From the NCBI RefSeq assembly GCF_018977255.1, contig NW_024704742.1, forward strand, positions 3,846,001 through 3,910,000: DNA of 64,000 nucleotides, given 5' to 3'. The notes under the pieces are model-generated. The model was given only the letters and a program-made list of their open reading frames with translations, was not told the DNA's origin and searched no databases. Numbering within the stretch: the first letter of the stretch is position 1; each line of letters begins with the position of its first letter. This DNA comes from Callorhinchus milii. Taxonomy: Eukaryota. Below are positions 1 through 64,000 of this stretch, piece by piece. The position numbers and the translations under genes are program-made.

Positions 1-120
1 CTTGAGTTCTGTGTAATTATCTGGCTCAGGAACTGGACTACCAAAACCGTCAGAGGATTGACTCGATTTTGACATTCCTTTACCAAGCATGTTATCTTGG
101 AGCCAACTCAGCTCCAGGAG
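1..120 (+). repeat. Unclassified dispersed repeat, second copy at about 11105-11205
   Basis: Shared CTGGCTCAGGAAC..GACTAC..CATGT.A.CTTGGAG.CA..TCAGCTC. Confidence 0.65.
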
Positions 121-540
121 ATCTCACTTGCCTCTTCCTTCCCTCTCCCTCCAGGAGCAGACCCATTACTTGGGGATAGGGATTCATCCCAATCAACTTC
201 CGTTTGCACTGCTAACCAATGGGTTATTAGCATTTTAGTACTTTTCATATTTACTTGCAGTATTCCCTTTATTATTTTCAGTAGAAAGTTTATTCACTTA
301 ATAGGTAAATGCCTCGGGTCAGCTCCCAGGAAACCCTTATTACCTTACTTACTACCCTTACCTTCTTCATTAACTTGGACATTTTCCGGAGTTTGTCAGC
401 TGTGTAGTACTGCCTGTGTAGCAGTGGGTGGTTTGCCATCTTTCTTAGTTGCATCATTACATTGCATAGATCGCTTTTTTCTAGGATATGAACACAGAAT
501 AAAATTGTAGGAGGAAAGAGAGTGTAACTTGATATATATG

Positions 541-1068
541 TTCAGTAAAATTGTGAAACCATGAAATCACTGAAATTAGGAGTCAGGGATTTTGTGAAAA
601 AGTGATTCCCGCAGTTGACTGGGGCCGTCATCCTGAGGGGTCGCTATTCCAGGAACCAATTAGCCCTCTGCCCACAATGATTGTTAACAGAGACCTGCGT
701 CAACTAGGGAAAGTCAGTGTCACTCGGTGAAGCTGTCATTTCAGTCTGTTTGTGGTGGATAAGGCTTTACATAGTGTAACTGCGGTCAGAGGAAATATCA
801 GACCAACCATTGTAAATGATGAAAAGCAAAGCTAAAATGTATCTCCCGGTGTTGTGGAAGCTTCACTTGTGTTAACAAATAAACATCTGACTCATCACTG
901 AATGAAATGTCACATGAAGTTTATGGTGAATAAAATATTAATTTTCACAACGTATTACTTATTTGTTAATAATGCTAACAAGTTACCAATATAATAATAT
1001 GATCATTTTTTCACGGAATCCCTGACTCCCAATTTCAGTGATTTCATAGTTTCATAATTTTTACTGAA
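541..1068. mobile_element. MITE-like element with about 60-bp inverted repeats
   Basis: 541-600 matches the reverse complement of 1008-1068 with few mismatches. Non-coding interior. No TSD found. Confidence 0.7.
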
Positions 1069-1159
1069 AATTTCAGGGATTTTGCAAACTTTACTGTACT
1101 TTACTGTAACAACATCATTGTAGGATTCACATGCTCCACTCGGTAATAAATGTCACTGA

Positions 1160-1355
1160 AGCAGCCAATTTGCGCACAGCAGTGTCCCACAAACAGTCCT
1201 GGATTGAAGTGACCAATTTTATTATTTTTTTCTTGAGGGATTATTATCAGGGGTGTGGAATAAGGAAACTTGCCCAAGGTTTCGCACTGCCGGGAATCAA
1301 CCCCAGGTCTCCCACTTGCGAGGCGAGTGCTCCAACCACTAAGCTACAGGACTCC
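1160..1355 (-). mobile_element. Same SINE, 3'-truncated
   Basis: Head and core on the minus strand. Confidence 0.85.
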
Positions 1356-1392
1356 TTAATAAGAGTAGTTATCACGACTTTTGTCACCCTAT

Positions 1393-1870
1393 AACAACAA
1401 AAAATTGCATTTATACAGCACCTTTCATGTTGGGAGGATGTCCCAAGGTCTGGAAAGTGAAGGGTTTGTACCAGAGCTAGGACCTGGAGTCCTAGAGTGG
1501 GGCAAGGTTGGGGGGGTGGGGCGTTTGGAGGTGGGAGGGCAGAGAGGGAGGTGCAAGGCCTTCAAAAGTGAGATTGAGGATCTTGAACTTGATCATCTGG
1601 GGTACGGGGAGCTTGTGAAGGCAGGAGAGGATAGGAGTTATGGGGTCACAGAGCTTAGCGTGGGAGTTAGCAAAGTCAAGCCTGGATGTAATGAAAGATA
1701 GGATAAGGATCTCAGCAGCCTAAGGGAAGAGATAGTGGCAGAGGTGGACAATGTTGCAGAGTTGGGGGAAAGCAGAGCTGGTCGTGGCACAGATGTGGGG
1801 TTTAAAAGACAGTTGCGGGTCAAATAAGACAGCAAGGTTCCATACTGGCTTGGTGAATAGGTTGAGAATA
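1393..1870 (-). mobile_element. L2 3' fragment, deleted
   Basis: WNLAVLFDPQLSFKPHI plus the shared tail. Confidence 0.75.
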
Positions 1871-1902
1871 GGTGTTATGCTTTTACCAGATACAGTACTT
1901 AC

Positions 1903-2020
1903 CATTTCTGTTGATCGACCTCTTTAACTTCTTGAAAAGGGCAGTGTATGCTTGCCCCTGTTTTTCTGACATTGAACATATCTCTAGACGATCCTGCTTG
2001 GGTGGTAGCTGCTGCAAAAC
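1903..2020 (-). CDS. SMARCAD1: SMARCAD1 coding exon 17 (118 nt; last in window)
   Basis: [40 protein letters not shown]|gtaagt. Confidence 0.96.
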
Positions 2021-2382
2021 CTAAACAAACAAAAAAACAATTTGTGCCACCAAAGTCTTTCAAAATAATTTAAGAGCAATAAAATACATGTCTTTTTCCC
2101 AACAGTCAGTCAGTACCAATCTTCTGGTTTTCTACTATTGCCAAAGATGTCTGAAATATTTTATACTCTAATTGTTTTGTATATTTACAGGACTTTGGGA
2201 TTTATATATAGGAGGAGCAATTCAGTAAGTTTGTTCTAATTTAATAGATCTTATAATTTTTTTTATCTCAATATCTTAACTTTTCATCCAACTCTTTAAT
2301 ACCTCAAATACTTATGTTCACTACCCGTTTCTATTTTAAACATCCCAACTGATTCCACTGTTAAATGTATATATATCATTAC

Positions 2383-2478
2383 CTCACTTTTTAGTCTCCT
2401 TAAGATAAATGGCTTCATGATCTTTTTGGCATGAGCAATCCTCCCTTTTTCAAAGGTACTTTGTTCATCTGAGGTTTT
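2383..2478 (-). CDS. SMARCAD1: SMARCAD1 coding exon 16 (96 nt)
   Basis: KTSDEQSTFEKGRIAHAKKIMKPFILRRLKSE|gtaatg. Confidence 0.97.
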
Positions 2479-2998
2479 CTAAAAATAAACAAAACACTCA
2501 TATTGAATTGCAGAAACAAAATCCAGATATGAAAACAGCAGTTATGTTCGGAGACAACAGCACTATGAAGATACCTACAAGTGTTGCTTGAATTAACTTT
2601 TTGGATCTTAGAAAAGCATGTCTACATATATTGAAAAAAACGACATCGGCTAACACTAATAGCAAACAGAAACAGAAAAGAAACATCAGGTTTTTTTTCC
2701 TATGCTTTTATATGCTTACAAAAAGCATGTAGTTATTTCACCTGTGGGCTTGAATCCAGCTCAGTGTGATGGAATAAGTGTTCTCTTTAATCAGTAAGGA
2801 TCTTTGAAATCAGTTAGTGCCTCGTAGGCACTGCGCCTCAGCACAAAACTTCCCATTAACCAAGAAGTTTATTCAAAGTTCTTATACAGTAAACTGATAA
2901 CTTCAACCCTGGCTTAACTTGTCACTACAGCTTAAATCGCCATGGTGTCAATATCCCAGAAGCTTCAAATGCAAAATGTTAATAAGGGACTTTGCTTT

Positions 2999-3275
2999 AC
3001 AACAACAAAATTACATTTATAGAGCGCCTTTCATGTTGGGAGGACATCCCAAGGCGCTGGACAGTCAGGGGTCAGACCCAAGCATGGGGGGAGGGGTGGG
3101 AAAGGGGTGAGGGACGGCAGAGAGGTGGGAGGCCGACCAAATGCACGATCAAAGAGGAGGGTCTTGAGACCGGCCTTGAAGGAGGCAAGGGAGGAAGCGA
3201 GGCAAAGAGACTGTTGGATGGAGTTCCAGAGGGTGGGGGCAGAGAGGCTGAAAGCCCAGCCACCGAAGCCCTGGA
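2999..3275 (-). mobile_element. L2 3' end, same subfamily as 47485-47942
   Basis: AFSLSAPTLWN..FKAGLKTLLFDRAFG. Confidence 0.88.
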
Positions 3276-3547
3276 TGCATCTGAGCATGTGCATGCAACC
3301 TCCGCAAGCACCTGCACCAATCAGAGAGTCTCGTGTGGCCCAGGAGGACCTATCCCTAACTTGCCAGTCCGGATAACTCGTCGCTGAGCTCTTTTCCCTT
3401 GGAAAATCAAGTTAAAAAAATGTTCATCCAGTCTTGCAACCATCACTAAATATCCTTTCAGAAAATGTCCAATCTCGTAAAAAAAAATCCATATTTTTAT
3501 AGCTCTTTACACATAAATCATTTCTCTTAAAGTTGCCTAGTGCTTAC

Positions 3548-3685
3548 CGCTTTAGAAGAAAACATCCTTCGGATCTCACTGGTACTACTGCTGAACATGT
3601 TTGGCATGACAAAATTTAACAGAGACATCAGTTCCAGGAGATTGTTCTGCAGTGGAGTTCCAGTCAGCAGTAAGCGATGTTGAGC
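3548..3685 (-). CDS. SMARCAD1: SMARCAD1 coding exon 15 (138 nt; motif III)
   Basis: [46 protein letters not shown]|gtaagc. Confidence 0.97.
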
Positions 3686-3965
3686 CTAGTATTTAAAGAG
3701 ATATATAAAAGTGGATCAAAATTTATACAGAACATTCTTGCTCTTTAAAGAATATTTATAACTGTTTATCGCGAAGTTTAGAAAATATATCCAGAATATC
3801 CAAGATTTTTTAAATTGAACAAAATAGCAGAAATTCTGGGTCACAAGCACTAGAAATCTTCCAAAGGAAACCAGCAAATTGGGATGATTACATGTGACAC
3901 TGAACATTAGATTAAAACAAGACAAAAATAGCCTGAAGACCAAATGGTATTTGTCTTAAACTTAC

Positions 3966-4101
3966 ATTAAATGTCATTAGATGCTGATAACGGATGGTAC
4001 TCATGTTCTTCAGCATGTGACCTTCATCAAAAACTGCATAATGGAGCTTTACACGTCGAAAGAGACTGCGATCATCTGCATTACTAATTGAACAGGAATA
4101 C
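3966..4101 (-). CDS. SMARCAD1: SMARCAD1 coding exon 14 (136 nt; Walker B DEGH)
   Basis: [45 protein letters not shown]|gtaagt. Confidence 0.97.
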
Positions 4102-4576
4102 CTGAAGAGTGGAATAATGAAAATATAAACTGGAATGCATTTCTGGTTCAATGCAAACTCACAGTATACGTAATTAAATCCAAGGTTGCATTTTTGTTTT
4201 TAAATGTCCAACTTTCTCATGATTATTGCTTAAGAGTTTAATTAAGTTTAATACAGAAGACAGGGTATTTTGAGTTAGTTTGTCTACGCTAAAATTTCCC
4301 TTGGCTGGGGAAGAGCACGATCAGAAATGGTCCTCATCGCTATCCAATGACTTCTGCTGGAACATGAACGTCAGAGGAGGATAGAATTGGGACATATTAT
4401 GATGGCTTACTCCCTCATGGACAAACAATCTGCCTCATACATAAAACATAAAAATATCACTTGGATAGAGGGAGTATCAGAAGGCTGCAGAACCGCCTTT
4501 GGAACTTATTATAAATCCCAACATAAGACAACATGTTTAGGGCAGGAGGAAGATAACCGATTAGAACATAAAATGT

Positions 4577-4897
4577 GGAGTCCTGTAGCTCAGTGGTTGG
4601 AGACTCACTCCGCAAGCGAGAGACTTGGGTTCGATGCCCGGCAGGGCGAAACCTTGGGTAAGTTTCCTTACTCCACACGCCTGATAATAATCCGGAAAAG
4701 AAAAAAAACAATAATAAATTGGTCACTTCAATCCACGACTGTTTGTGGGACGCTGCTGTGCGCAATTCGTTGCCGCGTTTCGCCCACAAATATACAGTCA
4801 ATTCACCTTAGTCTATTTTGTGAAGCGCTTTAAGACGTCTCGAAGACGTGAAAAGTGCTATTTCAAATGCAAGGATTATTATTATTTATTATTATTA
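4577..4897 (+). mobile_element. tRNA(Ala)-headed Deu-domain SINE, full length
   Basis: Pol III A box TAGCTCAGTGG, B box GGTTCGA, core GTTTGTGGGA..GCTGTGCGCAATT, tail AAATGCAAGG(ATT)n. Confidence 0.9.
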
Positions 4898-5399
4898 TAA
4901 TATGATTGCCTCATCATGAAGCCATTTAATCCCCATTGGACTCACAATTGAGATTGCTGGTTATTTATCTACTGCAAATCATTTGATGCTTTTTACAAAA
5001 CTGATGGGATATCAAATAAGCACATGATTATTGGAGTCCTGAAAGGAAGTGCTGCAGGACACATTTTCTGCTACTAGAGGGAGCATAAACTGACTTGTTA
5101 GGACAAATTTTTAGACAGTAGAAATCTAACCTTGAGTTTATGCTCCCTCTAGTGATGTAGAATAGGTACCACAGCAGCAAAAAAAATTCCGATGACTTTT
5201 TAAAATAGGTCAAATAATATGCCTGTAAAAGTTGAACTACTTACCTAGATATAACTTGCTTAAAATAAACTTCAAATTCTACGTACATTCTTCAAAGTAC
5301 AGACTTCTGATTATTTCCTGCAGATACAAACTTGTCTGCCGCTATCAGTGCAGCCGGGGTGTACTGCTAAATCAACTGTGTTTACATCCCCCGATGGCA

Positions 5400-5745
5400 T
5401 CCTCTACCTGGATATTGCTCTGATCAGGCCACATCTAGAGTACTGCCTGCGTACAGCTCTGGTCACTGCGACAAAAGGGGGCTGACCAGGTCCCAGAGGC
5501 AGTGTAGAGTAATGCAATAAGGATCATAATAATCATCATCTCCAGTATTCGGGGAATGAGCTATGAGTTGGGCTAAAAGGTGAGCTGCAATTTTTCCACA
5601 GAACTGTGGAAAAACCACAACACTGGACTCATTTAAAAGGAGCTTGACGCTGTGATGGGGGTGAAGGTAGCATGGTTATTCTGGCAGGATGAGATCAGAT
5701 TGGCTGAAGGATCCTGTTCAGCCAAACTGATCTAGTGATTTTGTG
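5400..5745 (+). mobile_element. Old CR1 3' fragment
   Basis: ALIRPHLEYC-type motif at 5416-5445. Confidence 0.6.
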
Positions 5746-5830
5746 AGATGTGAATATCTCTGATAATTTATTGACGTTTAGTATTGGTTGTAAAAATGCG
5801 TGTAATAAAAAAGACAAATCCACAACTTAC

Positions 5831-5906
5831 GTGGTTACTATGACATTGAAGTCCACAATCTTGTGAAGTATGTCAGATCTGAGAAGCTTCCTATCTTCCA
5901 ATGAAC
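5831..5906 (-). CDS. SMARCAD1: SMARCAD1 coding exon 13 (76 nt)
   Basis: GSLEDRKLLRSDILHKIVDFNVIVTT|gtaagt; phase 1 to 2. Confidence 0.96.
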
Positions 5907-6423
5907 CTAACCACAGAAAATACACAATCATAAGCATCAATTAATTAGATGCTATATATACGCGCGAAGGATGCAAGGAGCATTTTAAATGACAGACTCA
6001 AACCATTAACCATTAATTGACCATGTATAGTTAAATATAATAATTCCTGTTTTTGATATTGCACCTTACCATGTCGTCAAAATGTGTCAAATCGCTTCAG
6101 TGGATTTTTACTGTAAAGTTCAGTGACTGTATTTATTGGCAAATATACAGAAGGTAGTGTGCTAAAGAGACAATTTGTGAGATGGCAAGTAGATCTTTAT
6201 GGCAAAATGCAGACCGAGTACATTAGGGTTTGCTTCTGTGACTTTTTGGTTAATTGTTCAGCTTGCAAACTAGGCGGATGAAAGTACTGTACTAAAACAA
6301 AGAGTCTGTGCTGATTAACTAGTAAGAGATACCACAATAAAATTCCTCACAGTTCCAAACTGTACACGTGGAGATGGAGAAAAAGAACGAAGAGAAAAAA
6401 GACAAAAGTAGTACTTTTCTTAC

Positions 6424-6483
6424 CATAATACAAAAGGATTTTGAGTTCAGGGCACCAATGCTTAAATTCTCGGATCCAGTTGT
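6424..6483 (-). CDS. SMARCAD1: SMARCAD1 coding exon 12 (60 nt)
   Basis: DNWIREFKHWCPELKILLYY|gtaaga; phase 1 to 1. Confidence 0.96.
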
Positions 6484-7183
6484 CTGGGGAAATCACAGAA
6501 CAAAAACTTAATATGCTCATTTAAACTGTAGATTAAATCTTAATATTTACTGTTGTTTTACAGAATACTCACCAAACAACATTAAACACAAAACAAAAAA
6601 AAATGTAGTAATTAGATTAACTAATCAATGTGTTGTGAGTTACACATTGATAGAAAATAAAGCTGTACAGCACTGAGTAAAATGTATCTTATTTACTACT
6701 GCAATATGTTCTCATATCGCAGTAGGTTTGAATAAAATGGTACCCGATCAAGATCTTTATTTATATATATATATATATATTGAACTAAAGTTAGGTCAAT
6801 GGATCACTTTTATAAGATACTGCTCAAAAATTTCAAATATTATGTGAAATGAAATTCCTACAATGCTTATACAGACATTTCTTAATCACTGAACAAATTG
6901 TAAAATCATGAGACAATCATCATTGCTGAAATCATCATTGCTGAATACGTTTTATGACTTTTGGCATTTATTAAGCACTGGTAACTGGTAACACAGAGCA
7001 ATAGCTGAAATTCAATACATATCCTGCTAGAAATATACCACCTAAAAAAAATTCAGCAAGCTTTCAATAACAGTACAAGAATACGAAACACTGCCTGCAA
7101 AGTGTCACAACAGGATAAGTTGTGGTATTTTGTCTTTTTACTCTCGAGTACTGTTAAATTAATGGTGTTTTGTCTCAAATTAC

Positions 7184-7283
7184 CTAGAGTAGAGGCAGGT
7201 ACTGTGATGAGATGTGGTCCTTTGTCTCCTTTCTGGTAAAGAAAGGCCAGGAATGCTATGGCTTGTACAGTCTTTCCCAAGCC
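7184..7283 (-). CDS. SMARCAD1: SMARCAD1 coding exon 11 (100 nt; Walker A)
   Basis: [37 protein letters not shown] ends. Confidence 0.97.
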
Positions 7284-7869
7284 CTGCAAGCAAAGTAAGA
7301 GTCCATCATTCAAACATGAAATTACGATTTTATAAAATGAATGTCTGTCATGTTAGACTTTTTTTTTTGCATGGTTAAAATCTTGTATGGAAACAGAAAA
7401 CAACTTCTCCACACTACAAGGGAGGCAGACGATATACTTCGAAGTCCCCTCCAACATAGCAGTTTTAAAATGAGATGTTTGAAGCCATGCAAAACCATCT
7501 TATAGTGTACCTCCTAATTAGTGTACTCAGTTTCTGCTCAGTGCAGCTCCACAGTGGAGAATGAGTTTACAATTACAAGCATACTAGCTCTGCCACGAAC
7601 ATTTTAAATTTATTGTATTCTTGGAACCAGCACTTTTTGAAAGAACTAATCCAATCTGATTGTGTAGAAATACAACAACAAAAACAAAATGACGTTGGTA
7701 AAGCGCCTTTCACGTCCAAAGGTGCTGAAATACTATTACGGTTGTTCTTAAAAGGAATTTTTCATGATACATAGTAAGAATTTTTGGTAATTTCACACAC
7801 TTGGGGTTTGTACAGCTTTGGGCATCTATTATTATCAGGGATGAATGGATAAAACGATTAAGAAATATT

Positions 7870-8570
7870 GGATACACTGGAGATTTTCTCTCCCGAGTTG
7901 TGGACGATTGAGTCGGGGACAAGATAGAAGTATTTAAGATTATGAAAGAATTTGATAAGGTGGACTTTGATAAATTGTTTCCACCTGTTGGCGAGTCCAA
8001 AACAATGGGACAGAAATAAAAGACAGCCAGTAGTAGATAATAATAATCCTTGCATTTGATATAGCGCTTTTCACATCGGGAGGACGTCCCAAAGCGCTTC
8101 ACAGAATATACTGTAAAGTGAATTGACTGTATATTTGTGGGCGAACGCGGCAGCCAATTGCGCACAGCAATGTTCCACAAACAGTCGTAGATTGAAAATG
8201 ACCAATTTATTATTGTTTTGGAGGGATTATTATTAGGCTCTGTGTGGAGTAAGGAAACTTGCCCAAGGTTTCGCCCTCTGCCTGGAATTGAACTCTGATC
8301 TCTCGCTTGCAAAGCGAGTGCTCTAACCACTGAGCTACAGGACTTCTTAAGGGATACGAGAAACTTCCCGCATAGGGTGGCGATGTATGGAACTCACACT
8401 GGTTGCAGTTGAAGGGCATCCAACATAAAGAAAACTTGATGCAAGATGAGGGTGAGGAAATAGAGGGATATAGGAGAGAGACATAGGAGGCGTGCAGGTA
8501 CGTGTCGAGTATAAACATCAGCACAAACTAGTTGGGCCGAATGACCTGATTTCATGACGTATCATTTTAT
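7870..8570 (+). mobile_element. CR1 3' fragment (split by the SINE)
   Basis: LGLFS..RRL.GD.IEVFKIM-type sequence and TTGGGCCGAATG.CCTG end. Confidence 0.7.
8038..8344 (-). mobile_element. Same SINE, full length, nested in a CR1 3' fragment
   Basis: Head, core and tail all present on the minus strand; CR1-like sequence on both sides. Confidence 0.9.
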
Positions 8571-9179
8571 GTAATTCCACTGGCATCCAGAGGATAGTAT
8601 GCAAGAGATCAATTGGGATAAAGCACTTTTTCAGCCAAACCAGTTATGATTTTGGAATACCAGTTGATCTGCTTAACAAAGTAAACCAGTATTTGTAGTC
8701 TGAACAGAAATTGTAGTCTAAACATTCTTAACTAATGTCTCAATGCAAAATCAATTAAGCTGTTGAGTGACAAAGTGTTTTAAAGAGTTGAATGCATCCA
8801 GTAGCACCTTGCAAACTCATCCCCTGCAGGTATGAAGAATGAAAAGTAAAATTCAGTAATGTCAGGGAGGATACTGAGTCACACCAAGTAGCCTGCTTTC
8901 AAGCTGTTATCTGTGGTCATGTGGCTTGGCACCATGGATGTCATAGCTTTGCAGAAGTTTGAATGTGAGCCAATATTGTACATAGATTATTTTCTCCAGG
9001 GAAAAATACATTGGGATTTTGACACCTTCAGAATAAACATTGTTATCCAGTGTCGGAACCTGAAACCAAGTTATATACTTCATTCCTTCTGCTCAGTTCA
9101 TCTCTAGTATTGTTTTGGGATCAAATCTTCAACCATCAAAACCTAATTATAAGTAAAATGACAAACTAGTATTACTCAC

Positions 9180-9270
9180 CATCTCGTCTGCTAATATGCC
9201 ATTCACGTGATGTTTATGCAGCAAAGCCAACCAATTTAATCCAACTAATTGATATGCCTTAAGCTCCAAA
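9180..9270 (-). CDS. SMARCAD1: SMARCAD1 coding exon 10 (91 nt)
   Basis: [30 protein letters not shown]|gtgagt (SNF2 Q motif and start of motif I). Confidence 0.97.
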
Positions 9271-10570
9271 CTGTGAAACAGAAGCGAGACAGATATGAAT
9301 TGACAAGAAGATTAAAACAAAACTTAACAAATTGAAACACATTTAGATTTATGCTTATTTCCGGTTATGTAAGGAAAGAAGATCTGAACTAAAATATTAA
9401 TTTTGACCCTCAAAAGTTTCTATTTGAAGGATAAATTGAAGAAACGAAGAACGAAGAATGGGAGAAATATCAAAACATCTCCAGATTAAACTATTAGTGC
9501 TTTTGGAGAATATAATCCTTTAGATTTCAACTTGCTTGAGGCCCAATCTCGTAAACTGTCCAGACAACAGATGAAGTTGGGAGGACAGTCCTAAATAATA
9601 CTGAAATAAATCCTTTCACTCAACATTTCATCTGTTAAATATACTATTCACCTGATATTTATCCTCAAAGGCAACTTAATTCAGCTAATAGGATTTAAAA
9701 TCTGAAATGCTAATAGTTGGGTGGATAAAAGGTGCAACATTTTTCAAATTGAACATTGAGCGTGTTCTGTACTGTGTAATTGCATGATTTGGGTATTAGA
9801 CATTCAATCACAAAACATCAAAACTAGTTGAAAGTTAACAAGTGCATCCTGAACGTGATGACAGATCGTCAATTAACGCAAGAAATTCCAAACTCGCAAG
9901 GGCACGTCCAAATATTATTTTCTGATTAAAAAGAGCGTTCCTGAAAATAATTAACTCTTGAAAGACTCCAAATCCTAACCTGAAGACTTAAGAAATTTTG
10001 CCTTCAGGAAGCTTTTTTTTAAAAAATAAAAATTACTTTAAAGTTATTAACAGTTTTCCTAGCTCAAAGTCAAATGTAGCAATAAGCCTACGGTCTAGTC
10101 TCGTCTGTGCACAAAATAAAAACAAGTAAGGGAATTCGCAACTCTCAATCTCTGGGCTATCTGATTCAGGATGCCACATCATCTAATAAAGTTGAGGACG
10201 ACGTATTTTGATTAGTTTAATTTCTTAATTCTTTAATAGTTCTACCAATTATGTGTTTGCTCACACTGGTTTATTTTCATTTTTATTTTGATACCTTGAT
10301 GCAATAAGATATTTATTCTTGGCTTTACTCACTCAACTAAAACCAAAGGTGAAACTTAACATGCATTTCAGCTACTGGATTGCTCTGGTGACCTGCTTGA
10401 GACCAAAGTCAAGTACATCTCAGAGTACCTATACTTGAATAGAATGTATACTTCAAACCAGACAGATCAGGAATTGCCCAACTTCAGGAAAGTACAGTAC
10501 CAGTGAGTACAAAGCAACAGCCCTGCAACAGAACCTGGTTGTTAGTCGATTGGCAGATGCTTTTCTGGGA

Positions 10571-10960
10571 ATAATAATCCCACAGTAATAAATAAAAATA
10601 GTAATTTGGTCACTCAATCCACGATTGTTTATGGGACACTGCTGTGCACAATTGGGTGCTGCATTTCGCCCACAAATATACAGTCAATTCACTTTACAGT
10701 ATAATAATAATAATCCTTGCATTTGATATAGCGTTTTTCACGTCAGGAGGACGCCCCAAAGCGCTTCACAGACACACTGTAAAGTGAATTGACTGTATAT
10801 TTGTGGGCGAACGCGGCAGCCAATTGCGCACAGCAATGTCCCACAAATAGTCGTAGATTAAAAATGACCAATGTATTATTGTTTTTGGTTTTGGAGGGAT
10901 TATTATTAGACTCTGTGTGGAGTAAGGAAACTTGCCCAAGGTTTCACCCTGCCTGGAATC
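10571..10960. mobile_element. Two SINE copies tail-to-tail (10571-10702 plus, 10702-10960 minus)
   Basis: Directly visible inverted core sequences. Confidence 0.85.
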
Positions 10961-11884
10961 CGCGTGAAGGGAGCTATATAAATGCAAGTTGTTGGTGTTG
11001 AATGGGAGAATTTCCTGCTCCAGTGACTGGTCTGTCCTTTAAGTTCTGCCGATGAGCCAACGAGATTGTGATTTCATGAACAGTGCCCTGGACTATCACG
11101 GACCCTCCTGGCTCAGGAACCAGACTACTGAGACCACCACAGATGGCTGCTTGATTTCAACACTCCATTCCCAAACATGTCACCTTGGAGTCAGTTCAGC
11201 TCAAAGGAAATTAAGTCATTAAGAACAAATATGATTTAAATAGGCTATGCACTCAAAACTCAATCAAGGAATATTTTCAAATTGAGCTCCGCAACCTCAC
11301 CGTTTTAAATGCACTGCATGTGGACAGAACATTTCAGACAACACTATTTGTTTAGTTACTACAAATAAAGGAAACTTGATATGTCTTGTATCTTAAAGGC
11401 TGAACCAAATCCAGACATGTGCTTAAAGGAAACGTGTCTCATCATCCACTCCTGATTGAATCTTTTAAAAACCCTAAATGTTATTAGTCATTTATATTAA
11501 TGCAATGCATAAAGCATTTGAGAAGACATTTAAAACCTGTCATCTCTGATTTAAACTTGTTCAACTGTAGGCAAGACAGGAATGCATTGCGTAATTCAAA
11601 TCAAACTGAAACATGCTTAAGTATCCATTGGTGATACAGTATTTGGGAGAAATCAAGAGCAATTCTTTTGTGATCATTTGAGACAATATGCTTAAACATT
11701 ATCAAGAATCATAATGTCACAATATTAATGTTGGGTTAGATTTTGTCAGAGGTCGAAGGCAACTTTAGTTGAGTCGTAGACAACAAGTCCGGCAGTTTCT
11801 ATAGTGGCACCAACCATTAAAGAGACAAAGCCATTGTGTTCCCTGCATGATTACATCTAAGGTCCAGTGTTATACAATATGATA

Positions 11885-12260
11885 TATATTTATACAGCAA
11901 CGTTCCTGCAGGAGGGTGTCTAAAAGCACTTGACCCTGCTTGCTGGGCACCCAAACAGGGAGGTGGTGAGGGGGTGGTTGCGGAAGGGAGCAGGGAGGGG
12001 AGCGATGACCGAAAGTGCAGGTACAAAGGTATGTCTTGAATCAGACCATGAATGAGGAGGGGAGGGAGGAAGCAAGTTGGAGCTCCAAAGAGCGGCGGCA
12101 GAATGGCTGGAAGTCCGCTTGCGGTGGGGCAGATAGGGCAGGAAACATGAAGTTGATTGAAGGTAGCGGCTGGGTTGGTTGGGTTGAAGGAGGTCGCGAC
12201 GACACTAAGGAGGGATTTGAATGTGAGAACGACAATCTTGCATTTGAACCGCTGGGTGTT
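11885..12260 (-). mobile_element. L2 3' fragment
   Basis: QRFKCKIVVLTFKSL and a decayed tail. Confidence 0.7.
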
Positions 12261-12799
12261 ATGGTGTATGAAACTTAATACCTGTAACACGTTATTAGTC
12301 GTATGAAACACTGAAATGGGTGTAGATGTCCCACGGAAATGCGTTTCATGCATCAACACATTTTCTGCAGGATTTTTGAAGTTTGATAACACAGACAAAC
12401 ATCTTTTCCATGATATCCATATATTCACTAAATTCAGCAGTGAAATTCTGTACTTCAACCTATTTTCGATTCCATTTCTCCATTCCAGGTCTCCATAGGA
12501 GAACTGTTCCAAGAATGGTTTGTCAGCTTGAATCTGCGTGCAGATTATACACCAATTAACATTAAACAAACATCCTATGACCTTTGAAATTCTAGACTAT
12601 TACGAAGAATGTTGAAATTCATATTACATGTAATAGTTATCGTCAAATTCCCAGCAACGCACATATATTTCAGAACTCGATCTCTGAAAACGTTTTATAA
12701 GCACTTAACCATGTTCAACTTTATCTATGGCTTGGTGAAGATTCACTGAAGCCCACAAAGCAGTTTCACTGCTTTTGTCTAACTTTAAATGCATAGCAA

Positions 12800-13022
12800 C
12801 TAATAATAATAATCATCCTTACATTTGATATAGCGCTTTTCACGTCTTCTAGACGTCTCAAAGCGCTTCACAGAATAGACTGGAAAGTAATTGACTGTAT
12901 ATTTGTGAGCAAAACACGGCAGCTAATTCCGCACAGCAGTGTCCCATAAACAGTCATGGATTGAAGTGACCAATTTATTATTGTTTTTTTTCTTGAGGGA
13001 TTATTATCAGGCGTGTGGAGCA
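12800..13022 (-). mobile_element. Same SINE, 5'-truncated
   Basis: Tail and core on the minus strand, about 45 nt from the exon 9 donor. Confidence 0.85.
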
Positions 13023-13067
13023 AGAAAAATATACTTGTACACAACAAATGTATTAATCAATAATTAC

Positions 13068-13270
13068 CTTTTGTTGAGAATGTCTGGTTGTTCGATGGTA
13101 CTGTTGCTTTCACCATCATCTATAATTTGAGTCACTTGCTTTTCCAATCTTTGGGAGATGTCTGCACATCTGCACATAAGCTTATGAACTACTTCCCGCT
13201 CGTTGATGATGGTCTTGCAATGCCATATCAGGTCTTCAGACAAACCATTTGCCCGCTGGAACATTTGAAA
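13068..13270 (-). CDS. SMARCAD1: SMARCAD1 coding exon 9 (203 nt)
   Basis: cctccag|FQMFQRANGLSEDLIWHCKTII..EQPDILNK|gtaatt; phase 0 to 2. Confidence 0.96.
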
Positions 13271-16200
13271 CTGGAGGAAAAAAAAGTATAAGTTAAAAGT
13301 TAGCAAGATAAAAATGGTCAGTATTGAAATTTTTGGTATATAATTATGTTCAAGCTAAACATCGGCAATAGTTTCTCTCACTCCAACCCGATCCATACTA
13401 TTTGCCATTATCAGGATAAAGCTAGCTGAAGTCAGATATGTCAAGGCAAGTTCCAGAATAAAAGCTCCCTCTATTCTGATGAAGTGGCCTCAACTCCAAC
13501 TTCAGAACAGCACTCTTTGATGCACCAGTTCCTACAAAAATTCTGTTAGTTTCCATGGTGCAATTCACTGATATTTTAGTTCTGTGGATGACTGTTCATG
13601 GAGTACATGAGGTTGCGCACATGGATCGATTGGTCACATCTCATTGTTACTGTGAGTAGTGGCCTGTGCAGATTACCTGCACATTTTCCCAAATAAGTCA
13701 CAACAAAATAATGTTTTGAGCACTTTCAATTGCTTCATGACAAGATGTCACATCAAGTGTTTGTGGTACTGTGTTTGTGTCAAGGTTGAAACCGTCTAAT
13801 CAATTTAGGATAGAATCCTTACAGCCCCCAATCTCAGGAGATCAATAGGTTACCACCTGAATTGCTTCCACTTCCAAATAAAACTTGCAATTACAATTCA
13901 GCGTACTTAACAGGGGCTGTGTGGAAACCCGAGAAAAGCGAGAATTGTTTGTATCAATCAATTCACTGGAAAAAATAACTAAACTCTAATTTGTTAAAAA
14001 TATGAATTAAGCTAGATTTCTTCCAAGAAACCGTTTGTTGAAAAACAATTGTGAAGTGATACCATTGTTTTCTGGGCTGCACAATTCGGTTTTGTGTGGT
14101 TTTGTCAGGTAAAATTGTGCTCACATTCCTACAAAAGTAAACCCAACACCATAAATCAAAATAGAAATGGATTGTCACCTGAGAGGAAATATAGGTTAAC
14201 ATTTCAAATGTACCCTTTATCAGAACACTGAGGATCTCGATCGACTGTAGATTTACAGCATTTGATCGTTCACATTTAGTTTCTTTTTATTTGTCCCATA
14301 AATCATGTCTGGATAGAAATTTTGCATTCTCCTAAATTTGCCTCAAGTTAGAATTCATCAATGGTTGTACAAACCGGTGAGACTGTACTCATGCACAGAT
14401 AGGATTTGTTCCTACTAATTCATTCCAAAAAAGGTTCCAAAACATATTTCTGAAATTTATAATCCTGAACGCAAAGGGAAAAAATTGTAAAGCTTCACAG
14501 CATAAAATATTCAGTAACTCACAATATTCTTAGCCATTTTTACTCAGAATAGAAACATGGTCTTTAACAGACTAACGAATTTATACCAAACTAAGCTAAA
14601 ATTTATGAGAAAGAAACAGGAGAGACCAATGTGCAACATCTGTCTCTGGTCCCAAATTTTTAGAAAAGTAGCAATTCTACCTCTTAACGCGCTCAATTTC
14701 TCAACAAATATCAGTGGTAGATTTTCCAGCCCGTCTCATTTTACAAATTTTAGTGGAAAATGCACATTTTCAAATGAGGAAACCATGCAGATAATGAGCA
14801 ATACCACAAATTTAGTGCACTATATACTGCACAATATGCAAATACATCTGCTAGCAGTAAGTGGACAAATATTTTTAAATTTACCTTACTGCACAGTATA
14901 AATGATCAGACAAATACCATTAATGACCACTTGACATAATTAATCCATAAAGTTTTACATTAATGGCAGTGGTGATAGAAAATTCTTCATTAAATAGCAA
15001 TATTGTTTTAACACTAGAACTAGTCATACCAATCTCAAACATCAACACAACTATTTCAGGTTTACCACACAGCAGAAAATGTATGCACTTTGGAACTTGA
15101 ACAAAAATTATAGTAGTAATTCACTTTAATTAAATTGTTTAAATTAATTTTAATCATCTTCAAAACTTAGGGTTAGGGTTAATTTGTTAATTACATAATA
15201 AACCCTTTTATATTTGCTTAATTACATAATTAGGAGTACCCGCTATCTCTCACACATGTTTATATATGTTAATAAACTCCACTGATGAACTGGGAAAGGG
15301 TTTAAAGAATAAGAAGGACTAGTCTCAAACATAGAATTTTACGTTATGAGGAGAGATATTCAGAAAAAAAATGTTTTTATCTGAGAGAGTACTGGAGGGA
15401 GGGCAGATAGGAGGGCAGATAGGAGGGCAATGTGATAAGATTTTTAAAGTGCTGAGGGGCTACTTGATTTTACAGTGCATGTACAGAAGAGCATATTGTT
15501 ACAATTATCAACAGTAAGAATCCTTGCATTTGATATAATGCCTTATCGTGTCATCAAGACGTCTCAAAACGCTTCTCAGAATATACTGTAAAGTGAATCA
15601 ACTGCATATTTTGTGTGTAAAACGCCTCAACACAAGGAGAGATTTGTAGTACGAGAATTTGATCACAAAGCGGATATATGGAAAAGACTGCCAAGATGCA
15701 TCAATTAAAAATAAAAATAGAATCTGGGTGCTTGGGAATTTCATTGGAGGTTTTCAGGATAATCATACTGAAATGAATATATATTTCAATAGAAACTACA
15801 TGACTGGAGCCAGGGTGTTGGGAAAGAGAAATTGTCTGCAGATAGAAATAGGCTAAATGTGAAGTAGATTGAGCAAATTACATGAGTAACATAGAACATC
15901 TGTTTAGAATTCTTTCCCCTGCCTCCATGGGATGGTGTGTGAAGTCCACAATTTGGGTAGGTTTCGGTTACCGTGAAAGTTGCTTGAACGACCAAGTAAT
16001 GAACTGGATTTATGATAAATTGGGTTACAGGGAGGCAGGGCTCCAGACTACACTGACTGGTCAATTAAGGAAATGAAGGAAAGTTGGCTTCACAGTTGGC
16101 ACATTTCTGACAAAGCTCCTCACATGTGGAACTGGATTAAGCAGTTGGTAAGTGGCACTGAACGTGGACATCTAGAACATCAAGTTGTCCTGCAACTGCT

Positions 16201-19200
16201 TTCCACCATGTCAAAGGCAGATGTTCATCAAATAGCTGATAAGGAAAGTTTGACACTTGGCATAACAGCTGCTAGACACCATTACCTGGAGTCCAGGTTC
16301 AGAATCACATGCTTATTTATCCAGGGCTTGGGATCCACCTTGATTAATGAGCAAAGAAAAGCATCTGCTGCTGAAGTCCACACTATTAACTGGTGGAAAC
16401 ATTGCTCAATGGGTAAGGGCGTGGCAGGAGGATGATGGCAATTTTCTAGTGCATTTCATGCTGAGACTTGGAAGGAGTTACTAGTACTGTTCATGACAGA
16501 CCAGCTCATTGGCAGTACTTAGAGGAACATAAACGTTACTGTTTGGCTCCTAATAATCTTGTAAACCAAAGTCTTTGAAAAGGGTGGTCCTAGCAGGAAA
16601 ACGTGTGTGGTATGTGTGAGAGGAAATGAAAAAGCAAACTAGAAAAAAGATGTGCACAAGGGAGCGAAAATGAGAGAGGAAAAAATAAGAGCACAATGTG
16701 ATCCTTGAAAAATTGAAGCCAGGTCAAAAGATCATCTATTAAATCACTAATTCCAGGATCCTGGTTTTGTTTCATCAGCAAACCTGCTGACCATTGTCAA
16801 TCTACAATAGGCATCTATACAAAATACAGTAAACATTTTTAGTCAGTCAGTCACAATTATGCACTAATGCTTCAGACATTTGACTAGTCAGAATATCAGC
16901 TTCAAAAGATAAATGTGCAAATGCGTTTATTCTGTGCAATGAGAGCAAACATATTTGCTCATCATAAGCTTATTTTACAAAGGGCTCTTGGAATCCTACA
17001 AGAAAGATAACTTTTTTTCTTTCATATAATTCAAGGATCATATGTACACACATATAGAATAAGAACACCGCTAATAAATTAACCTGGACCTAACAATACA
17101 AGCACAGACAAATTGCTGCTGCCGATGATTTGTTTGTGCAAGGATTTGCTTACTATTGGATTTGACTTTGATTTTGTAACCTAGATGCAATGCTGCACTG
17201 AATTAAATCAACACTTGAGAAACATTCATTCACTTCCAGCACAAGTTGGCAATCTTCCTCCTTTTCTACACAATGTTTTTCAAAGATCAGTGATACAATA
17301 ATGGTCAAATATCAACTCAAACCTGTTTTGCCCTGGTGAAAGGAAGTAGACTATTTAATAACCCAGAGTACACAGACCCAAGATCTTGATGCAACATGTT
17401 CCATAATTCAGCATTTCTCAGTGTTCCAGGTCCCTGAACAAATTCATAGGTTCCAGAGAATTCATTTTAGAGAGTAACTGGAGACCAAGAAGAATTTTTT
17501 CCCTAAACTCCAATATCACATCCATTTGCGGCAAGTATTGACAATACTTGAGTATTTATTTAGATTGATGCAAAGGTACCAATAGTTCCAAATCCTTGAA
17601 AGATTATGGATTCCTCAAGTGCACACTATGACATTTAGTTAATGCTGAATTAATCTTTTAAATTGAGAAGTGTGGAACGAGGATGATTGTTCACAGGAGT
17701 TGAACTGCTGTTAAATTAAAACACATGAATCGTGGACACCCTCAGACAAAGGCAACTAGAAATAATACTAGCAGCAAGATCACTATAGAATTAGCGGAAA
17801 TGCAACTGTGATGACATAAACAGCATTTTCTCAAGACAATCCACTGCGCTGTGTGATTATAAACAATAATCTACAAATGAGACAGGTTCTTAATTCAGTT
17901 TGCATGAATTTTCCTCCCAGATCAAAAGTTGGAAGCTTTAGCAATTTCTGAAAATGTATTTTTTATGATGGCTGTAAGTGTATGCACCTGATGTAGATAC
18001 ACATGGAAATAGTTGGTGTTGGCTGCAGCATTCTGTCCAGTTTACTCAAGTCTACCAAAACATATTTTAAAATTTGCTAAAATGATAATCCTTTCATTTG
18101 GTGTTGTGCCTTGTCGTAAAAATAATATTTGTATTTGATATATCGCTTCATGTCTTCGAGGTGTCTCAAACAGCTTCACAGAATATACTGTAAAGTGAAT
18201 TGACTGTATTTATTTTGTATGGGCAAAATTGTGTATTGCACTTTCACATCAGGAAAGTGCCTCCCAGGATTTTTCTGTAAATTAATAATATTAATAATCC
18301 TTGCATTTGATTTAGTGCTTTTCACGTCTTCTAGACTTCTCAAAGCGCTTCACAGAATATACTGTAAAGTGAATATTTTGTGGGCAAAATTGTGGTGACT
18401 ATTATTTTTTGTAGGTGAATGCAGCAACCAAATTGCACCCAGCAAATTTGTTTATTTTCCTGACTCGCAGGAGTGGCATTAAATCGGACTAGCACTGCCT
18501 GAGGAATGAAACAAACCTCAGTCTACAGCTGCCGTCTGATCAGTTAACCCACATTTAAAACCCTGTTGCAGTAGCAAATCTACTTAATTTGCAGTTAAAA
18601 TTTATTTGGCAAGTTAATTTTATCTTTGATGCACATCAAGCAGTTTTGAAACACGATATAAATACCAGTGCCACATAACAAAATCCTCTCCCAAATACTA
18701 CTGACATATATTTAGAGGGGACTGCAGAAAGCATTGTATTAGACTTTTAGCATCTCTTTCTGAACTCATTTGTTTTTTTCAATTAGAAGAATTAGAAGAA
18801 AAAGTACCCTTTGTATTTTATGTGCCATTTGTAGCTTATTCGGTACAGTTCAGTGAAAATCTGTCATCCACAAATCAAACAGAACGAGTAGGAAGAACTA
18901 TGTTACACAGAAAAAAACCTGTAGAATGACACTTTGATTAGCCACCCAAAATCTACAATTTACACTTATAATGCCTTTTATGTTAGGACAACATCTCAAA
19001 AGACTTTACAAAGACTGAACAGGAACCCAAGCAGAGAGCTGGGGAGTGGCTGAAAGGAACCTGGGAGGTCAATATAGTCAGCACCTGAAGTTAGAGCTAC
19101 CGACTAGGGCTAAGCAGAATAGCCTTGGTGTTCTCAATTTTGAATTGGAGAAAGTTGCGTCACATCTGGGAGAAATTTACTTGTAAGATTTCAAAATTGT

Positions 19201-19724
19201 TACCACTGTGGTTTTGCAGGAACTCATACAAGAAATGGTGGGAGAAAAAGAAAAAGAGCAATCATACTATCTTGAGAAGTACAAAACCTTTTAAGTGAAC
19301 GCAATATTTTCTGGCAAAACGTGGATGATGATCATGCTTAGTTTAACTTAACTCTCGTAAGCTAAATCAAATGGCCACCGTCGCCTAAATATCAAGGAGT
19401 TCAGCCAATGGTTGTGCAGAGTCATAGAAACGTGTAAAGAAAATTACTACAGCAAAAAACAAGCAATTTAGCCCAACTAGTGTTTATACTCCACATGAGC
19501 CTCCATCTCTCCCAATTCCCTCTCCTGAACCTTTTATTCCATTCTCCCTCACGTATGGATCAAGTTTCTTCGTTAATACATTGATAGTGGGGAGCAATCA
19601 CTGAAATTTCAGAAATTGTCATGAATTGATCTTATAGCTCAATCTATAGTATGGCTCAAACACCTTTTTTTTTAAAAAACATGGCCACCACATTCACTCA
19701 TTTTCAATCCTCAGCATCGAGTAT

Positions 19725-20025
19725 GTCAACCTGGATCAGTTAGTAACACTCTTGCCTCCGAGTCAGAAGGTTGTGTGTTCAGGCCCCACAACGGGATTTT
19801 GAACTCAATGTCTAGGCTGACACTCCGGTGCAGTTCATTGTTTGAGGTACCACTCCTGCGAATAAGAAGTTAAACGGAGGTTTCTTCTGCCTGCTCAAGT
19901 CGATATTAAAGATTCCGTGGCACTATTCCAAAAGTGAAGGAAGTTTCTCCTGTACTTTACATCTGTGAAGCACCTTGAGACATCCTCCCATCGTGAAACA
20001 TACTGTACCAAATGTAAGGGTTATT
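19725..20025 (+). mobile_element. Older long SINE copy, internally deleted
   Basis: CTCTTGCCTCCGAGTCAGAAGGTTGTG..CTAGGCTGACACTCC..GGCACTATT. Confidence 0.7.
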
Positions 20026-21917
20026 CACCACCACGAGAACCAGGTTTTATACTCTTCTAAGTCCAGATAACTCTCACTCCAAGAACAAAGAGCACAGTGA
20101 TAAGTTATCCATAGTGGCAAGTTAGTCATAGGTCCTCCCTGGCCACAAGGGGGTTCTGTGACTCATGCGAGCACTCATGCTCAGCTGCAGAGGCCTCTAT
20201 TGGAGGGCCACGCCATGGCCAATCCTGCCACACTAACTTGCTAGATATTTATCAAGGCCAGTAGGTTTTCTTATTTCCGAAGCCAACAGTAACCAGCCAA
20301 GGATCCCTCATCTGGTCTGAGTAAAGAATCCTGCAAAAACAAGAGTCCAAAGGACAATCTAGACTTATTTGCTTTAAGAACTCTGCATCTTTGGTGACTT
20401 CTTTCCATTTTACTGCAAATTGCCGAGGACGGTCTTACTGTACTGTCTATTGGACCCAGAACCAGGAAATTACCTGCAATGTCACTTAACGCATTTTTAA
20501 TTGCCAACCCTTGGTGCAGGCTCACAGGCACAACCTGGGCCACAAAAGAACAGCTACAATTCTCCTTTCTTTTCCATATCAGTTTCAATGTTGGGCTCCA
20601 AGTTGTAGTATCTCTATAGTACATGTGCAGGATCTGAGGTGGCTAACTGGACTTTGAGGAAGCCCGAGTCAGCTTAAATCTTTTGTTCTTGAAGACTTCC
20701 TATTCTGGTTGAGGTGCCACTATTGAATCAACATAGTATTTTACACAGGAAAACAGTTAAGACATTTAGCGATTCAATGAATTCCTTCCATGATATTGTA
20801 AAACAGATACCCCAATCCAGAAAAACTTGCATTTTTGGCACCACTAAATAATATTATGACAACAATGTGAGCTTGTCTTATTAAAATTCAAGCCACTGCT
20901 GGAATATGGCTTCAAGCAATACAATGCATTTCAGAAAGCAGCTGCAAGCATACTCATGTGTACACACCCAACCGGCGTTTTGTAGATCCATGCTTGCAAA
21001 GCGTACAAATGTCGCAAATGTAAAAATATCCCCTTTGGAATTCTCAACTCTGACCAGACTTGTACACTAACACCTTAGTCGCCTTCAATTAAAATACTTA
21101 AAATTTTGTTCTAAAAGCTTTGTAAATGACCTCACTATTTGTCCGTTTTCCCGTGGTACATATAATTATTGGTCTATAATTTAATAATCGCTTCGATTGC
21201 AAACATTATGTTCTCAACCTGCCTGAACAAATCTCCCAATTCCAGGAAAACCCTTTATTTGAATTCCTGTCTTGCAAGATCCAACTTGTGAAATAAATGT
21301 CCCATTTTGAATAAAGAACTGTAGAATGCAATTAACTCCTTCTTCAAACAAAGTCAATTCAATACTAAAAGATTGTGAAGTTTTGAAGATCTCTATACAA
21401 TGAAATCAGATAATATATCTCTTGCTTGCTTTTCTAACCAATTTTCCCTAATGTCAGCATTTCATACATCAGCACAACCACATAGCGCAATCAAGTGGTG
21501 CAAGCTATTTTCTGAAAAACACATTTTAAATAAACTTCAAAGTATCACTTCAAAAGCAGCACTCTAACAGTTTCATATTATAGCCAAGTACTCAAAGAAA
21601 ATTGAAACAGATTGTTTGTTAAATATGTATACAATTTGGAGGGAAATTTAATCTTGAAGAAAAAACTTGAATTTGTTCACTTTTTGACACGTTTGCTGCT
21701 TTCATGTAACTAGCATTCTATGAAACCATTCCTGCTTGTTTTCTTTGATTAATCAGAAAATCAGCTGCAATCAAGATAACTAGGTGGCCATTTCATCTGT
21801 TTTTAGACTACCTTAGGCTCATAATATTACAGAGTTTCACATTTATTTTCTCCCAATTAACATTCCTAAACCTCATTCGCATTTTCAATCTCTAATATTT
21901 TAAGTAAAGGTAGTTCA

Positions 21918-22207
21918 ATAATAATAATAATCCTTGCATTTGATATCGTGCTTTTTCACATCTTTTAGACATCTCAAAGCGCTTCACAGAAGATATTGTA
22001 AAGTGAATTGACTATGTTTGTGGGCGAAACGCAGCAGCCAATTGCACACAACAGTGTCCCACAAACAGTCGTGGCTTGAAGTGACCAATTTATTATTTTT
22101 TTTCTGGAGGGATCATTATCAGCATGTAGAGTATGGAAACTTGCCCAACGTGTCGCCCTGTCGGGAATCAAACCCAGGTCTCTCGCTTGCGAGGCAAGTG
22201 CTCTAAC
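21918..22207 (-). mobile_element. Same SINE, near full length
   Basis: Tail, core, B box and anticodon arm on the minus strand. Confidence 0.88.
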
Positions 22208-23082
22208 AAAAGTAAAGGCGTATAAAGGTTTAAGTAATGGTGGTCCACTTTGTTTACAGGAGAAATACAAAAAACTCTCCATAGTAACCCTCTACTCTAA
22301 TAGTTGCTTTGCAGTCAAATAAAATCCAAACACATTGTTAGTTTCATAGGTTAAGTATGTAAACGACTTGTTTGAAGTTTTTTTTATGTAATACAGACAC
22401 ATAATTTTGGCAAGACAAATTGCTAAAAAAATACAAGAAAGGGGAAGAAAGTTCATGTTCAGTCATGAATGCTTGGCAGCTGCCAAAGAACAAGTAATAA
22501 AACTGTCAATTTAGATTAGACAAGCTGCAACAGCATCTGAAATGTGGGTGAGGTTGCTGACTGTACTGTACTGCACATTTTTAAAAATTTGTTTAAAATT
22601 TAATCGACAAAAAAGTTCTTATGTTGCATTGAGCAATCTTTGGGCCATCAATCAAAACCGCTAGAAACAAATTTAAACAAGTTTGAAAACAACATACTTG
22701 ACATGTTTCTCCTGGATTGTATCTTACGGCTTTTTTTCCTTTTTAAAAAAAAAGCTTACCGGATTTCTAAGTCTCTTTTGCAACCAACAGTAGATTGCGT
22801 TTCTTCTTTTACTCTTTGGATTTTAAAAAAATGCAAAATAAAAGCTTCAGTTACCCACAGACATTTGAAATTATTTAATTTAGACAAAGAAGCAGAGGCC
22901 TGTATAACTGCATAAAATATTGCTTAAGAACAATCAAACCAGTCTCAAATGTTTAAATTAAATAGTTGATATACCATACAATATTTATCATCCTGCAAGA
23001 TTTCTAGAGGAATTCACAACAGATTCGCCATTTTTTTAAGGATTAACAGAACAGTGATTGTAAAGGTAAAATGGCTACTTAC

Positions 23083-23535
23083 CACTGAAGCTTTCTCATT
23101 CCTGCAGGCTCTATGTCTTAAGAATTTACTTTCTCTAAACGTTGGGTTTCCAGGATATTTTCTGTGAACTGGCTATAACCAGTAGAAACCTTGCAACCTG
23201 ACTGCAAAAGCCATCCTTTTTCCATCAATACAATGCTCAAAAAAAATTCAACATAAAAACAACTGTTCCTCCTAGAAGGTGCCAAAAATATCATTGACTG
23301 CTTCTTGAGCCATATTGTTGCCCAGGAAGGTTTCTGTCCATACTCAGACTTTGAAATAGCAATAAAACATAGCCCATGCTTTTCTTCTGCAATTTTTGGA
23401 GCTGAAACAGCAAAGAACTGGGTTGCAAGCACCTCATACCTTAATGCCACTTCTTCTTTCACCCACTTCAGCCACATACATATATAGTTTCTCTGTTACC
23501 AGAATGAGTGACAGATTACCAGCCAATCAGCTTGG
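23083..23535 (-). promoter_or_regulatory. Candidate internal promoter plus non-coding alternative first exon (short SMARCAD1 isoform)
   Basis: Strong donor CAGTG|GTAAGT at 23083/23082, CCAAT box at 23523-23527, no recognisable repeat. Same intron and similar offset as the human short-isoform exon (recalled). Confidence 0.6.
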
Positions 23536-23735
23536 CTTTTTAAGTAAAAATCATCCCATATAGTATTCAAAGTAAGGTCATATGATCCTTATTTCAAATG
23601 CTATTGGTTCAGAATGAGTGTAATGTTTGAATCTCATCACATGAAGGTCATCCTTTAAAGTCTCCCTATGTGCAATAAATGTTGGTTATTTAATGATTTG
23701 GGGATTATTTTTTTCAAAAAAAAAAGCAGGCTCAC

Positions 23736-24148
23736 CAATGTCTCCCAATTGTTAAAGGGCCGGAGCTCCGTGATCTTCTGAGCCTTTCGCAAAGAACATT
23801 GAGGTATCAGTGTAAGTTCATCCAGTGTAGCATCCTGCAGGAAGCTGACAATTTTAGTCCTGCATACACCTTCCACCTCTTCATCTGCACTGCTGTAGTC
23901 CTCGTCAAGTGAACTGTCACCATCAGAAGAAAGGGGTTCTGAATCTTCGGAATCGCTGGTTTCTCTTTGAATGATTCTGCCACCTTTTCTACTTTTGTCG
24001 TGTTTTTTTATTTTACCATTCTGCTCTTCTGCTGCAGGAGTTTGTTTCAATTGCATAAGTGGCATCTCTTTTGGCTGCTTTTTAAAGTTTGAGGTGATCT
24101 CGTTTCCATTTATGTTTTTAGCTTCTGATTCAGAAGGCACTTCATCTT
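23736..24148 (-). CDS. SMARCAD1: SMARCAD1 coding exon 8 (413 nt)
   Basis: ..SSLDEDYSS..FLQDATLDELTLIPQCSLRKAQKITELRPFNNWETL|gtgagc; phase 1 to 0. Confidence 0.96.
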
Positions 24149-26084
24149 CTGAAGATATAAAAAAAATTAAATACAAACAAGTTTGGAACACTGAGAAAGT
24201 AAAACCCAGAATAAGTTTACTTTACATCTCAAAATCATTGAAGTAAGATGTTCATTGTTAATCTTATCTTCTTAAAAGCAAGAAGTAGCGATGCTATTAG
24301 GGTATATTGTGGTCTCAAATCTTAAAAGAAGTGGAGCAACAAAACCCAAATTTAAAAAAAAATAAGACTAGCAATTGATGAATCCTTCCAACATTTTTTG
24401 AGTTTCTAAAATTTGAAAACCAACACATGAAAATCAAGCATATTTTTGCTTTTGGAACCCAAAGCCTTAAACTAGTCAACAACTGCCTGCTATCTCATCT
24501 TTATCAGATTGCTGCGTTGGAAAAAAATGTTACATTAATATTTTTACTTCACCAAGTTCTACCATTTCTTTCAAACTTACCATGTTCTCTGTATCAGACT
24601 TGAGAATGGTTCAAGAAAATTAAGTTCAAGGTTAATCTTATAATTTAGAGTTCAGAAGAGAAGATAAAGATCCATAACAAACAAAAACCCATTCTAATAT
24701 ACAGTGGGATTCAAGCAAAGCTTTTCACATCAAGAATGGTTGTAGTAAATTCTACAGGAGTTATTTTTCCAGAGTACAGTGAGGCTGTTGACTTGGATTC
24801 AAAGTGTTGACTTGGATACCTTTTAAATGAACAACAAGAGCAAGTAAGAATTTCCAAACCAACTAAAGACGAATATTACTTCAGTTTCCCAAATTCAATG
24901 CAGCACTAAGTCTCCTAGTAGACTTAAAAAAAGCAAATAACTTTGCACTCTTTGAAACTAGTTTGTACAAAGGTTACTTAAATATTGCCGCAAACTAAAA
25001 ACTAAAACTGGATCTGAAAGAATCATATTGTTTCAAGCCAATGAGACAAGAGTATTTAAATGTGTCTGGATAGTGAACGTGGACTGTCATAAAACAAAAA
25101 TATGACAGTTCAGTATGTTCACAAGTCGGTTTGGGTCTTTCGGGCAATGCTGTATAATGTTTAAAGAGAATCAAAAAATGATTGTAAAAGTGCTAACTGA
25201 AATGCACAGATTATCAGCTATAATAGCATTGTTCGCTTAAGATCCGAAGAACATTTACAAATGCTTTTTGTAGAAGCTACTTACAGTAGATACTTTTGTA
25301 CATTTACCTTATGCAATTCATTCTGTACTAGAAATAGCTGCATTACCAAAAGCCTGAAAATGTAGTCTATTAAGAGACTTTATGCTGCATTACATTTTGA
25401 AAACTAAATGAATATCTGTTCTTCAGTTGGTTTGGGCACCCTTACAGCAAAGGAACAGTTTTCAGACTCTTTAAAAAGTTATACGTTTGCCTGGCAGCTC
25501 AGTGGATATACCATATGGTAAGCTACATTGACCACAAAAACCCCACCAAGGTTTGAAATCTCAACTGTGTTTACAGTGGTGGAAACAGTGGAAGCAAAAC
25601 TGGCTGAGGATGTCACAGAAGTAACGAGTGAATTCCATTGTACATTGTGTGCAGGTGGTGTTTGGCTGTGATGTCAAAGTAAAAAAGCCTGGCAAGGCTC
25701 CCAAAACCACCCATTTACGTCTATGCAACGCACCTCAGCAAGAATCACCTCCCTCAGGAAAAGAAAGAAATGTTATTCCTCTTCACTGAATCGCAAACTT
25801 GCATCACCCAACCCACTACATTCCTGTTTATGAAGGGCAACACTATTGCGATTTTGCAAACAGGATGTAGGTTATCTTTTTGATGAGGGGAAGAAAAAAA
25901 GCTTAAAATTCATTGCAATATTTTTGTTGCAACGTTAAGATTATATATGTGGGAAGTTGGTGTATTTGCAAGCAATTGCAACAATGAATAAGTTTATTAA
26001 GAACACCGCTGTAGAATGTATCACTTTAAGCGTGATTTCAATTCAAAAGCAAATACAGTGCAAAGAATTTTTGGATTTCCCCAG

Positions 26085-26480
26085 GATAATAATACTTGCC
26101 CGTGGTATAGCACCTTTCACATCAGGTGGTCATTCCAAACCTCAGGATTTACTGTGAAGCGGAGGGACTGTGTATTTGTGAGCAAACGCATAAACAGCCA
26201 ATATCCCTCAAGCAGCCATGAACGACCAATTTTTATATGGGGGAATTGTTGGCCAGAACACCCCGGGAGAAACTCCCTTCTCTTTTCAAATAGTGCCATG
26301 GACAGAAGGAAACTCAGTTTAACATCTCCTCTGAAGGACGTCATCTCCAACAATGCAACACCCCCACCCGCACCGCATTGGAGCGTCAGCTAAGACGATC
26401 AGATTGCGAGTTCCGACATGGGGCTTGATCTCACAACCATCTGACTCAAGAGGTGAGAGTGTTGCCACTGGGTCAGGCTG
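26085..26480 (-). mobile_element. Older long SINE copy
   Basis: Reverse complement of the same head, middle and tail blocks. Confidence 0.7.
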
Positions 26481-27349
26481 ACAATCTTTTTGCATAGTAC
26501 CTGGCTTTTTTTGTTTAAAAAAATGCTTCCAGGAACAAAGCAATTTGTTTGAGCATTGCTCCCTGTAGCTTCTGCGATATTCCATACAAACATATGCCAG
26601 GTGATGGATTGTTGATGAGAAGGATGTGAAATTGAAGGGGTGTCTGCAGAGTTCATTATGGGTTTCATGAAGTTGAGGTATATGAATGCCAGAGGCTCGA
26701 AGGGGGTATGAGGATAGGGCAGGGTAGTGGGACTGAATGAAACTTGCTCAGAACTGGGGCACACTCGATGGGCCTTCTTCTGTGCTGTAGATTTTTACAA
26801 TTCTACGATTCTCTGAATGGTCTCTACTTTTTTTTTTTCTACGTTATTTTTGTAGAAGATACTTCAACATTGCATGAGTTGTTGAACGTAGGTCCTCTTC
26901 AAGGTCCTGAAATAAGTATTGTACTTTTCATTACAAATGAAAATATTATAGTGTGTGAGGTAGCAGTATGTAATCACAGTTCCCAGTATAGAATCCCACG
27001 CCAAAGCTCCCCTCAGTTTATTTTCATTGAATAAATTGGAATTATTAAATCATCTGGATGTTTAAAAAAAGGTTAAACGTACGAATCTACAGAATGATAA
27101 AATTAGGAGGGAAGTTCTGGCTTTACGGAGATTTAGATAAGTGATTATCCTCTATGTCAAAAAACATAATGCAACAATTTTGGGCTGAAATATTTCACTG
27201 ATTTGACTGCAAGCAGAAACCGATCGCAGAAGCAAATACATTGAAATTATTACTGCAAAATATTTTGAAAAATGAAAAATTCTTCTTTTTTAATAGTTTA
27301 TTAAGCAAAAGCAGCTGCTTAGAAAGACACAGTTGTGAGAAAGTCTTAC

Positions 27350-27428
27350 CTTGATTGGCAAACACTTGCAAGGCTTCCAGGGCTTCCCAATAGGACCAAT
27401 CGTGTTCATTTAGAACCTCCCGGAGTTC
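27350..27428 (-). CDS. SMARCAD1: SMARCAD1 coding exon 7 (79 nt)
   Basis: ELREVLNEHDWSYWEALEALQVFANQ|gtaaga; phase 0 to 1. Confidence 0.95.
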
Positions 27429-28534
27429 CTAATGAAAGACAAGGCATAAATTGCAGTAGTAACACATTCAGGGAATGAAGACAAATTCTTCATCTGTTTA
27501 GTATCCAGGAATTTTGACCCTCTCATACTTACACAGCTAAATTAAGTATAAAAACAAATTCCTAGTTTATTTAACATCATATAATCCCTTCACATTGTCG
27601 CATTCTCAGAACAGCAACTTTAACACTAACAAAACATAATCACAACAATTAAATAGTCTACATTTCAGAAAAAGTGCCACTTAAATGTCAATCAGAAATT
27701 TTCAGAATAAACCAAGTTGATTTAATATTTAAACAACGGGTTAGACAAGGCAAAGTCACTTAGAACCAGAGGATTCTAGGTTCAAATCCTGGTGTGTCCA
27801 TTCAGCTCTTCAACCTCTCAAGACTACCATCATATTATAAAATGAAAAAGTGATTGAGTCAGTTAAAATTTGAAAATGAATAAACTACTCATCGATGGCA
27901 GATAAACAGTTATAATTCTCAAGTTCTTCAGATGAAGCTAATTAATAACTGGAGCAGGTTTCCAGAAAGGGAGGTTGAGGCTAAGGCAATCCAATGATGG
28001 GGGGACATAATTCTGGAATGAGGAGATTGTAAAGGCCAAAGGTCCTTCTTCAACCAAACAATCTTGTGATCTTTTGATGTGTGACCATGCACGATATAAA
28101 CTTCTGAAAGACAACTGATATATTCTAAAATCTTCTTGAACTTCAGGCAATAGAGTCTGGGTGTAATCAGTGCTTTGATCTGTAATTCAAAATTATCACA
28201 CTGAATGGATGATGAAGCTCCCCAAATGTCATCAGTTTCCAGCTCAACTTGACCAAATGGAATAAAGTTTCTGGATATTACTGAGACTTTATCGAAAAAA
28301 AGGCAGGATTCTGAAAATGAAGGCAAACTTTACGTATATTTTCAGCACACAGGAGAATCCAGCCTTAACAGAAAGCGCTACTGAAGATATTGGGAATTAG
28401 AAGTACTCTTGAACCAATGATTTCTGTGTTATATTTCCTGCAATCTGTGATTCATTACTTCAGGTCTTTTCTCCTTAACCATTCTGGTAACATCACTAAT
28501 ATCTACTACTAGTGATCTGCAGTAGCTCACTTTA

Positions 28535-30497
28535 TTTGAATGAGTACTTTGCATCATTTGTGGAGTCCTGTAGCTCAGTGGTTGGAGCACTCGCCTTGCA
28601 AGCGAGACACCTGAGTTCAATTCCAGGCAGAGGGCGAAACCTTGGGCAAGTTTCCTTACTCCACACAGAGCCTAATAATAATCCCTCCAAAACCAAAAAC
28701 AATAATAAATTGGTCATTTTCAATCCATGACTGTTTGTGGGACACTGCTGTGCGCAATTGGCTGCCACGTTTCGCCCACAAATATACAGTCAATTCACTT
28801 TACAGTATATTCTGTGAAGTGCTTTGAGACGTTGAGAAGACGTGGAAAGCGCTATATCAAATGCAAGGATTATTATTATTATCTGTCTTCAGAAAAGAAA
28901 AGGATGCAGCCAATGCCACAGCATCGGAGGAGAGGGTAGACATTGGATAAGATAAAAATAATCCGAGAGGAGGTACTAAAATGGTTGACGGTACTCAAGG
29001 TAGATAAATCACCTGGTCCAGACGGGATGCATCCTAGGTTACTGAGGGAAGTAAGGGTGGAAATAATGGAGGCTCTGGCCACAATCTTTCAATCCTGCTT
29101 GAACATTGGGGTGGTACCAGAGGACTGGAGGGTTGCAAATGTTACTCCCCTGTACAAAAAGGGGCAGAAGGATAAACTCGGGAACTACAGACCAGTCAGT
29201 AGTGGAGAAACTTCTAGAGACTATAATCTGGAACAAGATAAATGTTCACTTAGAAAAATATGGGTTAATAAAGGACAGCCAACACAGATTTGTTAAAGGC
29301 AAATTGTGTCTAACAAAGAGAGTATTTTTAATGAAGTAACGGAGAGGGTGGATGAAGGTAGTGCAGTTGATGTAGTTTATATGGATTTTCAAAAGGCATT
29401 TGATGAAGTGCCACATAAGAGACTTGTAAGCAAAATAGAAGCCCCCGGTATTAATGGGACAGTGGCAGCAGATACAGAACTGGCTGGGAGACAGAAAGCA
29501 GAGAGTGGTGGGGAACGGTTGTTTTTCTGACTGGAGGGAAGTGTGCAGTGGTGACCCCAGGGCTCTGGAATGGGACCACTGCTGTTTTTGATCCATATAA
29601 ATAATCTGGACTTTGCAGATGATACTAAGATAGGAAAAGTAGTAAATAGTGAGGAGAATAGTACAGACTGCAAAAGGACATAGACAGATTGCTAAAATGG
29701 GCATTCATGTGGCAGATGAAGTTTTTATGTGGAGAAATGGGAGGAAGAATGAGGAGTGGCAATATAAGCTAGATGGTAGCATCTTAAAGTGGATGAAGGA
29801 ACAGAGAGACCTGGAGGTTCATATAAGTAAATCCTTGAAGGTGGCAGGACAGGTAGATAAAGCTGTTAAAAAACCATACGGGATACTGGGCTTTATAAAT
29901 AGGGGCATAGAATACAAAAGTCAGGAAGTTATGATGAACCTTTATATAAAACACTGGTTAGGCCTCAGCGAGACTCGGTTCAGTTCTGGGCCCCACACTT
30001 TAGAAAGGATGTCAAGGCATTGGAGAGGGTACAAAGGAGATTGACCAGGATGGTACCAGGAATGAGGGACTTCAGTTATCAGGAGCGGTAGAGAAGCTGG
30101 GATTATTGTCCTTGGAGCAGAGAAGGTTAAGAGGAGACTTAATAGAAGTTTTCAAAATTATGAGGAGATTTGATAGAATGAACAAAGAGAAACTATTTCC
30201 ACTGGCGGGTGGGTCGGTAGGGGGACACCGATTTAAAATCGTTGTTCAAAGAAACAGGTGAGGAGAAATTTTTTCACACAGCGAATTGGTTGGATCTGGA
30301 ATGCATTGCCTGAAAGGATGGTGGAAGCTTATTCGATAACAGCTTTTAAGAGAGAAGTAGATAATTATTTGGGGAGGACAAGTTTGCAGGGCTATGGGGA
30401 GAGCACGGGGGGAGTGGGATTGATTTGGTTAGCTCTTTTCAAAGAGCCGGCACAAATGGCCTCCTTCTGTGCTGCATAATTCCACAATTCTATGATT
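28535..30497 (+). mobile_element. CR1 LINE, 5'-truncated, decayed ORF2 (RT) plus 3' end
   Basis: DKSPGPDGMHPRLLRE, VPEDWRVANVTPLYKKG, VDVVYMDFQKAFD, LGFINRGIEYKS; 3' end AAATGGCCTCCTTCTGTGCTG..ATTCTATGA. Confidence 0.93.
28562..28881 (+). mobile_element. Same SINE, full length, nested in CR1
   Basis: Anticodon-like arm CTCGC-CTTGCAA-GCGAG. Splits the CR1 motif LNEYFAS/VF. Confidence 0.9.
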
Positions 30498-30916
30498 TGG
30501 AACGAAGACTTCAACCAGTCTGGGAGCTGATCCGAAACCACCCAAACACAGATAGGAGATTCTCATGGTGTCCTGGCTAGCAATCTTCCAGATAAAATTG
30601 TTTGTTCATTCATATCTATTTGTGGGAAACTGTTGTGACAAACTGGTTGCGATGTTTGCCCATAAAAACACCTATTTTACTGTACCAGGCTGAAATTGTA
30701 ATTCCTATACCAAACCTCAATTTAATGCTGATTTGAGCTATGAATGCAACTTGGTTGAGATTATATATATATAAAACGTATCAAAGAACTCAACATTCAG
30801 AAAACTTTTATCCAGTTAGCCTTGGAATTCAAGATAAATTCAGTCCTTGAAATTAAATGTCTCTCCCCCGAATATCACAATAAAACATTTTTTAAAAAAA
30901 TTAGAATTGAACTTAC

Positions 30917-31009
30917 CTCTTTATCTAAATCTGGAAAGTTATTGTGAAGTTTTTTTAGAATGGATTCTTTTTTCTCATCTGCCAGTGTATCGTCATCCTG
31001 CGACTCAAG
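30917..31009 (-). CDS. SMARCAD1: SMARCAD1 coding exon 6 (93 nt; second CUE-like domain)
   Basis: LESQDDDTLADEKKESILKKLHNNFPDLDKE|gtaagt; phase 0 to 0. Confidence 0.93.
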
Positions 31010-34000
31010 CTAAAAATCAGAGCACAATTATATAATGTAGCTGGCAGTATATAACCTCAACTGAAGTCCAGATTGTTATGCAGACTTTAATTTTGAATTG
31101 TTTAAATTAACTTTATTCCCACAGTTAGCCTTTCTAATCCTGTGAAAGTTCACCCTCGACATACAAATAGAAATTACCATCAACCCATGCAGAAATCATC
31201 AGATTGGTACCCACTTTAATAAAAAATTTGCATCTTGAGCAAGACTTAATCCTTGGCAGGCCTTCACTCTATATTTTTGTTAGCCGTCTCACATATTCAG
31301 AAACTTAACACCTTGCCTAAGCATATCCAAAGCAGCCAGAGTTCCATATAAGATTCCACCTAGGCATGGACACTTCCCTGCCTCTGGAATGCAGTGGCTC
31401 ACTTTCTCACCAAAGAGATTCACCATCCTTACCTAATTCCTGAAGTACAAGGACCAGGTTGGTGAGAACCAAGGCTTAGGTACCCCAGAGTGTGTGCTGA
31501 AGTAATGCTGGAAATTAACGAGCGAAAACCAAGTAGCTTGTCATTGTTAGTACTGCCTGACAAGCTTTCTACTGCTTGTCTGGCTAGAATCACTTGCATT
31601 TAGGCTTGCAGAGTCAACAGGAGCTGTAAGGTTTTGGCTTGCAAGCTAGGAATAAGATTTCATGAAACCATTTTTTTTGAATAAAACTCGTGAAACGTTA
31701 AAAAAAAACTATTTGCTACCACTTTCTTAGCTATTAGAGCCTGTAAACAGTTTGAACTAGCCACGTTTAGTTATTCAGTCTTATCAAAATTTCATTAGCA
31801 AACTATATGGAGTGTTTCAAATACTTCAAGCAGCCTGGTACAACAATTAATTAACAAACTGCAGCAGATTATTAGGGCCTCAATTTCCCATATAGCGTAC
31901 TCTTAATCTCATAGTTTATTGAGTAATGCATTATGCAGGTGCGCTGCTGTTGCTACTGATCATTGGAACAAGAGAATACAATCCAGTCTGTTGTGCCAAA
32001 CTATAACACAAGGTAATACGGACTGTACTTACTCTTGCTTGCAAGATTTACGAACAGTAGTTCATGTTTACTGCTCTATTTTACCCGGTGAATAGTGGGA
32101 GCTCTTAAGATTGAAATGAGCTCAAAACGTTTACAAAATGGAATTTTTTTTAAAAAAAGTAGTCTTAATTCTTCATAATAACTTACCAAAAAACATAAAA
32201 TGCATCTTCATAGGCTTCCTGAAAAACTACCAAATGCAAAGGGATAAGCCAGGTCCAACACTCCACAATTTCCCATAACGTGGGTTCCAGATCACAAGAA
32301 GGTAGTGGGAACATTTCATGCCCAGAGAGAAAGCAGAGAGCAAAACCAACCTGGACCACTTGCACTCATCTAAGTTTCAACCACAGAATGGTCCACTTGA
32401 AGGAGATAAATTGTTCTCCCACTGTTGCCTTGCAATACATGAAGCAAAGCAAATAAACTATCTATCGTTTTGGAAATTAAGGAAATTGTGAATGATCATG
32501 ACTTATTCTCACACTTGGCTACAAATTGGACTGTTCCAATCAGTAACTGTCATAAATTTCATTATTTTTGGACTTAAACAAACGTGACAAAATTATCAGC
32601 AAAACGGATTGTAGTTTTTTTTCTTCAGACAGAAATAAATAAAAAGATATATTTTAACAGTCAGCATGGTCAAAGAATCCAGCTGGCCGTCATTAATGCA
32701 TTATGATGAATGTTAGCCATATTATTTCCTGCCAATTACAATCACTCAAACACAACTGCCAGTGTTGTGAAACTTCTCCTGTCCCCTTTGAAGTGTACAA
32801 GCAACTGCCAGGATGGTGAAAGACAAATTGGATGAACCCTGGTCTTCTTTTGCCTTGCAAATTCTTATGTTCTAAAGTGCAGTGATGTGTAATCCAGTGC
32901 AAAAAATTCTCATTGCCCCACCACTTCCAGCCACAAGAAGCTAATCAACGGTCGCTAAAGTTCCATGAGAACCATCACCCCTCCAGTAGCCCACAACTCT
33001 CCATTTGGCAAGACTGTGGGTACCTTGAAGCCTGAAGGGGGAGTGAGAGAAGAATTCATAACCAAGGGCCCTTAACCCGGCTCAACCACATGCAAGCACA
33101 CACCAAGGCAATTATCCACAAGCACAATACGTTTCTTACATTTTATAATCCCTCATTCCACATGAAAGTAGTTATTATAAAATAAATTAGTAACATAATC
33201 CATGTGGCTCCGCCAGACAGTTGTGAAACAGCTACATGAATAAGCTTAAGGCATCTGTCACTGTGCGGCACCCTACCTGGAAAAACAGGTCCAGCCCTCA
33301 GGCAAATACAAACACATCTGGCGGATAAGACTGTTGGTGCTAGTTAAAAAATTATCAATGCAATTCTGTCAACATCCCAAAATACAATGCCTTCAGCTAT
33401 CTTTAAAGTCACAGTACAAATTAACTGAGACTGAAGCACAAATAAATGGTCATATTATTTCACCTTAGCCTTCAAAATGACTAATTATGATATTAAAATA
33501 TGTAGTGTTACTTTGAAACACCAAACTATGTACATCCATTTCTAAATAGAGACAGTTTATGAAGAAGTTTCCTAGTTCAGATGCAGCTCAAATGTAAATA
33601 GCAACGTGAACAAATATGGCATGTGAAAAACCAAGAACTTGGGGCAATTCCTTTCTGTCTTCATCACAAATCTTAAAATGCAACCACTATTTCATAAACA
33701 GCCAAAACAAGTCACAAAAGCTGCTTCGTCACACAAACGTACTCGGATGCAAGATGCGCCACTAAACTTTTTCCCAAATCTGTATAACCACAGAAACGTG
33801 CTGCAAAACTTTATTAACCCAGTTAACTCTTGAAACTTCCAAACAAGCCAGAGCTGCCACTCCCAAAAATCTGCCAAAGTCACCTCTGCTCCAGACTTTC
33901 CTGCAATATCAGTGTCAGAGCATGTAACTATTCTCTTTCAAGTGGAATTAGCTTGATAATTTCTATCTGTGTACACAAGATCTATTACAAAATGGTTTGG

Positions 34001-34068
34001 GTACACAATTCTATTGAGTGTTTTGGTTAGTTAAAATAAAGTATAGAAAATTAATTAAAAAGCCATAC

Positions 34069-34169
34069 ACGATTAGGTTTCCTTTTCTTGGTTGATGAAA
34101 TATGGGGGCCATCACTTTCTTCAGAGCTGCTCCTACCAGACATTTCCAGTTTTCTTTTCCGAGGAGTGG
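34069..34169 (-). CDS. SMARCAD1: SMARCAD1 coding exon 5 (101 nt; basic NLS-like PRKRK and KKRK)
   Basis: ttcttag|CC ACT CCT CGG AAA AGA AAA CTG..CGT|gtatgg; phase 1 to 0. Confidence 0.92.
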
Positions 34170-34365
34170 CTAAGAACAAATAGCTTTCATTAAAAATATT
34201 GAAATGGAAGGTTAATTTTAAGACATTTATGAATCAGAAGTCATGTGATCTTTAAATGAATACATTGACATTCTTGGAGCATATCTACCTCTTGTGAAAA
34301 AAGGCAACAAAAATGAGGGAATAGGAATAAATTTAAACCTTAATTCAAGATTTATAGAATAGGCA

Positions 34366-34997
34366 GAATCGCATCCGTCACATTACCCACCTCCGTCTGT
34401 ACCTCAAAACCAATGCAGCCGAAACACTCGTCCACGCCTTCCTCACTTCCTAGCTGGACTATTCCAATGCCCTCCTCGCTCCACCATACACAAATTAAAA
34501 TAATTCAAAACTCTTGACACCCGGATACTCACCCGCACAAAACTCTGTACCACCATCACATCAGTCCTTGCCAGCCTCCACTGGCTCCCAATTACCAAAC
34601 GGATGGATTTTAAGATCATCTCATTCGTTTTCAAATCACTTTATGCGCTCGCATTTCCCTACCTATCCGACCTCCCTATATATATATATATATATATATC
34701 TATACCTCCCGCTGCATCCGCTCGGCTGGCTCTGGCGTCCTGTTTGTCCCTCATTCCAGCCGCTCCACCATCGGTGGCCGTGCCTTCAGCCACTCTGGGA
34801 GTTTCAGCTCCGAAACTCTGGGACTCTCATCTCTCAATCCCTCCACCTTGCTCCCTCCCTCCCCACTTTCAAATTCCACCTATTTGATCGTGCTTATGGA
34901 CACCTCCCCCTGGCTCAGTGTCAGGCTGCGCCACTGTCAAGCACTCTCGGACGCCATCCCGAGCGAAGGCCGCTATGTAAATGCAAGTTGTTGTTGT
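34366..34997 (+). mobile_element. L2 3' fragment
   Basis: [18 protein letters not shown], and the (TTG)n tail. Confidence 0.85.
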
Positions 34998-36769
34998 AAT
35001 AGTACAGGTAAAGTTCAGTGCTGCATACATATGGAATCACACAGAAAACCAATGAATAGCTGGATTTGTAAAATAAAACAATCTTGTAAATTTTACCAAT
35101 TAAGATAAGTTTAATGACCTAATTAATAAGTAAGCTTGAGATGTATTTATAAGCGCTCTGGGACGCTACCCTTGTGAGGGGGGGGGGGCTATATAAATGC
35201 AAGTCCTTGTTGTAGTAAAAATTGGTCAGACTAGAGAATTAGCCTGATTCAATCCAATAGGCACCTTTTCAAAAGGATTCACTAATAGCAACTCAGAATA
35301 GTCCCGAACAGGAAATATGTTCAGTAACCAGCAAGACATCACAAATGACTTGCAAGATACCCGCCTAGAAAAACAACAACAACGAAATTACATTTATATA
35401 GCAAGCACTGAAAGTACATAGGAACATAGGAATTAGGAGCAGAAGTAGGCCATTCAGCCCCTCAAGCCTACCCCGCCATTTGCACACCACAATGTCCCAC
35501 AAACAGTCGTGGATTGAAGTGAACTGAACTAGAGCATAACTAAGGTTGAGGTGCATTTATAATTATAAAACAATTTATTCACATTTCAAGGAACTTTCAC
35601 ATGAAAAGTACACATTCTTCCCAATACAGATAAACAAAGCCCTGCTAGCCGGCCTAATTGGGAGGAGATCCGATCCAGCGAGACGGAATTTCCGCCTAAG
35701 TGTATTACAATGCTGACAATGTATTTACAGCACTGGATATGCATTTCTAGTGCTGTAAATCAAAGAAGTTGCTCAGGTGGACAACTGGGTACCAGAGAAA
35801 GGACAGTGAGACGGGAAGCTGTGGGGATCGCGTGGGTCACTAAGCAAGGCGTTGGCACTGCTAGAAGAGTTTTGGGGTTAACAGGTGTCTACACATGGGA
35901 TCACAGGATTTTTTGGCCTGGAGAATTTTTTATTATTATTTATTATTATTTTAATTTTTGGTGTCTGGCTAGATTAAAATTCCAGATAACCCAAGTCAGA
36001 GACTCAGATACTGAGGGTTTTTACTGTATTCTTGCTTACACCAAATGGCCAATATCTTGAGACTTTGAGAAAAGATATGCAATTGATCATCCTTGGTAGC
36101 CTTTAAGAAAGATACTGATATTTCTGGAAATTACTAAGACAAATGAGTTCATAGCTTTAAATGTACACCTTTTCAGATTGGCAAAAGGTCTTAAAGGATA
36201 AAATAAGGACCAATCTGACATATTAAATTATTGCAACACCTTTTTAATCAGGTCTTTTGTACTTACGAATAAAATCAGTCAATTAAATAATCCTTAATAG
36301 GAAAGCTCTTGAAGAAAGTTAACTTCAATCAGATTAGAAAACTTATTTGTACAGCGATGAAATTTGATAAGCTTAAAAGGCAACTATATTCCGTGCAACT
36401 TAAGAGTGTTTTTTCAAAGCAAATAAATGAGTTTAACCGCTTTTAAAGAAAGGTGTATTTGAATTTTAACTGGAAGAGTGAACATCTGTCAATTTGGAAC
36501 ATATAGTCAATAAAAAAAACACTTAAGGTGAACAAGTTGGGGCACTGCACTTTGACATATGCCTCCAGCAAACTGCAGTGTTAATTGAATGCACAAACAC
36601 ATCAAAACAATGCTGTTTTGGTAGGTGTTTAAAAAAGCTGTAATCTTTCCTGTCTAACCATTGCAAGCACAAGAGACTAATTATTTTAAAGATACAAGAG
36701 CACAATCCAATTAAGATATAAGCTATAAAACAATGTTTGCATTTCATGTACCAGTCATTCACAGCATTA

Positions 36770-37150
36770 AAACATCTCAAACAGCTTCACATGATTTTAC
36801 ATTAAATTATAGTAACTGTTATTTGTAGACAAGAGTGAATGCCTATTTCCACACATCAATGTTCCACAAACACCCCTGAAGTGAATGACTTTTTTGGGGT
36901 GTATGGGAAGAACGTTGGCAGCACACCAGGAGAAACTCCATTCTCTTTTCCAACTGTGCCATGGGATCTTTAACATCAACCTGAGCAGGCAGATGGGACC
37001 TTGCTTAAAGTCTCATCCAAATGAAAATGCAGCTTCCCTAGCACTACACTGAAGTATCAGCCTACACTGTGACCTCAAAGTCCAGACACGAGGCTTAAAC
37101 CCAAAATATTAAGACTCAAACGTTAGTGTGCTACCTACTGAACCCGCCTG
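36770..37150 (-). mobile_element. Older long SINE copy
   Basis: GTGCCATGGGATCTTTAACATC block, with the head near 37140. Confidence 0.7.
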
Positions 37151-37694
37151 ATATCCTGAAACTCTCCCGAGATATTTTGACAACATTATGAGGTGCTGCA
37201 CCAAATGCAAGGATTTTGTTATTGCTAATATTTTACTTAGCAAGTACATTTGCATTTTCACCCGAACTAACTAATTTTAGAAAAGCATATGATTACGGAA
37301 AAACTTCAATTCCAGGTACCATTCCTAAAAAGAGAGAAATTCTTTTGACATTCTTCAGAATAATTGAAAAAAACATTTACGAGATTATTTTGCAAAAGTG
37401 CACACTGTTAAATGTTCAACCAATAAATCTTGGATTATTAATTCAAGATCTTTCAATAAAGTTTAATGCCCTAAATGGCAATATGTTGCACACGAACCCT
37501 TCAAATGTTTCTTATTTCTTGTAGCTTTGAAAATGGATGTCAGACTTTATTAAAAAGTGATGAAAAACCAAGAAACACTTCAGTCTTCATTAGTAGAATT
37601 TTGTCACTAATGATGGATAGTGAAACATCTCTTTTGGAGAACGTAAAGCACTTCCTCTCAGCTGGAGATCTAACTCCAAAGCAGCACTAAATTT

Positions 37695-38065
37695 ACCTGG
37701 CTCAGTTGGTAGCATTCTCACCTCTGAGTCGGAAGGCTGTGTGTACAAAACCCCATGTTGGTACTTTGAACACAAAATCTAGGTTGATTCTCCAATGTTG
37801 TGGTGGGGGAGGTGCTACATAGTTGGAGGAGTCAACTTTGGGATAAAACATGAAACCCAAATCCTGTCTGAAGTTCAGATAGATGTTAAGAGATCAGCTT
37901 GGCACTTATTGGAAAATATAAGGGAGTTTCTCCCAGCCCAGGCCAACAATTCCCTAGATACAATTGGTCATTCAGTTCATGGCTGTTTGTGGCGCACTGC
38001 TGTGCGGACATTGTTGCGTGCAAACTTGCTGCTGCATTCACCCCCAAAAATACAGTCACTACAAT
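37695..38065 (+). mobile_element. Older, longer Deu-domain SINE (SacSINE1-like)
   Basis: Head GGCTCAGTTGGTAGCA..CTCTGAGTC, middle CTAGG.TGA and GGCAC.TATT, then the Deu core. Family name from recall. Confidence 0.75.
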
Positions 38066-38359
38066 AACAACAAGATTACAATTGTATAGCGCCTTTCACG
38101 TTGGGAGGACGTCCCACTACAATTTATAGCAGATCGTAAGTACTTTGAGATCTTACCCACATGAAAGGCTATATATCAAATGCAAGGATTATTATTTTTC
38201 TCATTAAAAAGATTCCTGTGCAACTTAACACACAAAGGGGATTTATTTTAGTTCATTTCTATATTTTAAAAAATCACAACCATCAACAACTTGCATTTAT
38301 ATAGCGCCCTTCACATGGGTAGTATGTCTTGGAGTACAGATATGTGAAAGAGGTCATAC

Positions 38360-38426
38360 CTTCTTCTCCAAACAAGATTAATCCTGAAGCTACAGCTCCA
38401 TCCAGTGTGCTTGTTGATTCAATTAC
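38360..38426 (-). CDS. SMARCAD1: SMARCAD1 coding exon 4 (67 nt)
   Basis: VIESTSTLDGAVASGLILFGEE (human [21 protein letters not shown]); AG/GT ends; phase 0 to 1. Confidence 0.95.
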
Positions 38427-39797
38427 CTTGATGCAGAGCGTAAGAAGTAGAACATTTTAAAACAGAATCATGTTCCATACAATATATACAATACAGTACA
38501 TACATTTTCATTTATCCTCCCACAATCAGTTTACTACATCAATACGTTAAACTATTATATATTGATTCCTCCAAATGTCTAATTTAGGAAAAAAATAGAT
38601 TTGAATAATTAATTTCCAAATACTTTTGTACATAAATAAGATCTAGCAGAGACACTTAATTTTAAGTGTTAAACTTCAATGTCTGAAAATGTATTTTAAG
38701 CATTACAGGATGCAGAGTTCATCTTCCCAAAAACTCACTTGCAGAAATGTCACCTTTGTTCAGGATATAGGTTAAATCTAACTTATGGAAATGAAAAGGA
38801 AGAAGTGTAAGAGAGTTTTTAATCCCATTAAACCTCCTTATTGCAAACAAATCAATCTCAGATGTCAAATGAAATATTCAACCCACAATAATTGCCTCCA
38901 ATCACCTCTGCCTGCAGCTCATCAATGACGAGCATTTTGTGCAATACGAAAAAACAAAGGATTAAATGAAGTTTGCCTTTCTTAGAATTTACAGCAGCAA
39001 ATATGCCCCTTACGCACACAGAAATGCAATTGCATCATACATTTAGTCATCCATACAAAATGACCACTCTCCTGTACAACATGCTGACACCATTTGTACA
39101 ATCATAGCCATCATCGTCCTAAATTGGCTGTGTATTAAGCACTGTAGCATAAACAATAATAATCCATTTATTTGATATAGCGCCTTATCACGTCTTCGAG
39201 ACGTCTCAAAGCGCTTCACAGAATATACTCTAAAGTGAATTGATTGTATATTTTTGTGGGCAAAATTCTTTACATTTTGCAAGCTACTGTGTATAAGGTA
39301 CAGTTAACAAGCTTTGCAGTTCTCAATAGATCAGTGGTGGATCTCCCTGTATTTTCCAAATTTTAGATAAAGTGACTTTATAGACAAGTTATAAGCTGGG
39401 CCAATGGGAAAGTGCGGGTGCATTTTTTCCGTGACAACGAGCCTCGCCTGCTAAAATCCCCTCTACACTCAGCCCCTCGGGCACTAACCTTTACACACAG
39501 TGCGCTAGCCCCAAGTCTCTTGCGCTGTTTGCTCAACGCGGCTACCATAGCTGGAGCGGCTGCCGTCACGAATGCGAGGAATTTTGGGATCGCGGAAACA
39601 GCATGTGCGGAAAATTGACTTCGCTGGTGAGTAACTCTCGATAGGAAAAACAGTTGCGTCACACTACTGCGACAAATTTTTGATAAGTGCTGTACTATTC
39701 AAATATTTAGTATTTTAAACATAACTACATTTTCAGGAAATATATACCTATAGTTTTAATCAGAGCTGTTTCCCTTTTTAGGTTGTACAATACAAAA

Positions 39798-41947
39798 ATG
39801 TCCAAATGTTTTTGGAAATCCCGTGAGGAAACAGAGACAGTACGTCTCATTTTCCGTCTGTTCCTCAGATAGAATTGTACTCTATCCAGGTGACCTTTAT
39901 GAAGCAGGAGGGCAGTTGTTTTGCCACATTCACACGAGCGCATGAAATCTTGGAAACATTGTGAATGCAAGGCAGCGACAATAAAGAACAAAAATGAAGG
40001 TCAAATACTTTTGATATACATACATACATAATGAAAATGCATCATTATCTGCTTTCACGTTAATTTTGAAAGAAAATCTTAATTGGTATGATTACAAAAG
40101 TTAATCTCCCTGGTTTTTGATTGAATTTTAAAAGGACATAAAACCACAGCAGACAAAAACAAATAGACAGAACGTTTCTAATGACAGATGCATCATGAAG
40201 ATAAATTTCTAGTTTTTCCTTTCTTAGGTGGATCTCTAAGACAACTTCCTCTGACAACCTGGCAGGTCAAGCAGGATCTATGGAGAAAGTGAGTCAACGT
40301 TTTGGGTCCATGACCCTTCATCAGAACTGGGGCATGTTTCCTCCCAACATGTCCCAGTTCTGACGAAGGGTCGTGGACCCGAAACGTTGACTCACTTTCC
40401 TTTCTCCGTAGTTGCTGCCTGACCTGCTGAGTGTTCCCAGCGACTTCTGTTTTTGTTTCAGATTTTCAGCATCTGCAGTATTTTGCTCTGACAACCTGCT
40501 TCTCTAGAGTCACTGAATCATCTATGGAGAAGAAAGAATTCATATTGAACTTTGTGCAGTGTTTGACTATCGATAAGCTGCTTGAAAAAGCTCCTGCCTT
40601 CCAAGAGTTTTTATGCAAGTACACAAAACAGGGTGGGACTACTCCAACACCATCACAGCTTTGTAATACATACTTGAAGGAGCTTATTCCTGAGCATGAA
40701 GCATTTTTGAAGAAACATGTTGAGGACATGGATGTGTACTTGTTTCTGGATGAGACCACTGATTCCAGTGGGCGCAGTGTTTTGGCAGTGCTAACACAGA
40801 CACTGCAGAAAGCTGTCGGAAGCCTCTTCTTATTGGAGTAGAATTCTTGCAGCGAGTCAACCATGCCACTGTATCACAAGCTCTTCTAAGAGTCTTAAAT
40901 GTAGAAATGGTTAACTTTGATAGTGCTTGCAGTTGCCACAGACAGTCCAAGCTATATGATCAAAGCAGTTAACACAATTCTGTCGGGATTGTTTCCAAAC
41001 GCAATACATATTACACGCATTGCCCGTCTTCTAAACTTGATTTTGGAAATTTAGCCTATTATATTGGAGGACTTAAACGCAGTGGTTGCTGTGGTTAAGA
41101 AAGTCCTTTGCCAAAGTCTATTGTGCCGGCATCAGTACTTGGAATTTATGAAGATGAAGGATAAAATTAAACTACAAATGCCAGTCTTTGCTGTTCAAAC
41201 GCGTTGGTGCTCCTGAGTGAAGGCTGTTGAATATTTGTATGTGTACTTGCCTGTTTTGGCAGAATTACTTTGAGGAATTACATCAGAGGGCTCAGTGAAA
41301 AAAATTAAAACACTCTTGAACAATAACACTGCAGAGTTGCAAGCCCAAGCAACCTTTGTCACAGAGCACTCATCTGAGCTCATAAAACTCACTGAAGAAC
41401 ATCAGGAAACATCTGTGCCTCAGAGCCACAATTTGCATTTATGGGTGCAAAAAATTACATTTGTTTATTGATTTCCAAAGACAGTGGAAAAGTTTGCAGC
41501 CTGTTCTGAGAATGAGAAGCATGTGTCAACCTTTCCCAGAGAATCATACAAGACCGCAGTGAAAAGATGGGCCTGATTTTGAATAAGCATCCGTCAATTG
41601 CTACCTATAAAGCAGTTTGTATTTTTGATCCTCGCCAGCTAGCAACAATGGATGCCAAAAAAGACTTATATAGTAATGTGATTCCTTCCCTTTCAACTAT
41701 TTAAAACTTCGAATGGCATGCTTATAAAGCAGCTGGAGAAAATATCCCAGCTAACCACAAATAGCAGCATGGTGGGGAGCTCGGCCTAAGCCACTTGTGA
41801 AACTTGCTAAAATTGCAAAAAGTTACATTTTTTGAGCACAGCTGACGTTGAAAGATCATTTTCTGTTTATGCAGACCTCCTCAAAGATATCAGACAAAGC
41901 CTACAGAAGAAAATATAAAGATTCTTCTCATGTTAAAATTTAACTAA
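39798..41947 (+). pseudogene. Decayed hAT transposase with CGGBP1-like N-terminus
   Basis: DRIVLYPGDLYEAGGQLFC (39868-39924), FLDETTDSSGR, VATDSPSYMIKA (within 40923-40967), TRW (41199-41207), VERSFS (41847-41864). Frameshifts and stops are present. Confidence 0.88.
40262..40485. mobile_element. Palindromic Penelope-type terminal-repeat fragment inserted in the transposase
   Basis: Inverted arms about 40262-40338 and 40346-40428. 13-bp TSD CTCTGACAACCTG (40249-40261, 40486-40498). CTGACGAAGG..CCGAAACG motif. Family assignment from recall. Confidence 0.75.
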
Positions 41948-42344
41948 TACTGAACTTTTGGCTGACAATTTTTTGTTTGTTTCTGTAAAAATTTGATTTG
42001 AAAATTTTAATTTCTCTGCAAACTGTGTTGAAACTGTACTTTTGCATCTTTTGAAAGGTGGTGTTCTGTTTTTGTTGAAAAAAACATTAATAAATTGTTT
42101 CTTCCAATAATCTATGATGTGTTTCTTCAGGTTTAGTTTTTAAGAGTGAGAAGAGAAAAAATAAAGGGTTAGCAGCAAAACACATCTCTCAACAGCACCA
42201 ATCAACCCCCGCAAAATTCAGCAAGCTCTCCGCAATTTCCCGCAAGACTTCCAAAGCACGCCGTAATTTGGGGGGCGAATATTTAAGAACTTTTCTATTG
42301 GCCCAGGTTATAAGTAAAGAAACCTAACTTAATTTCTTGAAAGA

Positions 42345-42446
42345 ACGGTTCTGACAAAGTCGTGGACCCGAAACGTTGACTCACTTTCCTTTCTCCATAG
42401 ATGCTGCCTGATCTGCTGAGTGTTCCCAGCGATTCCTGTTTTTGCT
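42345..42446 (+). mobile_element. Second, single-arm copy of the Penelope-type fragment
   Basis: Near-identical to 40357-40455 (gtcgtggacccgaaacgttgactcactttcctttctcc..ctgctgagtgttcccagcga). Confidence 0.8.
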
Positions 42447-42854
42447 AGTCATATTGTATCTGGCTGGGTTGAAAAGTTCCTAAAGCATACTAGGCAAAGA
42501 ACCTTCAGGCTTAGTCGAGGGACATTTCACTTGATCCAAGAGAACATGCAAGTCAAGGGGTATTTCATTTGATCAGAACTGTATGACACAGTATCTACTT
42601 ACACTGACACTGAATTACGTTATTGATTCCGCTTATGGAAAAATAATGGCTCAAATGGTGGCAGCAGTTTTTATCTCAGTGTCATTTTTCTTTACTTTCA
42701 ATTGTTGCACAAAAGTTAATAGTATCCCTCCTTGGGTTCAAGTACCAGAAAGAACAAAATGAAGATATGAGCACCACAAAACTCGTCGTGCTGGGGGTGT
42801 ATTCATTGTTGGAGGTGCTGTTTTTCGTATAAGTCATTAAACCAAGGTCCTGTC

Positions 42855-43205
42855 GCAGATTATTACAGCACAGAAGGAGGCCATTTGGCCCATCTTTGGA
42901 AGAGCAACCCAATCAGTTCGACACTCCTGCTCTTTTCCCCATATCCTTGCAAATTTTTCCTCTTCGAGAATCTATCCAACAACAACATCTTGGATTTATA
43001 TAGCGCCCTCCACGCCGGACGGCGTCTCAGAGCGCTTCACAGTAACGGATCCCGGGGTCGAACCAGGGGGAGGGGGAGGAAGGTGACCAAAGGCATGGTC
43101 GAAAGGAATCCAATTCCTTTTTGAAAGTTGTTATTGAATCAGTTTCCACCCACCCTTTCAGGCAGTGCGTTCCAGACCGTAACAACTCTCTGTGTAAAAA
43201 TTTCA
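42855..43205 (-). mobile_element. CR1 3' end containing a nested L2 3' end (42980-43107)
   Basis: CR1 FTQRVVTVWNALPERV and tail. The insert is flanked by a 6-bp duplication ATCCAA (42974-42979, 43108-43113). Confidence 0.8.
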
Positions 43206-43440
43206 GACAGTAACAACTCTGAGTCGAATGATATTGAGATGAATTTTAAACTACCATCCCATAGATGAGAAGCCTCAGCAGAGGAATCATATCTGCTAGA
43301 ACCTTCCTGACTTTTAAGGCTCAGTGCCGCAATACATGGTGTCATTAACACTGAGCAACCAGAGAATTCCACCTGCAAATATTTAATGGTTCATAACTCA
43401 TTAAAAGTCAACATTTGCATACTGTACCCATTCTACATAC

Positions 43441-43630
43441 CTGCATTAGTTCAGCACTGGTTCTATGTGGGAAAAGCTCAGTCAGTTTTCGTAGTTTTGT
43501 AAGAGCAGAGTCACCTAAATTGACATTTAAATGGGATGAGCTACTATAGTTTAGAGAAGATCCATTTGTTTTAGGAGTAAGTTGCATCTCTTCCTCCTCC
43601 TCCTCCGATTCAAAGTCAGCAGCACCATTT
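43441..43630 (-). CDS. SMARCAD1: SMARCAD1 coding exon 3 (190 nt; start of first CUE-like domain)
   Basis: cttccag| .. KLRKLTELFPHRTSAELMQ|gtatgt; phase 2 to 0. Confidence 0.93.
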
Positions 43631-45439
43631 CTGGAAGACAGATAGTCAGATTGTGAAGGTCAATCTTATGACAGACATCAGAAATTATATATTTGATCAA
43701 CCACTAAGAATGATATAACAAGATGGTGGTTGGAATTAGGACATTTAATTCAACAAAAAACAGTTTAATGGAAAGGGGTTGCATTCCAGAACGATGAGAT
43801 GGATCAAAGTGGCTATGAAGTTCATTTTTCATTCAAATAATAATAATCCTTGCATTTGATATAATGCCTCATCACGTCTTTGAGATGTCTCAAAGCAATT
43901 CACAGAACATACTGTAAAGTGAATATACTATATACGCTTGTGAATATTCAAAGCACAAGCTACAGCTATCATATTTGTCCTGGAACTAAATATACAACTC
44001 CTCCTTCTGCTAAATTAAGATGCCAAATATCCCTGACCTTGGGCAGAGAAGTGAAATGAGTGACAATGCATCCTCTTGGGTGCATCTTTGACACGCTCAA
44101 GGCTCAGTTTAATATTTGTAAAAAGAAAATAAATTTCTCTCCCAAATCGGACAGTGTAACTACTCTCACATCCTCATAATCGTTTGCAAAGTGCTGAAGC
44201 TATATCTTGTTTAAAAACATTCCTAGCAATAAAAATCTCAAGGGCAGACCTGTAACAATGGAAAAATCCATAGATCCATATTGGCAATTTCTGTATTCTG
44301 AAGGCCCACAGAGTAATCAGAGCAGAGTAAAGTGCACCAGCAATGTGCTAACTCAAGCGGCAGTAAAATTCAGTGACCCACAACCCTAGGTTCCTTATTC
44401 TGCTAACTAATGGCTACATCACATACCCTGGTTATTCTCACATCCCAATATAGCCACTTCAGACAGAGCGGATACAAATTGTGGGAGATTAGAAAAGGAA
44501 ATGGTTTACCTTCAAACAATAATTTTAAAAAAGTCGGTGCAATTCTCATTTCTCCCGTTTCCCCCACCGATAATTTCTTTTTCTGCTCTTACCCATAAAA
44601 ATCTAATTTGACGAACTGGTATTTGGAAATAGAATGTGTATGCTCTCTCCTTGGAAGGACGCGCCCAGCCTAGTTAATTACAGGGGTATTTGGAACAGGT
44701 TGTTAAGTATCAAAGCCTGGGAATATCAGAATGCTTTTGGGCACTGCTGGAGTTTAACCAGCTAAACAGCTTATCATGGAGAACACTGTCTGACAAGCAC
44801 CTGATATTTTCACCTTCTCCCCACCGCGCCAACATGTAATGGTCCCCATTGCATGTTTCTTTTGAAGGCATGTCTTGAGATATACCAAGAATGATCATTA
44901 TCGGCTCCGTTAAGTTTGGACACATTTGTTTATCTGTATGATTTATTACTCCTAAGGGCATTGAGGTTAAAATATCCATTTCAAAACAGAAGATTTATTG
45001 TAGGTTATTTTGGTTGTTGGGAAAAAAACTACTTCTAAGAACTGATACTTTAATGTTTTACTTTCCAGTGCAGTGAAATATAACACAATCTATGAATATA
45101 CAGATGTACTATAAAATTACAGCTTTCAAGAGTTGTTACTTGTAATAATAAATAATAATTCTTGCATTTGATATAGTGTCTTATCACATCTTCAAGACGT
45201 TTCTAAGCACTTCACAGAATATACTGTAAAGTGAATTGAATGTATATTTTATGTGTAAAATTAAAATGAGATTTTAAGTGTCACACATCTACCTTCGACT
45301 GTGCAAATACAAGTGTGTGTAAACATTTGTCTCGATACAAGCAGAACACATTTTTACTTTTTTCATGAGGGAAGAGGGGAATTTGCACCTTCCACTTTAC
45401 ATTATGTATAATTGAGAGACTGTAGAATTTCATCATAAA

Positions 45440-45915
45440 TAACAACAACTTGCAATTATATAGCTCCCCTAACACAGCGTAGCGTCCCACTGCGCTTGAC
45501 AGTGGCAGAGGACAAAGCTGAGCCGGGTGGGGAGGTAACCGCAGGCACGGTCGAAGAGGAAGGTCATCATGCGCGATCTGAAGATGAGGAAGGAAGGGGC
45601 AAAGCGAAAGGATAGAGGAAGAGTGTTCCAGAGTTTCGGGACATAGTGGCTGTAAGCACAGCCACCAATGGTGGAATGGAGGGTACGACAGACATGCAGC
45701 GGGTTGGAGCCACTCGAGCCAATCGAGTAGGACATTTGAATAGTCAAAGTGGGAGGTGATGAACACATGGATGAGTGTTTCGGCTGTGTCTGGGATAAGG
45801 TATGGTTGGAGGCAGGCAACGTGACAGAGGTGCATGAAGGCGATCCCGGTCAGGAACAAATGTGGGGGAAGGAAAGAAAGCTGTCGGTCGAAACTGACGC
45901 CTAGGTTGCGCACCG
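45440..45915 (-). mobile_element. L2 3' fragment
   Basis: RNLGVSFD, AETLIHVFITSHFDYSN, LWNTLP. Confidence 0.85.
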
Positions 45916-46260
45916 GTTCGGTGACAATACTCCATGTAAAAACGGATGCATTTTAACAGCATTAGACAAATCCAAACACCAATACAAAAATATTCTACAG
46001 TGTAATCAGATAACCAAATTAAATTAGATCTAATTTAACATTTTCAACAGTAATGCATTTCATTCAAGAATAAGAAAGAACTACAACAAAGTGGGAACTT
46101 TCAAGCAAACTAAGCTACTAGTGTTGATACCCTCAAAACTAAAACACCTTTAAGCATAAATTAACACTGAAGATTCCATGATTACAATGTATGAAGATAA
46201 ATTCCCTGCTCCAAAAAATTATTTTCCTGGGGAACGGAAAGTGATAAAACAGTTACTTAC

Positions 46261-46441
46261 ATTTTTTGAATCCATCTTTTTGGCCGCATAGTCACTTCAG
46301 TCCTAGACAAACTTTTATGGTTCAATTCCTCATTGTCAGATTCCGAGTCTATAAAATGGACTCCTTTCTCACATCTCCGGAAATATGATAAAATACCTGA
46401 CCGTTTTGCTTCTGGTGTCTCTGGTATACTGGTCACTAAAT
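46261..46441 (-). CDS. SMARCAD1: SMARCAD1 coding exon 2 (181 nt)
   Basis: ttcctctag|AT TTA.. encodes DLVTSIPETPEAKRSGILSYF; donor AT|gtaagt; phase 1 to 2. Confidence 0.93.
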
Positions 46442-46994
46442 CTAGAGGAAAGGTAGGAGGGTTTTTTGGAAAAAAAATTAGCAATCAAAAGCAGAATGCT
46501 GTTGTACAAGGGTTGAAGGATTTTCACAACACAGAACCTGTTTTGTTTCATTTCCCAAATTATAAATTGCACTTTGAAGCTAATTCTATAGACAATGGGT
46601 TTTACACATAATAAGATGCTATATCAAATGCCAGGATTATTATTATTAAACTGTGGAGTGCATGATAGCGGAACCTAAACTTGTTCTCACCCAGTATCCA
46701 ACCAGCAGGAACACTGAGTAATGTTCCCCCCTCCCCAGGCCAAAAATACATGGGCTCTTGCAGCCCGTCCACCATATACTAACCAGCTGAGATCAACTAA
46801 TTCATCACAGAGCCAAGAAGCAAACCTGTGACCATCTAGTCTGTATGGTTTAATTATAATGCTGTCTACCCTGAACCAGCAGATATTCTTTCAAAGAGTG
46901 AATTTGTATCTTTTGCTGTTTCCTAAGTTATTTTGCAATGATAAATTATATTATAAATGTTTGATTATCCCCATTTACAATAAGGACATCTTGG

Positions 46995-47470
46995 CATTAG
47001 TTGGCAATGTGACAGAGGTGGAAAAAAGCGGTCCTGGTCAGGTAACGGATGTGGGGCAGAAAGGAAAGCTGAAGATTGAACTTGATGCCCAAGTTGCACA
47101 CGGGTTCGGAGAGTCTGAGGAAGAGCTCAAGAGACTGAGGAAGTTCAGACCTGCATGTGAGAAAACATTGACGGGAGTCAAAGAGTATCGTTTTCCATCT
47201 TGCCGACATTCAGCTGCAGAAAAAAATTTGCGCTCATCCAGGCATTGATGTCTGTCAAACACTCTGACAGGAAATCAGCAGACTGGGAATCGCAGCTGGA
47301 AGAGGAGAAGTAGTTTTGGGTATCATCCACATAGCTGTGGAAGTTGATGCCATGTCTGTGGATGACATCGCCAAGAGAAAGCATGTAGATAAGGAAATGA
47401 AGTGGGCCAAGGATGAAGTCTTGGGGTACCCCACGGATCACCGGGCAGGGGCGGGAGGAAAAAACATTTG
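46995..47470 (-). mobile_element. L2 RT fragment
   Basis: GVPQDFILGPLHFLIYM..FHSYVDDTQ. Confidence 0.88.
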
Positions 47471-47484
47471 CTGAGATGTATTGT

Positions 47485-47942
47485 GCCCGACTCCACTGGC
47501 TCCCCATCCCCCAGAGGATCGAGTTCAAGATCCTCATCCTCACTTTCAAGGCCATCCATGGCCTCACCCCCTCCTACCTCTCTGACCTGCTGACTCCCTA
47601 CCAACCTGCCCGCTCCCTCCGTTCAGCGAGCTCCGGGCTGCTCCATGTCTCCCGCCCGACCCGCCCTACCATCGGTGGCCGGGCTTTCAGCCTCTCTGCC
47701 CCCACACTCTGGAACCCCATCCCACGGTCCCTTGGCCTCGCTTCCTCCCTCGCCACCTTCAAGGCCGGTCTCAAGACCCTTCTCTTCGATCGTGCCTTTG
47801 GTCTCCCTCCCACCTCTCTGCCTTCCCTCACCCCTACCCCACCCCTCCCCCATGCTCGGGCCCCGACACCTGACTGTTCAGTGCTTCGGGACGTTCTCCC
47901 GACATGAAAGGCGCTCTATAAATGTAATTTTGTTGGCGGTTT
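47485..47942 (+). mobile_element. L2 LINE 3' end, young-looking
   Basis: ARLHWLPIPQRIEFKILILTFKAIHGLTPSYLSDLL..GGRAFSLSAPTLWN..FKAGLKTLLF; tail GGCGCTCTATAAATGTAATTTTGTTG. Confidence 0.9.
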
Positions 47943-48019
47943 GTTAAGTAGGACTCCGAGTGCAGTGCCACTAAGGTGTATGAGGGAGATGAGGTGGTGG
48001 AGGAGGATGGCGTGATCAA

Positions 48020-48620
48020 CTGTGTCAAATGCCAAAGAGGAAGGTCATCGTGCGCGATCTGAAGATGAGGAAGGAAGGGGCAAAGCAAAAGGATAGAGGA
48101 AGAGTGTTCCAGAGTTTTGGGACATAGTGGCTGTAAGCACAGCCACAAATGATGGAATGGAGGGTACGATGTTTGTCAGGAGGTCGCAGAGTTGGGAGGC
48201 TGGGGGGGGGGGGGGGGGGGGGGGGAGTGAGACCCCGGAGAGCTTTGAAGGTGAGGACCAAAATCTTGAATCGTATCCTGTGGGTGAAGGGAAGGAAGCC
48301 AGTGGAGTTGGCCGAGGATGGGGATGATAGGGTCAAGGAGCCTCGTGCGGGCGAGGAGACGGGCTGCAGAGTTCTGGATGATCCGGGCGGGCCCACGGAG
48401 GGGAGAAGCTGGGAGTTTGCATAGTCAAGCCTGGATGTCACGAGCGCGTGCGGGTATGAGGGTTTTGGTGGCCTGCGGCGTGTCAGAGTCTCAGGAGAGA
48501 GACTGGTCGATTGTGCCAGCAGTGAGCAGGGGTGGGTGTGGCGGTGTGGCGGTGGGGGGGTTCACGGCAGCGGGCGGTGAGGTTCATCGGGGTGATGCTG
48601 GGTTTCGAGAGGCGATGGAA
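48020..48620 (-). mobile_element. L2 fragment (shares about 130 bp of near-identity with 45555-45690)
   Basis: TSRLDYANS, RIRFKILVLTFKAL, LWNTLP. Confidence 0.82.
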
Positions 48621-48899
48621 CGATAACAATGATCACACTAACAGTGAAAAAAAAAGGGAATGATAAATCCTTGCATTTTGATACCGCCGCCCCATCGCGT
48701 CTTTGCCCCCTCTCTCCGAGCGCTTCGCGGGATATTACCGGAAGGCGAATCGACCGTTCTACTTTGTGGGACGTGACGTGGAGCGCAGCTGCGGCGCCGC
48801 CACCGCCACCACCGCCGCCACCACCACCACAACAACAACAACATGCACTGATGGAGCGCCTTTCAGGTCAGGAGGGCCTCCAAGACCAGACCACTTCAC

Positions 48900-49428
48900 C
48901 TGCTGCCGCCGTGTGGTCCTTGGGCTGTGATGGCAAAGGGAGTTCGCAGGCGTCCTCCTCCTCCTCCTCTTCCTCTTCTTCTCCTCCTCCTCCTTCTTCT
49001 TCTTCTTCCTCCTCCTCTTCCTCCCCTTCCCCGTGCGCAGGTGGCGAAGGGGGTCCGGAGTCACTCTCCTCGTGGCCGAGTAATGACGACGGTGGCGGAG
49101 GCGGTGATGATGATGATGATGGCGGCGGCGGCGGCGGAAGCGGTGACGATGATGACGACGACGACGACGATGATGAAGAAGAAGAAGAAGAAGAAGAAGA
49201 AGAAGAAGAAGAAGAAGAAGAAGAAGAAGAAGAAGAAGAAGAAGAAGAAGAAGAAGAAGAAGAAGAAGAAGAAGAAGAAGAAGAAGAAGAAGAAGAAGAA
49301 GAAGAAGAAGATGATGATGAAGAAGAAGCGGCAGCGGCAGCTCGGGAGCGGCCCCGCTCGCCGGGCCTGGGCTCGAGCCGCTCTCCTGTCTTGTGGTAAC
49401 GGAAGCGCTCGAGATTGAGGCAGCTCAT
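48900..49428 (-). CDS. SMARCAD1: SMARCAD1 coding exon 1 (529 nt; poly-Ala/Ser/Pro/Glu expanded N-terminus)
   Basis: GCCGCCATG Kozak context. MSCLNLERFRY resembles the human start MNLFNLDRFRF. Donor CAG|GTGAAG is phase 1, matching the next exon; the donor position is less certain than for the other exons. Confidence 0.85.
49175..49309 (+). repeat. (GAA)45 trinucleotide repeat inside coding exon 1
   Basis: 135 nt uninterrupted; read as TCT (Ser) on the coding strand. Confidence 0.95.
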
Positions 49429-50309
49429 GGCGGCGGGCGGGCGGGCGGGCGGTGGGGAGGGAGGGAGGGGGGGGGGGGGGGGGTGGGGGAGGAGCGGCGG
49501 CGGCGGCGGCGCGCGTGCGGTCGCACCTTTTTGAACGCGGGAGTCGGAACGGGCGACCGTTACTGCGGCAACGTCACAAGCGGCCCTCAGGCCCGCGAGG
49601 GGGAGGGGGAGGAGGAGCGGCGCGGCTCTCACTCACTCACTCTCTCTCTCTCTCTATATATATATATACACACACGAGACCTGCCTGAGGTAGTGGGTTA
49701 AACGCGAACTTATTCACGAGCCTCTGTCTTCTCCATCGTTGAGATATATATATATATATATCTATAAATTCCCCCTCCACTCCCCCGTCTCTATTTTCAA
49801 CGAAGGCCCCGAAGTCTCTCTCTCTCTCTCTCTGCGTTTTGGGGGGTGTTGTTGTTGTTGTTGTGGTGGTGGTGGTGGTTTAGGGGTTGTGTGTGTATGT
49901 GTGTGTGTGTGTTTTTCACCCCACGCGCCCCCCTCCCCTTTCTCCTCCTCCTCCTCCTCCACCAGCACCACGCGAAAGCCGTACGGGCCGGGCCGGGTCG
50001 TACGTAAGCACGCACGCACGCACGGACGGGGCGGACGCGCACGCAACGCAACGCACCGCACGCACGCACGCAACCCGGCAGCAACGAGCGCCGCGATTGG
50101 AGGAGACGGCAGGCGGCGGACCAATCGGCGGCTCCCGTGGGAAGGGGAAGGGGGGCGGGGGGAAGGAGGAGGAGGAGGAGGAGAAGAAGAAGGGGAGGTT
50201 AAAGGCCATGTACAGCCACCCCTTCCCCCCCCCCTCCCCCAAACCCCACCCGCACCCTCCCTCCCTCCCTCCTCCAACCATATATATTATACAAACACAT
50301 GGTTATGCC

Positions 50310-53108
50310 CCACCACCACCATCCCCCCACCACCCCCCTCACATCACCACACCCCACACACCACTCACACCCCCACACCACCACACCACCCACACCCCCA
50401 CCACCACACCACCCCCCACACCACCCCCCACACACCACTCACACCCCCACACCACACCACTCACCCCCACACCACACCACACCACACCATACACCCACAC
50501 CACACACACCCCCACACCACACTACCCCCACACACCACTCACACCCCCACACACACCACACCCACACCCCCCACACACACACACCCCCACACCCCACACC
50601 ATACACCCACACCACACACACCCCCACACCACACTACCCCCCACACACCACTCACACCCCCACACACACCACACCCACACCCCCCACACACACACACCCC
50701 CACACCATACACCCACACCACACCACCCCCCACACACACACCCCCCCACACCGTACACCCACACCACACCACACCCCCCACACACACCACACCCCCCACA
50801 CACACCACACCACTCACACCCCCACACCACACCACCCTCCCCACACCATACACCCACACCACACCACCACCCCCACACCACACACCCCCCCACACCCCAC
50901 ACCATACACCCACACCACACCACCCCCACACCCACACCACCACACCACCCCCCATACCACACCACCACCCCACACCACCACACCACCCCCACACCACACC
51001 ACCCCCACACCCACACCACCACACCACCCCCCACACCCACACACCACACACCACACCACCCCCCATACCACACCACCACCCCACACCCACACCACCACAC
51101 CACCCCCCACACCACACCACCCCCCACACCCACACCACCACACCACCCCCCAAACCCACACACCACACACCACACCACCCCCCACACCACACCACCCCCC
51201 ACACCACACCACCCACCACACCACACACCCCCCACACACCACACCACCCTCCCCACACCCACACCACCAGCCCCCACACCATACACCCACACCACACACA
51301 CCCCCCCACACCCCACACCATACACCCACACCACACCACCCCCCACACCACCACACCACCCCCCACACCACACACCACACCACCACCCCCACACCCACAC
51401 CACCACCCCCCACACCATACACCCACACCACCCCCCACACACACCCACACACCACACCCCCACACCACACCACCCTCCCCACACCCACACCACCCTCCCC
51501 ACACCCACACCACCACCCCCCACACACACACCACCCCACACCATACACCCACACCACCCCCACACACACACCATACACCCACACCACACCACCCCCCACA
51601 CCACACCACCCCCACACCACACCACCCCCACACCCACACCACCACCCCCCACACCATACACCCACACCACACCACCCCCCACACCCACACCACCACACAC
51701 CACCCCCCACACCCACACCACACCACCACCCCCCACACCACACACCCACACCACCACACCATACACCCACACCACACCACCCCCCACACCCACACCACCA
51801 CCCCCCACACCATACACCCACACCACTCACACCCCCACACCACACCACCCCCACACCACACACCCCCCACACACCACACCACCACCCCCCACACCATACA
51901 CCCACACCACTCACACCCCCACACCACACCACCACCCCCCACACCACACACCCACACCACCACACCATACACCCACACCACACCACCCCCACACACACAC
52001 CCCCCACATCCCACACCACACCACCCCCACACCCACACCACCACACCACCCCCACACCACACACCCCCCACACACCACACCACACCACCACCCCACACCA
52101 CACCACCCCCCACACCCACACACCACACCACCCCCCACACCCACACCACCCTCCCCACACCCACACCACCACCCCCCACACACACACCACCCCACACCAT
52201 ACACCCACACCACCCCCCACACACACACCATACACCCACACCACACCACCCCCCACACCACACCACCCCCCACACCACACCACCCCCACACCCACACCAC
52301 CACCCCCCACACCATACACCCACACCACACCACCCCCCACACCCACACCACCACACACCACCCCCCACACCCACACCACACCACCACACCACACACCCAC
52401 ACCACCACACCATACACCCACACCACACCACCCCCACACCCACACCACCACCCCCCACACCATACACCCACACCACTCACACCCCCACACCACACCACCC
52501 CCCACACCACACACCCCCACACACCACACCACCACCCCCCACACCATACACCCACACCACTCACACCCCCACACCACACCACCACCCCCCACACCACACA
52601 CCCACACCACCACACCATACACCCACACCACACCACCCCCCACACACACCCCCCCACATCCCACACCACACCACCCCCACACCCACACCACCACACCACC
52701 CCCCACACCACACACCCCCCACACACCACACCACACCACCACCCCCACACCACACCACCCCCCACACCCACACACCACACCACCCCCACACCACACCACC
52801 CCCCACACCACCCCCACCACACACACCCCCACACCCCACACCATACACCCACATCACACCACCCCCCCACACCCACACCACCACACCACCCCCCACACCA
52901 CACACCCCCCACACACCACCACCCCCACACCACACCACCCCCCACACCCACACACCACACACCACACCACCCCCACACCACACCACCCCCCACACCACAC
53001 ACCCCCCACACACCACACCACCCTCCCCACACCCACACCACCAGCCCCCACACCATACACCCACACCACACACACCCCCACACCACAACCCCCCCACACC
53101 ACACCCCC
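50310..53108 (+). repeat. 2.8-kb irregular C/A low-complexity satellite
   Basis: Almost only C and A, with recurring CACACCATACACCCACACCA and CACACCACTCACACCCCCAC variants. Confidence 0.95.
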
Positions 53109-53810
53109 AAAAAAATATGCGGTCAAGTCACTTTACAGTATATTCCACGAAGCGCTCGGAGACGCCTCAAAGGCGCCGCGTCAAAATGCGAGAGTTATTA
53201 TTATTTCAATAAGTTATAAATGTAATTGTTATAATCATCATCATTATTGTAATTATACTAAATCACTTATTATTCTGATGATGATAATTATTTCTGATTA
53301 TAATAAACGCCTCTGGAGTTCCCACGCCTCGGCGGGGAGGGCACGGGGAAACGAATGATCGTCCTCGTCATCGGTTCACTCATTTCGATCCGCCGCCGTG
53401 CGAGGGCTCGCCGCTGTGCGCAATTTGGCCGTCGCGTTACGCACCGCATGCTATATACGGTCTGTTCGCTTTACAGTAACGTTCTGCGCTTTTGAGGCGT
53501 CGATAAGGCGCTATATCAAATGCAAGGGTTATTTATTAACGTGTTTGGTTTGGATACTCTTAAGCATGGTGATGGCTTTCCGCGTGCGTCAGATACCCAG
53601 CCGACCCCCCCAAAAAAGCAGTGTCTTGTCTGGTTCTCGACTGTCCTTCAACCCCCCCCCCCACTCTCCCCAACACACACACACACACACACACACACAT
53701 GCTCTTATTCAAAAAAAGAAGGGAGTTTTTCTCTCCCGGTGTCCTGGCCAATAACCCCCAAAATAAAAAAAAATGATCACTCACTCCATGGCTGTTTGTG
53801 GGATATTGTA

Positions 53811-54020
53811 GGAGTCCTGTAGCTCAGTGGTTAGAACGCTCGCCTCGCAAGCGAGAGACTTGGGTTCGATTCCCGGCTGCGCGAAACCCTGGGCAAGTTT
53901 CCTTACTCCACGCAGCTGATAACAATCCCTCAACAAAAAATAAATAAATAGTAAATTGGTCACTTCAATGGTCACTGTTTGTGGGACGCTGCTGTGCACG
54001 ATTGGCTGCCACATTTCACG
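53811..54020 (+). mobile_element. Same SINE, 3' end replaced by an inverted tail copy (54022-54106)
   Basis: Intact head and core, followed by a minus-strand tail. Confidence 0.85.
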
Positions 54021-54194
54021 TTAATAATAATAATAATCCTTACATTTGATATACCACCTTATCACATCTTCAAGACGTCTCAAAGCACTTCACAGAATAT
54101 ACTGTAATATTATTATTGCTGTGTGCACACTGGCTGCCACATTCACCCACGAAATACACAGTCAAACTCCTGACCCCGCATCCACACTCTTACC

Positions 54195-54566
54195 CGCTCA
54201 CCTTGGAATCAGGACTTGGAATCACATAGTCTAAGATGACGCTCCAGTGCTGTGCTGAGGGTGTGCTGCATAGTCCGAGGTGCTGTCCTTTGGATGGGAC
54301 GTTAAACTGAGGTCCCTAATGCCTGTTCCCATGGCACTATTCGAAAAGAGAAGGGAGTTTCTCTCTCCCAGTGTCCTGGTCAACAATCCCTCAAATAAAA
54401 AATTGGTCACTCATTCCATGGCTCCATGTGGGACAATGCTGAGCGCAAACCTGCTGCCCACAAAATATGCAGTCAATCTACTTTACAGTATATCCTATGA
54501 AAAGCTTTGAGATGTCTCGACATGATAAGGTGCTTTTCCGTATGCAAGGATTATTATTATTATTAT
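54195..54566 (+). mobile_element. Long-SINE body carrying the young-family tail
   Basis: CCATGGCACTATTCGAAAAGAGAAGGGAG middle joined to CAGTCAATCTACTTTACAGTATA..GCAAGGATTATT. Confidence 0.7.
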
Positions 54567-54854
54567 AACTTTATCCTCAACTCCCAACACATTGCCCGCC
54601 TAAGCCACTACCTCTCCCTCTCATTAGACTGCCAAGACTCTTATCCAGGCTTGACAACAGCAACACTGCTTGCCAACCTCCCTAGCTTATCCCTACACAA
54701 CTGCAGGCTACCTTACAAGATTAGTTGAGATGAAGAAGACACTTCAGTCCATCCGATCTCATCCTTCCAGAACATCCACCCTACCATCCCCCCATCAAAG
54801 CAACAAACTGCTTTTCAAATCAGTCAAGTGTTTGGCATTAATGTACAATCATTA

Positions 54855-55130
54855 ATATACACCTGTATAAGGTTCACTCTGAGTCGTCTTCTCTCAAGAC
54901 TAAATAACCCTAAATTGTCTAATTGTTGCTGATATCTCATTCCGCTAAAACTGGGGGTCATCCTTGTTGCTCTTCGCTGCACTATCTCTAGGGCTTGGAG
55001 AGTTCCCTTATGGCGCAATGACCAGAACTGTATGCAGTACTCTAGGTGTAGTTTGACCAGAGCACTATACAGCTTGAGTATGAAGTCTGCGGATCTGAAC
55101 TCAACTAATTTAGCAATATAAACCTGCATC
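54855..55130 (-). mobile_element. CR1 ORF2 C-terminal fragment
   Basis: LYSALVKLHLEYCIQFWS..LGLFSLERRRLR. Confidence 0.85.
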
Positions 55131-55614
55131 TAATTGTGTTTTATGCTGCCTCACACTGTTAAGACATAGTGAGCGACAAGTCAACTACTGCAGTAGTTGG
55201 CTTCATAATTAGCTTGTCCAATCCATTCCGTCGGAACTCCCCAATTCTGATTGACTCCTTCATAATGTCTGTCGGTGCTGCATAAATCTCCTACCTTGTC
55301 TAACGGTATCTTGGGATACATCTGATGCATAATAGGAGATTTGTGTCAGCCTACCGCAGTGGACAAGTTAACTATGAAAACTTCCTTCTGACTGTTAAAG
55401 ATCCCAGGGCACTATTCGAAAAGAGAAGGGAGTTTTTCCCAGTGTACTGGCTAAGAATCCCGCTAAATAAAATTGGCCACTTCACGTACTACATCATAGG
55501 ACTTACCATAGTCAATTTGGGCTGTCACGTCCTCGAAAAAGTCTATGAGATTGGTCAGTCAAGATATACCCTTTTGAAACCTATGTTGGCTGTCATTTAG
55601 TAGATTATTTTCAT

Positions 55615-56437
55615 TGGATCATTTTCAATCTTTCTTCTTCTCCCGTTCCTCCTCCCGCTCTCACCCGGTCACCTACGGGGTACCCCAAGGATCCATCCTT
55701 GGTCCCCTCCTCTTTCTGATCTACATGCTCCCTCTTGGGGATGTCATCCGTAGACATGAGGTACATTTCCACATGTATGCAGATGACACCCAACTCTATT
55801 TTTCCACCTCTCTTTGCGACCCCCCCAGTCCCCTGATGTTCTGTCAGCTGCCTGTCAGATCTCAGGGGCTGGATGAGTGCAAACTTCCTTCAGCTGAACG
55901 TTGACAAGACGGAAGCAATACTCTTTGGCTCTCGTCAACATCTAAAATCTCACGGCTCTCACCTCCTCCACTACCCGACCTCCCCCTGAAACTCTCCGAA
56001 CCCGTACACAACCTAGGCGTCAGGTTCGACCCACAATTATCCTTCCTCCCGCACATCTGGTCGCTCACCAGCACTGCCTTCTATCACCTCCGACGCATTG
56101 CCCGTCTCCGCCAATAGCTGTCCCCAAAAGCCGCTGAAACCCTGGTCCATGCCTTTGTCACCTCTCAGCTGGACTACTGCAACGTCCTCCTCGCCGGTCT
56201 CCCATCCACTACCATCCATAAAATCCAAATCATTCAAAACTCTGCCGCCCGCATTCTCACCCGCACAAAACTCCCCTCCCCAATCATCCCAGTCCTCAGT
56301 TCGTCTGCTGAAGACCTTTCTTTTCGACCACGCCTTTGGTCACCTTCCCCTCCACTTCCCCTGGCTCGGCCCCGGGATCCGTTACTGTGAAACGCTCTGA
56401 GGGCGCTATATAAATCCAAGTTGTTGTTGTTGTTGTT
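55615..56437 (+). mobile_element. L2 RT through 3' tail, internally deleted
   Basis: [30 protein letters not shown]; tail GGCGCTATATAAATCCAAG(TTG)n. Confidence 0.9.
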
Positions 56438-59400
56438 TCTTATCATTGACTCCATACCACCACCAGATCGGGTTAAACTTCACTAAATCCTAGCGCTCCA
56501 TCCTCACCTCATCCAATTGTCCTATTCCATAATCATCCTGGAGACAAAGGACAAGCACAGGCTCCACCATCAACCATCTCCTTCGCCCATCTTCCAATGC
56601 TCTGCTCATACTTTCTCCCAATTCTAAATATACGAGGAAATGATGTACTCCTCAAGTCCAAACTTGAGACAATCTGCTCTGCTGTCTCTGCCACTGCTGT
56701 GTCTATCCCGGACTGCAATGATGCCCAGGCTAAAAAAAAAGAAACAGAGAAAAGAAGTATGTGATGAGGCAGAATTTTGCACAATGATTAGTCTTGCACT
56801 GTTTTGTGTTACTTAAAGTACGTTTTCATTTGCTACCTAGTGTTACTTAATTTAAAGCAGTAGAATATTGATTCAATTTGATCAGCGCAATAGTGATCTG
56901 CCATGTTTATTTGACAACTTTGAAAGATGCATGACATCGGTGACGCATTCATCGTTTCCAAACTATGGACTGGCACATTGACGTTTTTTGCATTTAATGC
57001 AGATTTTTTTTTTAAAAAAAGTTCTCCGCACTATATTTGGAGTTCACCTTCAGGCACACAATTCAGTTCCAGTATTTGTTTTTTGTAGCATTATTTTTCA
57101 GTAGTTTTAGCTTCAAGTGCAGGCGTTGTGTGTATATATAAGGCTTTGCTGCATTTTAAAAAAAACTGTTAAAGGGCTATTTGTGACAGTGATTGCCACT
57201 TAGATTTTTTACTGTATTTCATGTTCACGTGCATTACCCAATGCCTAGTGTAACTTGCAGTATGCTCAAAATAAATACCATATGTGCAAATTGGCTGCCG
57301 CGTTTTGCCCACAAAATACTTAGTCAATCCGCTTTATAGTATAACCTGTGAAGCACTTCGAGACACCTCAACAACGTGATAAGGCACTATATCAAATGCA
57401 AGGTTTTATTTACAGGTATTTTATTTTTTATATGCTGTTTGCAAAACCCTTGAGCCTATCTAGGTGTTACCTGGAGTCTAGTTTTGAACACACAGACGTA
57501 TTGCCGAAGCTTGAAATCCACCTTGATTGGTATTCAGACTTTGTGATTAATGAGTTATTAGGTCAGTCTCATTTCCACATTGTGTGAGAAAACAGCATAG
57601 TATAACCAAAAAAAAACTAAGTACTGTATAACCTTTACCAGGATAAATGCAGCACATATTAAAGTAGCAATGAGTAGCATTCTCCCTATTCTAAGGCCAT
57701 CTACACTTTTGAGACAAAAGCATGTCAATATATTTTGTTAATTCTGGGAAAATCTTAACATCTTTGACGTACTCTTACTAAATATAACAATATTTAGCAA
57801 GTTAATTATGGAACAACTGGACAAGTTAATTATGAAAATTAAATGTTAAAAAATGATGTTGAACTACCTCTATTGTCTAACAACGCTGTGATTCAGATTC
57901 AGTGTGAACGCAATATATTTCTTTTGTTCAAAATTAAGCAATTTACCTGTAAACTGATTCTCATTCCTTGTCATCTTTTGTCATAAAATCTTTTACATTT
58001 TTGTTTAAGATCAGGGAAAGTTTATTTTTTTAGCTTGGGTTCACTTTTGGCTTCATCTATCTTTCACACAGAGTGAATGTTGATCGTAGAGTCGTAGAAT
58101 GTTTCAGCACAGAAAATAGGCACATCTTGACTTTGCCGGCTTTCTGTAAGAGCTATGCATTTGGTCTCATTCTTCAGCCGTTTGCTTTTACCTTTTATAT
58201 TTTCCTTTTTAAATATCCAATGTCCTTTTAAAAGCTATTATTGGATTGTACTTCAATTACTGTTTTGGTAGGGCATTCCATATCCTAATACCCAATCTAT
58301 AAAACGCTCTTTCTTGGTTAGGTCAAATTTACTAGTTTTCCTGACATGTCAAAATAGTTTCACCGTATTCATCTTATCATCCACTATAATTGTGCATGAT
58401 TCCTTGAAGGGTTTCTTGTGTTAATTAAGGCAAGGAATGCCTTAAGAATATCAGTAAATTTGATCAGTTTATTAGCATTGGCTTACCTGAGTGATGAGTG
58501 CACTGGTCTCAGATCCTCGCATCACTTTCCTACAGTTCAGCTGCTGGCAGCACAGTTAAAATAAAAACACAGCAAAAAGGCAAGGAAGCCAAAAGGTTTC
58601 CGAATATAAGTTGTGGGAATGGCAGTCTAATACCAAATAAGGAGTGTAAACATTGCTTGAAGGATGCTGATAGCTTTTTTTAACAGCTTTGTCAACACGC
58701 CCTCCCACTTTTAATGATTTGTATGTTAACCCCTGGTTTTCTCTGTCCTTCCACTCATTTTAAAGTTTTACCATTTTGCACACATTTCCTCTTCTGTTTT
58801 GGCTTCCCAGTTACATCACGTCACGCTGTGTTCTGCGTCAAATCAGTGAGGAGGAACGTTTTAGGAGTAAGTGTAAGGAGAGGAAATATGTTGTTGGGTT
58901 TAATGACTTAAGTTTACTTTTTTACTCTCTTAGCCCACTTACATAAATCCTGCAGGTTTAGCTTTCCCCAATAACAGCAGTCATTACATTGCATTCTGGA
59001 CAGCGGTGTAACTATGGCTACCTTCTGACCATCCAGTTCCTTGAGCTGAAGAAATGAGTGACAGTGACATTTAATTTAATCTCACGTTTCCCAGGTTTCT
59101 CCCTCTTATAAGTCCTGCTGGGACAGACTGCTGGTGTCTTTGCTTTAAATATTCAGGGTCTACAGGGGACTACTTTGTGTGGGTATATTTGTTTGCACAG
59201 GGAATGTCATGATAATGGACAGCTAGTGCTTGTGATAAGGGAAAGGGGAGGAGAACTGGGATATCAAAGGGAAAGGACATTATAATTATACAACGTGATT
59301 ATACCTCGTGATTTGAAGTAGAAAAAAAACAACTTATTGAAAGAAAACCTGAACGTTTGATTATCAATTAACTCATCATTTGAAATAATTTATAATGAAA

Positions 59401-62400
59401 AAATGTGATGGTTTCAAAAATGTACTACGCTCTTCTCGTCCTGGATCAATTCTCCCTGAATATGTTTTTTAGAGCCTTGAAGACTCAGAGACACACCCAA
59501 TTCTGAGCAGATTATTACAAACCTGTGCAACGAGGGAACAACGCGGCACTGAGGAAGTGTGCTATGAATGAATGAGGGAGCAAAAGANTTTTTTCCATCA
59601 ATTATTTATGCATCGTCAAAATTTACCACTCTTTTCAACGTTTCTGTTTCTGTGGAACTTGCCCCACGTCTGTTTTGCTCAAGTAGTGGAAAAAATAACT
59701 CTCTCGATTACTTTTTCAGTAAGTACATTTGGTATCAGTCTGACTCGGCGTCAGTGTGGTTCAGTCACTAGCACGTCGTGAAAGGCACAATACAAACGTA
59801 ACCTTGTTGTTGTTGAGGCACTCAAGGTACAAAATGAATCATCAATTGATCGGTTGATTGTTTGCTCGGAGAAACTCTCTTCTCTTTTTGAATAGCACAA
59901 TTGGATCTTGAAAATCCACCTGAAGAAGCAGAAAGGACCTCGGTTTAATTCCAATTCAAATGTCGCCAACAATGACATTGCAGTGAGCCACCACTACTGC
60001 ACGAGAGCGTCAGCCTAGACCGTGAACACAAAGTCCAGAAATAGGACTTGAACAGCGATGGGCTGAGAACCTCCAACGTTAGAAATGTTCTAACTACACC
60101 TGCATCGTCATCGAGAATCACACATGCTGTGTTACACCAGTATGATTTTTTCCACCTCTTGCTCTCGCCTCTGTGGATAATTTAGCACTATTTTGTGCCA
60201 GATGTATAACCACTGGGAGCTGCATTGAACTTATTGCACATAAGTAATTTACAGCTGGCAGAAGTCACGGTCGTCCACTTGCTTGACAACTCCACATTCA
60301 CTTTCTCCATTCAATTTGGCACCTTATTCATTCTGCTTATGTGATGTATTTCAAATAACCCATCAGCGATTATGTACAATGCTTTAAAATAAGGTTGAGG
60401 AGTATACATTCATTTGATTTAAACACCCACTAGAATAAAGCAATTCAATTTTGCATTTCTGAATGCTAGCATATCAGAAAAAAGTTTATAATATTTCAAT
60501 TGGATCTTTAGCACAAGCCTTTGAACTGTTTTGTTGTTCATTTCTTCTAGTGTTAGCTCCCCCACCACAGCTGTCTACTTGTTATCGTTTTATCTATTCC
60601 ACTTGCACTTTTAAAAATCTATGTATCTGCGTCCCTAGATCTTTCTGTTCCTCCGTTCTGTTAAGAATCTGGTGACGATAGATATTTGCTGTTTATAAAG
60701 ACATAGAAATGTGATTCTTCTTCAGCAAAACTTTTAAAAACAGTCCATCAAATTACCCTTTTAATTATTTTCATTTCAGTCAAGCACCAGCATTCGGTCA
60801 AGACTTGTCAGAGGAATAATTATGAGACAATACTCCAAAAGTGGTTCCCCTTGGTTCGTATAAATCAAAGGTTAAGAAGAAATATTTCCTCCCTTGTTTC
60901 TGCGGTCCCATTGTGGCCACTGTTTCAGAAGCAAGCAACCCAAGACCTTTCTCCTGAGGAGCTTTATTACAAGAGACAGCTACCTGAGTTCTGTCTGCAC
61001 AAAACACAGACAACAGTGACTTACGGTGCATAGGTCATATGCGAGGAGTCCAAGGTCACATGCTTTACATGCAACCTGATGTGCCTGTCATCCTGCCAGC
61101 AAAGCTCTCCTGCGGTAATATGGCGGCACGAGGAGTTGATCACTAAGGTACCAGGTCTGGCATTTAAACTTGCTGCACTAACTCCCACAGAGTCCAATTA
61201 TCAGTGAATTAATGTCAGGGGTGTAACAACAGCAGCAGACTGTCATTGGCCATAGAGCCTTTTCCAAATGGACCCATGGGTGGCGCCATATTAAATTTTG
61301 CTTTGCAATCCAGCTGAGTGGAGTTGGATTCCTCTGGTATTTTACAACAGCAGGAGTTAAATTGAGCAGCAAAGAATTTACATAGAAAGTACATTAGCAG
61401 TACACTTTGTTTTGGTCCAGGAACCACCAACAGTGACAAATGTGAGTATTTCTTGGGCATTCCTAGGTCACAGAATTGGCTCAAATGCTGTCACATGAAG
61501 CTTGTGTACAGGATTTGGCACCGTTAACGGAAACACTGATATTGGAGGTGGGGGGGGGGGGGGGCAGAGGAGGAAGTTAACAGCAGAATGAAAACTAATT
61601 GAATTAAGCAGTCATTAAGAATATGCATGAAAGAGCAAGAAAATGGGCAAACAGAAGAGTTTAGTTCATATAGCAGAAATTTGTAGAGTAAAAGGCTGGT
61701 GTATGATGTTATCCAATTGAAAGATTCTTATCTTATTGATCCAAGTGCAACCCAAGTATAAAGGTACATTTCAATATTTCTGTCCTTCAAAGAATCTCAA
61801 TGCAATCTGAACGCTTGATAGTTGTCAGTCATTATGAGGACAGTTATTTCAACATCAATATTGCTGAAAGAGTTTGAATAAACTCTTCACACTCGATTGT
61901 CCTCACTCCTTCCGATCCTGAAGGCATTTTTTTCTTCTATTTATGCTCACAGATCATGATCACATTCCAATAGCTTTCCAAACCACTTTAAAAAAGGTTA
62001 ATTGAAGAAGGCTCTTTGATTACAACTCAAATCATCAAGTTGTTTCTAAACAGTCCAGTGTAATAGCCTCTATAAGTCTTCCTGGTAAACCATTGTACTG
62101 TGTAAAGGATATAACTTGATTTGCCCATTATAACCCTGCATCTGTGTCCTCATGTCCTTCTTCCTTGAACTAACTTGAAAGGATTTTTCTGAGTTTACTT
62201 TCTCTATTCGTTTATTCATTTTTCCGCGCCAGTTTTGTAATGAATATCATCCGGCTATTTACTTGAACAGATTAATATATTAATCATATACTAATCATAA
62301 TATGTAATATAATATTATTTTAATCATATAATAATATTATATAACAATAACATTATTATTAAACAACCAAATCTTGTGCGAACAAAGATTTCACCAAACA

Positions 62401-63358
62401 CAAGAATTGTTGTTATTCAAACAACCCAGTTCTATCCTTGTTTGACATTTGCACATTGTGAAGGCGCTATACAAATGTCATTTTGTGGTTATTGTTGTTG
62501 TACACTGCCACCAGACATCGCTATAGCGTAATCAGTGGTGGGACCCTAATTTTTTCATTGCTAACCTGAGAACCGAGACCTACTGTAGCTAACTGAGATC
62601 AACTAACTCAGCAATGACTCGGGATCATTCTTACCAATGCCCTGGTCTTGTTCAATCCATGGTCTATTTCTCAAATAATTGTTTAAATAACCTGCTCCAA
62701 ATAAATTTCCCTGTCATTCAGTCATATTTGTTTCTTGCAACACGCTTGTATTTATTGTCAGCTTAGCTCACTCTTGCCTTTGAGTCAGAAAGTTGTGCGT
62801 TGGAACTCAGATACCCTACAAATACACAGTCACTCCATTTCACAGTAAATCCTGTAAAGTGCTTCGAGACATCCTTCTGATATGATACAATGCGATACCA
62901 AATGCAAGGATTATCATCATATTTTATTATGTGATTTTTACTGTTTTCTAAATTCCACACATCGCTCTATACGTTGAAATGCATTTTTGTAATTTGATAA
63001 TATGACTTAATATTTACGGTCAATTTCCACTTGTGAAATATACCCAAATTCTGCTATTCTCACATCAAGCAGTTGTAAATGCACTTTGGTGAGTAAAAGA
63101 ATGTCAACTCTTATCTATGATGGAAAATGGGTAAATAGTATTCCCACCAAAGGAAAGTGGCCAACTCTGGAGCACGAGACAAGCTGAGTTGGTGAGAAGA
63201 AGTTGGATTAGTGTTCCAGTAATTGCAGTAAAGGCACAGAAGCCATACAAATCATTTATATCTCCTGCAGAAATGGCACACAGTTCCCACAATATTCAGT
63301 TATATTGTACACTGATTCCACAAAACAAAATGTTAGCATTGATAAGAATCAATAATGT

Positions 63359-63670
63359 GGAGTCCTGTAGCTCAGGGGTTGGAGCACTCGCCTTGCAAGT
63401 GACGCAACTGGGTTCAATTCCCGGCAGGGTGAAACCTTGGGCAAGTTTCCTTACTCCACACGCCTAATAATAATCCCTCCAAAAAACAAAACAATAATAA
63501 ATTTGTCATTTTCAATCCATGACTGTTTGTAGGACACTGCTGTGCGCAATTGGCTGCCGTGTTTCGCCCACAAATATACAGTCAATTTACTTTAGAACAT
63601 ATTCTGTGAAGCGCTTTGAGACGTCTAGAAGACGTGAAAAGTGCTATATCAGATGCAAGGATTATTATAA
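63359..63670 (+). mobile_element. Same SINE, full length
   Basis: Head GGAGTCCTGTAGCTCAG through tail GCAAGGATTATTAT. Confidence 0.9.
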
Positions 63671-64000
63671 TAAGAGTTTGTTATGATATTAGTTGCTGTT
63701 TACCTGCTTTGAAAACTCAATCATGCCTGTTTTACTGAAAGAAGAATTTATTACCCAGTGCAAATGGCGTCAATGTGCTGTTGTGGTGTCACATTACATG
63801 GTTTGTCTATTTGTTTTGCTTTTATTACTTTTCCTTCCATCCCACTTCCCTCAGGGCTTCTAAGTCCTCGTTTTTTTATTGTTAAACTGTCTGTTTTAAT
63901 TTTTGTCCAGTACATCAGCTTAGTCCTGCTCCCTAACTCGTTCCTTCCATATCCTGCTGCGAGAATTGCTACATCCTTTATTTATTTGGGTTTCAGGTGA

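Follow-up and report, generated by a model that had tools for sequence, protein, structure and literature searches.

Transcripts of SMARCAD1 in the chimaera Callorhinchus milii include a splice from position 23083, inside an intron of more than 10 kb, to the ordinary acceptor of the next coding exon at 13270. The splice is real, and it lies at precisely the junction that a first-pass annotation had predicted from the letters of the window, by which we mean the whole 64,000-nucleotide stretch of DNA analysed here; the annotation's further interpretation is supported in part. The interval from 23083 to about 23450 is probably an alternative, non-coding leader exon of SMARCAD1, with a probable promoter inside the intron and an ATPase-only protein as its product. 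In position and architecture this leader exon is the counterpart of the first exon of the human short isoform, SMARCAD1-s, the original paper on which is reportedly that of Nousbeck et al. 2011. Mutation of the human exon abolishes fingerprints, and chimaeras have no dermal ridges. A counterpart spliced alike in a chimaera would show that the isoform is no fingerprint-specific invention, and would offer a distant comparison by which the constrained parts of promoter, leader and donor might be located.

In the excerpts of two sources that describe it (bioRxiv 10.64898/2026.08.17.745107; PMC8659716), human SMARCAD1-s opens with an alternative exon 1 that is non-coding, measures 378 nt and lies in intron 9, at hg38 chr4:94,253,294-94,253,671 by the bioRxiv source; its TG/GT donor is struck by mutations at +1, +2, +3 and +5 and is followed by an intron of about 10.5 kb (1.3 + 8.7 + 0.5 kb). 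According to the same excerpts, translation begins at an ATG 9 nt inside exon 2 and yields a protein of 596 aa, which spans residues 431-1026 and lacks the CUE domains; translation is dampened by numerous candidate upstream ORFs in the leader, and the isoform arises by alternative promoter usage and is expressed in keratinocytes. The annotation had placed a non-coding exon in intron 9 and a methionine shortly into the next exon, both of which agree with these excerpts; its figure of about 0.67 kb for the distance of the human donor into the intron is found in neither. Among the papers listed by a literature search, none paired SMARCAD1 with Callorhinchus or with cartilaginous fish, and none dealt with the short isoform outside mammals; in the excerpt of one zebrafish paper (PMC9585957) the skin isoform appears in the reference list only.

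The intron, the junction and the probable leader exon

SMARCAD1 of C. milii lies on the minus strand of the window, where the peptide of the exon that follows this intron is 100% identical to two C. milii entries (P0001, P0002), and tblastn of the 1016-aa C. milii protein (P0021) against the window places its coding exons between about 48.9 kb and 0.36 kb. By the same search the constitutive exon at 23736-24150 (minus strand), which ends ..RPFNNWETL, is the eighth coding exon in the window and corresponds by position to human exon 9, and the common next exon at 13068-13270 on that strand, placed by tblastn and by contigs, is the equivalent of human exon 10. The two are found joined within long contigs of two sequencing runs (run X4 record 17, run X6 record 24). 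The canonical intron between them measures 10465 nt and begins GTGAGC at 23735, next to the exon end at 23736; on its far side the exon from 13270 opens TTT CAA ATG (FQM), the ATG occupying 13264-13262. Judged from aligned proteins, the intron after ..NNWETL is orthologous to human intron 9, because the phase-0 boundary between L and F falls at the same aligned position, ..WETL/FQM.. in C. milii and ..WEAL/FTKM.. in the mammal-type sequence, the human boundary being placed at L/F from the 9 nt of exon 2 that precede the human ATG. The annotation's claim that the two species use the same intron is upheld by this alignment.

Within this intron the block 23077-23650 holds a donor, an inverted CCAAT box and AGGTCA half-sites, whose coordinates on the gene strand the annotation had given exactly, as it had those of the ATG at 13264-13262 in the third codon of the next exon. 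The donor reads CAGTG/GTAAGT, 654 nt into the intron, with the final exon base at 23083, the GT at 23082-23081 and intron positions +1 to +6 at 23077-23082 (minus strand); its use is seen in the GT..AG joint of run X1 described below. The inverted CCAAT box, AGCTGATTGGCTGG, occupies 23532-23519 on the minus strand and matches the NF-Y-type consensus on the plus strand (AGCCAATCA at 23521-23529), its core at 23527-23523 standing about 75 nt upstream of 23450. Another CCAAT, this one in forward orientation with respect to the gene (GAACCAATAG), lies at 23603-23607, about 155 nt upstream of 23450, and a TATA-like box, TATATAT, at 23480-23486 (minus strand), 30-36 nt upstream of 23450, is one of two such heptamers that the intron has on the gene strand; it is assigned a putative function from position only. 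Two TGACCT hexamers on the minus strand (AGGTCA on the plus strand), noted as motif matches only, sit 70 nt apart at 23650-23645 and 23580-23575.

Taken as bare motifs, the elements of the block occur at chance frequency. GGTAAGT is found 9 times in the window against 7.75 expected and RRCCAATSR 13 times against 12.4, neither being enriched; AGGTCA or TGACCT occurs five times in the intron, and GTAAGT once on its gene strand across all 10465 nt. The block has no other BLASTN match in the window and the repeat finder gave no repeat, in keeping with the earlier statement that no repeat is recognisable there. It is the RNA junction that raises the observation above chance.

Thirteen runs were listed as matching 23083-23600 by word content, and 11 of these held at least part of the stretch. 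Seven of the 11, from three studies, were guessed to be RNA (word shares 1.00, 0.60, 0.42, 0.42, 0.40, 0.23 and 0.23), and the other four belong to a fourth study, at about 890 million letters each and unlabelled; the RNA status of every run is a guess, none being recorded as RNA. Four runs from three studies (X1, X3, X4 and X6), all in the form of Logan contigs, were aligned to 13000-24300, and they are treated as transcript-derived because their contigs contain exon-exon joints. In run X1, where the exons stand far above an intron that is itself continuously covered, a single contig joins 13270 to 23083 and skips 9812 nt (one of the four runs examined). The ends of this joint read CT..AC on the plus strand, which is GT..AG on the strand of the gene, and the shorter side of the contig is only 29 letters long. 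The same run has a second mark at the same base: record 8 (23083-24150) stops exactly at 23083, and record 7 (22179-23112) runs on into the intron, a split of the kind that a functioning donor should leave in the assembly graph. Thus the junction that had been predicted from 23083 to 13270 is present in a transcript contig with GT..AG ends, with a contig break at the donor besides. For X3, X4 and X6 the 23083 joint is absent among the 15 of 186 joints listed.

The intron removed from the short transcript accordingly spans 13271-23082 on the minus strand (9812 nt, from the X1 joint), and the leader exon before it, at 23083-23450 on the same strand, has an exact 3' end at 23083 and an approximate 5' end, placed near 23450. 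It would lie 286-653 nt into the orthologous intron, with a length of about 368 nt. Two runs have contigs inside it (X3 at 23198-23450, X6 at 23272-23437), the upstream ends of which, 23450 and 23437, fall 13 nt apart; contigs cannot show transcript starts, and as a start signal these ends are a weak hint at best. X3 is blank over 23451-23735 and X6 over 23438-23735, and both are blank in the unique rest of the intron as well; such blanks were not counted as evidence.

The predicted short product and its counterparts in other vertebrates

Counted along the long form of 1016 aa, the methionine at 13264 stands at residue 420, so that 597 residues remain. The 597-aa product (P0020) retains both SNF2-rel_dom (1.3e-72) and Helicase_C (1.6e-24), as the annotation's proposal of an ATPase-only isoform would have it, use of this start being predicted from the reading frame. 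In the C. milii long form a Pfam CUE domain was not reported at E <= 0.001, and to call the C. milii product 'CUE-less' is to rely on the human literature, as excerpted (PMC8659716), together with the loss of residues 1-419. The spliced leader (23450-23083 plus the next exon) contains 10 upstream ATGs, the frames of which close before the main ATG, except that of the last (23099), which overlaps it. A count of 10 in 368 nt is not an enrichment over the intron background of 7.5 +/- 2.3 per 368 nt. The leader also carries, at 23175-23173, a TAG in frame with the main ATG, whose own surroundings (C at -3, T at +4) make a weak initiation context, and the fold of 23450-23083 is not special (-90.7 kcal/mol, z = +0.61 against shuffles).

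A CUE-less isoform is not a new idea for C. milii, because two older RefSeq (Gnomon) models already describe it. XP_007900702.1 (P0020, 597 aa) is exactly the protein from the ATG at 13264, as seen in its EukProt copy. XP_007900701.1 (P0024, 613 aa) has the N-terminus MYVAEVGERRSGIK, from an exon within the 23077-23650 span; when that N-terminus is laid against the DNA, the coding part of its alternative first exon occupies 23440-23481 on the minus strand, with the ATG at 23481. Its predicted donor, AAG/GTATGA with the intron running from 23439, is unlike the donor at 23083, and the corresponding joint of 23440 to 13270 is absent among the 15 of 186 joints listed. In the cluster that contains these models, the newer C. 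milii accessions are all of the long form. With regard to where transcription starts, XP_007900702.1 begins at the downstream methionine, outside the upstream frame, which favours an internal start; XP_007900701.1 needs a start upstream of 23481, which speaks against a single start near 23450, and some evidence thus pointed to starts further upstream, since its ATG at 23481 precedes the start placed near 23450.

Short models are also present in sharks and in other vertebrates, all of them pipeline predictions and not experiments. Two of the models are shark-like: XP_078064934.1, of 600 aa, shares 95.7% identity with a Scyliorhinus torazame protein, and XP_059506023.1, of 613 aa, shares 94.3% with it. 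The first begins M/FKKFNR.. and the second MSEVLELSEDSVSV/FKKFNR.., set against ..WE(A/S)L/FKKFNR.. in the long forms, so that in both another 5' exon appears to feed the same acceptor; their start codon would lie in that alternative exon, since the next exon is without an early Met. Among the matches listed, proteins shorter than 612 aa include at least 13 cluster representatives of 596-601 aa, and 10 of these 13 begin with Met at or near the start of the exon, among them shark-like (P0008), amphibian-like, lizard-like, snake (Micrurus spixii) and bird-like models. One such short-model cluster has 86 members and a mammal-type start, MSKTNG... No ray-finned-fish short model was found among the best 120 of 720 matches, which proves nothing.

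The start codon itself is not conserved, for it is found at different codons or is missing altogether. The first eight residues of the next exon could be compared in 166 of 171 proteins: birds, reptiles and mammals by type, and some amphibian-like sequences, have F-x-K-M, with the Met at codon 4; C. milii has F-Q-M, with the Met at codon 3; and an early Met is absent in all shark-like and ray-like sequences sampled (FKKF, FQKF, FNKF, FRKF). The annotation's view that the short form begins at a methionine just inside the next exon would therefore hold for C. milii in its general sense, with the qualifications that this Met is one codon off the tetrapod one and that shark-like and ray-like sequences have none.

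These comparisons bear on whether the resemblance to human SMARCAD1-s is inherited. Large introns often acquire promoters, and the C. milii exon and its internal promoter may be real and yet independent of the human exon, the likeness being convergent, a reading to which we attach a substantial probability that falls short of one half. It draws on the movement of the start Met between codon 3 in C. milii and codon 4 in tetrapods and its absence in shark-like and ray-like sequences, on the different coding leaders used by the shark-like models and by the two C. milii models, and on the missing ray-finned-fish short model among the best 120 of 720 matches. Convergence must nevertheless account for a shared intron, for exons of about 368 and 378 nt, for TG/GT donors in both species and for downstream introns of 9.8 and about 10.5 kb, and it must do so while short models recur in chimaera, shark, amphibian-like, squamate, bird-like and probably mammalian genomes. 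Common descent of the C. milii and human leader elements we consider to have close to an even chance, or slightly less.

The origin of the leader: internal promoter, extended exon or cassette

In the favoured reading, transcription would start near 23450-23456 from an internal promoter comprising the TATA-like box at 23486-23480 and the CCAAT box at 23527-23523. The GTAAGT donor at 23083 is then joined to the normal acceptor at 13270, with removal of 9812 nt, as was observed. Ribosomes would pass 10 upstream AUGs, the last overlapping the main AUG, before translation from the ATG at 13264 produced a protein of 597 aa with SNF2 ATPase and helicase-C domains, in which the N-terminal 419 residues were missing. 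In a typical core promoter the TATA box precedes the start site by about 25-35 nt and the CCAAT box by about 60-100 nt. The TATA-like and CCAAT boxes of C. milii stand at such distances from 23450, though 23450 is itself a contig end. Because a TATA-like box and an NF-Y-type CCAAT box lie about 30 and about 75 nt upstream of that position, an internal promoter behind the leader exon is likely.

The contig of run X1 is unbroken from 24150, in the upstream exon, to 23083, and for this reason the upstream exon may instead use 23083 as an alternative 5' splice site. There would then be no internal promoter, and the upstream exon would simply be lengthened by 653 nt, so that read-through from ..NNWETL stopped after 26 codons at a TAA (23657-23655) and the transcripts became targets of decay or encoded the N-terminal part only. 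We think this unlikely, at something over one chance in five. Consistent with it, record 8 of X1 covers 23083-24150 with no break at 23736, the contig of run X4 at 23368-23703 covers the spacer, that is, the region between the upstream exon and 23450, and the read-through frame does close at 23657. The continuity of the X1 contig does not discriminate, however, because pre-mRNA, which in X1 covers the intron throughout, would link both parts in the assembly graph anyway. An extended exon is also at odds with XP_007900702.1, which starts at the downstream Met and not in the upstream ORF, and with the TATA-like and CCAAT boxes at promoter-like distances from 23450. In X1 the junction contig has a mean depth of 1250 and the next exon one of 1479.1, against 335.2 for the contig at 23083-24150; such depths would fit junction RNAs that are mostly without the upstream exon and would thus disfavour the extension, but contig depth is a poor measure and was given no weight.

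Alternatively, the block may contain a cassette ('poison') exon that inserts stops into the long mRNA, entered through an acceptor such as the AG at 23494-23493 (..cattctggtaacag/AG) and left through the donor at 23083 or at 23440. The pyrimidine-rich tract before 23492 makes a plausible acceptor, and XP_007900701.1, with its ATG at 23481 and its donor at 23440, needs an exon that begins upstream of 23481. A joint from 23736 to the block is nonetheless absent among the 15 of 186 joints listed, and the contigs of X3 and X6 end at 23450 and 23437 and not at 23492; we regard a cassette exon as improbable. That the junction arose by misassembly, or through infrequent mis-splicing of no biological consequence, is more improbable still. 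It is seen in one contig of one run, and the shorter side of that contig has 29 letters; but its ends coincide exactly with a GT and an AG, the AG belonging to the acceptor that the next exon normally uses, a separate contig breaks off at 23083, and an NCBI model of the same product exists.

Comparison with human SMARCAD1-s

If the resemblance is one of descent, the whole architecture of the human disease isoform would already have been present in the last ancestor shared by all jawed vertebrates. It would have comprised an internal promoter with TATA and CCAAT boxes some 290 nt inside the intron, then a non-coding leader of roughly 370 nt with numerous upstream AUGs, ending in a ..TG/GTAAG donor, and, beyond an intron of some 10 kb, the coding sequence of an ATPase-only protein. 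We advance this tentatively, both for the inheritance as a whole and for this list of its parts, and judge it rather less probable than its opposite. Were it true, SMARCAD1-s would be older than fingerprints by more than 400 million years and would have served an earlier purpose, perhaps in denticles or other appendages of the skin. Its start codon, furthermore, would have been replaced repeatedly, lying at codon 3 in the chimaera, at codon 4 in tetrapods and within the leader exon in sharks. The value of the observation is limited, since models of the short protein already existed for C. milii and for sharks from automated gene prediction, and it is best seen as a solid, moderately interesting lead for those who study SMARCAD1-s.

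Set beside the human isoform, the short transcript of C. milii is alike in having a leader in the orthologous intron that is spliced to the same next exon. The leaders measure about 368 nt in C. milii and 378 nt in human, and the donors read ..TG/GTAAGT in the former and TG/GT in the latter, with GTA.G following in both. The intron downstream is 9812 nt in C. milii and about 10.5 kb in human, and the ATPase-only products, 597 aa for C. milii and 596 aa for human SMARCAD1-s, differ in length by a single residue. Many upstream AUGs precede the main start in both leaders, their number in C. milii falling within the background of its own intron. The ATG differs in its position in the next exon, lying 6 nt in (codon 3) in C. 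milii and 9 nt in (codon 4) in human.

SMARCAD1 gene models and a synonymous base difference

An older Callorhinchus milii RefSeq model, XP_007900701.1 (613 aa), places the coding sequence for MYVAEVGERRSGIK at 23440-23481 on the minus strand, with AAG|GTATGA as its donor. The start codon of this model coincides in part with the TATA-like box (TATATAT, 23486-23480, minus strand), so that a TATA-driven start near 23455 and XP_007900701.1 cannot belong to one transcript. The newer model, XP_042192746.1 (959 aa), carries an unrelated stretch of ~55 C-terminal residues in place of ..GEEGSIPLNMATLLKASLGL, which suggests that its 3' end, located outside the window, is either alternative or mis-called. 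Within the next exon (13068..13270), the base at position 13148 is T in the window and C in the transcript-derived Logan contigs of all four runs; on the gene strand this turns the Arg codon AGA into AGG, a synonymous third-position change that probably reflects a polymorphism or a peculiarity of the individual that was assembled.

Repeats in and around the gene

A SINE-like repeat family occupies the large intron downstream of the ..NNWETL exon at 15510-15603, 18112-18205, 18286-18379 and 21920-22013, with further copies at 12902-12988 and 22017-22103. Bins holding these repeats reach a summed contig depth of ~10^3 to 10^5 in every one of the four runs, and most of the spurious 'joints' among the mapped contigs stem from this family. 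Reverse-transcriptase-like open frames, a LINE remnant, occur at 28940-30476 on the plus strand, opposite to SMARCAD1, within the intron that precedes the ..NNWETL exon. Directly upstream of the SMARCAD1 5' end, in gene sense, stands a degenerate C/A-rich tandem array of 2.8 kb (50308-53109) with repeat periods of 8 to 285 and a GC skew that reaches -0.85 at its lowest. A (GAA)51 run (49175-49328) sits close to the first coding exon.

Leader-exon ends in C. milii and shark-like models

In C. milii, the in-frame codons at 23083-23088, ahead of the donor of the alternative non-coding leader exon, read Ser-Val (TCA GTG|GT). Two shark-like short SMARCAD1 models, XP_078064934.1 and XP_059506023.1, start in an alternative 5' exon; one leader likewise ends ..Ser-Val|, and the other ends Met|. 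Over the only 2-3 letters compared, these ends are compatible with a single inherited ..(A/G)TG|GT donor.

Follow-up and report, generated by a model that had tools for sequence, protein, structure and literature searches.

The window, a stretch of 64,000 nt from the genome of Callorhinchus milii, carries the SMARCAD1 gene on its minus strand; the CpG-rich 5′ end of the gene lies near 48-50 kb of the window, and the gene extends beyond window base 1. In the zone of this 5′ end (approximately 48800-53200), the GC content is 0.58-0.66, the surroundings of exon 1 contain long triplet runs coding for Ser and Glu, and upstream there is a simple repeat of approximately 3 kb with a strong strand skew (GC skew to -0.85). 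To positions 9000-27600 we mapped the Logan contigs of four runs (X1, X2, X3 and X5), which were taken to be RNA by guess and whose status rests on GT..AG joints at known exon borders. Because such joints are present in all four runs both between exons 10 and 11 (9270-13068) and between exons 8 and 9 (24148-27350), the runs contain spliced RNA, and these RNA-type contigs place the end of exon 8 at 27350 and the start of exon 11 at 9270. Exon 9 closes with AAT TGG GAG ACA TTG, the last base being 23736, and the intron opens with GTGAGC at 23735; the GT..AG joint between exons 9 and 10 (13270-23736) was found in three of the four runs, with depths, among the joints listed, of 121 in X2, 27 in X3 and 105 in X5. 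When compared with SMARCAD1 chain 9jao_C, the translation of exon 9 corresponds to residues 120-246 (E 9.4e-27) and exon 10, starting FQMFQRANGLSEDL, to residues 249-312 (E 2.1e-18). Exon 10 matches C. milii proteins at 100% identity, and the cluster of P0002 contains C. milii entries only. Intron 9, which separates exons 9 and 10, is 10,465 nt long (Table 1).

Table 1. Features of the SMARCAD1 locus around intron 9 (positions are those of the window)
Feature	Position	Strand	Remarks
Exon 9, long isoform	23736..24148	-	ends NNWETL, then the canonical donor TTG/GTGAGC
Putative internal promoter region	23482..23735	-	first 254 nt of intron 9; promoter function putative
TGACCT, two copies (AGGTCA on the + strand)	23650-23645, 23580-23575	-	motif positions
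11-nt direct repeat CACTCATTCTG	23620-23610, 23510-23500	-	overlooked in the original prediction
Forward CCAAT	23607-23603	-	motif position; overlooked in the original prediction
Inverted CCAAT (ATTGG)	23527-23523	-	inside AGCTGATTGGCTGG at 23532-23519; 444 nt upstream of 23083
Alternative first exon, long non-coding form	23083..23481 (minimal extent)	-	joint 13270-23083
Short coding form of the first exon	23434..23481	-	ATG 23481-23479 to AAG 23442-23440, encodes MYVAEVGERRSGIK
Donor GTG/GTAAGT of the long first exon	23077..23085	-	used in RNA contigs; last exon base 23083
Intron removed in the short-isoform transcript	13271..23082	-	9,812 nt; CT..AC on the + strand = GT..AG on the gene strand
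Exon 10, common to both isoforms	13068..13270	-	begins TTT CAA ATG (FQM)

Two further features of this part of the gene were recorded in the contigs. At position 13148, the contigs of X1, X2 and X3 have C where the window has T, and X5 has the window letter; on the gene strand an Arg codon of exon 10 changes in its third base, AGA>AGG, and the polymorphism is hence silent. In addition, contigs over the stretches 10242-11483, 12726-13346, 17694-18935, 21420-22661 and 25767-26387 reach intronic depths of 10^3-10^5 with many cross-joints in all four runs, which is the pattern of genome-wide transcribed high-copy interspersed repeats.

The original prediction had proposed that the first part of intron 9 holds an ancient counterpart of the skin-type promoter and first exon of human SMARCAD1, in a block without any recognisable repeat. 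Block 23000-23735 does indeed match nothing but itself in the 0.99-Gb assembly (1,762 contigs), and exon 10 is also present as a single copy in the genome, so that a retrocopy does not account for these sequences. The donor named in that prediction, CAGTG/GTAAGT at 654 nt into the intron that follows NNWETL, is exactly where it had been placed, with G(+1) at nt 654 of intron 9 and 23083 as the last exon base, and a rough weight matrix places it second among all 595 GT sites of the intron. The predicted junction of 23083 with 13270, which had been proposed as a check, was looked for in the RNA-type contigs and found as a GT..AG joint: among the joints listed, it is present in two of the four runs, X1 (depth 1250, short side of 29 letters) and X2 (depth 2.9, side of 28 letters), both of which come from one study. 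The acceptor at 13270 is common to this joint (X1, X2) and to the canonical joint with 23736 (X2, X3, X5); contigs drop rare variants, and an unlisted 23083 joint in X3 and X5, or an unlisted 23736 joint in X1, is therefore not counted as absent. In X2, record 13 spans 23083-23392 of the first exon.

A second donor, AAG/GTATGA (23439-23434), lies 357 nt upstream of the 23083 donor and ranks seventh of the 595 GT sites; neither it nor the ATG at 23481 figured in the original prediction. The 23440 joint is absent among the 15 joints listed, beside which there are 718 further joints. There appears to be one first exon with two donors, 23083 and 23440. If the gene model XP_007900701.1 is right, transcription must start upstream of the ATG at 23481 with which it opens. 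We also derived a start placement from the mean depth of the X1 contig (335), which gave approximately 240 nt; it was rejected, because the depth is one figure per contig and the placement conflicts with the ATG at 23481.

What would be translated from these transcripts? In the long leader, a TAG at 23175-23173 is in frame with exon 10 and is followed by no in-frame ATG before exon 10, the first one being 6 nt into that exon; the reading frame therefore opens at the Met of exon 10 codon 3 (13264-13262 on the minus strand), which is the third-codon ATG noted in the original prediction and the predicted start of a 597-aa product. If transcription starts upstream of 23481, the leader contains 12 upstream ATGs, of which the one at 23099 opens the last upstream ORF; this ORF crosses the joint and overlaps the main ATG, whose own context is weak (C at -3, T at +4). 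Judged from the sequence, the upstream ATGs and the weak start context raise doubt as to the amount of protein that is made. In the long-exon form, the ATG at 23481 opens an upstream ORF of 15 codons, and via the 23440 donor it is in frame with exon 10. Another upstream ORF, of 119 codons (23477-23121), was considered as a real protein and dismissed, as it matched no Pfam family and its best Atlas score reached 0.78, at low recognition.

The product of the long-leader form is the 597-aa P0125, which starts MFQRANGLSEDL and has the NCBI model XP_007900702.1 (starting MFQRANG); the 613-aa P0129 (XP_007900701.1) starts MYVAEVGERRSGIK, its first 14 residues being encoded at 23481-23440. Both models entered our protein collection via the EukProt copy of RefSeq only, and not among the NCBI-sourced members. 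Two domains are retained in the short forms: SNF2-rel_dom (E 1.3e-72), located in P0125 at residues 72-356, and Helicase_C (E 1.6e-24), located at residues 426-538. In the long form, Pfam gave no CUE match at E <= 0.001, and the sole match under a laxer setting, at residues 145-171, scored 19.3 bits (E 8.8e-4) where the cut-off is 21.1 bits; no Pfam family was obtained for the exon that carries the first CUE-like stretch when it was searched separately.

The sequence between exon 9 and the ATG at 23481 is the putative internal promoter region. The CCAAT box that the original prediction had set at 23519-23532, approximately 440 nt upstream of the donor, and the AGGTCA half-sites near 23575 and 23645 were all recovered at those places, together with a forward CCAAT and an 11-nt direct repeat (Table 1). 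CCAAT-type boxes occur here at background frequency, as 25 of them in the 10,465 nt of the intron correspond to approximately 0.6 expected in 254 nt, where two are seen, and promoter-type motifs by themselves prove nothing. As statistical evidence, the TGACCT pair and the 11-nt repeat were discarded: they are mildly unusual, but they were chosen post hoc. On the plus strand, the AGGTCA half-sites are contained in a 15-nt direct repeat, AAGGTCAT (23567-23581 and 23637-23651), whose copies are 80% identical and 70 nt apart, and the first half-site is also inside a 20-nt imperfect palindrome. The two half-sites form what we take to be a possible nuclear-receptor-type site pair.

We then considered short SMARCAD1 models in other vertebrates, which were collected by a length-restricted protein search (198-630 aa) and by cluster look-ups, so that the rows counted below are clusters or their members, not species. 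Models of 595-628 aa were found for one shark-clade species, one teleost, and for frogs, birds, squamates and mammals, the mouse among them. They comprise a shark-clade model of 600 aa (XP_078064934.1); a teleost Logan transcript of 596 aa (P0147), whose cluster includes Monopterus albus; two Xenopus models of 618 aa (XP_031755390.1 and XP_018098900.1), with frog rows from Xenopus tropicalis, from X. laevis and from Engystomops; a cluster of birds that includes Melopsittacus; a 597-aa model of Micrurus spixii (A0A2D4MHV4); and mammalian models that include Physeter and Mus musculus, the latter of 596 aa and starting MSKINGLSEDL (XP_006505576.1, P0286). The species of P0017 and P0250 is nested in the sister clade of Callorhinchus with support of 99 and 96 (FastTree, 49 chosen rows), and this clade includes a cluster with Scyliorhinus torazame.

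No fewer than 26 of the 30 short rows begin at or directly before exon 10, and where long partners from the same species were compared, the foreign N-termini join precisely at the first codon of that exon. Fifteen of the 26 have extra residues from another first exon; the other 11 start at a Met within the first four codons of exon 10, and, the foreign models being automatic predictions, these 11 may reflect 5′-incomplete evidence. Among 113 full-length rows, codon 4 of exon 10 is M in 72 and F in 11 of the shark clade, and in the nine C. milii rows the M stands at codon 3. If exon 10 is without such a Met, the first exon supplies the ATG, often as its last codon (P0017, P0133, P0265 and P0267). 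P0132, too, has ATG as the closing codon of its first exon; in C. milii that codon is GTG, and the Met is in exon 10. A T at donor position -2 is uncommon, with a frequency of approximately 0.14. The last first-exon residue in the 12 foreign models with a clear border is M in five, L in three, V in one, K in one and P in two. The nine ending in M, L or V imply a T at donor -2, as in GTG/GT here and TG/GT in human, a count that comes from protein models only and covers three lineages, nine of the models being from non-pipid frogs. At the level of sequence, we regard this T as a hint of an orthologous donor.

How do transcripts with the 23083 joint arise? They might come from the normal promoter and be spliced not at the donor of exon 9 but at a cryptic one lying 653 nt further downstream; exon 9 would then be lengthened and run into a premature stop, and the transcripts would be a by-product bound for decay. 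A single contig of X1 (record 6, depth 335) indeed runs unbroken from exon 9 to the donor (23083-24150), and the frame of exon 9 hits a stop shortly after 23735. However, in X1 the joint of exons 8 and 9 has a depth of 72.9 against 1250 for the 23083 joint, approximately 17 times as much, and 1479 for the contig with the joint of exons 10 and 11, from which it follows that at most approximately 6% of the 23083-joint transcripts passed the exon 8-9 joint; these depths are one figure per contig, and contigs show neither 5′ end, strand nor level. In X1, most of the transcripts that reach exon 10 come via the 23083 donor. The depth contrast implies that most 23083-joint transcripts have their start somewhere from 24148 to 23083, at the putative internal promoter, and it argues for an internal start that is independent of the long isoform. 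The NCBI model of 613 aa, moreover, requires a first exon that begins in intron 9, and we consider both the use of a cryptic donor by upstream transcripts and their fate as decay by-products to be improbable. Far less credible still is the view that a consensus-like GT and common promoter words have come together by chance in an AT-rich intron and have no biological use. The background frequency of the CCAAT-type boxes would agree with chance, as would the ease with which consensus-like donors arise, since one other GT site of intron 9 outscores 23083; yet the exact joint occurs in RNA-type contigs of two of the four runs, in one at a depth of 1250, and two independent NCBI gene models use the region, which leaves chance hardly any room.

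A more serious alternative accepts the short isoform of C. milii as real and holds that it evolved independently, its likeness to human SMARCAD1-s being convergent. In favour of this, the Met positions are one codon apart, the first-exon peptides of separate lineages have no visible likeness, and frogs have several first exons, which end in K or P besides M, L and V; PMC8659716 (2021), furthermore, reports no mouse counterpart of SMARCAD1-s in UCSC mm10. That last point is contradicted by the mouse gene model XP_006505576.1, if the model is accurate. Convergence is also at odds with the use of the same intron and the same acceptor in every lineage sampled, with the T at donor -2 that is common to human, C. 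milii and nine of the 12 foreign models, and with the finding that the first exon gives a start codon exactly where exon 10 lacks the Met. We judge independent origins unlikely, while giving them more weight than either of the two explanations above.

The best explanation of the intronic block, and in our view a probable one, is that a short SMARCAD1 isoform of C. milii has its alternative first exon there, probably along with its internal promoter; of the reality of the first exon and the short isoform themselves we are highly confident. In the mechanism that we propose, RNA polymerase II would start in the first approximately 250 nt of intron 9, near the two CCAAT-type boxes. Splicing from the donor at 23083 would yield a leader laden with upstream ORFs, with a 597-aa product initiated at Met-3 of exon 10; splicing from the donor at 23440 would bring the ATG of the first exon itself into frame, for a product of 613 aa. 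The N-terminal half, including the CUE region, would be missing from both, and SNF2 and Helicase_C would be retained. Translation from the long leader is expected to be damped, as has been described for human exon 1.

The original prediction further suggested that a CUE-less, ATPase-only isoform may be older than the split of cartilaginous and bony fish. This is supported in part, by the short models across jawed vertebrates, and weakened in part, by the F that shark-clade rows have at the human Met position. We lean towards common descent with the human isoform and an origin before the split, as read from sequences and gene models; the occurrence across jawed vertebrates of short models with an identical exon junction fits such an origin. 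More tentatively, and with rather more doubt than conviction, we speculate that the internal promoter of SMARCAD1-s and its NTG/GTAAG donor might be one orthologous module inherited from the jawed-vertebrate ancestor, in which the start codon has hopped. The start would then lie in the last codon of the first exon in the shark clade, several frogs and Xenopus tropicalis, in codon 3 of exon 10 in the chimaera, and in codon 4 in mammals, birds, squamates and some frogs, and selection might always have held it no more than a few codons from the exon border. Taken together, our results suggest that a truncated form of SMARCAD1 is far older than fingerprints.

In the literature covered, human SMARCAD1-s appears solely as a human skin-type isoform, the loss of which removes fingerprints, and, with a mouse counterpart denied in the 2021 paper, animal models are lacking. 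If jawed vertebrates have this isoform in common, its basic function predates dermal ridges, and Xenopus, chick, zebrafish relatives, shark embryos or mouse could serve for its study. If, beyond that, the module reading is true, the ancestral role of this CUE-less remodeller would be unrelated to fingerprints, and mouse, frog, bird and shark models for human ectodermal dysplasias would already exist. The combination of a leader laden with upstream ORFs and a moving start codon would then also provide a natural comparative test of the dosage control proposed for human exon 1. The short isoform of C. milii is itself already in the databases, where it was modelled by NCBI, and how far it extends across jawed vertebrates appears to be unpublished: our literature search, in a library with few subscription journals, found no paper on the short isoform outside human, which is a weak negative.

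It is instructive to compare the C. milii locus with systems already described. The two NCBI models, XP_007900702.1 and XP_007900701.1, are identical to the two products deduced here; in contrast, they are proteins only, and are silent on the human disease isoform, the upstream ORFs and the evolutionary reach. With full-length SMARCAD1 and yeast Fun30, a CUE-containing SNF2 remodeller, the short form shares the ATPase core (SNF2-rel_dom and Helicase_C) and differs in being without all of exons 1-9, including the CUE region. Compared with the short models of other vertebrates, it differs in the first-exon peptide, which varies between lineages; the two Xenopus peptides are identical at 15 of 18 residues.

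The founding paper on human SMARCAD1-s is reportedly that of Nousbeck in 2011. According to two later sources (a 2026 preprint; PMC8659716), human exon 1 is a non-coding exon of 378 nt in intron 9 (hg38 chr4:94,253,294-94,253,671, with a predicted promoter at 94,253,114-94,253,350), it carries upwards of 20 putative upstream ORFs and dampens the output of protein, and its donor, TG/GT, has disease variants at +1G, +2T, +3A and +5G. The same sources give an intron of approximately 10.5 kb, an ATG 9 nt into exon 2, a product of 596 aa without both CUE domains and expression that peaks in skin, nail, tongue and oesophagus; NLS1, too, is absent from the short form (2026 preprint). They agree with what the original prediction had stated of the human gene, namely a non-coding first exon in the same intron and a Met a few codons into the next exon.

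The resemblance of C. milii to human extends to most parts of the architecture. The first exon is found within the intron that precedes the exon encoding residues approximately 428 onward (human intron 9), it is non-coding with many upstream ORFs, its donor agrees with TG/GTA.G at all six positions known for human, and it is joined across an intron of approximately 10 kb (9.8 kb in C. milii) to the acceptor that the long isoform uses for its exon 9 joint. The start Met is within the first four codons of the next exon, the products of 597 and 596 aa are without the CUE region and keep the ATPase, and usage is strongly sample-dependent, the C. milii joint dominating one run. There are two differences: C. 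milii has the second donor at 23440, leading to the 613-aa form with 14 residues of its own, and its Met is codon 3, whereas that of human is codon 4, M3 of C. milii exon 10 aligning with K249 of 9jao_C and M250 of the latter with F4. The counterpart relation put forward in the original prediction accordingly stands as regards the intron, the acceptor, the non-coding leader and the product length, and does not hold for the exact start codon, which is one codon off. Judged by architecture, the C. milii exon and isoform are a real counterpart of human SMARCAD1-s.

Follow-up and report, generated by a model that had tools for sequence, protein, structure and literature searches.

A 64,000-nucleotide stretch of the Callorhinchus milii genome (contig NW_024704742.1, positions 3,846,001 to 3,910,000 of the forward strand; below, the window) carries a locus with hAT-type ends and a CGGBP1-like coding region. 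Is it a transposon or a host gene, can it still move, and does its family stand behind amniote CGGBP1? We consider it very probable that the locus is a fossil copy of an autonomous DNA transposon of the hAT superfamily with a CGGBP-type head. The element is 2,911 bp long and, with both target-site duplications, spans positions 39388-42314 of the window. An earlier note on this DNA had described an end-intact hAT in a vertebrate genome. This description holds: the ends and the duplication were confirmed, and the proteins nearest the element are entries named Callorhinchus milii. The 8-bp duplication, GTTATAAG, is perfect, as had been reported. The 18-bp terminal inverted repeats of that note are also present and are complementary at 16/18 positions; the left one shows two G-for-A differences from the 20-bp family form CTGGGCCAATAGAAAAGTGC. 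The repeat ends begin with CTGGG. Most hATs begin with CAG or TAG and have a YARNG-like start, so the second base of CTGGG is unusual.

Table 1. Features of the hAT element, with positions in the window.
Feature	Position	Strand	Remarks
Target-site duplication, left copy GTTATAAG	39388..39395	.	identical to 42307-42314; fits nTnATnAn
Left terminal inverted repeat	39396..39415	+	18 bp as first reported (39396-39413); 20 bp by family form
5' subterminal/untranslated region, CpG-rich	39416..39797	+	inward-facing GCGG at 39414, 39538, 39556, 39592, 39607
Exon 1 remnant: ATG, N-terminal arm, BED-type zinc-finger region	39798..39999	+	two frame changes, finger core gone
Intron (inferred), GT..AG, phase 1, 228 bp	40000..40227	+	frame 0 continuous across
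Exon 2 remnant: second DNA-binding half, D/D/E domain with CxxH site, hAT C-terminal block	40228..41947	+	tblastn, motifs
Nested younger, very abundant repeat, 221 bp	40262..40482	.	about 147 bp forward + about 77 bp inverted; flanked by 40246-40261 and 40483-40498
DETTD motif	40749-40763	+	exon 2
ATDS motif	40935-40946	+	exon 2
RIAR (degraded CxxH)	41016-41027	+	exon 2
In-frame stops	41052, 41214, 41271, 41469	+	exon 2
VERSFS motif	41847-41864	+	exon 2
3' untranslated/subterminal region	41948..42286	+	minus-strand GCGG at 42209-42212, 42230-42233, 42240-42243
Right terminal inverted repeat	42287..42306	-	18-bp form 42289-42306
Target-site duplication, right copy GTTATAAG	42307..42314	.	perfect match to left copy

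The ends were used to collect further copies from the genome, as the earlier note had proposed. With both ends in hand for 17 elements, flanking 8-mers with at most two mismatches were found in 14 (6/8 in the batch that includes the window copy and 8/9 in the other). They are perfect in 6/17, the window copy among them, and a clean duplication is missing in 3/17. The 14 element pairs give the target consensus nTnATnAn: among the 28 flanking 8-mers, A stands at position 4 in all 28, T at position 5 in 26 and T at position 2 in 21.

Between the ends, the remains of a transposase gene with two exons and a single intron lie in colinear order: a BED-type finger and a further DNA-binding part come first, followed by the D/D/E blocks with a degraded CxxH and by a hAT C-terminal block. 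The exon 1 region reads C-x2-C...H-x5-H in other copies, and its ATG is retained in 26/38 of them. The intron donor GT is kept in 37/40 other copies and the acceptor AG, with the G that follows it, in 31/41. The gene model P0001 links the two matching ORFs of another copy. Using tblastn with a 594-aa hAT transposase, which passes the Pfam models DUF659 and Dimer_Tnp_hAT, we found three colinear matches in exon 2 (query aa 97-396 to 40530-41432, E 6e-23; aa 448-499 to 41543-41701; aa 550-573 to 41832-41903). The motifs DETTD, ATDS and VERSFS, previously named as DDE motifs, were all located and, together with RIAR, align to IVDETSD, SDSASYM, ADVERSFS and CHAH of a full-length 577-aa relative. 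The reading of RIAR as a damaged CxxH is borne out by the C-x2-H found at this site in 7/12 family rows, and the D, D, CxxH and E blocks are conserved across the family copies.

A hAT element is recognised by an 8-bp target-site duplication, short terminal inverted repeats (about 10-25 bp), an RNase-H-like D/D/E transposase with CxxH and a C-terminal dimerisation domain (Pfam PF05699). The duplication and the repeats are present in the window copy, its remnant is colinear with hAT transposases, and the dimerisation domain was found through the family ORFs. Dimer_Tnp_hAT passes its curated cut-off of 21.4 bits in 2/6 family C-terminal ORFs (21.7 and 23.0 bits), falls just below it in another 2/6 and gives nothing in the last 2/6; it also passes in 10/18 long matches of the family N-terminal profile. 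DUF659 is sub-threshold in the family ORFs (23.6 and 24.2 bits vs 34.7). Pfam scans of the window's own ORF pieces (nine, then one 35-aa C-terminal piece) gave nothing significant, and scans of the family N-terminus gave no zf-BED or Hermes DNA-binding match.

Before the 221-bp insertion, the element would have measured about 2.7 kb. Its ancestor would have carried a two-exon transposase gene, whose CGGBP-type head combined a BED-like C2H2 finger with a Hermes-like second part and was followed by an RNase-H-like D/D/E domain with the hAT CxxH and then by the hAT C-terminal domain. By analogy with known hATs, the head may have bound short subterminal sites, plausibly inward-facing GCGG motifs, the catalytic domain would have cut at the 20-bp inverted repeats, and reinsertion at nTnATnAn targets would have produced the 8-bp duplications. 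On the plus strand, the 2,911-bp element has five GCGG sites, all within its first 216 bp, which 9/2000 shuffles equal, and 3/4 of the minus-strand sites lie in the last 100 bp, which 25/2000 shuffles equal. In the family majority sequence, the 5' region counts 37 CpG over some 569 bp. Its first 150 bp also carry three CCGC sites, which speaks against a role for GCGG, and the inward-facing motifs are weak candidates for transposase binding sites.

We also assessed how the head relates to CGGBP1. As the mammalian CGGBP1 we used P0162 (167 aa, named by NCBI/UniRef), picked out of the profile matches by a short-motif grep and cluster look-up. In the tblastn search proposed in the earlier note, P0162 matches 39808-39924 (39 aa, 36% identical; E 1.5e-4 with the window searched in full); taken by itself, the window copy is directly significant in the first part only. 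The family N-terminal profile has 381 matches at E<=1e-3, among which the mammalian CGGBP1 cluster representative ranks 22nd with E 1.8e-17. Aligned by hhalign, the family profile and P0162 give a probability of 99.3% and E 2.4e-20; the 127 columns, 37% identical, cover CGGBP1 residues 19-154 of 167, nearly the whole protein. The N-terminus of the family transposase is homologous to CGGBP1 in its finger and its second DNA-binding part alike, as expected of a CGGBP-type hAT. The CGGBP1-like N-terminus described earlier is supported as homology by tblastn, profile and hhalign, but the string presented for it was stitched over two frame changes, an intron and the nested insertion, and the zinc-finger core is deleted in the window copy. 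In other searches, the word index queried with the sturgeon 'CGGBP1' (P0037) gave three matches, with amniotes absent, and PDB sequence searches with P0001 and P0037 found no relevant solved structure. Longer relatives of the 136-aa ORF were sought through the word index as well; none of the 291 candidates was significant.

Homology along nearly all of CGGBP1 could mean that the domesticated amniote gene came straight from this family, or that no other transposon lineage is closer to it. A quick tree of the DNA-binding region (111 rows) speaks against it: amniote CGGBP1 (support 98) joins a 634-aa coelacanth protein and a tuatara protein (support 98), whereas the window family (support 100) joins Coregonus, Oncorhynchus and Thunnus proteins in the opposite half. 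In addition, 21 representatives outscore CGGBP1 against the family profile. With weak support along its backbone, the tree does not exclude this strongly; nevertheless, we regard such a progenitor role as very improbable. The proposal of a CGGBP transposon lineage stands as far as the homology goes, but not for the nearest lineage to amniote CGGBP1.

The fossil transposon shows its decay clearly. The window copy has about nine frame changes, a count that rests mainly on the window's ORF pieces since the frame map from family ORFs is too coarse, as well as four in-frame stops and the deleted finger core. Its longest open frame is at most 136 codons. The DNA-binding coding region is interrupted by the 221-bp repeat, which is bounded by a 16-bp duplication (15/16 match) and is private to the window copy, being absent at the matching site in other family copies. 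A first look at the genome gave 1,703 candidates for this repeat; of these, 40 were scored, most of them showing 93-97% identity. An Rfam search of 39300-42700 gave just sub-threshold miRNA-like matches, on the nested hairpin. The window copy is dead and cannot encode a working enzyme; it has decayed neutrally, was struck by the younger repeat and has no function of its own. Of the mobile architecture that the earlier note took to be preserved, both ends survive, but the coding capacity is lost to broken frames and stops.

The 19-mer end motif, allowing up to two mismatches, has 1,802 matches (930 + 872) in the 991-Mb genome, and its backwards-read control has 6 (2 + 4). The family is old. It grew to some 900 copies or more, the majority of them non-autonomous derivatives with internal deletions, and then became extinct; its copies differ from the majority sequence by about 7-13%. 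Outside CpG sites, the K2P distance to the majority sequence is 0.13 for the window copy, and the family mean is 0.095 (19 copies). In the DNA-binding coding region of 38 copies, the difference from the majority is 0.074 at codon position 1, 0.079 at position 2 and 0.073 at position 3; the divergence is neutral, equal across codon positions. The near-intact ends, with 283 exact 20-mer matches genome-wide (139 + 144; control 0 + 0), would be in keeping with an element still mobile by itself or cross-mobilised by a live relative in the genome. For the 79 genomic matches to a coding probe, however, no surrounding open frame exceeds 260 aa, where a full transposase needs about 570 aa, and single family copies are 6-15% away from the majority. 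The open-frame search scored the best candidates only, so a single intact copy could exist; we hold present mobility to be very improbable.

Some internally deleted copies are reduced to their 5' end plus the DNA-binding coding region, with left deletion breakpoints clustered right before the first catalytic aspartate. These derivatives yield the gene models P0001, P0003 and P0004 (145-161 aa). It is unlikely, if somewhat less so than a progenitor role for the family, that such derivatives are expressed as CGGBP-like DNA-binding proteins that repress transposition or are on the way to becoming host factors. If true, the repeated birth of CGGBPs would extend to cartilaginous fishes. That the locus itself, or its DNA-binding-only part, is a domesticated CGGBP-like host gene is hardly credible: short gene models (123-161 aa) come from other family copies in the source databases and fishes often gave rise to CGGBPs independently (PMC8097297), but in place of the open, constrained frame without transposon ends that marks such a gene, the window copy has both ends, a lost finger core, frame changes in exon 1 and a repeat inside the DNA-binding coding region, and all three codon positions of the family are equally divergent.

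The autonomous hAT reading puts a CGGBP-type family into a holocephalan genome together with its ends, its preferred target and the structure of its gene, as a data point on the age and spread of the CGGBP source lineage. The 20-bp ends, the nTnATnAn target and the single intron give a clean definition for annotating the roughly 900 copies. The link between CGGBP1 and hATs is already published; the window family leaves the known picture of how CGGBP1 arose as it was, and the locus is inert.

CGGBP-type (hAT-19/hAT19) transposons with intact ends have been described before (Yellan 2021; Frith 2022; PMC8097297, PMC9004415), with hAT-19_Crp, hAT-13_LCh, hAT-39_LCh and hAT-31_CPB as named examples (PMC8097297, PMC9004415). 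The CGGBP1 domain model matches 29/824 RepeatMasker hATs, including 13/16 hAT-19 entries, and independent CGGBP births are common among fishes (PMC8097297). In its main text, PMC8097297 deals with bony fishes, lamprey, insects and fungi, and neither there nor in one supplementary text file does a cartilaginous fish appear. One supplementary file of PMC8097297 and one of PMC9004415 contain no chimaera or hAT19 table. In the hAT-19/hAT19 elements and the window family alike, a CGGBP1-type head precedes a D/D/E domain and a hAT C-terminal domain, and the subterminal CGG-containing motifs of the window family fit the binding preference reported for this type. Set beside the library entries by their published description, the window family probably belongs to hAT19.

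Against the family profile, the best-scoring proteins from outside the family are P0007 (426 aa, Coregonus; E 2.8e-29), P0014 (Thunnus; E 6.8e-22) and P0022 (Oncorhynchus; E 1.3e-17), and among the named proteins of the tree these also lie closest to the family. The alignment of P0007 to the window takes in catalytic blocks one and two as well as the CxxH site, with 39% identity over 192 aa; all three are teleost proteins with at most 39% identity to the window remnant. Amniote CGGBP1 shares with the window family a BED-like finger and a second DNA-binding part. In contrast to it, CGGBP1 is a host gene that consists of the DNA-binding head alone, without a catalytic domain, and sits on a different branch. 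The classical hATs Hermes, Ac and hobo resemble the window family in the 8-bp duplication, the short inverted repeats, the D/D/E domain with CxxH and the C-terminal hAT domain. The target agrees as well, having T as its second base and A as its seventh, as in the Ac-type pattern nTnnnnAn. The window family differs from them in its CTGGG ends and in an extra central AT preference in the target.

The hAT element in the window has kept both of its ends. The earlier note claimed a perfect 8-bp target-site duplication and 18-bp terminal inverted repeats, and both were found at the two ends of a 2,911-bp body. Inside this body lies the remnant of a transposase gene of two exons, and the catalytic blocks DETTD, ATDS and VERSFS, also claimed, are located in the second of them.

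Features of the hAT element and of the repeat copies in and beside it
Feature	Position	Strand	Remark
Target-site duplication, 8 bp	39388-39395 and 42307-42314		GTTATAAG at both flanks, identical copies
Terminal inverted repeats, 18 bp	39396-39413 and 42289-42306		Directly inside the duplication; complementarity 16/18
Start ATG	39798	+	
Exon 1 remnant	ends 39999	+	
Intron-like GT..AG interval	40000-40227	+	Frame 0 continuous across
Exon 2 remnant	to about 41947	+	
DETTD	40749-40763	+	Catalytic block
ATDS	40935-40946	+	Catalytic block
RIAR	41016-41027	+	Degraded CxxH
VERSFS	41847-41864	+	Catalytic block
Nested insertion	40262-40482		Without counterpart in any other copy examined at the same site
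Duplication flanking the insertion, 16 bp	40246-40261 and 40483-40498		15/16 match
Second copy of the abundant repeat	about 42348-42444		Directly outside the hAT element

The transposase gene of the window copy is dead, because its longest open frame has 136 codons, the motif-bearing pieces are separated by about nine frame shifts, stops stand in frame at 41052, 41214, 41271 and 41469, and the zinc-finger core (C-x2-C...H-x5-H in other copies) is deleted. Other copies of the element in the chimaera genome, some of them better preserved, are referred to here as the family. C-x2-H stands at the RIAR site in 7 of 12 family rows, which bears out the proposal that RIAR is an altered CxxH. Splice signals recur across the family: 37 of 40 copies retain the donor GT, and 31 of 41 have the acceptor AG|G; the start ATG persists in 26 of 38. 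The database gene model P0001 is the union of the two corresponding ORFs from another family copy.

When the nested insertion is taken out, the frame is restored (...RQLPLTTCFSRVTESSMEKKEF...). About 147 bp of the insert belong to a very abundant repeat, and about 77 bp come from that repeat in inverted orientation. A forward 3' part of the repeat is fused to an inverted segment of it, between the two copies of a 16-bp duplication, a layout that resembles target-primed retrotransposition with 5' inversion. The genome yielded 1,703 first-look candidates for this repeat, and the identity of the 40 scored, mostly 93–97%, makes it far more recent than the hAT element around it.

The evidence for hAT membership was drawn from relatives and from better copies, Pfam being blank on the window's own ORF pieces. 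A 594-aa sea-urchin protein that passes Pfam DUF659 and Dimer_Tnp_hAT gives three colinear alignments to the window (aa 97–396, E 6e-23; aa 448–499, E 2e-6; aa 550–573, E 1e-3). Among the hits of the N-terminal profile, 18 long proteins were scanned; Dimer_Tnp_hAT is passed by 10 of them, and DUF659 is listed for 14, five of which exceed its cut-off. Six C-terminal ORFs of the family were also scanned, where Dimer_Tnp_hAT is passed by two, falls below the cut-off in two and is absent in two. DUF659 reaches at best 23.6–24.2 bits in family ORFs, under the cut-off of 34.7.

To the earlier claim of CGGBP1 likeness we applied A1, an alignment of 28 rows covering the family's N-terminal, DNA-binding region. 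The A1 profile, searched against 1.84 billion representatives, gave 381 matches at E<=1e-3, of which 74 reach E<=1e-10. The representative of the mammalian CGGBP1 cluster ranks 22nd (E 1.8e-17), and fish proteins named CGGBP1 are also matched (Aldrovandia 9.2e-20, Huso 1.6e-14). Profile comparison with the 167-aa shrew CGGBP1 upheld the claim, with a probability of 99.3%, E 2.4e-20 and 37% identity over 127 columns (CGGBP1 residues 19–154). The proposed tblastn search with CGGBP1, run with the shrew protein, was significant for the window copy alone only at 39808-39924 (E 1.5e-4, whole window); the second half of its DNA-binding region was matched through a 577-aa full-length relative (E 2.9e-15). 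In a language-model atlas, a "CGGBP1-like" cluster came top (0.96), which may be the query's own. Both the observation and the reading of the element in the earlier note proved correct.

We built a quick maximum-likelihood tree of 111 rows from the 128 A1 matches covering at least 105 profile positions, minus 17 near-duplicate cluster members, with SH-aLRT as its only support. The family is a clade (support 100) whose neighbours are two unnamed proteins and others from salmonids and tuna. In the opposite half, amniote CGGBP1 (support 98) groups with a 634-aa protein from the coelacanth and one from the tuatara (support 98); the deep branches of the tree are weak (80–90). Judged by this placement, the family belongs to the CGGBP-type hATs, but another lineage is probably closer to CGGBP1.

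The first 313 bp of the element matched other loci at 69–81% identity (best 40 scored of 126 candidates), and a 113-aa coding probe gave 79 matches from 98 candidates. The end-motif 19-mer with up to two mismatches occurs 930 + 872 times (backwards control 2 + 4), and the exact end 20-mer 139 + 144 times (control 0). These counts indicate a family of roughly 900 or more elements, many of them short internal-deletion derivatives of 521–1,556 bp. Flanking 8-mers with up to two mismatches were found in 6 of 8 two-ended elements from the first loci and were absent in two; eight of nine further elements have them, four perfect, and one does not. The target pattern from 28 flanking 8-mers is nTnATnAn, to which the window's duplication conforms; the commonest bases are G at position 1 (19/28), T at 2 (21/28), A at 4 (28/28), T at 5 (26/28) and A at 7 (19/28).

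The family is real, old and extinct. Outside CpG sites, the mean K2P distance to the majority sequence is 0.095 (range 0.064–0.153, 19 copies with complete 5' ends) and that of the window copy 0.130. Divergence at codon positions 1, 2 and 3 is equal (0.074, 0.079 and 0.073; 38 copies), which means that the copies have been under neutral drift since they inserted. Open frames around the 79 coding-probe matches do not exceed 260 aa. At assumed typical vertebrate neutral rates, the age would be tens of millions to more than 100 million years.

Internal deletions, common to many non-autonomous copies, start just ahead of the first catalytic aspartate, so that nothing is left but the 5' end and the coding region for the CGGBP-like DNA-binding part. 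One deletion, from element position 1369 to 2633, is shared by, for example, copies L009, L013, L051, L053, L055 and L056; a left breakpoint at about 1340 is shared by copies such as L005/L049, L016, L018 and L029. The share of deleted copies is biased, because loci were chosen with probes from the DNA-binding region. The gene models P0001, P0003 and P0004 (145–161 aa) derive from the family, and P0001 was traced to the deleted copy L005/L049.

Elsewhere in the window, a (GAA)51 array at 49175-49328 lies in a G+C-rich stretch (G+C 0.585–0.656 over 48001-52000) that looks like a CpG island. A 2.8-kb C/A-rich degenerate tandem array at 50308-53109 has units such as CCACCACA with 62–74% matches and extreme strand skew (GC skew -0.85, AT skew +0.81). 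At 23655-24221 on the minus strand, an open frame of 188 codons with many acidic residues and serines looks like a host-gene exon.

The ends, duplication, domain order and homology are shown, and the rest of the mechanism is inferred from them: the N-terminal head probably bound subterminal sites. The element's five plus-strand GCGG sites all fall within its first 216 bp (reached by only 9 of 2000 shuffles), and three of four minus-strand sites within its last 100 bp (only 25 of 2000). As a binding-site signal this clustering is only suggestive, since CCGC is also present in the 5' region of the family majority sequence.

The window locus is inert, and CGGBP-type hATs are already known as a kind. 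The main text of PMC8097297 makes no mention of sharks or chimaeras. It describes CGGBPs as products of many independent domestications, usually favouring CGG or CGC motifs from the subterminal regions of their elements, and reports that the CGGBP1 model matches 29 of 824 RepeatMasker hATs, mainly hAT-19 (13/16) (PMC8097297). According to a second study, hAT19 fossils back a hAT19 origin of CGGBP1 (PMC9004415).
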